Of a stretch of 64,000 bases of DNA, positions 1 to 64,000 are shown piece by piece. Within the stretch, counting starts at the first letter, position 1. Every line of letters begins with the position of its first letter. Source of the stretch: Ylistrum balloti (Eukaryota); contig NW_026782132.1 in assembly GCF_031769215.1 (NCBI RefSeq), positions 496,001-560,000 of the forward strand, given 5' to 3'. The notes beneath the pieces are model-generated. The model saw only the letters and a program-made list of their open reading frames with translations. It did not search any database and had not been told where the DNA came from. The position numbers were made by a program, and so were the translations under genes.

Positions 1-1042
1 CCAGTATTATTCTAAATTGTAAATACATGTAATATCGATATGTCGAATAAGTCACCCAAGTATATCAAATATTCGGTCATAATTTGAGAGCCATACCGAA
101 GTCTATTCCAATGCACTATTAACGACTCGAATAACCAGCATTTCATCTGTACAACAGTCTACCAGCAAACCTATCGCCCAGGAAGTTAAAATCCCAGTCT
201 AATTTGCATGAATTTTGTCCACCTCTTTTCTGATCTAAACAGGAATACCGTGTCGAAACCAAAACTTTGCGATACAACTTTGTGAAAATGTTTTGCTGAA
301 ACAAACTAACAATACGGACTAACCAAAGTAGACTAAAACAAAGTGTGTCTATTACTTACTTGTTCACGTTAACGTATAAACACTCACCATATTAACCCGG
401 ATACCATATCACCTAACAGAAACACGTGACTTTAAATTCCTCGAATCAAAAGTTCGTTATCTAAAATCAAAATATGAACATGTATTTTTTATTTGGACGA
501 ATAAACAATAAAAGGAAAAAGTAGGCTAAATTCATTTGTTTATTTACCGCCATTTCAAATATCAGACGAAACTACGCTGTTTACGTGCTATTGTAGCACT
601 ACTTCGTTCAACCCTAATAAACGTAAGAAACTGATATCGTCAACCTTATTTATGCACTTCCTTTGAATCGAAATGTGGATAAGTCAAAATATTTTCCATG
701 GTCCTTAAATTTCGAGATAACGAGTTTCGGCTGTATTTTACATCAAATTCATTAAAAAAACCCACTGCACGTTCATTAGATAACACAACATTGTAGGTAT
801 CATATCGAAGATGAAATAGAATCCTCACCATAGTATTTTCTCCTGTTTTCTGCCACATTTATGTACATTTATGATAACTTCCAGAATATGACTGCTATAA
901 CCATTAAGAAGACACTTTTGATCCAGTAATTAGAAGAATAGAATCAAAATTATTGCTTTAATTACGTCATTCAGTTGAGCGTTAGCCCGTTACGAAGGCT
1001 TTGGTATCTGTCACCTGACTTAGCTCTAATGGTCCACAACTA

Positions 1043-1977
1043 ACTAGGTTTATAGTCTTCTGTGATGATGCCCCTACACCTCACTAGGTATATATAATTC
1101 TGTGATGATGCCCCTACACTAGGTTTATAGTCTTCTGTGATGATGCCCTTACACTAGGTATATAGTCTTCTGTGATGATGCCCCTACACCTCACTAGGTA
1201 TATATAATTCTGTGATGATGCCCCTACACTAGGTATATAGTCTTCTGTGATGATGCCCCTACACTAGGTATATAGTCTTCTGTGATGATGCCCCTACACC
1301 TCACTAGGTATATATAATTCTGTGATGATGCCCCTACACTAGGTATATAGTCGTCTGTGATGATGCCCCTACACTAGGTATATAGTCTTCTGTGATGATG
1401 CCCCTACACCTCATTAGGTATATATAATTCTGTGATGATGCCCCTACACTAGGTATATAGTCGTCTGTGATGATGCCCCTACACTAGGTTTATAGTCTTC
1501 TGTGATGATGCCCCTACACTAGGTATATTGTCTTCAGTGATGATGCCCCTACACCTCACTAGGTATATATTCTTCTGTGATGATGCCCCTACACTAGGTA
1601 TATATTCTTCTGTGATGATGCCCCTACACCTCACAAGGTATATATAATTCTGTGATGATGCCCCTACACTAGGTATATAGTCTTCTGTGATGATGCCCCT
1701 ACACTAGGTATATGGTCTTCTGTGATGATGCCCCTACACTAGGTACATAGTCTTCTGTGATGATGCCCCTACACCTCACTATGTATATAGTCTTCTGTGA
1801 TGATGCCCCTACACCTCGCTGGGTATATAGTCTTCTGTGACAATGCTCCTACACCTCGCTGAGTATATAGTCTTCTGTGATGATGCCCTTACACCCCACT
1901 AGGTATACAGTCTTCTGTGGTGATGCTCCTTCACCTCACTAGGCATGTAGGCTTGAGTGATGTTAACCATACGCCTC
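1043..1977. repeat. Minisatellite, 35/40-bp units (ACTAGGTATATAGTCTTCTGTGATGATGCCCCTAC[ACCTC]), about 25 copies
   Basis: Directly visible tandem units; degenerates at the right end. Confidence 0.97.
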
Positions 1978-1999
1978 ATACTTAATGTCTTAAGTATAT

Positions 2000-4750
2000 G
2001 AATACTGTTGAATGCTGCACAATTGATCTATTTCAGAAAAAGACATTTGACCGCCTGAATCAGAAATCCCATATGGACGCCATTGCGATGTAGGTTTTTC
2101 TTAAACCGCTTGGCGCTTTGATGGAATAGTTTGTTAAGTTCAAACCTAGGATACTGGATATGCGGGCCCACAGCCTCCTGATGCGCTGTCTAGTAGGACA
2201 CCAACAGTAATAACCCTGTACAGGATTGATATCATGTGAGCTGTCGTGTATCCACACGTTGTACTTTACCCTGTGCATGTTTCGTGAATGGATCTGACCA
2301 TGTATAATGTTTCGGCAGTGTTTATAGATACAGATATCATAGTCATTATGAAGTCATTAGCATCTCTGAGGTGATCACCTATATAGCCAGCTTCTAACGA
2401 CATTTTATGTGCCACATGATGTTAAAATATTCCATGTCTAACTTTGGAGATCACAATAATCTGTCATGGTATCCATTTTGACAGACAAGAATTAGGCTTG
2501 TCTTGCGAGATCTGGCTCACCTTGCTTGCAGTCGCCGCGACATGCTGTTATGCTCTCGAAGATGACTTTTCATTTTCTTAGCTAAGGCTCCAATCTGTGT
2601 GTTTTTATATGAATTGATCACGTGATACCGTTGAAGCAATCTGCAACAATTCTTACAGGTACCTCTATGGCATCAATGAACAAAAAGTTTAACTCTCCCT
2701 TGGGTTTCCAGGCAGAACTATGCTCATGGATTCTAAATAGTCACGTTTCGTAAGGCAATGTAGTGGGTTCCCTGGAGCTTGAGGTTTGCATTTTTTTGTA
2801 TATAAATATATGTTTCATCAAGTGACATTCCTGCCATAAAATACTCATGAAAAACACAGTAGTGTTCTAGCATGTTTATCTTTGGAGTGTTCAATGCCAA
2901 GAAAGGTCGATACAACTGTGTTGTCTAATCCTTGTATCACATAATATGATATTTTTGATAAATTGATTTCGACAATATAAATAGTGGTGCGCATTAATCT
3001 GTCTTAAGTTTGAACAGAAGCATAACATCTTGTTTGTTTCAGATGAAGAGCAGTATAAGAGAATAGTAAGGTACTTATAGTCAGATCTGTCCAGGATTTA
3101 CAGTCTGCGTCATCTAAAGGTGATTAAGTAAGGATAGATCCATGCTTCTCTCAGGTCTCCAAAAAATCATATACATATTGTTTCTTTAGCTTTCTCTTCC
3201 GTCAGATTCCACTTAAATTATCACAACACAAATGCGTGAGGAGAGACACCATAGTTTGTGATGATGAATGACTTGAGTTTTATTGGTTTTGGAAAGGATA
3301 TTTGATCAAATGTCTTCATGCACAAAGTGCATTTCGCATGTAAAGATAAAACAGATCATTTTCTGATAACAAGGGAAGGTTCCTCTATATATCATCATTG
3401 TTTTGTTTGCTCGGTTTCAACTTGCGCTTCAGATATCTCTTAAAGCATTTCTAACACATACCAATCTCCTGCCCATAAGTAATACATCACCATCGCCAGT
3501 AACACCCGAACCAATCATTTGCGCTAAGGAAGTCTTCATGGTTCTAGCGAGTCCTAGATGGATGAAACAGCTGTAGTGTGCAGTTTAAATCTTTGTTTTG
3601 CTGTACTGTATCTAGCTCTAAATTAGTATTTTGTACAATTTTAGTGGCCTTTATGCTCCGCTTAGAAATAATATTATAACAAAAGCTACCAGCAAACTTA
3701 TTTCTCATTGTAACAACGCTGTTCCAAGCTGTGGAACTTTAAATTGGGGAATCATGCTTTATCAATGCTTGTGCATATATGTAAATGTATAAAAGGCTGC
3801 TTGCCATTCACCCACCTCTGGGCCCAGTTTTACAAACGTTTTTAATAGTTTCACAAATTCACACGAAATTGGGTTTTCTTCCAAATCCATTATCATCCTA
3901 TTAAACTTGAAAGTCGATTCAGTTGACTGGTGCAGGAGGCATTTCAAATGGATCACTTTCACAAAAATGCATTTATTTGAAAAAAAAATGTACATTTGCT
4001 CGATTGATGGTCGACGTGTATGGGAAATTAACACACCGAAACTGGAATACATATTTCTGTCATAATATCTGTAGACTTTAATCACAAAAGAAGAAGAAAG
4101 ACTTTAAAACTTTTACCCGATTTAGCCCTAAAGAGTCAAACGCAACGTTTATTGAAAACAAAATTTCTCTTCGCCAAAGGATTCTCCATTTTTACAAAAA
4201 GAAGGGATTTTAAAAAACTTGGCAAATATTTTCTATTTGATCCCGCTGCTCAGGTCTAACTTCTCCCAGGATGCTTCTGACCACAATTGGCCAAAATCTT
4301 ATTCGTTCATGAATAGTAGCGATTTATCAAAAGTTGACGAATGGACGGATGACTGAAGCTCAAGTTCCATCGGTGGGATTCGGCTGAAACTTGCATGTTA
4401 TGATCTTGAGATGGTTCTTACCAAGTGTTGTTATTTTTCAAGTCTTCCGCGATCCAGCCGCCGTCTTCAAAAACACATTTTCAATCTTCTTCTGAGTTTC
4501 AGTAGTGTTATAAAAATTTGTGGTGATATCAAAGAAAGGACGTTGACAAAAACTTTTTCGGACTCGTCAAATGTTCAATATGGCAGCTACGACGGACATT
4601 TTGTAGCATAATCGTACAATCTTGGTTTTCCTGAACTTCATCTACAAATGGAATCCAGTTGAAACACGTCTGAAATGATCCTAAGATGGCCCTGGACAAT
4701 TGGTTATTGCGTGGTGCACTGTCTGCATTAATTAGTGTCCCGTATGCCAC
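2000..4750 (-). pseudogene. Putative decayed coding tract (chain of stop- and frameshift-broken frames; two weak ankyrin-like motifs near the 3' end)
   Basis: Protein-like minus-strand fragments switch frame across about 2.7 kb, including ORF-track hits 4529-4750, 3762-4085, 2733-2915 and 2060-2278. TSLILVCQNGYHDRLL (about 2454-2501) and GYTTAHMISILYRVITVGVLLD resemble ankyrin repeats. Confidence 0.3.
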
Positions 4751-6439
4751 GTTAAAACATTATTACAGGTCCGCGAAATTCAATATTTCCGCATCGATTC
4801 TATTTGTAAATTACCATAATTGAAAGAAACTCAAATATAGAACATGCTGACGTGGTAAGGAAATATTCTGTCAGTTTTAGACAGATTATGAATAAAATAT
4901 AAACTGTATACCTAACATCAATAATCATTTATTTTGGGTGGAAAGATCGAAGATAATTATTCCACAAGAAATCTCTAATATATTGACTTATTGCTAGATG
5001 AGACTGATATGTTTCTAAGAATAAAAAACCTAAAAAAATGTGTAAATTGTCTTTGTGTATAATCTCTTCTTGATATTTCCATATTTAATCTTTTTCGTGA
5101 AACGTAACTAGTATATGAATGGCCTGAAATACCTGACATGTCTTCAAAAGTAAGTTTCCGTTAGAGTTATGTATAACCTAATACGAGGTTCATGATATCA
5201 AAAGAAAATTTCTTATATTGGCTACAAGTCACATTTACAAAATAAAAATGTGATCAGTTACTTACATATTTTTATGTATAATTACTTATCTTTAAACGAA
5301 ATAGACATATCTATATGAAATTGAAATACATTGTGCCTCTATTAGTACCATAGAAATACTTTATGCCATTGGGTAATGAATATCTGAATGGATTTATTAA
5401 ATACCTACTAACATATATGATATCTGTTTCAGATATAATGTTTAAGTAAGTTTGTCATTAAGAGTGTTCTCACAAACGTAATACAAATGATTTTAGGTAA
5501 AACCATTCCTGTCATTGATGTAACATAACTTTGACAGATCTTTGATCTTTATAATATGTATCATATCGTCTAGTTATACATGTTGTTTATATAATTATAA
5601 ATGTAAAAATATTACTCACCCTTCCATAACATCAAACAAACACGATCTCTTCTGTTTACGTGGAATGACACATGGCAACTTCCTAATACACTTATATAGG
5701 GAAAATATTATATTTTTAGACGAGGGGATTTCCAAGTAGTAAAAAGTACAGTGTATTATCCATTGGTTCATATTTTCTGTTTTACTGGTTTGCATATTTC
5801 AATGAATTATTTACTTTCATACCAATATATCTTAATTTTGAGGTAGTCGCACTGTAGTATATTATTATCTCTCATCAATTTCGATTTTTTTTTTACAATT
5901 GATTGATTTACAATTTTTGTCTATAGACACCTTTTTTAATGAAAGGCGAGAGTCAAAATTCCATACAAACTGCATACAATCAGAATTTATCATTAAATAG
6001 ATATATGTCTCTGTAAACTTGATTTATTTACAATAAAGATTGCACTCTGACAGTGTTCAGAATACATATGCACACAATAGTTATGATAATTGAACATATG
6101 AGATTCAACAATGACCAATCAAAATGGATTTAATTAGATTGATCAGAATTGGCCTAAAAGTAAAATGGAAATTAACGGCATCTTACACTGGTGTACATGT
6201 ACTGTATATCAGGTTTTCACATCTGATTCAAGTAAAATCACGGAAACAATATCTATAAGAAGTCATGTTTGAAATCAAAATCTGTGGTTGATGTGCGCGA
6301 CTATTTTCCTGTGATATCATAATGACTGAAAATATGTTTTTACCTAATTGTTGTGAGAGCTTAATTGTCTTTATGGAATATATATATGTACATGTATACA
6401 TTTACTGGCTTATGATAAATGCTTGAAAAAAATACGCAG

Positions 6440-9400
6440 GTGAATTGGACTTTCATAATCTACACTATGTATGTGAAGGTAATAATATTGACCGAAACTC
6501 AATGATATCCGACGTATGATTATACAAAATCTTATCTTCAATATAAATATTAAAAGTGTATAACATAAATAAGATGTTTATGGGTCTTTTTACAAGATAT
6601 CGTATGTATTTCATACATAATTACAGATTTGAGATATGTTAGGAACTTTTCCACAGAAAAATGAAAAATTATCCCAAAAAGGAAATAAATTTGAAGTAAT
6701 CCAAAGAACATTGTTTTTGTGAACAAAGAACATAATGTTACTTGTTAACATGAAATTGACCAGTAAAGAAAAAAGAGGTCCAATGGGCCTAAATGGTCAT
6801 CTAACTATAAAGACCAATATATGAAAGAGGGCAAATAAGCTTATTGCTCAACTACTCTACACCTTACAAAGAAGAAATTGTTGGTTCATAAAAACATTTC
6901 CTGCAAACTTGAAATCCTATTCCTTGAGCATGATAGTACACAAATGCCATGACTCCGGACCTATTTCTTGATGAAAAGGAAATTTAAAGATCTCAACTCA
7001 TTCGACCAAAGATACCTTAAATAAATATGGTAGCCCTTCATCCAATCATCCAATGTGAGCTTCAAAAAAGAACAAGGTCAATCACATTAACAAAATTGGT
7101 AACCGTTCCTCCCAGCATGCTACAGGCCAAAAATCAGCAACTTTTATTGTCATTTAAAACATAGTCTATTTGTACATGTACCCAGACTGTAGCGTGTGAA
7201 GTTTTAAACAACTACACCAAACTCACTGTATATGATACTTGTTATCACATTATTGTTGTGCGAACTCTCAAACAGTTTCACACATTACCAATAAGGTCAT
7301 TTTGTTTCTTTTGAGGACTCGGGGCCTTGAATGAATCGTTCAAAAGCTTCACCAATAACTTTCAGGTAAGTCTATGTTTGCTTTCGGGACACTCCAATTT
7401 CATTCGATGAAAAATATAATCTCGGGATTATTGCAGTTATCATATTACGTGTTCATCTCTGCTTGCTAGTAAACACGTTTGAAACATGCGATAAAAATGC
7501 TTAAACCATTAAAAAGTAATACTGTCCGCAAGGTTTTTTGTTTTCTATTATATGTGGTTTTTATTTACCATAGTTTATCATTCAAAGATACTGTATTGGT
7601 ATAGATAAGAATGTCTATTACACAGGAAACACGACAGAACTTTGTCGAATTGAAGTTACACGTCTATAAATGGATCTCGTCTAAGGATTTCCCCAGTACC
7701 CTTTGATTCCTTCAGCAATGTTAATAACAGACACGGCTATTAAGTAGTCAGTTTATAAAACAATTTTGATGTATTTCAATTTACTACATCATTCATTGTT
7801 ATTATTACTTCTTTTTCACACAAGTTAACACAAATGCAAACTCTGTATTGGGCTAATGTAATATTTAAATATAAACACATCCATATATGGTGATAAATGT
7901 GAACATGTTCCTATGTATAGCTCATGAGATTACGTCTGTTCTTCTTTTCTCCGTTAATCCCTCCCAAAAAATGTCAGTGACATAAACAGTTATTTTAAGC
8001 TCAGACGAGAACAATCAGCTGTATTGTATTTTTTGTTGATGTTTATCGTTGACATGCGAATTAATACATACAACAAATGCTGATATAAATTGTTACTATA
8101 AATAGTCTAGGGAATATCCTTATTTTGTTTATAGTGTAGTGTACTGTAGTGTNNNNNNNNNNNNNNNNNNNNNNNNNNNNNNNNNNNNNNNNNNNNNNNN
8201 NNNNNNNNNNNNNNNNNNNNNNNNNNNNNNNNNNNNNNNNNNNNNNNNNNNNNNNNNNNNNNNNNNNNNNNNNNNNNNNNNNNNNNNNNNNNNNNNNNNN
8301 NNNNNNNNNNNNNNNNNNNNNNNNNNNNNNNNNATCCCAATATTCTGTCAAAGGACTTGCTGAAGAATTACACGAAGTATATCAAACACAGAAGAAGGTA
8401 CACTTTGTATGTCAACATATCTATTTCCCGATTCCCTACCGAAAAGTATTCGAGGATTCAGCATGCATCCTTAACAGGGAACAAGTAATTATATGATTTG
8501 TATATAAAACAGGTATACTTCCGCTATATTGTCTTTTTCTTTTCAGTATTTAATGTCCTTGTCACATTTTAAATGAAAATATTAATTATCAGGTAACTAG
8601 CATTATACTGGTGATAATCAGGTAACGGTGGCTAACTGATAGACGACAGGGGTTAAACCAGGTAACGATGGCTAACTGATAGACGACAGGGGTTAAACCA
8701 GGTAACGGTGGTTAACTAAAAGACGATAGAGGTTAAACCAGGAAACAGTGGCTAACTAATAGACGACAGATAGTTAACCAGGTAACGGTGATTAACTAAT
8801 AGACGACAGATATTAAACCAGGTAATATTGGTTAACTAATAGACGACAGATAGTTAACCAGGAAACAGTGGCTAACTAATAGACGACAGAGATTAAACCA
8901 GGTAACGGTGGTTAACTAATAGACGACAGGGGTTAAACCAGATAACGATGGCTAACTAATAGACGACAGATAGTTAACCAGGTAACGTCGGCTAACTGAT
9001 AGACGACAGATAGTTAACCAGGTAACGGTGGTTAACTTAAACCAGGTAACGGCGGCTAACTGATAGACGACAGAGGTTAAACCATAGACGACAGAGGTTA
9101 AACCAGATAACGGTGGTTAACTAATAGACGACAGATAGTTAACCAGGTAACGGTGGTTAACTAATAGACGACAGATAGTTAACCAGGTAACGGTGGCTAA
9201 CTAATAGACGACAGATAGTTAACCAGGTAACGGTGGCTAACTAATAGACGACAGGGGTTAATCCAGGTAACGGTGGCTAACTAATAGTCGACAGAGATTA
9301 AACCAGGTAACGGTGGTTAACTAATAGACGACAGGGGTTAAACCAGGTAACGGTGGTTAACTAATAGACGACAGGGGTTAAACCAGGTAACGGTGGCTAA

Positions 9401-10037
9401 CTAATAGTCGACAGAGATTAAACCAGGTAACGGTGGTTAACTAATAGACGACAGAGATTAAACTAGGTAACGGTAGCTAATTGATAGACGACTGAAATTA
9501 AACCAGGTAACAGTGACTAATAGACGACAGGAGTTAAACCAGGTAACGGTGACTAACTAATAGACGACAGGAGTTAAACCAGGTAACAGTGGTTAACTAA
9601 TAGACGACAGGGGTTAAACCAGGTAACAGTGACTAACTAATAGACGGCAGGAGTTAAACCAGGTAACGGTGGCTAACTAATAGACGACAGAGGTTAAACC
9701 AGGTAACTGTGGCTAATTGATAGACGACTGAAATTAAAACAGGTAACGGTGGCTAATTGATAGACTACTGAAATTAAACTAGGTATCAGTGACTAACTAA
9801 TAGACGACAGGGGCTTAACCAGGTATCAGTGTCTAACTAATATAACGCAGAGGGTCAATATATTTGTGGGCTTCTGTCTAAATTCCCGCACTAAAGCTGT
9901 ATGTTTTACGGCATGAAAACTATAGACTGTCAGCACTGTCTGTACTACTGAAGCCAGCTTCCGGTGTCCTGAAAGTCATCGTGTCCACTAAATGTTTCTG
10001 TGATGTTCTCAGCAGTTGCTACAAAGTGTCCTCGTGA
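6440..10037 (+). CDS. Possible small-exon gene fragment of unknown product
   Basis: Phase-compatible GT-AG exons 6440-6478, 7316-7365, 8354-8397 and 9926-10037 give GELDFHNLHYVCEGLGALNESFKSFTNNFQDLLKNYTKYIKHRRRLSALSVLLKPASGVLKVIVSTKCFCDVLSSCYKVSS*. Several acceptors are weak and I recognise no homology. Confidence 0.25.
6775..7150. mobile_element. Remnant of a non-autonomous interspersed element (HINE/Helentron- or MITE-like)
   Basis: aagaggtccaatgggcct end motif and two diverged internal copies (ggtagcccttcatcc; ggtaaccgttcctcccagcatgctacaggcc) resembling common bivalve non-autonomous elements; from memory, not a search. Confidence 0.35.
8153..8333. other. Assembly gap (181 N) next to a GTGTA-like microsatellite
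   Basis: Run of N preceded by gtgtagtgtactgtagtgt. Confidence 0.99.
8615..9845. repeat. Minisatellite, 40-bp unit (AAACCAGGTAACGGTGGCTAACTAATAGACGACAGGGGTT), about 30 copies
   Basis: Visible 40-bp period with a few internal deletions. Confidence 0.97.
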
Positions 10038-10984
10038 ACAATTTCAAATTCATCTGTCAAAATGACCTTATATGACATTGTAATGAGCTCCTGGTTCAGA
10101 TCTTATCATCTTTCACGCAACAATAAGTTATTAGAAAGCATTGGTTTAGTGAGCCTGACTGTGTAACATCTATGGTCCAGGCTCTGAACTGGGAGTCCTT
10201 AGTGTATGCAAGATTCACAATGATATACACTATCATATTATATGGACATCATAACCATTGTACCACCTGAATATTTTACACAGGGGGACAGAAGAACTAG
10301 CGGTACCCATGAACTTCTTCAAATTTAAGTATTCTCGAAGAAATCACTGAATCAAACATTTTAAAGGTCTTCAAATTAGTACTTGACTCCTCTCTACCAA
10401 CCAGTCAATACATTATATCGTCAAAATATAATAACAACAATAAACAGTAGATCTCTTTAATATAAACACTCTGATGACGTCACATTTGGAACATCGCTAA
10501 TGAAAAGTGCACTAAGTGCTGTGAGATTTTTTTCGGAAGAAGAAGTTTACGGATGGTGTTTGTGAAAACAGTGTGCAGATCTCCTTGCAGACATCGTGTA
10601 AGATCAACAGTATAAATAGGCTGTTTAGGTATACTCTCCGTGAAAAATACGCTATTTGGACAAGATGAGGCATGATTCGCGTCAGAATGGAGATTCTAAG
10701 AGAAACACAACATTTGTCGAGTGGATTTTTGCAAACAACTCTCCTGGTCTAAATCATAGGCTATTTAAAATGTAAATATTCTAATGTAGGATGTTTTAAA
10801 GCATATCAGTTTACACTGCAGGCCTAACGAACTTAATGAATTATACAAATATGTATGCATTCTGAATTTCATTAAATTGATTTTTAAAAATCCCAGTATT
10901 GTCTCTGCGGAAAGCGCCTCCCCAAGATTAAGACAGAAATTTATTATCAAACTTCACGGAAAAGTGTTTAGTATACTTGAAAGA

Positions 10985-11031
10985 TTTTCCCGCGGGAAAA
11001 TGTCCATGTGTCTACGTCACGTATGACGTCA
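10985..11031. promoter_or_regulatory. Proximal promoter of F-BAR/SH3 gene: palindromic double E2F-type site and CRE
   Basis: Perfect 16-bp palindrome TTTTCCCGCGGGAAAA (10985-11000); ACGTCA-cgta-TGACGTCA (11014-11031) ending 17 nt before the ATG. Confidence 0.55.
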
Positions 11032-11047
11032 TTGTCATACAATAACA

Positions 11048-11133
11048 ATGGCGGAACAGGGACAAAAGGAAATTTCTTTTGAGCTCTTTTATCCGAAAAA
11101 TAGAAGTGGCGGGAACTCGTATGAACACAAACA
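11048..11133 (+). CDS. F-BAR/SH3 gene exon 1 (MAEQGQKEISFELFYPKNRSGGNSYEHK)
   Basis: acaATGG start context, donor CA|GTAAGA, phase 2 compatible with the exon at 12547, directly downstream of E2F/CRE motifs. Confidence 0.65.
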
Positions 11134-12206
11134 GTAAGACTGCTATTTCATTATTCCCGAAAACATGTTATGATTCACTGATCGTGTGAACACTTATACT
11201 TTTAGATAATGTACTACGAATTTACTTTGCAACCATACTACAGTCTGAATCAGTATGTTTACAACGCAGGGACCTAATGGACACGTACGTTGGTAGAAGG
11301 ATGCGTGTTACCTATTGTTGCTGGGGGCCACTGTCTGAAGCATCGAAGGTCTCAGTTGTGGCACTGTTGATGTTTTTTTTTTTTTTTATCAGGTCTGCAG
11401 TAGATGTTATCTACATGTATCAATGACACACCCGTTATGTAACCTGACTCTTGTCTCGAACAGAAACTATACAAAGTGAACCATATTGTAATCCTGTTAA
11501 ACCACTAGTCGCAATAACACTCAGATGAAGAGAATCTTCTTTGTTAATCTTAAAACTGGCGAGTCATATTTTCCGGGTTCGAATCTTAGAGAAGATCTTG
11601 AATTCAGAATCAACTATTAGGCTAACATTATACAGATCAAGTCAAGTCAAATATCTTATTAACATCTCGCCATTAAATAAATCTTTACACCAAAATGAAA
11701 ATAAATATTGATTCATTAAAAGTATATACCGCCACTCTGAAAATATTTATTAGATATGTTTAAATAATAATTATACGTAAAATATTTTGCTCCTCTTGGC
11801 AACTGCAAACCAAGTGTACTATCTATATGATAAACTTCGTCTTTGTAAAATATATATAAAAAAAACACGGTTTTACAAATTACATTGCTCTTAGATAAGA
11901 CATTATCATATAAAATTAGTACTAACGTATCAGTATCACTAAAATTCGGGAAATTGTGACATATTTCATTTGCATTTTTAATTATTTCTTGTCATTGTGT
12001 AAATCACGTTTTAATAAACCGTGCTCATCACCTTGAAACATTTTTCTGTTTATTCTATTTATCTGTGATTGCCACTCACGTACTAATTACAAATTGTACT
12101 TGTCAAAACTTGCCTCATTAACAGTGCCTGTAAGAAGTTTTGAAGAAACTCTTCAGAATTACTTACAAACTGATCCAACCCATAATCACCACACCCATTT
12201 TACTTT

Positions 12207-12243
<37 letters not shown>

Positions 12244-15200
12244 AACCAATCATTCCAACACAAAACATTCTTTTATTCAACAAGACTTTCTTCATAATAA
12301 TCAATAAATGAAATTGTCTTATATCACTTTCCAATTGTGTAATGCAAATAGGGGTCCATACCTCCAATTACTACCGCTTTAGACGCAGAACGACCTACAC
12401 ATAAAGAGAAACGACATGTTCGATTTGAATGGCTGGATACTGCCATAGGCAATCAAATAAATTATGTTAAGATGTTTTCAACTTTATATCTTATCAAGAT
12501 TGGTACACTGTGACGTAATCGATAAAATGGTGTTTTTTTTGTCTAGTCTTACCGACTTCGAGTTCTGGAGAAAAATCGCTGATGATAAAGCACATATTGA
12601 GGACCAGTTTGCCAGGAAAATGTATGCATGGACCGCTTCTGTCCGCAAGGAGCTTTCCAGTTTACAAACTCACAAAGGTACAATATTTCGAAAATTGACT
12701 ATTAAGTACTAAATATAGCATTGCAATCATATTCCTCAAAAAGGCAACTAAAAATTCGAATTTAAGTAGATGTGTTTCAAATCATTTTCTACCTGGTAAA
12801 ATATCGTTCAGTCTCTTAATGTTAAGAAGTATATGTTGCTTTCAATATTAACTAAAACTATAGATTCACACCTGACCAAGTCTCTAGAGATGGAATTGGG
12901 ATTCTCCAACCTAAGGGCTGACCAGGCGGAACGGAATTCGATAGCCTTCACTCGGCTGGCACGCCACCTAGAAAGGTACGGAGGTACTTCTCCTTACGTT
13001 CGTTTTTAAGTACACGTCAAGTTGATCTCGGACAGGTAATTATATTTTTTCTTATTATACATTTTGAAAAATGTCGGATGAAATGGTTTGCTGTATACTG
13101 TAAGTATTAATGAAGAATATTGTGAGATAAAAGATAAGAAAACAATATTTCAATATAATCTCGATATTATGTATTTGTCGAACATTCAGATTTACCCATA
13201 TTTTCATGGGTTTCTTTATTGAGTTTCAGGGCTGGGAGGACCAGGTCTGTTGTTTAAAGGTTGCTACAAACCCAGACTTACTTCTATATATCCGAGATAT
13301 ATATAGTAAAGTGTGCTGTGAGGAAGAGTATACCTTTCACAAGGAGGATAGACATTTCTCTACCCACACTACGAACCCCTCTCACTATGAGAAAGGATAG
13401 ATATTTATCCACCCCACTACGCCCCCTCTCACTAGGAGAAAGGATAGACATTTCACTATCCCCACTACGCCCCCTCTCACTAGGAGAAAGGATAGACATT
13501 TCTCCATCCCCACTACGTCCCCCTCTCACTATGAGAAAGGATAGATATTTATCCACCCCACTACGCCCCCTCTCACAAGGAGAAAGGATAGACATTTCTC
13601 CATCCCCACTACGCCCCCTCTCACAAGGAGAAAGGATAGACATTTCTCCATCCCCACTACGACCCCTCTCACCAGGAGAAAGTGTAGAATTTCTCCATTC
13701 ACTACATCCCTCTCGCTAGGAGAAAGACACAGATATATCCAATCCCACTACGATCCCCCCTCTCACGAGGAGAAAGGAGACATTTCTCTCTCACAAGGAG
13801 AAAGGATAGACATTTCTCTATCCCACTACGACCCCTCTCACCAGGAGAAAGTGTAGAATTTCTCCATTCACTACACGGCACAGAGATATATCCAATCCCC
13901 CTTTCACGAAGAGGGAGATTGGACGTCTCTCCACCACCACTACGTCCGCCTCTCACGAAGAGGGAGATTGGAGATCTCTCCACCACCACTACGTCCCCCT
14001 CTCACGAAGAGGGAGATTGGACATCTCTCCACCACCACTACGTCCCCCATTCAATTGATTCTGAAGATTGAATTGGATCAAAACTTTATGACCAGTCGGA
14101 TGATGGGATTTGTATTGAAAATGGGTTTACAATAAGCGCTGCAATTTCTACAATTGGTGAATATAGAGTATATTTTAGGGTCCGCTAGATAACTACGAGT
14201 CTTGTTTTTTTTCTAAACACAGAAACAGCCGAGGTTGTATCTGAAACGTTTTTATTGTACTCCAGTATAGAACACAGTTTTGCTATATCCCAGTATATTT
14301 ACTTAAAACTGCTGTGACTGTGTCCGACGAGTACACGGATATATACCTCAAGTATTTACACAGAAACGGCATATGCTGTATCTTTTTAATGCTGTTCTTT
14401 TAAACCTCAATATATGAACAGAAATAGTTGATGCTGTATCTGAAGAGTACCTCATTATATTATATCTCGGTATATTTACAGGGAAACAGTCGGTGATGTA
14501 TCTGACGAGTACACGGGCCGTATGATGACCTATCGACACCTGTTGAGAACACTGAGCAAAGTCTCTGCCACCTGTCAGCAGCTTCAGCAAGTTGGTATCT
14601 TCATTTGTTCTTTTGCTTGCGTGTCTTGGTCTCAATTTTTTCTCACATTTTAGCAAAGCTCCTAACTTGTTTTCCTTAAATTTCTAAATTTTCGAAAAAT
14701 ATCGGAGTCTGTTGACATAACTCTTGACGGATCAACGGAATTGTGAATGAAACGTGAGAATGTCGGAAGTTTGTAGAATTGGGTATCATGGCGATTATAT
14801 TTAAGATTCCCGTGTCTGTGTCAGCATTTAGTTTACATTAGTTTTTTTTATTATAGAAGCTCGTGAGGAAACGATCGAAGTTGAGGGAACATCTGATGGC
14901 CATAGCCAGGATGGACGAAAGCAGACAGGAAGTGGCGCCAGAACTACATGGTAACATGAAGGAGATCCGTAGAAGTGTGGATACAGCAACTAGTAAATGT
15001 CGCCAGGCCCAGCAAAAACAGGCTTCTGTTGTAGAGGAGGCGAAACAGGTTTGATTTTCCGCACAAAAAATAATATGAAAACAAACATCTACATCATGTA
15101 AGGCAGCGTTTTACTTGATTACATTATCATAAGGCTTTTCGTCCGTAAGGATACGGTTGGTCATGATATATATAAAAAAAAATATATTTTTTTAAAACAC

Positions 15201-18200
15201 ACAAACTCGTCTGTGTACTTGTACTGTTTTCGCTGTCTCTTTTCGAATTCGACTTTGCCATATTGTTACTATCAATGATGGTTTTCTTTGCAAAGAGACT
15301 AATGGTTTTTTCAGCAATCACAAAAGCTAAGGGCTTCATGGATTCACAAAGAAATCCGACGGTCGGAGTTCCTTGTCCAAGAGTGGCTACAATGCCTCAC
15401 AGAAAAGATGACGTCACTAGACACCGACGATAGAGAGTACGTCCGGTTTGTCTGAATTGCCACCAAATTTTTAATAAAGAACACTTTCAACTGCGGCTCT
15501 AACACTGCACAAATCAATGAAATGGTCTTTTGTGTAATTGAGACTTACATTCTTTGATTATATTCTAAATTCGTAGTCTTTGTTGTAAGCACATGTATTT
15601 ACAATATATTCAAAGAGTTAATTTAGTAATTTGCATCGTGACATTATCTAAATATGCTAATTACTTCATGTGCACTTGTCGTGTTGGCAGTAGAAGGTTC
15701 TGTCCCTGTTCAAAATTTTAGAGATTACACTCCTATTATATTGTATAATATCTTTGATGTCATTGGAAAGTCTTGGAAAATCTGGACTTTGAAAAGTCAA
15801 AGTGCTTCACTCAACAATGACTGGAATGTTTGTATGCTGAAATAGCTATTAATGACATTATCGGTTGCTAGGACAATCCCAATTCCACACACTGATATTA
15901 ACAAATTCTTATTGTTCTGAAAAGCTATGGCTTTGACGAGATATATTCTTTTGAGCGACTGGTGGTTTAGTAGAGTGCAATGGTGCTGTCGAACACTGAG
16001 GTATAAGGAATTAAAATTTCAACGGATCAAAATATACCTTTGCACGCTTGAATTTTCCGTTTTAGGTATGAGTGCAAAGCGCTAAAGCTGTCCGATTCTG
16101 TATCCGTGCCGGAAATGGTTGAACGGTTGGCAGAGAACAGGAAGAAGCAGTTCACCATCAAGGTAACGACACTGCTTGTATTGGTATAACTATCAGGATT
16201 CTTGTTCTGTTTCCAAGCTACATTATTGATGTTTCAGAAAATCATGAAATAGTGATATGTTTTCACTAGAAACATTTGTTAAAAACATATTTAGTGTCTA
16301 TAGACGTACGCTTGGATTGTTGAAAGTGTGACCAAGTTGTTGAACTGATTCTGTGATCAACAAAATTCCTTATAAAAGTATCGCAGTATCATGTCTTATG
16401 TGAAATAGACCACAAATTGATTATATCTATCAGACGTCACCAGTATTGTGGATTCGATATTGTTTTTTATCACAGGAAGAGTCACCTTGTTAATGCTAGT
16501 TCATTATGAGAGAAAAAGCCCCCATCTGTTTTAGTTCATGATAAGAGGGAGTGGCTCCCTGGAAGTGCTAGTTCATGATGAGAGGTAGGGGCTCCCTCTC
16601 AATGTTAGATCATGATGAGAGGTAGGGGCTCCCTCTCAATGTTAGATCATGATGTGAGGTAGGGGCTCCCTCTCAATGTTAGATCATGATGAGAGGGAGT
16701 GGCTCTCTCTCAATGTTAGTTCACGATGAGAGGGAGGGGCTCCCTCTCAATGTTAATACATGATGAGAGGGTGTGGCTCCCTATCGATGTTAATACATGA
16801 TGAGAGGGAGGGGCCCCCTGTAAGTGCTAGTTCATGATGAGAGGTAGGGGCTCCCTCTCAATGTTAGATCATGATGAGAGGTAGGGGCTCCCTCTCAATG
16901 TTAGATCATGATGAGAGGGAGTGGCTCTCTCTCAATGTTAGTTCACGATGAGAGGGAGGAGCTCCCTCTCAATGTTAATACATGATGAGAGGGTGTGGCT
17001 CCCTATCGATGTTAATACATGATGAGAGGGAGGGGCCCCCTGTAAGTGCTAGTTCATGATATAAGAGGGAGTGGCTCTCTCTCAATGTTAGTTCACGATA
17101 AGAGGGAGGGGCTCCCTCTCAATGTTAATACATGATGAGAGGGTGTGACTCCCTATTAATGTTAATACATGATGAGAGGGAGGGGCTCCCTGTAAGTGCT
17201 AGTTCATGATATAAGAAGGTGGCTCCCTGTCAATGTTAGTTTATGATGAAAGGGAGGGGCTCCCTCTCAATGTTAGTTCACGATGAGAGGGAGTGGATCC
17301 CTCTCAATGTTAGTTCACGATGAGAGGGAGCGGCTCCCTATCACTGTTAGTTCATAATGAGAGGAAGGGGCTCCCTGTCAGTGTTAGTCCATGCTATAAG
17401 AGGGTGGCTCCCTGGCAATGTTAGTTTATGATGAGAGGGTGTGGCTCATACTCAATGTTAGTTCAAAATGAGAGAGAGCGGCTCCCTTTCAATGCCAGTT
17501 CATGATTTAAGGGTATGGCTTCCTGTCAATGTTAGTTAATGGTGTAGAGAGCAGCTTCCTGTAAATGCTCGTTCATGATTTGAGGGAGACGCTCCATGAG
17601 GTGCTAGTTCAAGATGTCAGGAAGAGGCACCCCGTCATTGCTAGTTCATGATGTGAGGGAGAGGCTTCTTGTCAATACTAGTTCACGGTGTGACAGAGCG
17701 GCTCCCTTTCAATGCTAGTTCGTGGAGCCATGATGCAAAGGAGCGGCTTCTCGTCACTGCTAAACCATGATGCGAGGGAGCGGCTGCGTTAAGTGCTAGT
17801 TCATGATTTGAGCGATATTTTCCAGGAGATGGATATGGAAACTGACATGAGCTTATCTCCGCCCTTATCACCTGTCGTCGTTTCTACCCGAAATAACACC
17901 CTACTGTCCGATGTAGAAACGGACCTTGTGGTACGACTTGACAATACGTCAGAGGATGAGTCACTCGGAGAGGCACGTTTGGATAGAAGGAAAGTGAAAC
18001 TAGAGATCAATTACCATAAGCCTCCAACTTATGAAGGTATGACATTTATTGCAAAATTAAATCCTGGTGGTGTATTGCTTTAAATTCAACATCTACATGT
18101 ATTCCTTTTGAATTTTCTTTGTGCTCGGTTTAACAAAGGGTCTGCACGTCTTTTTGTTGTTATTGTTGATGTTATTACGACTATGTGGGTTGTTTCTCTT

Positions 18201-19596
18201 GTTGTTATCCAGTCATTGCTCCTGTTATTTTTCAGTCGGTACGATTTGTTTTCTCCTGTTATGATTGCCTAGTCGTTGCTTCAGTTTTTTTTTCAGTCTT
18301 TACGGGTTGCTTTCTCCAGTTGTTTTCCAGTCAATACTCTAGTTATTACCCAGTCATTATTGTTGTTTCTCAGTCTTTACGGGTTGCTTTCTCCAGTTGT
18401 TATGCAGTCATTGCTCCTGTTGTTTCACAGGCCTTACGGCATGTGTTTTTATTTGTCTTTTTTTAAACATGTTTTATTGTCTCTTTTGCAGGAGTCACCA
18501 GTCTTATCTGTGAATCTTCCTCCATAGAGAAGATCGATTGTGATGAGGATAGAAGAATTGTTCGAAGTAGCGGAACATCAATGAAAACGTTTCTTCCTGG
18601 GGATGAATTCGATGTCGCTTTGATGGGAGAGGGGGACTCTGGTAAGTTGTATGTATTTGTAGGAAAGAAAGCGTGAATCGAAAGCAATATGAAAGCATTT
18701 TGGTTGTGCCAGTAAGAAGAGGAATTTATATACTCGTCGGTTGTTTAAATATATACTGTCCATAAAATCATACATTGTCTGTAATCAGCATTTTGTGGAC
18801 GTTCGCAAACATCGCCTTGCTTGAAATAATCCGTCGTAAAAAGAGCATTATGGAATAAACTGTTACAGGAATTAAGTTAATGTTACAGGGGAATGGTCTG
18901 AAGTTTAACAATTTGGAGTGTAAAAGGCAATAATTTTACTTTACTGGTAAAGAGGTAGACTTGCTACAAGTCCCAAAATTTAAAAGAAGTTCTAAATCAG
19001 GGGCGTTATATTAAACTCTTACTTCGTCTTTCTTAATGAAAGATTCTGGAGACAAGGCTCAATATTTATGAGATGTCTTGCCTCTGTTGCAAAATCATGG
19101 GACAACCCAGGAAAACAAAGCATAGTGGTACAGATGCCTTTTATGGACATATCCTCTTGGTTTCTTATTATCGCCTTTTATGGATATGTCCTTTTGGTTA
19201 TTCATTGTTACCGTTTATGACCATACTCATAATTATCTTTTATTTTCTTATTGAGTACAGGAGTACAGCCAAAGAAGGTTCCTATTCTCTGTTTGGATGA
19301 AGGCAATTCTTATCACGTGGTTGTAACGAAGGATTATCGGAAAAAGTCTGCTCGGGACATCACTATAAGACGTGGTGAGTAATTAATATATAAAACATAT
19401 TTTGGACTGCTACAGAAAAAACACATTTCCTAATATAGTGATCATTATTGAATACAACCTTACCGTTACAGGCCAGAAGTTAGAGGTGTGTTCCATGGCA
19501 CCAAGGAAGGGGATGCTGTTCGGCTATAAGAAGTGTCGGTTTAGTGGTAAAGAGAAGGGAGGATATTTCCCAGAGGACTGTGTCGTTATCTACTAA
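11048..19596 (+). CDS. 11-exon gene, about 485 aa: divergent F-BAR-like coiled-coil N-terminus, acidic linker and C-terminal atypical SH3 (PACSIN/PSTPIP-like architecture)
   Basis: Exons 11048-11133, 12547-12677, 12864-12975, 14482-14590, 14857-15048, 15315-15445, 16066-16162, 17826-18036, 18492-18641, 19261-19374, 19472-19596. All introns are GT-AG with compatible phases (2,1,2,0,0,2,0,1,1,1); total 1458 nt, no internal stop. F-BAR-like motifs: DDKAHIEDQFARKMYAW (cf. ERAKIEKAYAQQLTDW) and KEIRRSEFLVQEWL. SH3: VVTKDYRKKSARDITIRRGQKLEV...GYFPEDCV. Confidence 0.8.
12209..12241. repeat. (TACT)n microsatellite
   Basis: About 8 tandem TACT units. Confidence 0.9.
12547..12677 (+). CDS. F-BAR/SH3 gene exon 2 (LTDFEFWRKIADDKAHIEDQFARKMYAW...)
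   Basis: Acceptor ttttttttgtctag, donor AAG|GTACAA, F-BAR helix-like motif. Confidence 0.8.
12864..12975 (+). CDS. F-BAR/SH3 gene exon 3
   Basis: Acceptor aaaactatag, donor AAG|GTACGG, open frame phase 1 to 2. Confidence 0.75.
13340..14047. repeat. Minisatellite, about 48-bp unit (GGAGAAAGGATAGACATTTCTCCATCCCCACTACGCCCCCTCTCAC..), in intron 3 of the F-BAR gene
   Basis: Tandem units; 16-codon periodicity in the spurious ORFs 13261-13719 and 13284-13643. Confidence 0.95.
14482..14590 (+). CDS. F-BAR/SH3 gene exon 4
   Basis: Acceptor tatatttacag, donor CAA|GTTGGT, phase 2 to 0; bridges exons 3 and 5 in frame. Confidence 0.7.
14857..15048 (+). CDS. F-BAR/SH3 gene exon 5 (coiled coil)
   Basis: Acceptor tttttttattatag, donor CAG|GTTTGA, 64 codons of helical sequence. 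Confidence 0.8.
15315..15445 (+). CDS. F-BAR/SH3 gene exon 6
   Basis: Acceptor ttttttcag, donor CG|GTTTGT, contains KEIRRSEFLVQEWL. Confidence 0.8.
16066..16162 (+). CDS. F-BAR/SH3 gene exon 7
   Basis: Acceptor ttttccgttttag, donor AAG|GTAACG, phase 2 to 0. Confidence 0.8.
16490..17810. repeat. Minisatellite, 37-bp unit (CAATGTTAGATCATGATGAGAGGTAGGGGCTCCCTCT), about 35 copies, in intron 7
   Basis: Visible period 37; homogeneous core, diverged flanks reaching the exon-8 acceptor. Confidence 0.95.
17826..18036 (+). CDS. F-BAR/SH3 gene exon 8 (acidic linker with LSPPLSP and PPTY)
   Basis: Acceptor attttccag, donor AAG|GTATGA, phase 0 to 1. Confidence 0.8.
18190..18445. repeat. Degenerate pyrimidine-rich tandem repeat, about 55-57 bp, in intron 8
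   Basis: Recurrent cagtcattgctcctgttgtttctcagtctttacgggttgctttctccagttgtt. Confidence 0.8.
18492..18641 (+). CDS. F-BAR/SH3 gene exon 9
   Basis: Acceptor tctcttttgcag, donor CTG|GTAAGT, 150 nt open. Confidence 0.8.
19261..19374 (+). CDS. F-BAR/SH3 gene exon 10 (SH3 first half)
   Basis: Donor GTG|GTGAGT; encodes VVTKDYRKKSARDITIRRG. Confidence 0.85.
19472..19596 (+). CDS. F-BAR/SH3 gene exon 11 (SH3 second half, stop)
   Basis: Acceptor ccgttacag; encodes QKLEVCSMAPRKGMLFG...GYFPEDCVVIY followed by TAA. Confidence 0.85.
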
Positions 19597-22500
19597 ATTT
19601 TGACTTTGTCCATTTCTTAAGTATATTGATATTGCTTTATTATTAAATCGAAAAAAATATACCTTCCTGAATCTTCTTCCCTTTTTCCTTTCTTTCTTTT
19701 TTGCCGTTTCCAGCCCCCGCCGGCCGCACACGGACCTCAGTGTATTTGGAACTATCCTCACTTGATACATCGGGATAGGTCCAAATACACTTGTAACATG
19801 TTCTCAGGTAAAAGTGCTTGCTTGCAGTCTGTCGATTAGTCATTCTCAGATGACTTTTGCTTGTGTTTAATCTGCCAATGTCACAGTTGGATTTGTACCA
19901 GTACGGGTACAGGTAGAGACACGTTATCTCACATCAGCAAAGTAATTATGTATAGAAGTAGATAACCCGGAAATGCAATGTCAGAGGAAGGAATTGCGAA
20001 AGAGTGCCGCTTGATCGACTGTTTTTGTTCCTGAAGGGAAAGCCCACAAGAGATGTCAAGATAATATTACTGGAAAGAGTGAAATCCCGAAATATGGAAA
20101 ATAACCAGGACGAAAAACTGATGGTCCCAGAAATTGTGAAGATGACGCTAAGGTCTGAGATTTTAACCTAAACTCTTCGCTTTTATGCTAGGAGAGTTGT
20201 GATGAAGAAATAAACCATGAAAAATGATATCGCAGACGTTCGTACCAGTGGAATATACAAAAGAATGGCGCCTTTTAATACATACAATTTAATTAGAAAT
20301 AGATACAGTAGAATCGAATAATGAATTCAACTACACCTGATGATAATGGTCTGGAATGTTGATAGCTTGAAGGCGTCTGAGGAAAACCAAAACATGTCAA
20401 AAGGAATATCAAAATCTAGATGGGGAGATGCACAAGCTCAATACTGCGGTTTTCTTATTTCTTAGCAGATGATTTCAAGAGAACGTGAAGTACATGGTGT
20501 ATTTACTAAGACAGCAACCTCAGACGTCCACCAACAAGAGTCTGTCACCTGCAATCTTAAAGGATTACCAAAGATACGCAATATTTGTTCAATACATATG
20601 TGTTATTTGTCATCACTATTATCATTATTTATAAGATGCAGGTGATTCATTGTCTGCTACAGTTAACAGGAACCATAAGCAGATCCCAGGTAGAGTCGTC
20701 AGACATTTGGCAGAAGTCACAGAAAGAGCATCGCCCGCTGGCTGTGTCACCAACCAGGAGAGTCGCTTTGGAAGCACCGTTCTTAAATAGCAACAGGACG
20801 ACTTTCATTACTACACCGCCTTGACCTTGACTGAAAATTGAAATATCCAAAGTCCAAATCTAACGATCGAATAGGGCAGTCTGATAAGGTGACACCATTG
20901 GAAAATTAAATTAAAAAAAAAAAGAAAATAGGGACGTCTACACAACGTGTGGATAACCTTTAGAATATAGATAGTCTATTTCAGGCGATTAATGAGAACA
21001 GGTCATGTGACGTCGGAGCGTGTCATGGTGACGTCTGACGTGAAGTTTATTCTATAGGTTTGCAAATTTTTACTCATGATTTCTTTAGTTTTACTCACTA
21101 CTTCATACCTGGAATCCATCATGTTATATATTTCACTCGTTTGACTCAGTGCAATTTTCTATGCTGAAAATATCTGTAATTGATACGTTGTAATACCTTT
21201 TATAGTTTTTACTCACTAATTTATACAACCATACAACAGGCAATACATATGTCAAGTAATGACAGAAAATTTGAATTAAAAAAATATACAATTTAATGAT
21301 ATTACGCACAATATGGCTAATTTGTAAGGCAAGATGTTTCTGCAAATTTGTGAAAAATTAATACAATAAGAAACCAGCCCATGAACATATCAGATGATCT
21401 TGTTAGAGCAAAACGAGATGATTGCCAGTTCACCATTTTAATCTATATATTGAAATCGCATATAAAAAAAACAGAAGTGTGGCTGACAAAGCTGTGTGTA
21501 CTTCACACTAATCAGCTTATTTGTGGTTTGTGTATGAATACATATTGATGGCCTCACAGTATAGCAGAGAACGATATATGACCAATGATATAGGACACAA
21601 AAATGTATTGATCACCTGGCTTTAAAGAAGTACTTCATAGTCAACTGACCGTTACACCCTCATTACGATGGTTGTTTGTTAATGGATATTTTCAGCATAT
21701 CTTATAAGTTAGAATTTATCATGTTTATTTTGATATTCTTCCTTGTTATGTCATGTCACCAGAAAACTTAATTTGTACTTTTGGGGGGAAAAGAAGGCTC
21801 TCAACACATTGTTTGATTTTCGTAAGAATATTAATTATGTTAATTGGTATACATGACAGCAACCTCTGTCATTGATTGTTTCTGTTTGATTTTATTTATC
21901 TATTTATTTCTTGATGAATGTGATATTGTCGTTTGTCTTGGATTTTACTAGAAAAAAATATAAGAGTTATCTTCTTATCATTTGGTTAAAAACGAACTAC
22001 ACTAGGAAGCAGTTGCTCTCATTTTTTGTTTTTTGTTTTTTGTTTGTTTTTGTTTTAAGCATGAAATGTTACATTATTTTAACTCAGGAAAATTTCCCGT
22101 TACCTATATATTTCTTTAAACGTGTTTTACTTCCACTATTACGGCCTTTCGGCCTATCAGCTGACGAGTCCTACTACTTCTCATTCCCTTGCGTAGATAG
22201 GAAGAGAAGATATTAGTAGGGGTTACTTCCCCTACTACAGTCCAGATTTCAAACTAAAAAGAATTTTAAGCCGAATTGTCGACATAATACATGGATGTAA
22301 AACAAATGATTTCACTTGATTTGTGATAATTATGTCAACATATCGGTATAAATCTTACAAAAAATAAAAAGTAAAAATGCGTTAGCTTTTTTTCAAAATA
22401 AAACGACTTGTAATAATTATCTCAAAATGTTATGTTACTTAATTAGCCAAAACAACTGGATGGCAGTAATACTTATGCCATCTTACGGAAATTCTTTTTA

Positions 22501-24400
22501 AAAACCCAAAAGACTCTTGTATTACATATTGTACCAAACAACTTTAAAAAGAGAACGAAACTCTAAATGTTTCAGACTGAATTTATACAAAAATTGGTTT
22601 TAAAAGAAACATACTATATTATTGAACCAATATCTCACATAGTTTGCCTGTATTTACAAAAATTGTGTTACTTTTTATCCAACAATCAATTTCCTCATAG
22701 GCATGAATATAAATCAAACTGTGTTTGCACCTCCGAACAACTGTAACGTCGTGTATATATATAAGACATTTTTATTTGAATGATAAAAGTGACTTATACA
22801 TCACGGGCCGTGATTATAGTAACATCGTATAAGATTGTTGCTAAGGAAAGACAATAACATGCTAACAACCATCTCCCCCTCCCTTTCAATCTCACGCTCC
22901 CGCGGAGTGACAGTTAGCTTCTATTCATGTAAACAATAAACAGCGTACCTGCACTACACGCCGTAATTACCTAGCAGGGAGTAACTCGTCTGAATACCAG
23001 TGTTAATTTACCTGGTCAGGGTACTCGCAACCCACGGGGGTCAAGTGCCCTACCCTTTGCCTACCTCGACATAGCCTTGTGTCACTTTTGACCGGTCAGA
23101 AACTGACCAGTGATATTGACAGATCGTGACAGGATGAATTTATTACGTATATTAATATAAAGTATATTGACAGCAGTTTTAGCTAGTTTGATAGATTACA
23201 GTTGAAAATGATTCATTAGGATTCAAAGGTTATCTTACAAGAGTCCCAGTTATAAAAATGGCTCTTTTAAACATTTGAGCACATAAAAAGAGGGAAATAT
23301 AAATGATTTTGCATGAGATTTCAATTGTGTGTGTTTTTTTTTATTTTAGTAAACGATGTTTATCAGTTATAAGCGTGTCAACAGTCATGACCAACATTCT
23401 AATTGATTTCTAACATTTAAATAACGGGTTCCAGTCTCAGTTCTCCTCTAATTTGACGTATTGAAATTAAAGTGTAGAACTAAAGCTAGTGTCACTTCTG
23501 TTATGTGGTAGATTATTTAGAGGTCAGAGGTCAGTAGTAAATAGAAAACAGCTAGAGTATGATTGCTATCTCCCCGACCACAACGACGAGGATCTCTCAA
23601 AGTTTGCCTCCTCTCTCCTCCAATTACAGCTTTCAGTTAAGATTTAAAAAGAATCTCATGCACATTTAGATTTTATTCTGACTATAGAAAATTATGTCCC
23701 TCTGCTGCCAGCTCAGTGTTTTTCATCTCCATTTTTGCATGTCTTTATTTTGTTAGAGACCGTATGTTCGTTTCATGTAAATTAAAACAACACATAATAA
23801 CAACCAAATTATTGTGATTGTTTGAAAATGTTCTTACCAAGAGGTGTCACGGAATTAATGTAGACCATCCGAGTCCTGATGTATGGAGTGTAGTAATAGT
23901 TGAAAAACATCACAAGCCAATAATACATTTTTACGGTTATTACCTGGTAAACCTACTGAGATCACAGTAAAAGGTTGGGATTCAGTTATGTTCGTATATT
24001 TGGAAGGCTCTCCAGTTTCGCTTGCCATACAATTATGTTTATTAATTTAAGACATGTAAACATATCGCTCTATATTGAAGTCACGACTGTAATAGAAATA
24101 GTGATATTTCGAAAGAATGGAAGACTGAAGCACAATTACATTACTAAGAATTTCTATACAGTTTGATATTGGTGCTTGTGATAAATACGACAGGGAGAGC
24201 TACAACATATAGTGAAAAAGACGTCCGTGATAATAGAGACCTTTATAAAATCACTTTTGACATGGGGTACAACGACTTACGAAATTATCTTTTTCTAATT
24301 ACCGGTTAAAACTTGGCTATGTTACGCCATGACCCCTTTTCTTAAACAACAATGAATAATCAACGAAATATTTACCTGAGACGACCTGTCAATCAACTGG

Positions 24401-24428
24401 AGGGGGCGGTTCCTAACAGCTGACGTCA
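24401..24428 (+). promoter_or_regulatory. Candidate Fat4 core promoter (GC box + CRE)
   Basis: GGGGGCGG (24402-24409) and perfect TGACGTCA (24421-24428), upstream of donor CAA|GTAAGG (24558/24559) and acceptor tacag|G (24871/24872). Confidence 0.4.
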
Positions 24429-24948
24429 CGAGCTGTGTGAATGCTTTGATAGCTATCGACATGACTGTACACAGTATACAGACCAGCTCTACACTGAAAG
24501 CTTAGAATTTCTACTAGTGAAAAAGACGAGAAACAAAGATGGATTACAAATGAAACAAGTAAGGAGAATGCTAACGGGATGTAGTGTGTGTGAGTTTGTG
24601 TCTGTGTAGTTTAAGTAGTGACTGTAAACCTATCGACTAGAACACAGGTATACTCGTTCCATAGTACATGTATAACCGGGTATGGCCACAGATCGACGGC
24701 GGTGAACGCGACGAAACAGTGGCTCTGTGTCAACAACAACTGATCGCATTTGGGAACTAAAGTGAAAAAGCAAATGTGGACTAAGCTATGTGAAAACATA
24801 CTACTGTTTCCTTCTGTTACCAAGAAAATGTGAGGATTTTAGATAAATACCTGTCCAGTTATTGATTACAGGTGCGACAATGGTACTCGCGTTATGTCAC
24901 TAACGGAGTACTTGGTTTTGGAGTCACAGGAGTCTCCAGGTTTTAGTG

Positions 24949-27900
24949 ATGGCAAGTATAAAGTATCGTACTAACAATATGCCATCTAGAACTTCACGTT
25001 ACACGTTTCCCCTGCTAGTTTTACTGCAGTTTTTAATAGCTTTTGCCCAGGGCCAGGGGCCTGGATCAACATGTAGTAATGTAGCCAGCGAACAATTCTC
25101 GATTAGGGAGGGTCGTCCCCCTGGAAGCACGGTGGGAACTATTATCACACAACCATCATATACATACTCATTTAAGGAACCCCAGTCACTATTTGAGTTA
25201 CACCCCACATCTGGGGTCATCACCACCACAGCAGAATTGGATCGTGAAGCGTTGACAACAAATCCCATACAAATTTTGGTGATTCGTTCCTTGTCGGGTA
25301 CCACTCAACAATGCCCTACCGAAGTTTTCATAACAGTTGAAGATATCAACGACAACTCACCTGCATTTCCTTCGTCAAGTATTCAAATTACATTCAATGA
25401 AAATGTCAACATCGGGTATCAGGTCCCGTTGACAAGTGCAACCGACATCGATCAAGGCAGCTTTGGAACAATCACCAATTATACCATCATCAACATGACG
25501 GAATCTGCCAACGAAAAATTCATGTTGATTTATGACATTAACCAGTTTGGAGATGTTCCTCTCGTTCGTGCCATTGGTGGATTAGATAGAGAGGATAAGA
25601 ATTTTTATCAACTTTGGATTTCTTGCCAAGATCAAGGTGTTCCCCCACTTTATGGATATTTACAAGTGAACATTAGTATTGCAGACTACAACGACAATGC
25701 ACCTCAATTCTCACCAAGTCAGTACGTTGCCAGTATTAATGAAAGTGTGCCAATTGGAACCTCCGTGATTAAAGTGGAAGCCACTGATAAAGACATCGGT
25801 ATCAATGGAGATATTTCGTACCGATTAACTGATGACACACAGCAGTTTACCATCAATCCTAAAACTGGAGAAATTTCAACAACATCCTCACCATTGAAAT
25901 GTATGCGTCGATGTGACCGTTCAACAATTGACACATGTGAGCCATCTAGTTGTATGCTGACCATTGAGGTGGAAGATGCAGGTCGTCCTCCACTTTCTGG
26001 ACGTGCTTACGTAACCGTCAATGTGAAAGATGAAAACAATAATGTACCGGAAATGAAAGTGACATATTTACCAAGTGGAAGTCTCGGATATTCAACGATA
26101 GACGAAAACGCATCTAATGGTACCAATGTAGCTATTATAAGTGTAAGCGATAGTGACACAGGAAGTTACGGTACTATTTCAGATGTACGTATTGTATCGG
26201 GAAATGATTATAATCATTTCTTCTTACAAAATCGTCTCAATAACAAGCTGGAGTTTTTAAAAGTGAATGGAAACGGTGTACTAGATCGGGAGAGGATTGA
26301 AAAATACAACATAACTATCATGGCAGCTGATGGAGGAACGCCACCAAAAACATCTCTTAAAAGTATTCTGGTTTATATCAAAGATGTGAATGATCATCAT
26401 CCTATGTTTACAAAAACACAGTATAGAATATCACTAAGTGAAACTGTGCCAGTTTCCAGCTATGTAACAAGTCTGACGGCTGTAGACCTTGACACTGGTG
26501 ACAATGCAAAGCTATCTTATGCCATAATTTCTGGAAATGAGTTCAACTGGTTCAAAATAGATGCAAGTTCTGGACTTGTCACCACGCAGGCCTCCCTGAG
26601 GTACGAGGTTCAAACCCAAGTTGTAATGAACGTTTCAGTACATGATGGAAGTTTGAATCCTTTGTATAACTTTACAACATTGATTGTCACAATTTCTGAC
26701 GAAAATGACATAACGCCTACATTTGATCATCATATTTATAATGCATCAATAGCTGAAGGATTACCAACTGGATCAAAAGTGGTTAATGTTACTGCCAGAG
26801 ATGACGACTCTGCACCAAATGGAACTGTGACATATTCGTTACACCAGGATGTAGATGAGAGATACCCAGGAACATTTCAGCTTGACTCCACTTCTGGCGT
26901 TGTTACAACCCTAAAGGTGCTGGACAGGGAGGTCATTGCCTATTATATCATCAGAATCATCGCCCGGGATGGAGGTACACCAGCGCGATCATCCACAGCC
27001 ACCGTCAATGTAAATGTGGATGATATTAATGACAGTATTCCAAGATTTTATCCTATCACATACTTTGCTGAAGTCCTAGAAAACAAACCTGTAGGAACCA
27101 GTGTCGTGAAGGTCTTTGCAGTAGATCCGGACTTTGGCTTAAATGGGACAGTCTATTATTCCTTCAATGGGAATTATCCTCAATTTAGCATAGACCAGAA
27201 CACTGGTCAAATTACAACGGCAGCCATATTGGATCGTGACACCCGTTCAACATACACACTGAGTGTCAAGGCAACAGATGCTAGAGGAAGGACAAATGTA
27301 CAAACTGCTTCAGTGGAAGTCGTCATTACAGACCAGAGTACTACTCCACCTACCTTTAGAAATACAGTATATGATTTCAGCATAGTAGAAGACCCATCTA
27401 ATATGCCTGTAGTCTCTGGCCGCACAGTTGGAACTGTCAAGGCAGACGCAACAAATGTTGGTGTGTCTATTTCCTACAAAATAGTAGATGGGGATCCCAA
27501 CAGTGTCTTCACAATGGATAGTGGGACAGGGAAAATTACCAACAACAAACGTGTCGACAGGGAGGAAAGTGCTCAGTATACCTTACAGGTCATTGCTACA
27601 GCAGGTGGTTTGTTTGGGGAAGCCACAGTTAGAATATCTGTCTCTGATATCAACGACAACACACCCAAGTTCACAAGTTCTGTTGCTGAAGCTGAGGTAG
27701 TGGAGAATTGGCCTGTGGGACATGATGTGTACTTGGCTAAGGCCACAGATGCTGATGATGGTCAGAATGCTGAAATTTCCTACAGACTACAATCAACACC
27801 TGATGTATTCAATATCAACCCAGCAACAGGAATGATCTTCTTGGCAAAACCAATAGACAAGTCGAACGTGAAAAATTTTGTGTTGAATGTTATCGCCTCA

Positions 27901-30153
27901 GACAGTGGATCATCACAGCTATCATCAACAGTACGTGTGGAAATTGAAGTCATCGATGTCAATGATCACACTCCAGTGTTTTCCCATAGCAACTATGAAG
28001 TCTCCTTGAACGAGTCACTGGATGTGAACTCCCAGTTCTTTACTCTGACAGCAACAGATGATGATAGTGGTTTAAATGGTCAGGTCACCTACAACATAAC
28101 ATCTGGCAATGGGGATGGAAAGTTTGGCATCTTTCCAGATGGAAAACTCTTCTTGGCAAGAACATTAGACAGAGAGACAAAAGACCATTACAAACTGACC
28201 GTCACTGCAAAGGATATGAGCATGGAACAGCGAAGTTCCTCAGCAAATGTTTCAATCTATATTCTGGACGATAATGACAAAAGGCCGCTGTTTGACAATG
28301 CTTCCTACTTATTTGATATCTTGGAAAATCAACCAGCTGGATCAGTGGTAGGGATGGTTAAAGCTACAGACCAAGACATTGGGCGCAATGCAGAACTTTC
28401 GTATTATCTGGACCAAACACAAGACAACTTCACCATCGATGCCCAAACGGGCGAGATATCAAGTTTACGGCCCTTTGACAGAGAATATCTAAATGAAACC
28501 ATGGGGAAAACTTCCTATATGTTTTCTGTGTATGTAACAGACAATGGTCTACAGAGGTTGACGGATTCTGTCATGGTGGTTGTTAATGTCCTAGATGTCA
28601 ATGATAATCCTCCAAAATTCAAGGAAAATGTCTACCGAGCGTCTTTATTAGAGGACGCTGCAGAGAACACGCTTGTCCTGAAAATTGGAGCATCTGATAA
28701 TGATACGAATGAAAATGCTGCTTTGTCATACCTTATTGTAGATGGCAATGTGGACAACAGGTTTAAGATCAGTGCTGGGAATGGGCAGATCTATTTAAGT
28801 GGTGGACTGGACCGGGAAAATCAGGAGAGTTACACTCTTACGATAATCGCTAGTGATTCTGGAAAAGACCATCAATACACTGCTACAACAACTGTGTCCA
28901 TTACTGTTCTTGACGTGAATGACAATGCACCTCTCTTCGACCAAACAGCTTTTGACATTGGTATCTTGGAAACAACACAGTTAGGTGAGGAAATAGCCCA
29001 TTTTACAGCCACCGACACAGATTTAGGACAGAATGCACAAATTGTGTACAAGGTTAGTGAGAATGGGGGAACTTTCAACATCGATCGTAACACTGGAAAG
29101 TTGTACTTGGAGAAAGCTCTGGATTATGAGAAAAAATCGCAATATAATTTGAATATATCGGCTGAGGATAAAGGAAAGACGTCTCTATCCCAATATGCAC
29201 GTTTGACTGTGCGAGTTCTGGATGCTAATGACAATGCGCCAGACTTTGGATCAACTCCATCCTATGTGACTGTATCGGAAGCTACTGCTTTGTACACAAA
29301 CATTCTCAAAGTCACTGCGACGGATCCTGATGATGGCATTAACGGCAAAGTTGTATATTCTATCAAGACACAAAACCCACCAGTCGAGCATTTCAAGATT
29401 GATACTTCAAATGGTTACATCTATATTTCATCAATTCTAGACCGAGAGTCAGTACCAACATTTACCCTGAAGGTTGTTGCATCTGACTCAGCTCTACCTT
29501 CCCTAAGTAAATCATCAGAGAAGGAGATCACGGTGTTTATAAGTGACATCAATGACAATGATCCTGAATTCCTGTCGATGAATGCTATTGCATTGCCTTA
29601 TCCAGCAAGTCAAGGGATATTCGGAAAAGTCTTGGCGGTAGATCCTGATAACGGTTCAAATGGTACTGTTGTGTATGAACTTGCACAGGGTGATCTAGAA
29701 AAGTTCAGCCTCCAAGAAACTACAGGGGAACTCTCTCTTCGGAAAAATATAGGCCAAACTCCTGTCACCTACTCACTAAGGGTGATTGCCAGAGACAGCG
29801 GGATACCATCCCCTCGGTCAACACATCTGGATATCACTGTTATTCTGGTTGGCTCATCTGGTGGACCAACATTTCAGAATGTACCATATCATGGACAGAT
29901 ATCAGAAAACAAGCCACCGGGCAGCTACATTCTTACCTTGGAAACTTTACCTACAACGTCTACCACAGAATATTACATTACGGGAATTACTTCAAGTAAA
30001 GAATCAACGGCAAATTATTTTGAAGTGAACATTATTAATGGATCTATTACATCATCAGTTGTGTTAGATCGGGAAACCCATGGAGATAACTTCACGGTAC
30101 AAGTGTGTGCGCTTGAGAAACAGAGCTCCGTTCCAAAGGCATCTCTTACACAG
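24949..30153 (+). CDS. Fat4: Fat4/fat-type giant protocadherin, first coding exon (signal peptide + cadherin repeats EC1-EC16, last repeat interrupted by the intron); gene continues beyond window
   Basis: 5.2-kb stop-free frame with a hydrophobic signal peptide (PLLVLLQFLIAFAQG) and 16 repeats carrying PE, LDRE, AxDxG and DxNDNxPxF motifs. It ends at the strong donor CAG|GTGAGT (30153/30154). Motifs such as YGYLQVNISIADYNDN, GRAYVTVNVKD, SGNEFNWFKID, PRFYPITYF, VVENWPVGH, FGIFPDGKLFL and FLSMNAIAL match what I recall of human FAT4 and fly Fat rather than Dachsous or Fat1. ATG at 24949 (gtgATGG); alternative ATG at 24979. Confidence 0.93.
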
Positions 30154-30639
30154 GTGAGTTTCACAATATTATTTCTTTGTTGGTTTTGCAGCAGATTGTA
30201 CCTGCGAAAAATAGGCTAAACACAGTAATGTTTTCTAGGAAATAGTGACAATTTCCCTGATTTTTTTCTCCATTTTTGGGAAATAACCAACAGTTTTGCC
30301 CAGGAAAATAGTTTGCCTCCAGCTTTAAAAGCAGGTAAAAAGAAGAAAACATTGACCATAGGAACACCTTGATATTAATCTTACATTTTGTCTTGTTCCC
30401 ATGCAATGATGGATAGGACCAAGATAAAAAGAATATTGTATAAAGCTCACTGGAGAGTTATGATAATATGTAATTGTGACTTGTTGGAATTCATACTATC
30501 ATTAATATCCAGAAGATTCTTCAAAAATTAAATTTCAGATTGTATTGTTGAAAAGATATAATTCTCTATCGTCTGAAATTTTGACCTTTCTTCAGGAAGT
30601 AAAACAGTGTTTTGTGATATATTACTAGAAAAATTGTGT

Positions 30640-30990
30640 CCGTAAAACGTTTTACGGGACAAATGATGGCAGTATAAAGGTTTTACTAAACAAATGTTGA
30701 CACTTTTTCATTATACAAATGATGGTAGTATAAAGGTTTTACAGAACAAAATTTATTTAGTGGCAGGTTTTAGGATGTGGCAGATCATGTGGCAAATAAT
30801 GGCAGTATAACAAGGTTTTGCCAGACTAAAATAGTGGCAGTATAACAAGGTTTTGCCAAACTAAAATATTGGCAGTATAAAAAGTTTTACTGGACAAATG
30901 ATGGTGATATAACAAAATTGTTAAAAAACAATTTTGACATTTTAACAAGGTTTTTCTGGATAAATCACGGCAAACCAAATGGTATAAGTT
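30640..30990. repeat. Degenerate tandem repeat, about 35 bp (atggcagtataacaaggttttgcc...)
   Basis: Recurrent tggcagtata(ac)aaggttttac/gc motif. Confidence 0.75.
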
Positions 30991-33900
30991 GTTTTGATAA
31001 TTAAACATCAGTGTTCATCACCATATTGTTAGAAGGCAGAGAGAAGAGTCCCTAACTAGCAGTAAGGGACAGCGCCATAGCCCTGTAACCTGTTACAATG
31101 GAGGGCCACAGCTTAGGACTAGTCAAACATTTAAATGAGTTGACAAATACTTAAAACAAATATGCTCCCCTTTCTGGTCAGTCCCAGTAAATGTTTAGTA
31201 CAAATAAATTACCCATGGAATTATAGCCCATTTGTCCTGTTTACTATAGAGTGCATAGAGGTATCTTCAAATTTTTGGACTCTGTGACTCAACTTTTTAT
31301 TGGAACATGATGTTGTACAAGTGATAAATAGATTTATGTACATACTTTATCTTTAGATATATACGTGTTGTTTTTTTTTTTTGGGGGGGGGGGGGCATAT
31401 GTTCAAAATCTAGATATGTTTGGAATAGAAATACAATATTTTAAGCCAATGGCTTGTAAATTTATTGGATTTTGAAATTATGAACAATCTAAAAAAAACC
31501 TTGATAAATTAGATCTTAAGTTAGGGCCGAAAACTGTGAGAAAATTTTATCAAAAGGTAGACCAATATATTGAAGTTGTCTGGGCTTATATAAAGTTTTA
31601 TAATCTATCTGATGCACAGTGAAGTAAACCTACAACTGCTTTTTCTGGTATTATGTATAAAGATTAGCTAGTTGTAGAATGTGTGATCTAAAACCTTTTT
31701 TAAGGACTATCAGTCATTGTAATGAATAGGCTGAGTTTGTCCAATGTAAATTGATCACATAATATACTCCAGCGTTTTTCTTTAAAAGTACAGCATTGTA
31801 ACCCAGAACACACTTGGAAAGTGGCCGTGGTGTTACTCTGCCGATCAAACTCTTATACTGTTCATGCACGAACTGAAGTTTGAACCATGTGCATACAGGT
31901 TTTTTTTTTCATCAGCACACCAAACTTGTCATTAGGCTCAAGTTTTCAGTGCATTTGATTTAATTGGTAATAAAATAAAAATGGAGTTCCATCATCCTGA
32001 GGAGCCACGCAGCCAATGGTAATCAAATTTGTATTAAGACCTGAAGGCAGTTTACTTGGCTGGGTTTGAAAATGTGAAATCGCTTGGACATACTTGTCAT
32101 TATATGGTTTTATATGGTTTCGTTTTTGAATTGATTCAGGTTTCGGGCACTTCTTTTGAACAGGTTATAGTATTTACCTGTCCCGGCAAGGCTGTCACAC
32201 TCTACAACAGATTTCAATGGCTCCAGGATATTGGGACTATGCACACCTTTTGTCCTGGTAGTCCTAGTCAGATTCACGTTGGGCCTTAAAGCGAGATCAG
32301 TGGAACTGAAAAGGCCATTGTGTTCAAGTTTTACTCATCAAACATGCAGGCTAATCATGCAGATATTGTGTTCAGTAGGTGAAATTTAGATTAACAATTT
32401 CAGATTTGATATTAAATTTTTGAGGTAGAATATATGATTTATATCATAGCTGCTGTTTTCATCTCACCAGGATATTCACATCAAAGTTAGATTTCAAATT
32501 ACTTTTGAATTTTGTTCTTTTTTTTTTAAAATTTGACAGAAAGCCTACACATTACCAATTTAAATTTACAGTGCCTTTATCTGATTATACAAATATTTTT
32601 TACAAGTGAATAAAGCAGTTACATTGATAATTTCTAAGGAAGATGCATTACTCCGAATCAGATATTGTGAACAATATACTGACAATTTCTAAGAAAGATT
32701 TGGGGCTGCCAGTATAAGATCTAGTGAAGATAATCAATATGACAATTAAACATTTCTAGCAAACAGATGTTGTCAAGTTTACTGCTGACTTGCAACGACA
32801 TTTTTATGGTGAAACTTATACAGTGTTATGTCATCACCATAGGGACAAGTTGATTGGGATGTGAAGTGGAACACCGATTCCCATACCTGTAGACTACAGG
32901 TGTAAACAGGTAGACAAGAGCTGATGATGCCCCTAGGGACCTGGCCCCTTCAGGCCTGACACCTATAGATATTACCTGTGAACATCTCATACAATCTACT
33001 GGAACGTATCGTAACTTAATTACTACCTATCCTTTGGTCCTTCATAACTAAAACACCTTTATTTCTGAAGAAAATGATACAATTTTGAAATACTGAATTT
33101 GTAAAAACACTCTTCAGTGTTTAAAATTTTAATTTTTGTATCAGAATTGCTTCTGTTTAATTGTAAGAAGGAACAAGTTTGATTATTTGCTTGTCATTCA
33201 ATGAATGAAAAAGTTGAAGAAATTTTAAAACCTGAAATGGCATTTACTTGTAACCTTTACAAACACATCAGTTTTTACATGTATATGATGCACTTCTGAC
33301 ATCAAAAATATATAAAGATTTTGTAGACAGAAATGTTTTGCTTCTTACCAGATTAAAATGATTTCGCAATGTTTCAAGTAATTGATATAACTGGTCCTTA
33401 GATAAGTACAGTCCCCTTTTATATAATCACACCTTTGTATAATGATTTCTGAGTTTATGTGCTGATTCTACTAGATGAGCAGACTTGACAAAAGACGTTA
33501 CTGTAACATATTTACATAATTCTAACATTTTCGTGAATGTTCTGGACGAATTGCTCCAAAGTTTTCCAATAAATACTTTATATTTATTTCGACGAAAACT
33601 GATTTTATGTCAGACGTGTTACTGATCTGTTACGTACTGTTACAAAATCTAGTTGCACTCAGTTGACTGTCTTTTGCAATGAAACTGAAAGAAATTTCTA
33701 AACCTTAATGTTAAAAGTTTTAGATTAGAAATGTCATGTGGGTAAATTTATTAATAGGGCGATTGTAGATTGAGAAGATAGAAATACAAGGAAAATTCCC
33801 AATACATGTTTGCTGTTGCAGATTTTCAACCCTTACAAGTTACCATTGAGGAATTTCATATAAAAAGCATGTTTATTCATATACACTATGCTTTTGTTCT

Positions 33901-34300
33901 GATAAAATAGTGGCAGAATATTTCTTCTTTTTGTATACATTGCTGTTCCTGTTTAAACCAGCAATGTTGGTGTGTTGAATAGGTTTGGATAGTTGAAGAG
34001 AAGAGATATTTACCTGCCACTTAAACCTTATCAGTGACTTTAGTCTAGTATTGGAAGGTTGGAATGTGTCTATTGTCTACCTTTAAATATTGATAAATTC
34101 TAATTAAGGAATGTTTGAGGGGTGAGCTTTTGACATTGCTCATGTTACCTGTGTCACAGAATGATGAATTGTCAGGTGTGATGGACAGTTGATGGACATT
34201 CTGCTCCAAATCTGTCCTCACTTGAGAGTATGGGACTCTGTCCCCTCCTGTTGTGTAACATTTCATGTTAAATTACAGGTTTTTATTGTTCTTTCTTTAG

Positions 34301-34346
34301 GGGATGGGGGAGGGTGTGTGTGTGTGTGTGTGTGGGGGGGGGGGGT
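34301..34346. repeat. (TG)n microsatellite flanked by G-runs
   Basis: gggatgggggagggtgtgtg...tgtggggggggggg. Confidence 0.85.
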
Positions 34347-37300
34347 TGTTGTTGTTAGGGGGCTGACAATTTTAAGGAAGGTTGATACTATTGATTTAAT
34401 AGATATACAATGTGTATGGAAACTTGATAGGAGCTGCCATCTATTGGACAGTTTCATAGGTAACTGTGAAACTTCCTGAGGAAGTCTCCTATCACAGTTC
34501 ATGGCTGACTCAGCTGATTAATGAAGATTTATTTTTAATCATAACCTGATCACATCAGTTTTTACCTGCCTACTGATCACCAAATTCACAGGTAGAACAT
34601 ACCTTTAGGATAGGCTGTCCAACCTGCACATAGATCAGTTAAATCACAGGCGATATGAATTTATCATTTTCTTCCTTGAAGTTACTAAAAACATCTCATT
34701 TGCACATCTTTTCAAATGTCACCAGTTTTTTTTTTTAAATGTACATTTCCACTGTTAAAAATATATGCTATGAATGGATAAAAGAAAGCTGCACTTCATA
34801 CCCCACACATATAAGTTTATCAAGATCATACCCAGGCGCTGTCGATACCTGGCTCCCATTTGGCTAATTGTGCCTGTCTCCTACTATAACACTCCTCGAC
34901 CCCATGCTCACCTCACCCTCTTGTCCTCCTCCTCTGTTTGACCTGCTGAGATAGCAAACCTATAATCCTGATACACCATGTACACAACCTATCATCACCA
35001 ATGGTATTATACAGATAACCAGATCTGATAGAGCCAGGTAAGAGATACCTGTACTAAATGCAATCACAGGTGTAATATCTATATACTTGTATACCTGTAT
35101 CTCTGTTAAAGCTATTAGACTGTCTGCAGGATTAATCCCACTTCTTCACTTTTTGAGACTCAAAAATGTTGCATTCTTCATTTGTCGTTTTGCTGCTCCT
35201 TTTTGGTTGCGTTAATCATCCTTTATTTGCAAATGTTTTCTCTTTTATTAGCACAGTTGTATATAGAAATAAATTAATCCTGACAAGATTATAAGTGTAA
35301 CACTTTTATCATAAATTATCCAAGAGTCTGCCTCGCACAAAAAGTTCATATCTTCTGGCTGTTTACACATACATCAATTTTACAGACTTAGCATATACTG
35401 ACTGTAGGGGTTAAAATTTGAGACAAGAAAAACCTGATGATAGGCTGTCCAGGAAATGATTTGTCATTGTCAGTGACTTACACAATACTGGACATGTTAC
35501 CACCTGTCGAGACCAATAATATATGGACAGCTCCGACTGGACATTCAAAACTATTTAGCTTTGTCATAGTGCAAGTTTCAAGTAAATCTTTGCTTATTAT
35601 GCTAGAAGGCATTACCTATTTGTTACAAGGTGGTATTTAGTACAGAAATGTGACACTGAATACTGTCCAGGTGAGTTCAGAATTTAGCTTCTAGGTAAAT
35701 ATGTAATAATTAGTTATTTCATTCAACATTTGCTTACAGAAAGAGAAACCTAGCTTGAAGGCATAAATATGTAATTATCGTTTATTATAATTGACCTGTT
35801 TAGGACATCAGGCTCATTAGAAAGAGTTAGTGCTAATGTGAAGGCAGGTTTAATGAAGGTGTGACACATGAATATGTAAATTTATTTACCTGTACACTGT
35901 GTATATAATTAAAATGTTTCACCTGTCATTTCAGTATTTGCTTTAATGCAAGGTGAAGACATGTAACCTGCTGTAAAGTTTATTTACTCTGTGATATTAA
36001 AACCATGGTAGTATACACCACTACCCATTATGAAGTTTGCCAGAGGCAGTTCTGCCATGTTATCATTTCTTATTAAATTAATTATGATTTGTGTGGCACT
36101 TGATAGAAACATACTGCATTACTAACATAGCCAACAGAAATATCAGAGTGGAAATTTCTGATGTCCTTTACAAAAAAAATACATAATTTCTCTTGGAACA
36201 GGTGTGTGCACATGTGATTTGATGTTGATTTACTATCTACAAACATTTTTAAGTTAGATATTAGTTTTGAATTATGTTTAATGGGCAAAAGAATTTCAGA
36301 AAATAAATCAGATGCATAAAAATACAATTTTGTGAAATTTTCTTTAGATAAAAAATTCTGCAGTTGTCAAACATAAATCTATTAGTTGTTTGTGATTATC
36401 TGGAGTGTATAAGCTGGCGTTACATACCTTGTTGTATACAGGTAATACAGAAAGGAAAGGTAGTTCTGCACATGCTTGTATACAATACGTTGAAGTACCA
36501 CAATAGTGACCTGTTTCTAAATACTGTAAGCTTATATATTTGAAATGATTAACTTAGAGTTATTTTAAAGTTAAACCTGACATTCCATTGTATTGACCAG
36601 ACACAGTACATACATTCATTGAGATATATACTGTAGATAATTTAGACTTTCCATAATTAATCTTAAAGCCAATTGAAAAAATTTACTGTATTAAAACACT
36701 ACTGTCATGTTGACAAAACTTTTTAGTATTGATAGATATTTTATGATAAATCCAATTAACCATCTACATGTATACTGTGCATGTTCATGGCAGAGTAACA
36801 GAAAAGATTTTGAAAACACATTAAAGTTTTGAATGGCCAGAATGTTTGTAGACTGAGAATGATGACATTATATGTCACGTTATTGAGGTGAATAAAAAAA
36901 ATGCAGTCAGATGTTCTCTTTTGATCTGTTTACGCCACAGAATTTCTATTGCATCTTAATATGCACTAAACAAACTCATTTTATACACAAGATATTTTTC
37001 ATTTTTATATGCAGAGGTGATGGTATTTAGGGTTAAAAGTTCACTTTTATTGATCAAACTGGGATCTGAATCATAGACAGGTTATACAATGAGGTCTACC
37101 CGCCAGGACATTCTTTTCCTCATGATACGATCGCACACGATTCACATGTTTTTCATCTTCAAATATCAGCAGGAGATAGGAAGTTAAAATGTCTTTCCCA
37201 CATTTTTTGCAAGTTGTTGAAATATTTGATTTCTTTAAATGTCTATTTGAAGATATTGACTAACTGAGGAGTAGGGGTCCTGTATCGTCATGACTAATTA

Positions 37301-40300
37301 TATGTAGTGAAACACAAAGATCTTTATAAAAGAGACTATGTGCTGTCATCAAACATAGAAATGTTCGTATGTGTAGTTTTTTTCTTAGCAACACAGGTAT
37401 AGGGCAGGCATTAACATACCTGCACCACACTGTAATGGGATGTTGTACAGAGAATCAAACTTATCTACACAAACCCAAAGGTTGTGTCGTTTATTGGTAA
37501 TGTGGTGTCACGGACAAAACTTGGGAGCTGCTATTTTATCTTGTCAGGTATTTAGAACTTATATTGACATTGCTGGCATCTGTGAGGAGAGATAGATTGG
37601 CAGCTAAACGTTTTCACAGGGAGTTTCTCCGATTTTTTATAAAGGAATCTTATTTTAAATGTTGTGTGGTCTGTATTAAGTATTTGTCAGTAGTTTTTAC
37701 TCATTTGTACTGGAAAAACTGAGTTTTAAGATAAACAACAGCTAGAATCCTCCAGTTTTTACAGTGCATTAGGCCCTTAATAGATGTCTATAACAGGTAT
37801 TATTGGGGTTATCACACTAGGATCTAGTTGATTGTAAAGTGCACTTAGGGTAATGTAAAAGCAAACGGAGATACAGCCTCTGAAACACAACAGCGAGGAA
37901 ACCCACCTAAAATGCAAGTATTAATGCTTTCAATTGACATCTAAACTTGATGAAAAACAAACATGATGCTGCACATGTTCCTGTTAGTCAAATCCGACAG
38001 CAACAGTCACTGTTAAAGTGGTCTTTTATGTTGTTGGGGAAAGAGGGAAGGGGGGTTGTGTGGGGTGGGGTGGTGGGGGGATGAAGAGGAGATTACTGTC
38101 CAGATAGCTATTGAGGTGAGAGAGAACAAACTGGGCAGTGATAGAGTGGAAGGGGTCCTTGTGGCCCAGCAGGGATTCAGGAAGATTTCAAGGTTTGGCT
38201 GCTTCACGATAGGATCACATATTTTGTTATGAGTACACCAAGAAAGACATTCAATATGATGGAAGTGTGTTATCTTACATAGTCACATTTCAAATAGTAG
38301 AAAAATAAACTGTAAGAAACAGGACGTTTGGTGACAGCTAACAACGCTCAGTTGATTTGCTGTCTATAACTACATATCTATATACAGATCAAAGTTATCC
38401 TACCTATACTTGAATACTCCTAATGAGATTTTGCCTCATATTGATCCTGTAATCTGAGCTTGGAACTCACTAGGAAAATTGAAGTTATTGAACTTTTTTA
38501 ATGATTTATCTGTGTGTGTGGTGAAGATGACCACGATGGTTGTAGAGACTGACCAACACAGTAGCGATGATATATTCTCATAGTGGTATGATAAAGTGTG
38601 ATTGTTTGTAAACATTGGAATGTCTTTGTACAAACCTCTGACCAAACAATCGCCTGGGTGCCCCTTATCAGGACCATAGCTGTGATGTCAGGACATTCTC
38701 GGCACACTTTCCCTATCGCCATGTCCTGGGTACAAGTTTACAGTTACTATGAATCAACGGAAATCCTGTCTTTTTATCTATGTTTGCGCACCATCTATAA
38801 CTTTGTAGGAAAATCTTTTAATGGTCTTTGCCTTGATAATTGTCAACCATTAAATTATCAATTATAATTCTGGCAAATTTTTCTCTCAGCCTTTTAATTG
38901 AAAGTCCACTTCTGAATTCCCCATTGTGAATAGACTATGTTTAGACGATCCATCATGGAAGACATAAGTATCACAAGATTATTCCAGCAAATTAATTTAA
39001 GTCCTTGGATATTTCCATGAAAGTTGGCTTTGTCATTATAAAGTCATGTTTGAATCCTTTAACAGCTTTGGACAGGTCTAATGGGAAAGGGGACAATAAA
39101 CATGTCATAAGGTGTGAAAAAACCATTAAATAATGATAGTCATCTCAGCCCTCAGTTAGTTACATGTAAATCTGACGTTCAAGTCCATCATTATCATTTA
39201 TATTAAAGACAAGATATTTAGAAAATCTTAAACCAATTTTATGGTAAGTATTAGGTATAAAAAGTCTATTATGAATTTTAATTAGCATAACAGAACACCA
39301 TTATCTAGAGTTGACCCTGGGTGGTTCCAGGGATGATGTGAATTGGATATTTGGTTGTTTGGGCATAAGGAAATGTCTTGAGTGTGAAAGGACAGGTTAG
39401 TCAACAGGCATATAAAACAAAAGCTTTTACATGGCTTCACCCAAAAAGGCAATAAATAGAACATATTCTATACAGACTTGTATATGATGTAAGTTAGAAT
39501 TTTACTTTTGGTACTCGTATAAAATTTGATTAAGCTCAAGGTAGCTGACCTTATTCTGAATATGGCTTTATTTGAATATCCTGATAGAATTTTATATTCA
39601 TTATTTTTCGATACTATATATAGATTTTAATTTGCTTATTCTTTTATAAAGGAATAGTTGTATTTTGATGGACTATAATTTGAATTACTTGCAATAAAGG
39701 GACAAAGAATAAATATTTATACAAGATATATATATGTATTTACCTAAGATTTACACCAGTGTAATGCTATGACTGATTCAGTCTGACAGAACTAATGGCA
39801 GCCTTGTTATTGCGCCCACCCACAACAAGATAAACAAGGAGAGATGTGGCCTGACAAGGATCCTAATCTTATCTCCATCAGAATTCTAAGTGACCAGTAT
39901 GGGTGAAGGGCTGATCTGGCAGCCAAACTTCATGTGACATATGATTTTAATTAACAAAATTACACTGTGCTCCCTCAGGGGTAAAACCTCTTTGTAGATT
40001 AATCAGATGGAAAATTATAATCAAGCACATAAAGAGCTGTACTCAAATTTAGGCAAATTTTACTCAAAGGTTTAAAGTGGAATAGAAATGTCAGGTATAT
40101 TAGAAATGTATGTTTAGGAATATTTTGCATGCGACTCCCATCAGGAATTTTGGTTTAAGCCTTTATATAACATACACATGTTGTATACCAATGAAGTTCT
40201 TTTGATGCCTTCTATACAAGTGGTGGTGTTCTCTCAGGGCGAACAGACGTGATTATAACATAACATCAAAGTTACAGAGGTGCAAATCTTATCTGGTCAG

Positions 40301-43300
40301 GAATATTGATATTATTGGTAGAACTGTGAAACCTGTTTATTCAATTGTCTATCAGTTTTGATGTTGAGACTTGCTAACCTTATATTTCCCACTAACACCT
40401 GGCTTTGGTGGACTTTTTTGATGTGCTGGTACTGACTATACATCTGTGTTCCAGTCACACTCAGGTGTAAATTAGATTTTAGGGTTGGCTCCCCTACATG
40501 TAAAGGACAGGTATGCAGCCATTTTTTGGGACCCTCAAATAAATGACTTGCCACCTTTGATACCCTTTTGTCTGAATGGGGGTGGACGGGAAGCTTTCTC
40601 TAGGCATTGAAAAGTGTATCCTAAATAGAGACCTGGACAAGGCTGTAAAATGGCAGCCATCTTGGTTTGTCACAGTCGGCTGAACTTTTCATTGTGTTAT
40701 GTTTGCTTGGAGGGACATTTGGCAGACTTTATGAGCCATGAAAACCAAAGATTCTAAAAAGATGGATCTAGATGGGGACTTGGAATGTAGTGGCCTTCTT
40801 TGTCTGGCATTGTTGTTGAGAGATCACCCTTATAAGCTATAGGACATCTAACCATCCAGATAGATATCAGTGCTTTGTGAAAGGGATCTATGTATACCTA
40901 CCTGGTCTGTCTGTCAGGCAGCTGCCCAATCCAACAAAATTGAAAAAAAAAATGCAACTCTTTATTCAATTGAAGAAAAAATTCTTTTCACTTTTTTTAT
41001 GTAATTTGATTTGTTGTATCAGTGTTGTTGCTACCTAAAGTACATTTTTACACATCTATACAAATGACTTGGTCTTTATTGTTTAATATTAGACATTTTA
41101 AGTGGTTGCAAATCATGTTAAAGAACCATAAAATCTATGTTTTATGGAGGCAGCATCCTTTTTCTGATGGAGTGAGATAGGATATATAATTTGTCATGTA
41201 ACCACTCCTTGTTTGGTGTTAAAGATTTGTTCTAACTTTAAAAGTAGATATCTCTTCACATGACCTATTCAACATTAAAGGGATATATGAAATAAGGAAA
41301 TTACTGAAGTATTTGGAAAAGAAAATCCTTTTCCTTAACATTATGTTTTAACAATAGAAGTACTTTTATCATATTTGTTGGAGATTTATGCATATATAAA
41401 GAGGCTTTAGTTTAGAAATGATGGAAAGGAGATGTGTTTGTAGGTCTGTCTATCTATTCAGTGAAGATGAGATGGATTTAGGGATTATTTTGTCTGTAAT
41501 AGCGGCTGTATTTCTGACTGACCATAAAACATCTCTATGTACACTCTTCACATCAATCACAGTGCTAAACCTCCACACAAGCACTCACAAAATCTCTTAC
41601 TGTTGTCAAAACTCTTGACGGGAATGCAAATTGCAGAAGATTGTTCCATGTTGGTGAAAGAAGTCAGTTGATTCTGCAGATGTTTGAGTGACTTTGAGAT
41701 GTTGTGGAATTTTGGTGTGTGAGCTGCTTGCTGGATGTGAAATGTTTAGAGCTTAGCAGAATTGTCAGAGTTAACAATAGAATGTGGTAGATCTAAAGTA
41801 GAAATCTTCAAACATCTGGTGGAGCCAGATCAACCAACATCAGGATTTGTTGTTACACAACACATGGTCCAAGTCAGAGATATGTTTGGGTGACATTCTG
41901 TTGATGACAGAGATACCAATGTAACATGTAATTTCATTAGTGGAGATTTGTTACAGAGAGAAAACAACATACTGCTTAACTTCAGATTCTTGTCATCATT
42001 CACAGCTGATTGGCCCTTGTACCACAGCCCTAAATCTGCCTTTCTAATAGTCATTATTTTCTATCACTTTTATATTTTGAAATTTGTTTGCTGCCAAAGA
42101 TATTGTAATATTAGAAAGAAACTAAAAAAGTGATTCAGCCCCATGTATGCTGATTGAAAATGGGTATAGTAACACTTTGCTAAATGTTCTGTTAAGTTAG
42201 GCTGATTTGAGCTGAAGCCAAATACTAACTCAAGTATTAGAGAATTGGCGAGCACAGAGAAACAGGGTGGGGGAAGTTAAACGAATTAAAGGAAATGGAA
42301 ACAATTCCTGTGCTTCATGATGAACCATAATAACTGGCAGACTAACATCAGACGTTCTCTAGGGGTAGCATATGTATGTAACTGTGGAAGAAATCAGGGG
42401 ACACAAATGTCACGTGATAGTCCATCCTATGGCAGTCAAAAACAAGGCAGAGATTACACCACATTAGTTATTTAAGTACATTTTGTTTTTCTGGCGTTTA
42501 TAGAAACATTCTTGTCGCACGATAAGACTGGCTCTGCTCCAATGCAGCTGAAAAGACACCAACAGCACACAGAGATTTACCCATTATGTATCTGCCACAG
42601 AGGAATAGGTAGTGCTGGGTCTGATACCGTCAGCCATTGTCCTCGAAAATATATCTTTTGTAATATTATCACATACGGCTTTATACAAATTTCATACCTG
42701 ACTGCGTTTCTGAAATTCATACGAGACAAAACTAAGTTGATTTAAACAAACCCTACCCGCAAGGACAGTCGGATACCTTGGGTTGAGTTAATATCAAATG
42801 ATATTGAAGAGTGATTCATGACAATATAAATATGGTTATTTTCAGACACAAAGAAGTTTGGCAGTCACCAAGTCTGTTTCATTATGTACTGTCGTGTAAA
42901 CTCTGAAACATATGAGTTGTGTAGATGGTGTGGTCACAAAAGATGATGAACACCGGATCTCTAACTACCATAGAGGACCTACATTTTGTATCCTCACACA
43001 CCTCCAAGGGTTGATTTGTCCATTTATTAACCAGTGACTAACCACCGAAACATTTTTGCCGATCTGTGTCTATTTTTTCAAACCAATAACCCTATCAAAT
43101 TAGAACTTTGACACCTAGTATGTGTTCCCTCACTTTGCCTGACAAGAAAGAGGCGGAATTTAAAGTGAATTATGCAGTCAATTTACCTCCTTTAGAAAAC
43201 AGGCCTATATGTAGATGCTATCAGCCCGAATGTGTGCCAGTCATTTGCTTATCTCAGAAGAATGGTAGAGACAGAAATAAAGATAGAGTCTCCCCTTAAA

Positions 43301-43416
43301 TAATGAAGAGGACAGAATTCAATTGTTTTTTTGGGTTTTTTGTGTAGGGTATTCAGTACAGGCATGTCTGGGTGAGTGTGGTCATGGAGTTTGTTATAAC
43401 TCAAGAAATTTGCTAC

Positions 43417-43770
43417 GGACTAGACAAGGACATAAAGAGATCTAGGACCGGAAAAAGTCTCAAAAAACAGCTTCACATCAGTCAAAGACCTACAGAAAGC
43501 TGCTAAATGACTGTCTATAAAAAGTGTAAGGACTTAAAAAAATTAGAAATATAAAGATCTACAAAAACGGTTAAGGACTACAGAAAGCTTGTCACAGACT
43601 AGACAAGAACTATAGAAAGCTTCTAAAAGGTTTGACAAAGACTAAAGAAAGCTTTTAATGAACCAGACAAGAACTAAAGAAAGCTTGTAATGGATTAGGA
43701 AAAGCTTGTAACAGAACAGACAAGGACTATACAGAAAGCTTGTTTTAAACTAGACAAGGACTAAAGAAAG
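43417..43770. repeat. Degenerate tandem repeat, about 32 bp (agactagacaaggactatagaaagcttgt)
   Basis: Recurrent ctagacaag(g/a)ac and gaaagctt motifs. Confidence 0.75.
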
Positions 43771-46700
43771 ATTTTTGCAGAATTATTTTTATCATTATTT
43801 TATTGCCTGCTTCATTTGAGAATATTTGTGTTTATCTAATTCAAATAAAATTCCTGTCAAGGCATTGGCATACATGTCTAAGTGGACACCATTCACAGAA
43901 TGACCATTTGGCCAAGACTTTGTGGGTCACCTGACTATTGTTGTAGATGCCCCCTATTGTAGTGTGCAGATAATCCTTATCAGATGAGGAGGTCAATCTT
44001 GACCCAGATGACCACTGTCCAGGGGTTCTTTACTGTGTAACAAAAGAGCTGATTGACAGGCCTAAGAATCTGGAATCCGCAGTCCTTTTGTGGACACAGG
44101 AAAAATACCTGAATCACAAATGATCATTAAATCCGCTTGTAAATTTCTACAGAAATGCACAAATAAATGCTGATAATGGTGTAAAGATTGAGCGATGATA
44201 TCATTGTATTGGCTGTGACAGATCTGTGGATGGACAACAGCAGACAGGCCCTAGATATGGTCGAGGCCAATTGCCTCAACATCAAAGAAAACCAAATATT
44301 TCCATATTTTTAGATTAGGGATTGGTAGTTTTGCAGGTGAAAAATATTTCATGTGATCAATATTCGTATGGTTTATACGGGTGAGGGATTTACTTTGACA
44401 AGCCATGACAGTGAATTCAGTCCAAACATACACGTGATTACAAAGCATCAGTGTCAAAGGCATATCGGTACAATTACGGTTAAAAAACCAGTATTCACTG
44501 AAAAAGAAATTTTCTTACAATTGATTATTTCCGATCTGCAAGAGGTCCTTTATTCAACCCAGTACGAAATTGATCAGTGTTAATTCCCTGTATGTATAAC
44601 TGAATGGGAACAACAAGACAGTTGTGCCATAGCTATAGGAAACCCCTGTCACATTAGGGATGTATTAAATTATTATAAATTCCGGAAAAATTTTTCTAAG
44701 CTTTGATCTTGTATTAATGTGTAATGATTATGCTGTAGGGCAAATATTATTGTATAAATCATAAATTAGTCATTCATAATCCCTGTAAGTTTTCAGTCAA
44801 GGATTTAGTAAAAGTTTCTGTATGTAAGGTATAGTGAGTTATTGTGTCTGGAAATGTCAGTAGATGGCCTTGTTTATGGAGGGTCGGTACTTTAATCTAA
44901 TGAAATGAAATGAATCTCTGCCAATCCATTCAGCCTGGGCTTATACTACCTGTCTCGCCTTACCTAGAAAACTTCACCTGTTAAACAGATTATTTAAAAT
45001 TATCATAACACACTAATTAAGCAACATGAAAGGAAGGATATTGTCATCTCTCTGTAATGTATAGAAAATTAATATATTTAATAGAAACTGAAATGATATA
45101 TCATGTATGGTTTCATGTGCACATTTGTGTGAGGTAAATTAGTGATGAACATTGATCTATAATAATTGTATGATTTTTTGTGTCTGATACAACAGATCCA
45201 TGTATCAAAACCGACATTAGACAGGTATACTTCATATTATGTATTTATGTCCTACAAATGCTAATATTCAGTGTACATCCCATTTTAATTTATGCATGGA
45301 TTTTAAAATGTCAGATGTGTGTACCTGTTGGAGAAGATTAGTTGTAATAAGATCAGGGGTAAGCTGTTGATGAGTCAGAAATCCTGCCACATTACTGGAC
45401 TTTGATTACGAACAATTGATGAAATGTTGGGTGATTGGAATGTGGTTAGTACACCTGTGATCTTTTCCACCTGTCTATAGGGGACTATCAGTTTCCACCT
45501 GTAAAGGTTGTACATTCAAATATAACATATGGTAGAGAATGACAAACACTATGAAAATTCATAGCGAAAAAGGATATGGTAAGGGATACTGAAAAAATAA
45601 GGAATGAATGGAAATAATTTCACAGATGTAGTCATAATTTGTGTCTAGAAGCGATACAATATTATCCAGGCTATAGTATAGAACCATTATCAATTTCATC
45701 TGAGAATTTCTTTCTTGTTTTGTTTAAAATAAAAAAGTGAAAAAAAATAATTTTCTTTTGTTTACCCAAAAACCCGTATCAATATCCTAGAAGTGTATTT
45801 CTTATTGAAAACTAAGCAAATTGATAGGTTTATAGTAACACGCCAAACATTTCATGTTTGGAAGTGTGAGACTAGAAAAACCTCCCAGGGAGATGTGCTC
45901 ATTAAATGTTTTGTGGATGGTTTTCGTTGTGATTATAGGCTGTTTAACTTCAGATCAGAGGAGGTCACATAGTGTCGTTACTTGTCCTTAGGTGGCTAAT
46001 TCATTCTCGGCTATAATACAGAGATGTCATTTAGCACTCAATTAACCTTAGATATTTACAATAATCCATTCCAGTTCGGACAGAACCATTCACATTTCAC
46101 TTGAGCATTCTCTTTGTCAGCTATAATATTATCAAAGTGAGTTTTGAATGAACCAATGAAATTGCTGGTGTTAGTTTTACTCTTTTTTTACTTCATTTGA
46201 CAGTAAAACGATCTTTAATTGATTTTAATTTTGATAAAGATCGGAATTTGATTATGATAGAAATGGAATTTTGCTGTTGTATCTAATAACAATGTAACAA
46301 TGAGTCAACGTCCATCCATTCTGGCTCCTTGTTGTATACCAGTACTCAATACACAGGAATCACAAAAAAAAAAAAAAACATTCCTGTACTCTTTACCTAT
46401 CTCATGTTAATAGCCTTGCTTTGTTCAGGTTTCAGCCCTCATTTTAGTGTATAGATGTGACAGGTCCTTTGATAAGAATTCTCATATTATGAAAGTCTAA
46501 AATTAGTAGAGATTTTCAGATAAGTGTCGTTTTCCAGGTCATCTTTTGTTATCGAGTCATTGTTAGGTGATTCGGGACTAATTAAAAACCTTTAGAAATG
46601 GCCTCATTTTAATCTTCATAGTTTTTGTGTTGTCACTCTTTTAAATGTTTATGACAGAAAATGTTTTTTTGAAATGATTCCCGCAAGTATCAAAGATATT

Positions 46701-49700
46701 ATAACAACATCTGGTGCCGTACTATAACAGGTATAAATGTTTAATTATCTTATGTCATACAAATGTAGCTGTCTTTCTTCTTGTAGATTTCATATGAGGA
46801 TAGAACAAAACAATAAAGGTGTGTAGATACCACAGTGTTTGACCCATATCATTTCTGTACATTTTCATTTGAAGGAGGATGGATTCTGAGGACTTAATTA
46901 AAAACAAAGGCTTTATTGTGTTAAGATGTAGGTGAAATTTTTATTATTGTTTACAGATGTGCTGATAATCACCTGCACAATATCATCAATCAGACATTGC
47001 TTTGGCTACATGCTGGACATAGCAGTGTATTGGAGGTGGAGAGTGTTGTTCTGCTATCTCCTATATTATGTTTATACACGCCCATACATCACTTATGTAA
47101 TGGACTATTATATTTTCTCAAGGTGTTTCATGTTGACAGGGGGCGGGGTAGAAACTTCCACTCCTAGAACGTACAGACTTTGCTGTAGACGTGAGACTAT
47201 GCTTTCTCCAACATTTTGGGCATGCCAGCACCCTGTCCTCTAGGATACAAGCATATTCCCACTAATGAGTTGGATCCCAGAGGAGATAGAGCTGGGTCTC
47301 CACCAAACATCTGCTCCCTCTGGCAGACATTGGTGTCCTTGTTAGTGGTGCATGTGCCACGCGGGATGCATTTAACTTCAATATTGCAGTGACATGGCGC
47401 CTTTAGGTACATCTGCTTTACTGATAAGTAAATATTCATGATGTTTTTTTTGGAACCAAATTGGTGATTGGTTCCAAATGACATTTCATTTACTTGGCAT
47501 ATGAGCGGTATTTCACTTCTAAACATTTTGTTTTTATATCATTGTGTAATGTAATTTGCTGTTGTAGTATAATCCTACAGCCCTATACAGGGAAGAATTT
47601 AGGGGATGGTTATATATGGTACAGGTCAGATCTCCTAACATGTTTTGGCCATTTCTCTGGTGGAGATCATTAGAATACCTATTCACACTAGACAGGTGTG
47701 GGAGATGGACAATGGTGTACCAGCTCTTTGCGGTCCTTACAGCTTGATTGACACAAGTTGAAGGATGTTTTGTACAGTTTCTGTGTTCTATATATAAAAT
47801 TCTATCTCTTTGTTCTTTCTTCCATACTATAGATCTAATGGAATAAAAATGATCGATAAAAAACAGAAAGAAGTTGCATGTATTGTGTCTTTAGATGCTG
47901 TCAAGTTAACAATGCTACCAGTATATGGCCAGACTGACCAGTGGTCATCCTGTGGCCAGCCAATACACCTGTGTCTACTCCAAGTGATGATTACCTTTAC
48001 TCATTCTCATTTATAACAACCAGGTCATTTGTACATATGTACATGATTCTCACCTGATAGGTGAAAATGGTGGACAGTATTGTTTGGTACTGCAGCCAAG
48101 ACTATCTGTCACCTGTCCTCATTGTAACTACTGCGGCCAGGTAAAAACCAGCACTTATTGCTGCCTCATTATCATGTGTGACCCTTTAATCACAAGTTGA
48201 TGGTAAATTAATGGAGTATGTTTGAAGTGTGCTGTGTATTGTCTATGGTAGCCTCATAGAGTTGATACATGTGGTCACAGTGACTGGGACAGGGACCATT
48301 AATAAGCTTTTATCTGTCTCAAACACTTATATAGCAAAATAGTATTGTATATACAAAACAAAAGCATAATTTATATATTCAGAACTTTTTTGTCAGTAAC
48401 ACACAAATTCCTTTTCACTTTCATCAAAATTAGATGTAAATACAAAAAACCTATTGCTATTAACGTGATGATGAACTTCAGTATTTATTTCGGTTGATTC
48501 CATTTTGATTTCAGTTTCTGAATTTAAAATTGATTTCAATAATGCCACATTTAACTCAGTACTAGAATCTGAATTGTTTATTATCATTATAATATCAAAT
48601 AGTTAACATTTATAAAATACAATTATCGCCATTTTTGGAGAAGGTTTACTCATTAAACAGTGATTAATTTTGATTATAGATTACATAATGCTAGTCTATA
48701 TATCCAAAAACACTCATATATGATTTCGAAGATGATAAAATTCCAATATTTTTATCCATAACTTAGAAAAAAAATCATCCAATATTCATTGGTCAGTTTG
48801 AAGATAATAAGGCTGTAGTAGTCACAAATTGAATCTTGGTATAAAAGTGGTCAGTTTCCAGCTTTATAGTGTAACAAACCAATTGTTCGGCCATCTGGTT
48901 GTTGTCAGAACAAATTGAGTTAAGTTGAGTTTATATTCATGAGCTTGCTGGGAGGATGAATTCATCAATCAGTTTCTGACAATCTGTCCAGTAAGATGTC
49001 ACATCTGTACACTTAGTTTTACAAACCAAGGTTGCCCTAATGTCCAGAACCTTAACTTTTGACTACCAATCTTAAATTGACCAGCTTTACCAAATGTCTT
49101 GTTGGATACAAAAATCTGACATTGAAAAATCTGACCACTGAGTGGAAAGAGATGTGTGTTTATATATCTGAAGCAGAGACAGAAGCCAAACTCTTGTTTA
49201 TTTACTAAATGTTTAGCTTGGCATGAGGTTTGTGAGAGGAGGGTTTTCAATATTCCTAGCTACATATAAATCTCTAAAGAACACATGTGTTATTGATGAA
49301 AGTTATATCTGTATCAAGTTGTACCCAAGTTTGTTAGGGACTTAAAGATTATGTTTAGGAACTTGTAGGTATATTGAGTTGTTGATTATTTAACACGATG
49401 CAGGTGTGAGGAGGAGGGATGCAGTGTTGACTGGTGGGATTTCCTGTCCAATAGAATAACGACCCTGATGTAATAACTTCCACATTTAGCTTCTCATCAG
49501 TGGTATAATATTGATATGTCAGGACCAGAGTTCTAGATACCTACACTTATGATGATAATATCGTAAGAAATGTTGGCACCAATTAATCTTTATTCCTTCT
49601 GGCTTTTAGACATGATTGGTAAAGACTCTGATGTTTATATCAAGGAATTAACGAATAAGACTGATTTAGAAGTTAAAATGTTTAGTTTATAAGACTACTG

Positions 49701-50512
49701 AAAATACCATTCAGTCATGTGGTAGGCTTTACTCTCCATATAAGGAATTCAAAGTATTCTCGGTAGATTGATTAAATGTACTTCATACATTCCACACCTG
49801 TAATAATCCTGAAAATTAATTCCCAACCAAAATAGTTTTATTGGTGTTTTCTGATTTATTTAGGATTCAATAGCACGAGGCACGGCCTTACATATAAAGG
49901 TGATGTTCATGCATGTATGAACATTTCCAAAAATTTATAGAAATTAGATGTAATTGTATGGTGTATACCAATACAGATATGATCAGAAAGGATTGTCCAG
50001 TTAGTTGTACATACTTACTATGTTAGTCATATACACTGACCACACAACCTGTTGACCATGTATCAGGGACCCTAGGGTGTCCTGTGCTGGATTAGGAGAA
50101 AACAATACACAGTCCTCAGAACTGACCAGAACGGTACAAAGGATCCAGCACGCCCCTACAATAGATCTAGCATTCAACAGGCTGGTCAAGCACCACTTGG
50201 TTACACATTCAATGTAATCCCCCAGGAGAATGTGTATGTATTACTGTAGAGTGGGCAGTGTCAGGCTACAAAACATTTGTTGTAATTACAGATTGGGGAA
50301 GAGAAAGGCTGCTATATCCCCTCCAGTCTGTTTGTATTAATGGAAATTAAATGATAGGTTTCACTATGGCACAACCCCTTATTAAGGCCCATTAAGTGTA
50401 AAGCTAACATATGTCCAAGTATGATATCCTGTTTCATTTTGCTTTGAAATATATTGGATTGTAGTCTTTTCACTCATTGAAATTTTTGTCTCCAGAATAC
50501 TGTTGTGTGTCT

Positions 50513-50652
50513 CTGATCTAGTATCCCTATTTTACATCCCTGATCTGATATCCCTGTTTTATGTCCATGATCTGGTATCCTTGTTTTAAGTCCCTGATCT
50601 AGTATCCCTGCTTTATGTCCTCAATCTAGTATCCCTGTCTTACGTCCCTGAT
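50513..50652. repeat. Tandem repeat, about 26 bp (ctgatctagtatccctgttttatgtc)
   Basis: About 5 visible copies. Confidence 0.85.
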
Positions 50653-50704
50653 CATGGCCATCTTTTATCTGTCCGTAAAGCAGTCCTTATTTTATTTATC
50701 ATGT

Positions 50705-50995
50705 CCCTTTTTTTATTTAATCTCAGAATCTGATCTTATTTTACTGTCTAACCGTGACCCTTTATTATTTAATCTCTGAATGTGTTCTTATTTTACTGTC
50801 TTACCGTGACCCTTTATTATTTAGTCTCTGAATCTGTTCTTATTTTACTATCTTACTATGACCCTTTATTATTTAATCTCTGAATGTGTCCTTATTTTAC
50901 TGTCTTACCGTGACCCTTTATTATATAATCTCTGAATTTGTTCTTATTTTACTGTCTTACCGTGACCCTTTATTATATATCTCTGAAAATGTCGT
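50705..50995. repeat. Tandem repeat, 52-bp unit (ttttactgtcttaccgtgaccctttattatttaatctctgaatgtgttctta)
   Basis: About 5.5 copies; period 52 measured between ttactgtc motifs at 50741, 50793 and 50845. Confidence 0.93.
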
Positions 50996-53900
50996 TACTT
51001 TTCTCAGACTGGCTTATTTCCAAATTCTGTGATCCTGTTTTGTCCTGTGCCTTGATTCACCGGTTGAATATTTTAGTCAGCTAAATAAAACTTTTTATGT
51101 TAAGTAATCTCTATATTTATAGGCTGCTGGGAACTAATTATTGAGATCTTTATCTTATGGTACTAAATACAGAACACAATGGTAGAGTATTGAGATGTTT
51201 ATCTCAAACTATTATATATAGAACACAAAATGATAGGTCAGGTTTTACTGTAGCACACTTAGTTATGTAATTCAGGAACGAATACCTGCCAAAGACCTAC
51301 TGAATGTATTCAGCACTGCTTTCTTAATGTCCAAGGTTTGTTACATTACAGGTTAACAATAGGTGGATCTGGAATGGGTTGCAAGAACACAAAATTTGGA
51401 CTTCAATAAACTAGCTTTTGCTTTTAAAAAGATGGACTATCATTGTACTGATGGACATTATGTCACCAAATTATCATTATACAGGTGCTTGATGTGTATA
51501 GATTGTAGAGTATGATTTTAGGTTTTATATATACAGCTGTATTTATATATCGTGTGATAAATACAGGTTATTGAATAGGTGCTATTAGTTGTTAGTATTT
51601 TGATGTGTTTTTATTTCATTAAATTTTTGTTTTAATGGATGTTTTATGGTGTAAGATATCATTTTCTTTATTTCATTTCAATGTATAGTTTTATATTCAG
51701 TAAAAATATCCTAATATAGTATAACTAGTGTTTAGAGTTTTTCAACATCAAGATCAGAAGGTTTTTTATCTGTTTTACCTGTGACATCACCTGAAATCCC
51801 ATCAGTGAGAGAAATAAAAAATGTCAGGGAATTTTGTCAGGTAGGTATTGTGATATTACATTACACTGAAATGACTACCTGTCCACCTTTAGGGACTGAA
51901 TTAACAGGGTCGCTAAGTGTATAACTCCTACTTGTCTCGAGATGGCTACCCAATTTTGTGATTGGTTGCTCCTTGGAATCAGAATTTTGTTTTTTAACCA
52001 AGTGTGCAAGATGTGGTGGAATGATAGATGATTTCTCATCTTAATTAGAATAAGTCAAGTTCAGATGTAAGATGTAAGTAATATCATTGGTTAATTGATA
52101 TAGATCCTTCACCTATCAAATGAAAGGATACAATCGTGTTGATAAATCAGACCAGGTTAATACTTGTATACATGTAATGGTGCCTACAACACAGGCCCAT
52201 CAAATATTTAAAACCAGAAGTTGTAGTTCCCGTTTGGAGAAAAGAACAATGCTGGCCAAGCCTGTGTAGAACTGGCGTATAAAATTGAGTTAAATTGGGC
52301 GAGGACTAAAATGTAAGCTGGTTGTATTAATAGTGAATCAATTTTTATACTTCACAAAAAAGAAGGAAAAAACACTGATAGCATGACGGACACAAGTTCT
52401 CCTTAAAACACTGTTTTACAGAGTTAATCATCTAGAACCATTTTATAGGTCCCCTGGTGTACACTGTCTTTATGGGGCAGACCAATGTTTTAACAGAGAG
52501 GTTACACTTACTGGTATCTTGACTTGAATGTATTATCAGAACTTTCCTTCAGGTTGTGTTATAAGGACTTTCATTCTATTCACTTTTGTAGGTTGAACTC
52601 AGAATTGATTTAAATGAATACTAGTTTGGTGAAGTCTTTGTGGATAAGATATTGAAAAGAACATTTGTCAATTTTTTTTATTTCTTTTTATCATTACTCT
52701 TAACTTTGTAGATTTGGTATTTATGGAAATTATTCTTTTGAATGTTTTATTGCTGTGTGGATAGATTTCTGTGTGTCATGTATGATACTGTTGACTTATA
52801 AACATGTTCAGTGATATTCTGGACTTCAAACACCAATAATCCATATGCACTTAGGGAACACCAGTGATAATGCTTTCAACCTTATATAGGCATAAGTGTT
52901 CAGGTATGTGCTTCAGTGTTAGTAAGTGATAATCTGTTGAAGTGTTTGTCGATCTGTACAGGAGGCCTAGGAGAGTACACCTTTAGTTCTATTGACTCAG
53001 CACCAGCAATTGGGACATTTTTACACCATTTCATATTATAATTGATGAGAGAATATGAAGCCTCTTTTGACTTGTGAATTGCTACTATTCAATGAATCTA
53101 CCCAATAGCACACCATACAGGTTTCCTGTACAGTTGAATCATGTTTTGCCGTTCAATATTGACACAAGTCTTTAAATAGCATGAGTATTGGGGAGCTGTG
53201 CTGTCACTGTGGTAGTAATTGAGATCAGCCCACACCTACAGGTATTAAGTTCAGGTCTACTCTGAAGACTATGGACTCTTCTGACATTTACACCAAGCTT
53301 GGGGATTGTGACACCTGAAAAATTAACACCTCCTTACATAAAATTTGTTATATGCAATAAAATCTTATCATGTTTGTGTAATATTGAAAATAAACAGCAA
53401 TCCATTTCATACAGAAACATCTTGAAAATGCTATTAAAATTTGTAAATGTTAAACATCAAGCTAACTAGGACCAGAAGTTATTGGCCTTCGACTGCCTGA
53501 ATCGAGGCTATGGTTGTTGATAAATGACCAATAGAAATCTGATCAACTTGGGAACTTATCACAGAGAAAACTGTACAATAGGCTAGTCTATCTTGGGGTC
53601 ATGTATCCACAGATAATAAACATCACACCTGATAGGGGAGATAACTGAATGTCAATCAATGACCAGGATCAAACGGCACTATGGGCAAAATTTGGCTCAG
53701 AAATGGACTTTGTCAAAGGTTGTAGATTTATCGAGGTGAATATTTTAGTTGATCATAAATATTCTCCTTACATTTAACAAAATAAGATAAAAAAAAATGT
53801 AGGTATATTGAACTCATTTCATACAAACAACTTTTGATTGTTCATTAAATGTCAGCTGTTGTCATCACTGGATAGTCAACAACAAAACAGATTCTACAGT

Positions 53901-55609
53901 GACTCATTTTATCTTTCTAGTTTACAAGTCGCGAGGGAAAAAAATCTGTTCATCTTGAAAATTTTGGAGATATGACCATTGAGGAAGAAACCTAAGTTTT
54001 CTAAAACAGGAAATAATGCTTCCTACATACAAAAAAACCCCTGTAAATCACAAAAATATTTGATGTCATTTTTGAGGCATTCAGAATCAGATATCTGTAT
54101 TTATATCTAAGGACAAAACGAAGAGACCATGATATAGCCACCCATTATCACCATTTACTAAGAAGACTCCTGGCTGATGGGGTCCTTTTGCTGAGGCAGT
54201 GCTGTGTTGCTGCTGGGAAAGCTCCCCTAGGACTGGAACATGTTGGGAACAGTCGGCTGGAGAGAAAGAGTTTATGGATGAAATAAAGATTACTTAGCAC
54301 TTGAATCAATTTAAAACAAAAATGTTTACATTCTACTAGGGTTGAATTTCAGGAGAAGAATTTCCTATTTGTGAAGAACATACCGATTTTATTATCAATG
54401 GATAAGTCCGGGTGTTTTGGCAGGCTGTCGGAATGTTGTAGTGTATGAGTGTGATGATGTCTTCTGACAATGTAACACATAACATATATCTACCACAATG
54501 CCCTCTCCTCGTCAGACTTACTCTACAATGAAGGTTATGTTGATCTGATCATTTCAAGATGCAGCTGAAACAGCTCCAAACAATCTGATTTAAATTCTGT
54601 CACTAATTGGTCAGTAATTCAGTGTAAACTGTCAACATTTTATTGCAGTGTTAAAACTGAAATTATTCTCATTCAATCATAAAAAGCTTTCTAGTTTTCA
54701 TTTTCTTCACTTCACATCGGAACACGTGTTTGGGATCTCAAGTTCAACATGCTGTATCAATTACATAGGATTTCTGCACAATACCCAGCTCTGTAAGCCA
54801 GAGGCAGTTAAGTGCAGTCGAGGACAGATTTATTTCCATTTCTTGGCTGTGTTAATGTATGTTTTCAGCGAGAGAATATACTATGCTGTGTAATACACGG
54901 TTGATCTTTTCTTTCTGATGCATTTTCTTTGTATTTTGGTTATGTTTATACAACTCACAGGTTTTGAAGGTTGTTTAAAAGACATCTATTGCATCCCCTC
55001 AATCCGATGAATGCCATGATAAAAAAACTCGTGAAACACGCTTGCCAGTAATTGTCTGTATTAAATTTGGTCGGGACTACAATTTTTTTAATATAAGAAG
55101 GAAGACTTTTTAATTGGATATCGTTTAGAACCTGACTTTATTGAATGGTGCCTGGACACCATGGTACACGATTTCCCACAATGCATTTTCAGGGTTATTA
55201 TATCTGTTCAAATCAAATCATTGTGAGGATGTGAATATACTGCTATAAATTATACCAACACTAAAGTAAATTGGACCTGTGATGATTGATGACTTCGTGT
55301 ACCAGACACTGTGACATTTGAAGCTCATATGAAATTTAAAATTTTCATATCTTATCCTATGTAGAAAAGAAATGAAGTTTAAATCACCAGTGTCAGAAAT
55401 AGGTAATATCTAAAACAACAACCGAAAGCTTTTGTCAAATTAATAACCAATCTAGCTGCCATGTTTGTGTAGTTTTAAAAGTCCTGGGAATTACGTTACA
55501 CATACCTGGTAGTGCTGAAGTACTGGATGTGTACCAGTAATGCTCTTATTCGGACAGCAAACTGATATTTCAAAATACAGCTGGCAGATTAATAAATGAT
55601 CACTCTTAA

Positions 55610-55900
55610 ATGGTAGACATTGTTACTGTAGTGGAGGACAACAAGAGATGAAAACAATATACCTGGATAACATAGTGGAGGACAACAAGAGAGAGACAAC
55701 ATACCTGGATATTTTAGTTTATGACAAGAAAAGATGGATAACATAATTTGATTATATGATGTAGACAACACGGAGAAATGGACAAAATAACCTGGATAAT
55801 ATAGTGGTCACCAATAAGAGAGGGACAACAGACCTTATAATAGTGGACAAGTGTGGAGACAAGAAAAACAATCAAAAATAACAAATCGAGAATGACAGGT
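55610..55900. repeat. Degenerate tandem repeat, about 44 bp (tagtggaggacaacaagaga...atacctggata)
   Basis: Recurrent atacctggata / tagtgga..acaa motifs. Confidence 0.7.
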
Positions 55901-58900
55901 AGTTTATTGAATCCAATTAGGATTGGGACTGTGATGGAGGGAGTCATTTATGTGTTGTAGTCATCTGATGTGGTCTCCAAATGATGATGGAAGTGGTCAT
56001 CATTTTGTCTGGGAAAGATTGATATTTCTGACTGGCTAGGCCCCTGATGTATTGATTCTGTGTTATTTGGATGGACAGGATGATGGGATGACACATGTCT
56101 CTACAATTTTACATCTCTATCCCATGGCACAGACCAGGGTCAGAAGTCAATGTCTGTGACAACCACTCAAACATGATTGGAACCGGTCAAGTGGAAGACA
56201 TATTTGGTCTTTAATCAGAACAGTTGATTGAACACACTTCCTTAGTCCAATTATCTGGATATTTCTCAATCTGTGGTTATATTTCTAACTTAACAAATTG
56301 GATCTGCAGTCATACTCAAAGGGGAGATCACTCTTTATTTATTTTCGTTGCTAGTTGATGACCTGTAAATCATGGCTTTGACATCCTGATTACTGTTCAC
56401 TTTCTCATTAGAGTCCAAAATCTGATTATTACTGGTGATTGTAACAAATTGTCAGGATTTGCTGATCTATAATTCACTTATACAGTTGGATTAAATAAGA
56501 ATTGTATAAATGAATGAATGACAAGTATATTTAATAAAACCTTTTTTCTGTTTGATATATTGGTATTTAAAGTAGATATCCATTACAAAAACTTTGTGTT
56601 ACTGATGCATTATTAAGTATACCAGTGATATGTTAATTGGACTAGTCTGTGAAACCATGCTGTGGGGGTCAGGAACTTGTCGGGGACTAGTCTGGTCCCT
56701 ACACACTTGCTACAGATGTGATTATATAGACAGATTTTATCAGGTTGTGTAAGTTGTCAGCAGATTTGTCTATACTCCTGTAAAATTCATCATGGGTATC
56801 TCACTACACTGGCTACTGATCCATACTCCCTCATCTCCACTCCTTCTCCAGGGACCATATCATCTATAATTGATAGCATTAGATCAGTCTAGGATTGTAA
56901 CTCTATTGTTTCTTTATTAATTCATATATCACACTTCTTATCTTACAATATTATCACGAGATGATTAAATTTAGGTGCTTGTTAAAAAAAAGGAATGACC
57001 CAGTTTGTGGCAAGAATTTTCATACTTCTTTATAACATTGGTATGATTCTGTTGTTATTTCATTAATTGAGGTTGTATACGTTTCAGAATTAATTTCATT
57101 CAAACAGTGGAATGAGATTTATTTCTGAAGTTCTAATCATGTGGAGGTAGATTATACACTTGAGATCTAAGCTTTAAGCTTCGGTAGGCCTTTGTGGTAA
57201 ATTAAAGGAAAACATTTAGTGTTGATTTGAATGGCTATCTTTAGATCTACACTATATATTCTGGATTCTATTTGATATCTGGAAGGAGAAATCTGACTTA
57301 GGATCACACAAAACACGCTTCATAATTCTTATTAAAGACATACTACTACAGATACTTTGATAATATCAGAAGTTCAGAGTGATGATTAAGGGTGCTGGAT
57401 AAGATGGGACAACACAATGTTACATCAGGATAAATGTCCTCAGGATATAGGATTCATCTGTCTGTATCAGGATAGAACAAGATTATTTCTATAAAATTTT
57501 AATCACTTAATGATACCTCCAAAATAAAGCTGGTTGTTTGGAGTCTGGTGTTTATAGCGTTAGGTGTTCAGTGAGGGTTGGTTGGGAGTATATATATTCA
57601 CAAGGTGAGGTGAAATAAGACCACTAGATTTAACTGTGTCTTGTTACCTCTGGTAATATATACTAGACACGATGGCCGACCAACCTTGTACAAACAAACT
57701 GCTGTCCAATTACCTATTCACCGGGTTTTATCATCAGAGATCCATTTCTGCCTTCTTTTCTACCTTCATTTCTTTGGGGAGGAGTCGACCATTTTTTGTG
57801 AAATATTTAGGACTATGATTGCAATCATGATGTTTGCTTTGTGTGACTAAAAAAGATATTGTTGTTGGGACAATGCTTACCTAATTCTGACATAGAAAGA
57901 TATAATCATGCTTCCAGAGAAAACAGTGAAAAGGAATTTTTGCTATATTTAAACTCGCTGTAGTATTATTTTCTTCCTGCGATGAATGTGATTTGTTTGT
58001 ATAGGAGTTCAGAATAGGTAAAAGATTTCTCTTTGAGATTCAAAATCTGTTTTGTTCATTATTCACCCATAATTCTTATCCTTGAAATATTTTGTCAGCT
58101 ATACATTGGTTTGCAATGAATATATTTCTGTAAAAAAAATGGTAAAAGAACTGATACAGGCTATTGATCATTTTTTAAAATTTTTGTTATAAACTTGTTT
58201 AATTGAAAAATATCTATGAATTGAACAACTACCTGATTAAAGATTGTAATGAATCGGTACATAAAATCTGCAATATGATGAGAGTGATGTCCCTTGTTGG
58301 GAACACTTAAAAAATTATGAGAACCATGCCAGCTAATAAACTATGAAAACACAGGTATTTTATTGAAATATATGTGTTTACTGTACAAACTATATTGCTA
58401 AGTGATCATCATAATTGTCTGACCTTTTAGCCAGTGAAGGTCAGTCATAGGTGACAACATGTTGTACATATATGCATGTCGCCAACATAAAAAAAATTCT
58501 TCCCTGTAAAACACTTGTTATCTGACATATTTATACTGTATAAACATAGACTTGTGTATATCATTCTGAATTTCTTTCGTCAGCAGTTTATTACAATACT
58601 CAGCCACTAGGTATTGCAGCAGTAAAAGCACACTGTTAAACTGTCATAATTATTGTAAAATACACTTGATAACGGAACATTTTAACACTTCCCTGTGAAA
58701 ATGATCCAAGAGAGAGGAATGTATTAAGATAGTGTATTATTATGTAGGAGGGTTGAATTGGAACAGTCTAGATAAAATGGTAGAAGTTTGGACAAGAATA
58801 CTGACAGATAAGGTTACATAACATCGGAGAAGTTTTATGGAAGGTTTGATAAAGCTCTACAGAACAGTGAAAGGTTTATCTATAGCAGCTGATGCCAGGT

Positions 58901-61888
58901 CATTGAACTGTTGCCAGGAGACAACAACTTTCTTATCTCCCCGTTTAGAGATTTCATATTTCACTTTTGGCGTTTTAAGTGTAGAAAGTAAAAGTTGTTT
59001 CACTTTAAAGTTAAGTCAAATCAGCATTTCTCTTTGTTTTATACCAATAAGTATGTTGATTCATGTTGGGATTTTTTCAATAATGATTAACAGAGATCAT
59101 AATAAATAGTACAGATAATTTATGTACGACTGTGCATGTTGTGTATAAAGATAAAATTACAGTGGCTTATATATATAAAGTAAAACTTGTGCGGCACTGT
59201 TGTGTGATAGAGTGGGTATACATACCACTGAAAAGGATTCCTTTGTCGGTCTGTCTTTCAATTACCTTAGTGTTTGTTTATCCTTATCTCTTGATTGCCA
59301 ATAAATCAGGTAAAACCATCCTTTATTATCCCAAATTCTTGGTAAGTGGATCAAACGTTTGTATTATCTTGCAATGTTCTCCATTTTAACTTACAGGTCA
59401 GTAAATGGATTAAGTTTCCACAACATAGATTTGATAAGTAAATAAATGGAATCTGATTGGATATGGAATTCAATGTCGATGTCTCCATCTACATGACAAA
59501 AAGAGGTAGTCACTGTTAACTGTTCAATGCTAAATTCCTTTTAAAACCGATTGTATATTGACATACAAGACATTTTATGTTTACTGGGAACCAAATTATC
59601 TAGCATGAACATGGTGTTGACAACTGTTCTGTAAATATTGCATATGTACATGATTCAGTAAATATGTGATTGAGAACACCTTGACAGAACTCTCTAAGAG
59701 CATGTGTGACCTGCAAGTAACAGTTGGTCAGCACCTTTTGGTCATGACTAGACAATTTGACACCTGTCGATAACAAATGTATTTACCATAATAATGTCCT
59801 GAGGTGTTGTAAAGTTTAACTGGTGAGAAAGGAATATATTTAAGAAGTGGTTGATATGTTTCCTATGTAAAGTTTAGTAATTGTGATAGAAAAACAGGTT
59901 TTTTTTATGGATGCCTTATACAGGGAACACTATTGATAGTATTTACAAAGGGGGAACATTTAGTATAATGAATATGGTAACGTGTACAGTGCCTGGCATT
60001 GGTCCAGTGATCAGACTTTGGCTGTTAGTGTTAATTCATGGCCACTTGTTAGCAGATTATATCTACCTGGAGAGGTATAATCCTCCCAAACTTAATCCGC
60101 ACGAAAGCAACACCTTTCATGTCAAAGTTTGTGACAAGGTAAAAACTTGTCCAATACCTGTGACTTTATAGCCCAAATCATGAGCATTCATCAAACAACA
60201 AAGGATTGAAATACCTATTAATGTAATGTTTGATAAAATCGGAGCATTTTGTAAAATCATGTCAAGCACCTCTACAGTAACAAATCTACCCTGCTGTTGA
60301 GTTGTATAAACAAAAATTAGGATGTAATATGGTATTGTGTATGGCGTCTACTGATCGAATCGGAACAGTCTTGGTTATAAGAATGTTATTTTTGGAACGG
60401 TGGTAATTTTTAGGATGGGTAGTCAAACAATACATATCTCGGCTTTGAATGACAATGGAAATTTATACGCCTACAACGTAGCAAAGTTTCGACATTTAAA
60501 ATCAAATAATGGCCCTTGTGGTTGGGATATATTGTTGATGCTGTTGATAGAAATACGTCTGTAGGTTCTATCAACAAACATTTTACTTAGTAAATGCTTT
60601 GTATTTGTCGTTGGTAAAGGTTGTCTTGTTAAAACAGTGTGGTAAAATTTAAAGTCTTCTCATTAAAAGAAGGGAAGTTTCCTAACAAAACCTGTCAAAA
60701 ATTTTATGATCTAAAGAAATTTTTACTAGCTGTAGATAAGAATGTAAGTTTTAGTTTCTAATCTCACTAGTCCTGACCTTGTTTTCTGGCTAAGGTGGTT
60801 GTGGAGACAAAACGAAATATAAAATTTGTGTGTTTAGCATTGATGTAAATTGATATAAAGTGTTTGATAATACAAGGTCCCCAGAGATATTAAACGGTAT
60901 AGTGAAGTTCTGTTGCAGATGATAAAAAACCAGAGAGTTTTTAATTTGTAAAGGTATTCTCTGGGTGCTCTTTACACACATCACTTAATTCTAATGGAAC
61001 ATTGGTGTCACACATTTCATTCCAAACATGTGATTTTGGCATAAAATTTTGAAGGCCTGTCACATTTCTGAAAAGTGATAAATGTCAGACATTGTTGCTA
61101 TCTCCCGTGGGGTTCTATCATTTTGTATCTATATTGGACCAGCTCGGTGTTTCTCCAGAACTTGGCTAATTTCAGATGATAAATGGTTTGAGCTTTTTAT
61201 GTGTCTGTAATTACAGCATCGTTGGATATAAATTAGTGATAGTAAATAACCTTAGGTGTGAAGTATTCATTACTTCATAACTTGGAAAATTAGGTACTTC
61301 AATCTCATAATCCAGAAAATTTCAAATTCTATATTTTTTGTTAATGTTTTTTGTACACACTCAAATACTTCATAATTTATATTGGTACATGTATGTTAAT
61401 TAGAATAGATACACAAACTTTACAAAGAGTATCAAGTTTTCATTTTATCCTTTGATGAAATCTGAAAACTATTTTTAGCCAAGTCTAAAGTACACAGCCG
61501 GAGGAAACACCTGACAAAGACAAGTACTAATATATCTTTATTTTGTCTCACAGGAACTTGTTTGATAATGAATGGTGCATTTATGTTAATCACCGGCTCT
61601 TATGCTTCAATCTTAGTCAAAAGTATACACAGATGTATTGGGTTCCTTTCTTTTTCAAACTGGTCGGTAAATCTTTTGTATGAAAATGTTTCTGTCTGTT
61701 TTGACATTTGTAAACTTAACTTTCCAGCTGTTGTGAAAATATTGATTGTTGTGTAACTAGGAGATTGAAAAAAGTATAAATATGTCCTTGACCTCAATCT
61801 GATATTACTAATTAGAATACTTTAGTTTAATTAATACATCATCATTATTGTCAGGTGAAAATTTAATTTTTCATTGTAATATATTAAC

Positions 61889-62175
61889 TTGGTAAAGAAT
61901 GCCTCTTTGATTAAGACAGTAGAAAGGTCTCGGGTTCAAACCAATTCATAATCTTCAGCAAATAATTCAAAGTCATTGTAATCTTGAGGACGTCATGTCG
62001 TGTGATGTGTTTGTCAGTGAGGTGAAGGTGCGTTAATGGTTTATAACAGTGTGTAACTGTACCTTTCATACATCAAAACCACAAACTTGCTTTGATATGG
62101 GCAGGATCAGCGAGGTGACATCTTCCAGGTTGTCTTACCTACGTGGCTGATAGACCGTAGAATCTAATAGAACCC
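61889..62175 (+). mobile_element. Decayed tRNA-derived SINE
   Basis: A-box-like TGGTAAAGAATG (61890) and B-box GGTTCAAACC (61933) at tRNA-like spacing, no intact cloverleaf, and a 3' end (gctgatagaccgtagaatctaata) resembling molluscan SINE tails as I recall them. Confidence 0.45.
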
Positions 62176-64000
62176 GCTATTTGCATCATATGTTTTTATA
62201 GACATGATCTGATGGAAGTGTAAAAGTTTGATAGAAAGTGATGATGTTTATTCTTCCATTAAGTAATGACAATTCACGAATACCGATCTGCTTGGCTGAC
62301 CTTTACGACATGGCTGATATCACATGGTTGAGAACAAACCTATTCTGTTGAAAATGTTGGATCGAGAATGTTAGATCTAACCGTAGATGTGTTTAAAAGT
62401 GACTTCAAACATGAATCTTAGTACATCTGTATTATTAAGAAAACAAGGAAACAACTAGGATCAAGTTGAATCTTTCATATTTAATAAACTCTGTATACAA
62501 CACCTTCGATGGAATTTAAATTATACTCATTGCCATATACAAATCACAAGGATTGTGACCAGCTGTCCCAATTCAGGAATGGGGATGTATGTGTAAACTT
62601 AATGTGTACAGTCAAATTGTCATTTATAAAGATAACATTTTACAGACTAGCATATTATTACATCATTTCAAAATTTTGATTTCCAATGGGACAATATGTT
62701 ATTGTGTAACACTGTCAAGACTGATCCAATGTCATGGCTGGAAATAGGGGATTATCTCCCCTAATAAAGGGTTTGGGTGTCGGGGTTAGGTTGTGGACGG
62801 GAAGGTCAGAGCCACAAGCTTTATTGGGATTATGTTGACTGATCTAAGGATATTCATTGTTTGTAACTTTCCTGTAAACAAACAAAATCCAGCTTAAAAA
62901 TGACACTATAAGTCCATTTACTGGTCTCAGTACTATGTAGGAAGATAATTTTCATTGCGTGAGAATTTACCTACATGTGTATATACGTTTGATAACAGTC
63001 GTGTTCTGGTGACCTTGAATTCACAAATTACTCTCATCATAATATACTTGATTTTCAATTTGAATCAATGAATAACATATGTAAAGGACATTATTATTTT
63101 AAATACATAAGAATTTTCCTTTTTTTTTGAAAGTTGTCTTGACATTTTATCAAGTTAACAAAAGTACAGGTAGCGTCCTTGCTGTTACGACAGTAAGTGA
63201 TTTTCTAGTGATATTGTATTTCATTACATTCATTTAAGATCACACATTTTTTCAAAGGTCAAATGATTGAGAGGTGATTTATGGGGACATAACCCTTAAA
63301 TTGGAAATTGTATCTGGTAAGAAGGGTTTTTGTTTAGTCCGCTATCAGACATAGTTTATTGTGAGCTAGGGTTTCACATGGAATGGAGTTCTCACCTCCC
63401 ATTGTTGTCCTGGAGTCCCACCTACACCAGGGGTTGTGGTGTGACACTAGGGTACAATACTGGGCGATCTCACCAGGGGACGATACCTTGTGATCTACTG
63501 ATTAGCATTTGTTTCTGTGTTACAGAAATTTACATACAACAAATATACCTGTCTGAAAATCCAAACTACGTCATATAATACCTGTGATTTATGATCGGTC
63601 ATTAAAACCTAGAGAAAAATCAATTTTCTACAATCTTATTGTATTTTCTGTAATAAATTACATAATGGATTTAGTGTATATACCTAGATAGACAGGTAAT
63701 GGGATTGGACATTTTGTGAAATTTCAATCTGTTGTGTACCTCTTGGAAAACACCTGCAGGTGACAAATTCATGTTTCCTATTCAATTAAGTAACACTAAA
63801 CTTTCGTGCACGAAACAATCAGTGACCTGTAGGTTGGGAAAGTTCTAGTGTAAGGATGATTTGACATAATACTTTTGCAAAATGCTTGCCACAAATGTTC
63901 TCACGATCCTAGACTTACCCAAGTCCATGCATACTTATTGATTTAGAAGATTACTTAAAGAATTTATTATTTTTCCAATTTTTCTTAGGAAGCGATGATG

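What the first reader, a model, noticed from the sequence alone, without database searches (positions are those of the whole stretch)
11048..19596. Hidden 11-exon gene: a highly divergent F-BAR + SH3 protein invisible to the ORF track
Seen: eleven short exons splice in frame through canonical sites into about 485 aa. Known: a long helical N-terminus with ERAxIExxYAxxLxxW-like and ExxRxxFLxExL-like motifs plus a terminal SH3 is the PACSIN/PSTPIP/NOSTRIN F-BAR layout. Inference: it is far more diverged than normal syndapin orthologues, with no NPF motifs and a long acidic linker. It may be a lineage-specific, undescribed membrane-shaping paralogue.
Basis: partly seen in the sequence, partly recalled or inferred. 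Interest (0 to 1): 0.7.

Follow-up and report, generated by a model that had tools for sequence, protein, structure and literature searches.

The report
Scallop-only divergent F-BAR-like SH3 gene
This is a real, conserved 11-exon scallop gene, already annotated but unnamed, whose protein probably pairs a very diverged membrane-bending (F-BAR-like) domain with an unusual SH3 domain; relatives were found only in scallops.

Summary
Eleven + strand exons (11048-19596, all introns GT-AG) join in frame into 485 codons. Every exon and split codon matches the RefSeq protein 'uncharacterized protein LOC132550174 [Ylistrum balloti]'. The gene is therefore spliced and annotated, not hidden, but it has no name. 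It is single-copy in this genome. It has collinear orthologues in four other scallop genera and is under strong purifying selection (dN/dS about 0.11). No relative outside Pectinidae was found.

The SH3 reading is well supported, although the domain is atypical. The F-BAR reading is probable but unproven. In favour:
- Protein-language-model neighbours are all FCH families.
- FCH is the top Pfam hit for exon 2, at only E 0.07.
- The N-terminal 250 residues are predicted all-helical.
- A predicted antiparallel homodimer scores 0.64 against a best control of 0.00.
- BAR-superfamily folds lead a structure search made with a weak model.

Against: no profile search reaches significance.

Canonical PACSIN, PSTPIP, NOSTRIN-like, CIP4, FER and srGAP exons lie elsewhere in the genome, so this is an extra, divergent gene. 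Interest is moderate.

The parts
11048..11133 (+). Exon 1 (residues 1-28 plus 2 nt). It carries the start codon. It is an alternative first exon in other scallops.
   Evidence: It is 82% identical to Mizuhopecten P0005. P0001, P0006 and P0008 start differently.
12547..12677 (+). Exon 2 (residues 29-73). It holds the first long helix and the FCH-like motif at residues 42-57.
   Evidence: Pfam FCH E 0.073, 13.8 bits, profile positions 22-48. hhalign places it in the same register, P 0.083. This helix forms the predicted dimer contact.
12864..12975 (+). Exon 3 (residues 73-110), second helix. It is the most constrained exon.
   Evidence: 94% identity and dN/dS 0.018 against Mizuhopecten. Helix 74-113.
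14482..14590 (+). Exon 4 (residues 110-146). It includes the invariant YTGRMMTYR stretch.
14857..15048 (+). Exon 5 (residues 147-210), helical.
   Evidence: This exon found the Mizuhopecten orthologue in the exhaustive search. It is single-copy in the own genome.
15315..15436 (+). Exon 6 (residues 211-251). It holds the EIRRSEFLVQEWL motif in the fourth long helix.
16066..16162 (+). Exon 7 (residues 251-283), the short last helix of the helical domain.
   Evidence: Helix 265-277..
17826..18036 (+). Exon 8 (residues 284-354), acidic disordered linker with the conserved PLSP motif at 296-299.
   Evidence: dN/dS 0.29.
18492..18645 (+). Exon 9 (residues 354-405), linker. An alternative in-frame donor lies at 18641.
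19256..19374 (+). Exon 10 (residues 405-445), end of the linker and first half of the SH3. An alternative in-frame acceptor lies at 19261.
19472..19596 (+). Exon 11 (residues 445-485 plus the stop), second half of the SH3.
   Evidence: 90-95% identical among scallops. dN/dS 0.025. SH3 hits.

Best explanation
The locus is the single-copy Ylistrum balloti gene LOC132550174. It encodes a 485-residue cytoplasmic adaptor found only in scallops.

Shown:
- Eleven exons match the RefSeq protein exactly.
- The gene has collinear orthologues in four other scallop genera, beside the same FAT-like cadherin gene.
- It is under strong purifying selection.

Inferred:
- Residues about 30-283 form four long helices plus a short one. 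These fold as a very diverged F-BAR-type (BAR superfamily) bundle that lacks the first helix and the N-terminal half of the usual second helix.
- Two copies pair antiparallel through the helix that carries the FCH-like motif. The two-fold axis lies near residues 49-51.
- The net-positive later helices (119-244, net +12) would lie on acidic membranes.
- An acidic, Ser/Thr-rich linker (284-420) carries one invariant PLSP site. It leads to a basic SH3 domain (net +9) in which several canonical proline-peptide-binding residues are replaced. This SH3 probably binds a non-standard partner, or folds back on the acidic linker or the helical domain in a PACSIN-like autoinhibition.
- The likely function is membrane-associated scaffolding in trafficking or cortical actin.
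For: Gene reality:
- Every exon and split codon matches P0007.
- Exon-by-exon collinearity with Mizuhopecten, followed by the cadherin gene.
- dN/dS is 0.08 for the helical part, 0.20 for the linker and 0.09 for the SH3.
- Single copy in the own genome.

F-BAR-like domain:
- FCH is the top Pfam hit for exon 2 (E 0.073).
- hhalign gives the same register against this genome's own FCH exons (P 0.083).
- The best named language-model clusters are all FCH families. The top score is 0.90 with 165 shared features. PSTPIP1-like scores 0.89 and FNBP1L 0.88, followed by PACSIN3 and Nostrin.
- Predicted helices are 32-68, 74-113, 119-169, 174-244 and 265-277.
- The homodimer score is 0.64 against a best control of 0.00. 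That mark was reached by 21 of 30 proteins solved as pairs of one chain and by 0 of 23 solved as single chains. The three runs share at least 37% of their contacts and the partner's pLDDT is at least 65.
- 18 of the top 33 VIA-align rows are BAR, I-BAR or F-BAR domains, Z 8.7-11.6.
- Nine F-BAR chains align over 255-292 columns among Foldseek's top 50, at E 0.26-1.4.

SH3:
- Pfam SH3_2 hits 5 of 5 orthologues, best E 6.8e-4.
- All 32 PDB profile hits are SH3 domains, best E 0.018.
- UniProt names the Mizuhopecten copy an SH3 domain-containing protein.
Against: - No FCH hit on any full-length orthologue.
- The family profile finds no F-BAR chain in the PDB at E <= 10.
- The same profile finds nothing in 120 kb around the genome's own PACSIN, PSTPIP, NOSTRIN-like and CIP4 genes (best E 5).
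- Both AlphaFold models are poor (pLDDT 39 and 52), so the fold searches rest on weak geometry. Z values under about 13 are common for any helical bundle.
- Language-model neighbours at 0.90 occur for 4-10 in 100 shuffled proteins.
- The dimer pass may be from the model's memory of solved dimers, and any antiparallel coiled coil could give one.
- FCH profile positions 1-21 have no counterpart.
Confidence: 0.58

Rival explanations
1. The helical part is a generic antiparallel coiled-coil or BAR-like scaffold with no common ancestry with F-BAR domains. The protein would then be a scallop-specific coiled-coil plus SH3 adaptor, and its F-BAR-like motifs would be chance or convergence.
For: All profile tests are non-significant. 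The structure hits include many unrelated helical bundles and ESCRT-III. The atlas shape search gave nothing.
Against: All ten best named language-model clusters are FCH families. The weak FCH hit sits at the expected place and register, and the two motifs are spaced much as I recall them in PACSIN (recalled, not measured here). The layout with a C-terminal SH3 matches PACSIN, PSTPIP and NOSTRIN.
Confidence: 0.3
2. It is the fast-evolved one-to-one orthologue of a described F-BAR-SH3 gene (PACSIN/syndapin, PSTPIP or NOSTRIN) and not an extra gene.
For: It has the same domain order and a similar size. The phase-1 intron right after the first long helix is at nearly the same place and phase as the first intron of the scallop's canonical PACSIN gene.
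Against: Clear canonical FCH exons lie on other contigs of the same genome. I named them PACSIN (C864), PSTPIP (C481), NOSTRIN-like (C190), CIP4/TOCA (C103), FER (C900) and srGAP (C580) by eye from the motif. Within scallops the gene evolves slowly, so it is not a runaway copy now.
Confidence: 0.07
3. It is an annotation artefact or a decaying pseudogene.
For: No transcript data could be examined here. No paper mentions the locus.
Against: All eleven exons are intact with canonical splice sites. Five scallop species keep the same open frame. dN/dS is 0.11 with synonymous sites near saturation.
Confidence: 0.03

Closest known systems
PACSIN / syndapin (F-BAR + linker + one C-terminal SH3)
   Same: It has a similar size and domain order. 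It has an ERAxIE-type motif in the first long helix and an ExxRxxF-type motif in the last long helix. A phase-1 intron follows the first long helix, as in the scallop's own PACSIN gene. An invariant Met-Met pair at 124-125 lies near the numbering of the PACSIN wedge-loop methionine (M126 of pacsin-1, PMC3517540); this is a resemblance only.
   Different: There are no NPF motifs. The FCH region fails Pfam. About 20 residues are missing ahead of the motif. The SH3 is basic and has altered ligand-binding residues. A canonical PACSIN first exon lies elsewhere, at G000:C864.
PSTPIP1 (F-BAR + C-terminal SH3)
   Same: It has the same architecture. It is the second-best named language-model cluster (0.89). 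PSTPIP1 F-BAR chains align over 292 columns at 18% identity in Foldseek, with E about 1.
   Different: The scallop's canonical PSTPIP gene has an intron inside the FCH motif, which this gene lacks. No significant sequence match was found.
NOSTRIN (F-BAR + HR1 + SH3)
   Same: It has about 500 residues, an N-terminal F-BAR and a C-terminal SH3. It appears as a language-model neighbour at 0.80.
   Different: No HR1 signal was found. A NOSTRIN-like FCH exon pair lies at G000:C190, and its FCH motif is split by an intron.

Membership tests
F-BAR / FCH (Pfam PF00611) | The FCH profile is matched above the curated cut-off (27.8 bits). | tested here: not met
   Exon 2 alone scores 13.8 bits, E 0.073, over profile positions 22-48 only. 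No hit on five full-length orthologues.
F-BAR / FCH (Pfam PF00611) | An N-terminal all-helical domain of about 250-300 residues with three long helices. | tested here: met
   Predicted helices are 32-68, 74-113, 119-169, 174-244 and 265-277. This holds for secondary structure only; helix packing is of low confidence.
F-BAR / FCH (Pfam PF00611) | An antiparallel homodimer through the long helices. | tested here: met
   In silico only. The score is 0.64 against a best control of 0.00. The mark was reached by 21 of 30 solved same-chain pairs and 0 of 23 single chains. The runs share at least 37% of contacts and pLDDT is at least 65. The contact is symmetric and centred on residues 49-51. This supports binding but does not show it.
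F-BAR / FCH (Pfam PF00611) | A three-dimensional match to solved F-BAR domains that stands clear of other folds. | tested here: inconclusive
   VIA-align gives FCHO2 Z 9.9, FES 9.5, Syp1 9.2, Cdc15 9.2, Rgd1 9.0 and syndapin 8.7. These sit among other BAR domains and unrelated bundles. Foldseek gives E 0.26-1.4. The models have pLDDT 39-52.
F-BAR / FCH (Pfam PF00611) | Binding and bending of acidic membranes by a basic face. | not testable with these tools
   Only composition is available: the helical domain is net +8, concentrated in helices 119-169 and 174-244.
SH3 domain | An SH3 profile match. | tested here: inconclusive
   Pfam SH3_2 scores 19.7 bits against a 21.8 cut-off, but it hits 5 of 5 orthologues. 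All 32 PDB hits of the C-terminal profile are SH3 domains, best E 0.018 over the whole domain. UniProt names the Mizuhopecten copy an SH3 domain-containing protein.
SH3 domain | The canonical proline-peptide-binding residues: ALYDY tyrosines, WW, and the Pro and Tyr of the 3-10 helix. | tested here: not met
   In the alignment to the FRK SH3, the first aromatic of the ALYDY motif is Lys, the Trp-Trp pair is Met-Leu and the final Tyr is Cys. The DY tyrosine and the FP proline are kept.
PACSIN / syndapin subfamily | NPF motifs in the linker, and being the genome's syndapin orthologue. | tested here: not met
   No NPF in any of five orthologues. A canonical syndapin first exon lies at G000:C864:28589-28741.

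The most novel reading that the evidence does not exclude
Scallops carry a private, slowly evolving subfamily of the BAR superfamily. It would be an N-terminally shortened F-BAR-type dimer joined by an acidic linker to a basic SH3 that has lost the standard proline-peptide pocket. It would have arisen from a syndapin-like ancestor before the pectinid radiation and now have a partner and membrane role unlike any described F-BAR protein.
Probability: 0.35. Interest if true: 0.5.

Novelty: new variant of a known kind. Interest (0 to 1): 0.38.

Why it matters
If the F-BAR reading is right, this is a lineage-restricted remodelling of a module that is otherwise very conserved across eukaryotes. The remodelling has three parts:
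- a shortened first long helix;
- no recognisable FCH signature;
- an SH3 whose charge and pocket are changed.

That would make it a natural test of which features of F-BAR domains are really needed for dimerisation and membrane binding. It also shows that standard domain scans leave such proteins labelled 'uncharacterized' in several mollusc annotations. If the reading is wrong, it is simply one more orphan coiled-coil SH3 adaptor.

Tried and rejected
Sequence and profile searches:
- Pfam on each exon gave only the weak FCH hit on exon 2.
- The protein atlas on exon 2 alone gave nothing useful.
- A profile of the five orthologues against PDB sequences gave no F-BAR; the only helical hit was a chance one at E 0.14.
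- The word-index search with the protein, with the alignment, and restricted to the most conserved block 40-150 returned only the four scallop clusters.
- The exhaustive search with exon 5 found one real cluster; the other three hits were unrelated repeat proteins.
- The own genome searched with the protein and with the profile gave only the locus itself, so there is no detectable paralogue.
- The family HMM against all open frames of 120 kb around four canonical F-BAR genes, and of 40 kb around a weak FCH hit on C235, gave nothing.
- hhalign against this genome's FCH exons gave the right register but only P 0.083.

Structure:
- AlphaFold full-length and N-terminal models were both poor.
- Foldseek on both models gave no hit at E <= 0.001.
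- The atlas shape search was uninformative.

Context:
- Look-up of the encoding contigs failed for P0007, P0001 and P0008 and worked for P0005.
- The bacterial promoter scan is irrelevant here.
- Upstream ORFs gave no Pfam signal.

Exons were searched by reference. Full-length work used database protein P0007, which the exons match exactly. The N run 8153-8333 was left as it is. Nothing in the window looked human.
Full report
**What is there**

The window is a piece of a 648.5 Mb invertebrate assembly (G000:C275:496001-560000). On the + strand between 11048 and 19596, eleven short open stretches are bounded by AG acceptors with pyrimidine tracts and GT donors, and their phases fit. My first model gave 482 codons. 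Each exon was searched by reference.

**Finding the annotated protein**

Pfam on the eleven exon translations gave one relevant hit. FCH (PF00611) was the top family for exon 2, but at only 13.8 bits, E 0.073, over profile positions 22-48 of 78.

Exon 5, run exhaustively against 1.84 billion cluster representatives, found one real relative. This was a 473-residue protein of Mizuhopecten yessoensis, named only 'uncharacterized protein LOC110449683'. Searching with that database protein returned three more clusters, from Argopecten irradians, Pecten maximus and Ylistrum balloti, all 'uncharacterized'.

The Ylistrum protein (P0007, LOC132550174, 485 aa) is 100% identical to the window's exons. 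An exon-by-exon check shows that every whole codon and all seven split codons match. This requires that exon 9 ends at 18645 and exon 10 starts at 19256. That choice adds three residues to my first model and aligns without gaps to the other scallops.

So the window is Ylistrum balloti and the gene is annotated but unnamed. It escapes an ORF track only because it is spliced.

**Is it a working gene?**

- The Mizuhopecten locus (L002) has the same eleven exons in the same order, with no similarity in the introns. It is followed by the same giant FAT4-like cadherin gene as in the window.
- Nei-Gojobori counts were summed exon by exon against Mizuhopecten. They give dN/dS 0.11 overall, 0.08 for the helical exons 2-7, 0.20 for the linker exons 8-9 and 0.09 for the SH3 exons 10-11.
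- Synonymous divergence is about 1.2, close to saturation.
- The gene is single-copy: the protein and the five-sequence profile find only these eleven exons in the whole assembly.

**Range of the family**

The following searches returned nothing outside Pectinidae:
- the word-index search with the protein and with the alignment;
- the word-index search restricted to the most conserved block, residues 40-150;
- the exhaustive exon 5 search.

No paper in the library cites any of the locus names. These searches have limits (the word index; a 64-residue query). The honest claim is 'no detectable relative outside scallops'.

**The C-terminal domain**

- Pfam SH3_2 hits all five orthologues just under its cut-off (best 19.7 bits against 21.8, E 6.8e-4).
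- A profile of the last 71 residues finds 32 PDB sequences at E <= 10. Every one is an SH3 domain, the best being FRK at E 0.018 over the whole domain.
- UniProt already calls the Mizuhopecten copy an SH3 domain-containing protein.

The domain is unusual. In the FRK alignment the first aromatic of the ALYDY motif is Lys, the Trp-Trp pair is Met-Leu and the final Tyr is Cys. The domain has a net charge of +9, whereas, from general knowledge, SH3 domains are usually acidic.

**The N-terminal domain**

Evidence for an F-BAR-type fold:
1. The weak FCH hit lies at the expected place.
2. hhalign of this genome's own canonical FCH exons against the family alignment picks the same register, P 0.083.
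3. In the protein atlas, the best named clusters for residues 28-290 are all FCH families. An F-BAR cluster scores 0.90 with 165 shared features, PSTPIP1-like 0.89 and FNBP1L 0.88, followed by PACSIN3 and Nostrin.
4. AlphaFold predicts helices 32-68, 74-113, 119-169, 174-244 and 265-277.
5. The homodimer test on residues 28-300 scored 0.64 against a best control of 0.00. That mark was reached by 21 of 30 proteins solved as pairs of one chain and by 0 of 23 solved as single chains. The runs share at least 37% of their contacts and the pLDDT is at least 65. The confident contacts are a symmetric antiparallel pairing of the first long helix, centred on residues 49-51, inside the FCH-like motif. 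The tool warns that a pass may come from memory of solved dimers. That would still speak for likeness.
6. An all-against-representatives structure search with the N-terminal model puts 18 BAR, I-BAR or F-BAR domains among the top 33 rows, Z 8.7-11.6.
7. Foldseek's weak rows include nine F-BAR chains aligned over 255-292 columns.

Evidence against:
- There is no FCH hit on any full-length orthologue.
- There is no F-BAR among PDB sequence hits of the profile.
- The family HMM gives nothing against 120 kb around the genome's own PACSIN, PSTPIP, NOSTRIN-like and CIP4 genes (best E 5).
- Both AlphaFold models are poor (pLDDT 39 and 52).
- Z values of this size are common for helical bundles.
- Only about a dozen residues precede the motif in the conserved core (exon 2 onward), and FCH profile positions 1-21 have no counterpart. 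From memory, canonical F-BAR domains have roughly 45 residues there. Exon 1 is swapped for other first exons in some isoforms.

I put F-BAR-type at about 0.58 and a BAR-like dimer of some kind somewhat higher.

**Relation to known genes**

The genome has FCH exons on other contigs. I named them by eye from the motif:
- syndapin/PACSIN on C864;
- srGAP on C580;
- CIP4/TOCA on C103;
- PSTPIP on C481;
- FER on C900;
- NOSTRIN-like on C190.

This gene is therefore an additional one, not the orthologue of those. The PSTPIP and NOSTRIN-like genes split the FCH motif with an intron, and this gene does not. The syndapin gene, like this one, has a phase-1 intron just after the first long helix, with a similar junction. 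That is a hint of syndapin ancestry and no more.

There are no NPF motifs. All orthologues carry one invariant PLSP site, and the linker is acidic (net -13).

**Earlier scan note**

A first-reader note on another piece of this genome reports a tandem triplication of a 'divergent F-BAR-SH3 gene' (s1-244211). My genome-wide searches found no paralogue of the present gene, so that gene is not a close relative. I did not locate or test it.

**Verdict**

The gene is real, conserved, scallop-restricted and undescribed. The SH3 is sound but atypical. F-BAR is the best but unproven reading. Novelty: a new variant of a known kind if the fold is confirmed. Interest is moderate.

Noticed in passing
window 24946-30219 (+), with similarity from about 24366: A single open exon of 1757 codons holds 16 cadherin repeats plus FAT4-type N-terminal cadherin-like domains. 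It is the start of a giant FAT-like cadherin gene. The same neighbour (4981 aa) follows the orthologue in Mizuhopecten.
   Followed up: partly
window 13345-14048 (intron 3) and 16531-17721 (intron 7): Two intronic tandem arrays: 48-49 nt units (about 9 + 3 copies) and a 37 nt unit repeated about 32 times. The units contain GAGAGGGAG...CTCCCTCTC-type inverted halves, and the arrays raise local GC to 0.45.
   Followed up: no
window 18641/18645 and 19256/19261: Two in-frame donor and acceptor pairings are possible for intron 9, giving 482 or 485 residues. The stronger-looking consensus pair (CTG|gtaagt with tacag|G) is not the one in RefSeq. The RefSeq pair matches the length seen in other scallops.
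   Followed up: partly
window 11013-11031: A perfect TGACGTCA palindrome (CRE-like, 11024-11031) and a nearby ACGTCA half-site lie just upstream of the start codon. In Mizuhopecten the annotated gene starts about 27 kb upstream of the first coding exon, so this may not be the promoter.
   Followed up: no
window 12209-12243: A perfect (TTAC) microsatellite of about 9 copies in intron 1.
   Followed up: no
window 8153-8333: A run of 181 N (gap or masked).
   Followed up: no
G000:C864:28589-28741, C580:510146-510322, C103:245044-245172, C481:252743-252826, C900:56270-56461, C190:968541-970098: These are the canonical F-BAR first exons of the scallop. By their motifs they are syndapin, srGAP, CIP4/TOCA, PSTPIP, FER and a NOSTRIN-like gene. 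The hits on C23 (a leucine-rich repeat) and C235 look like noise.
   Followed up: partly
P0001, P0005, P0006, P0008 (other scallops): The orthologues have alternative first coding exons or start sites. The Mizuhopecten RefSeq and GenBank models differ in exon 1. The Argopecten and Pecten X2 isoforms start at or inside exon 2. The conserved core therefore begins with exon 2.
   Followed up: no
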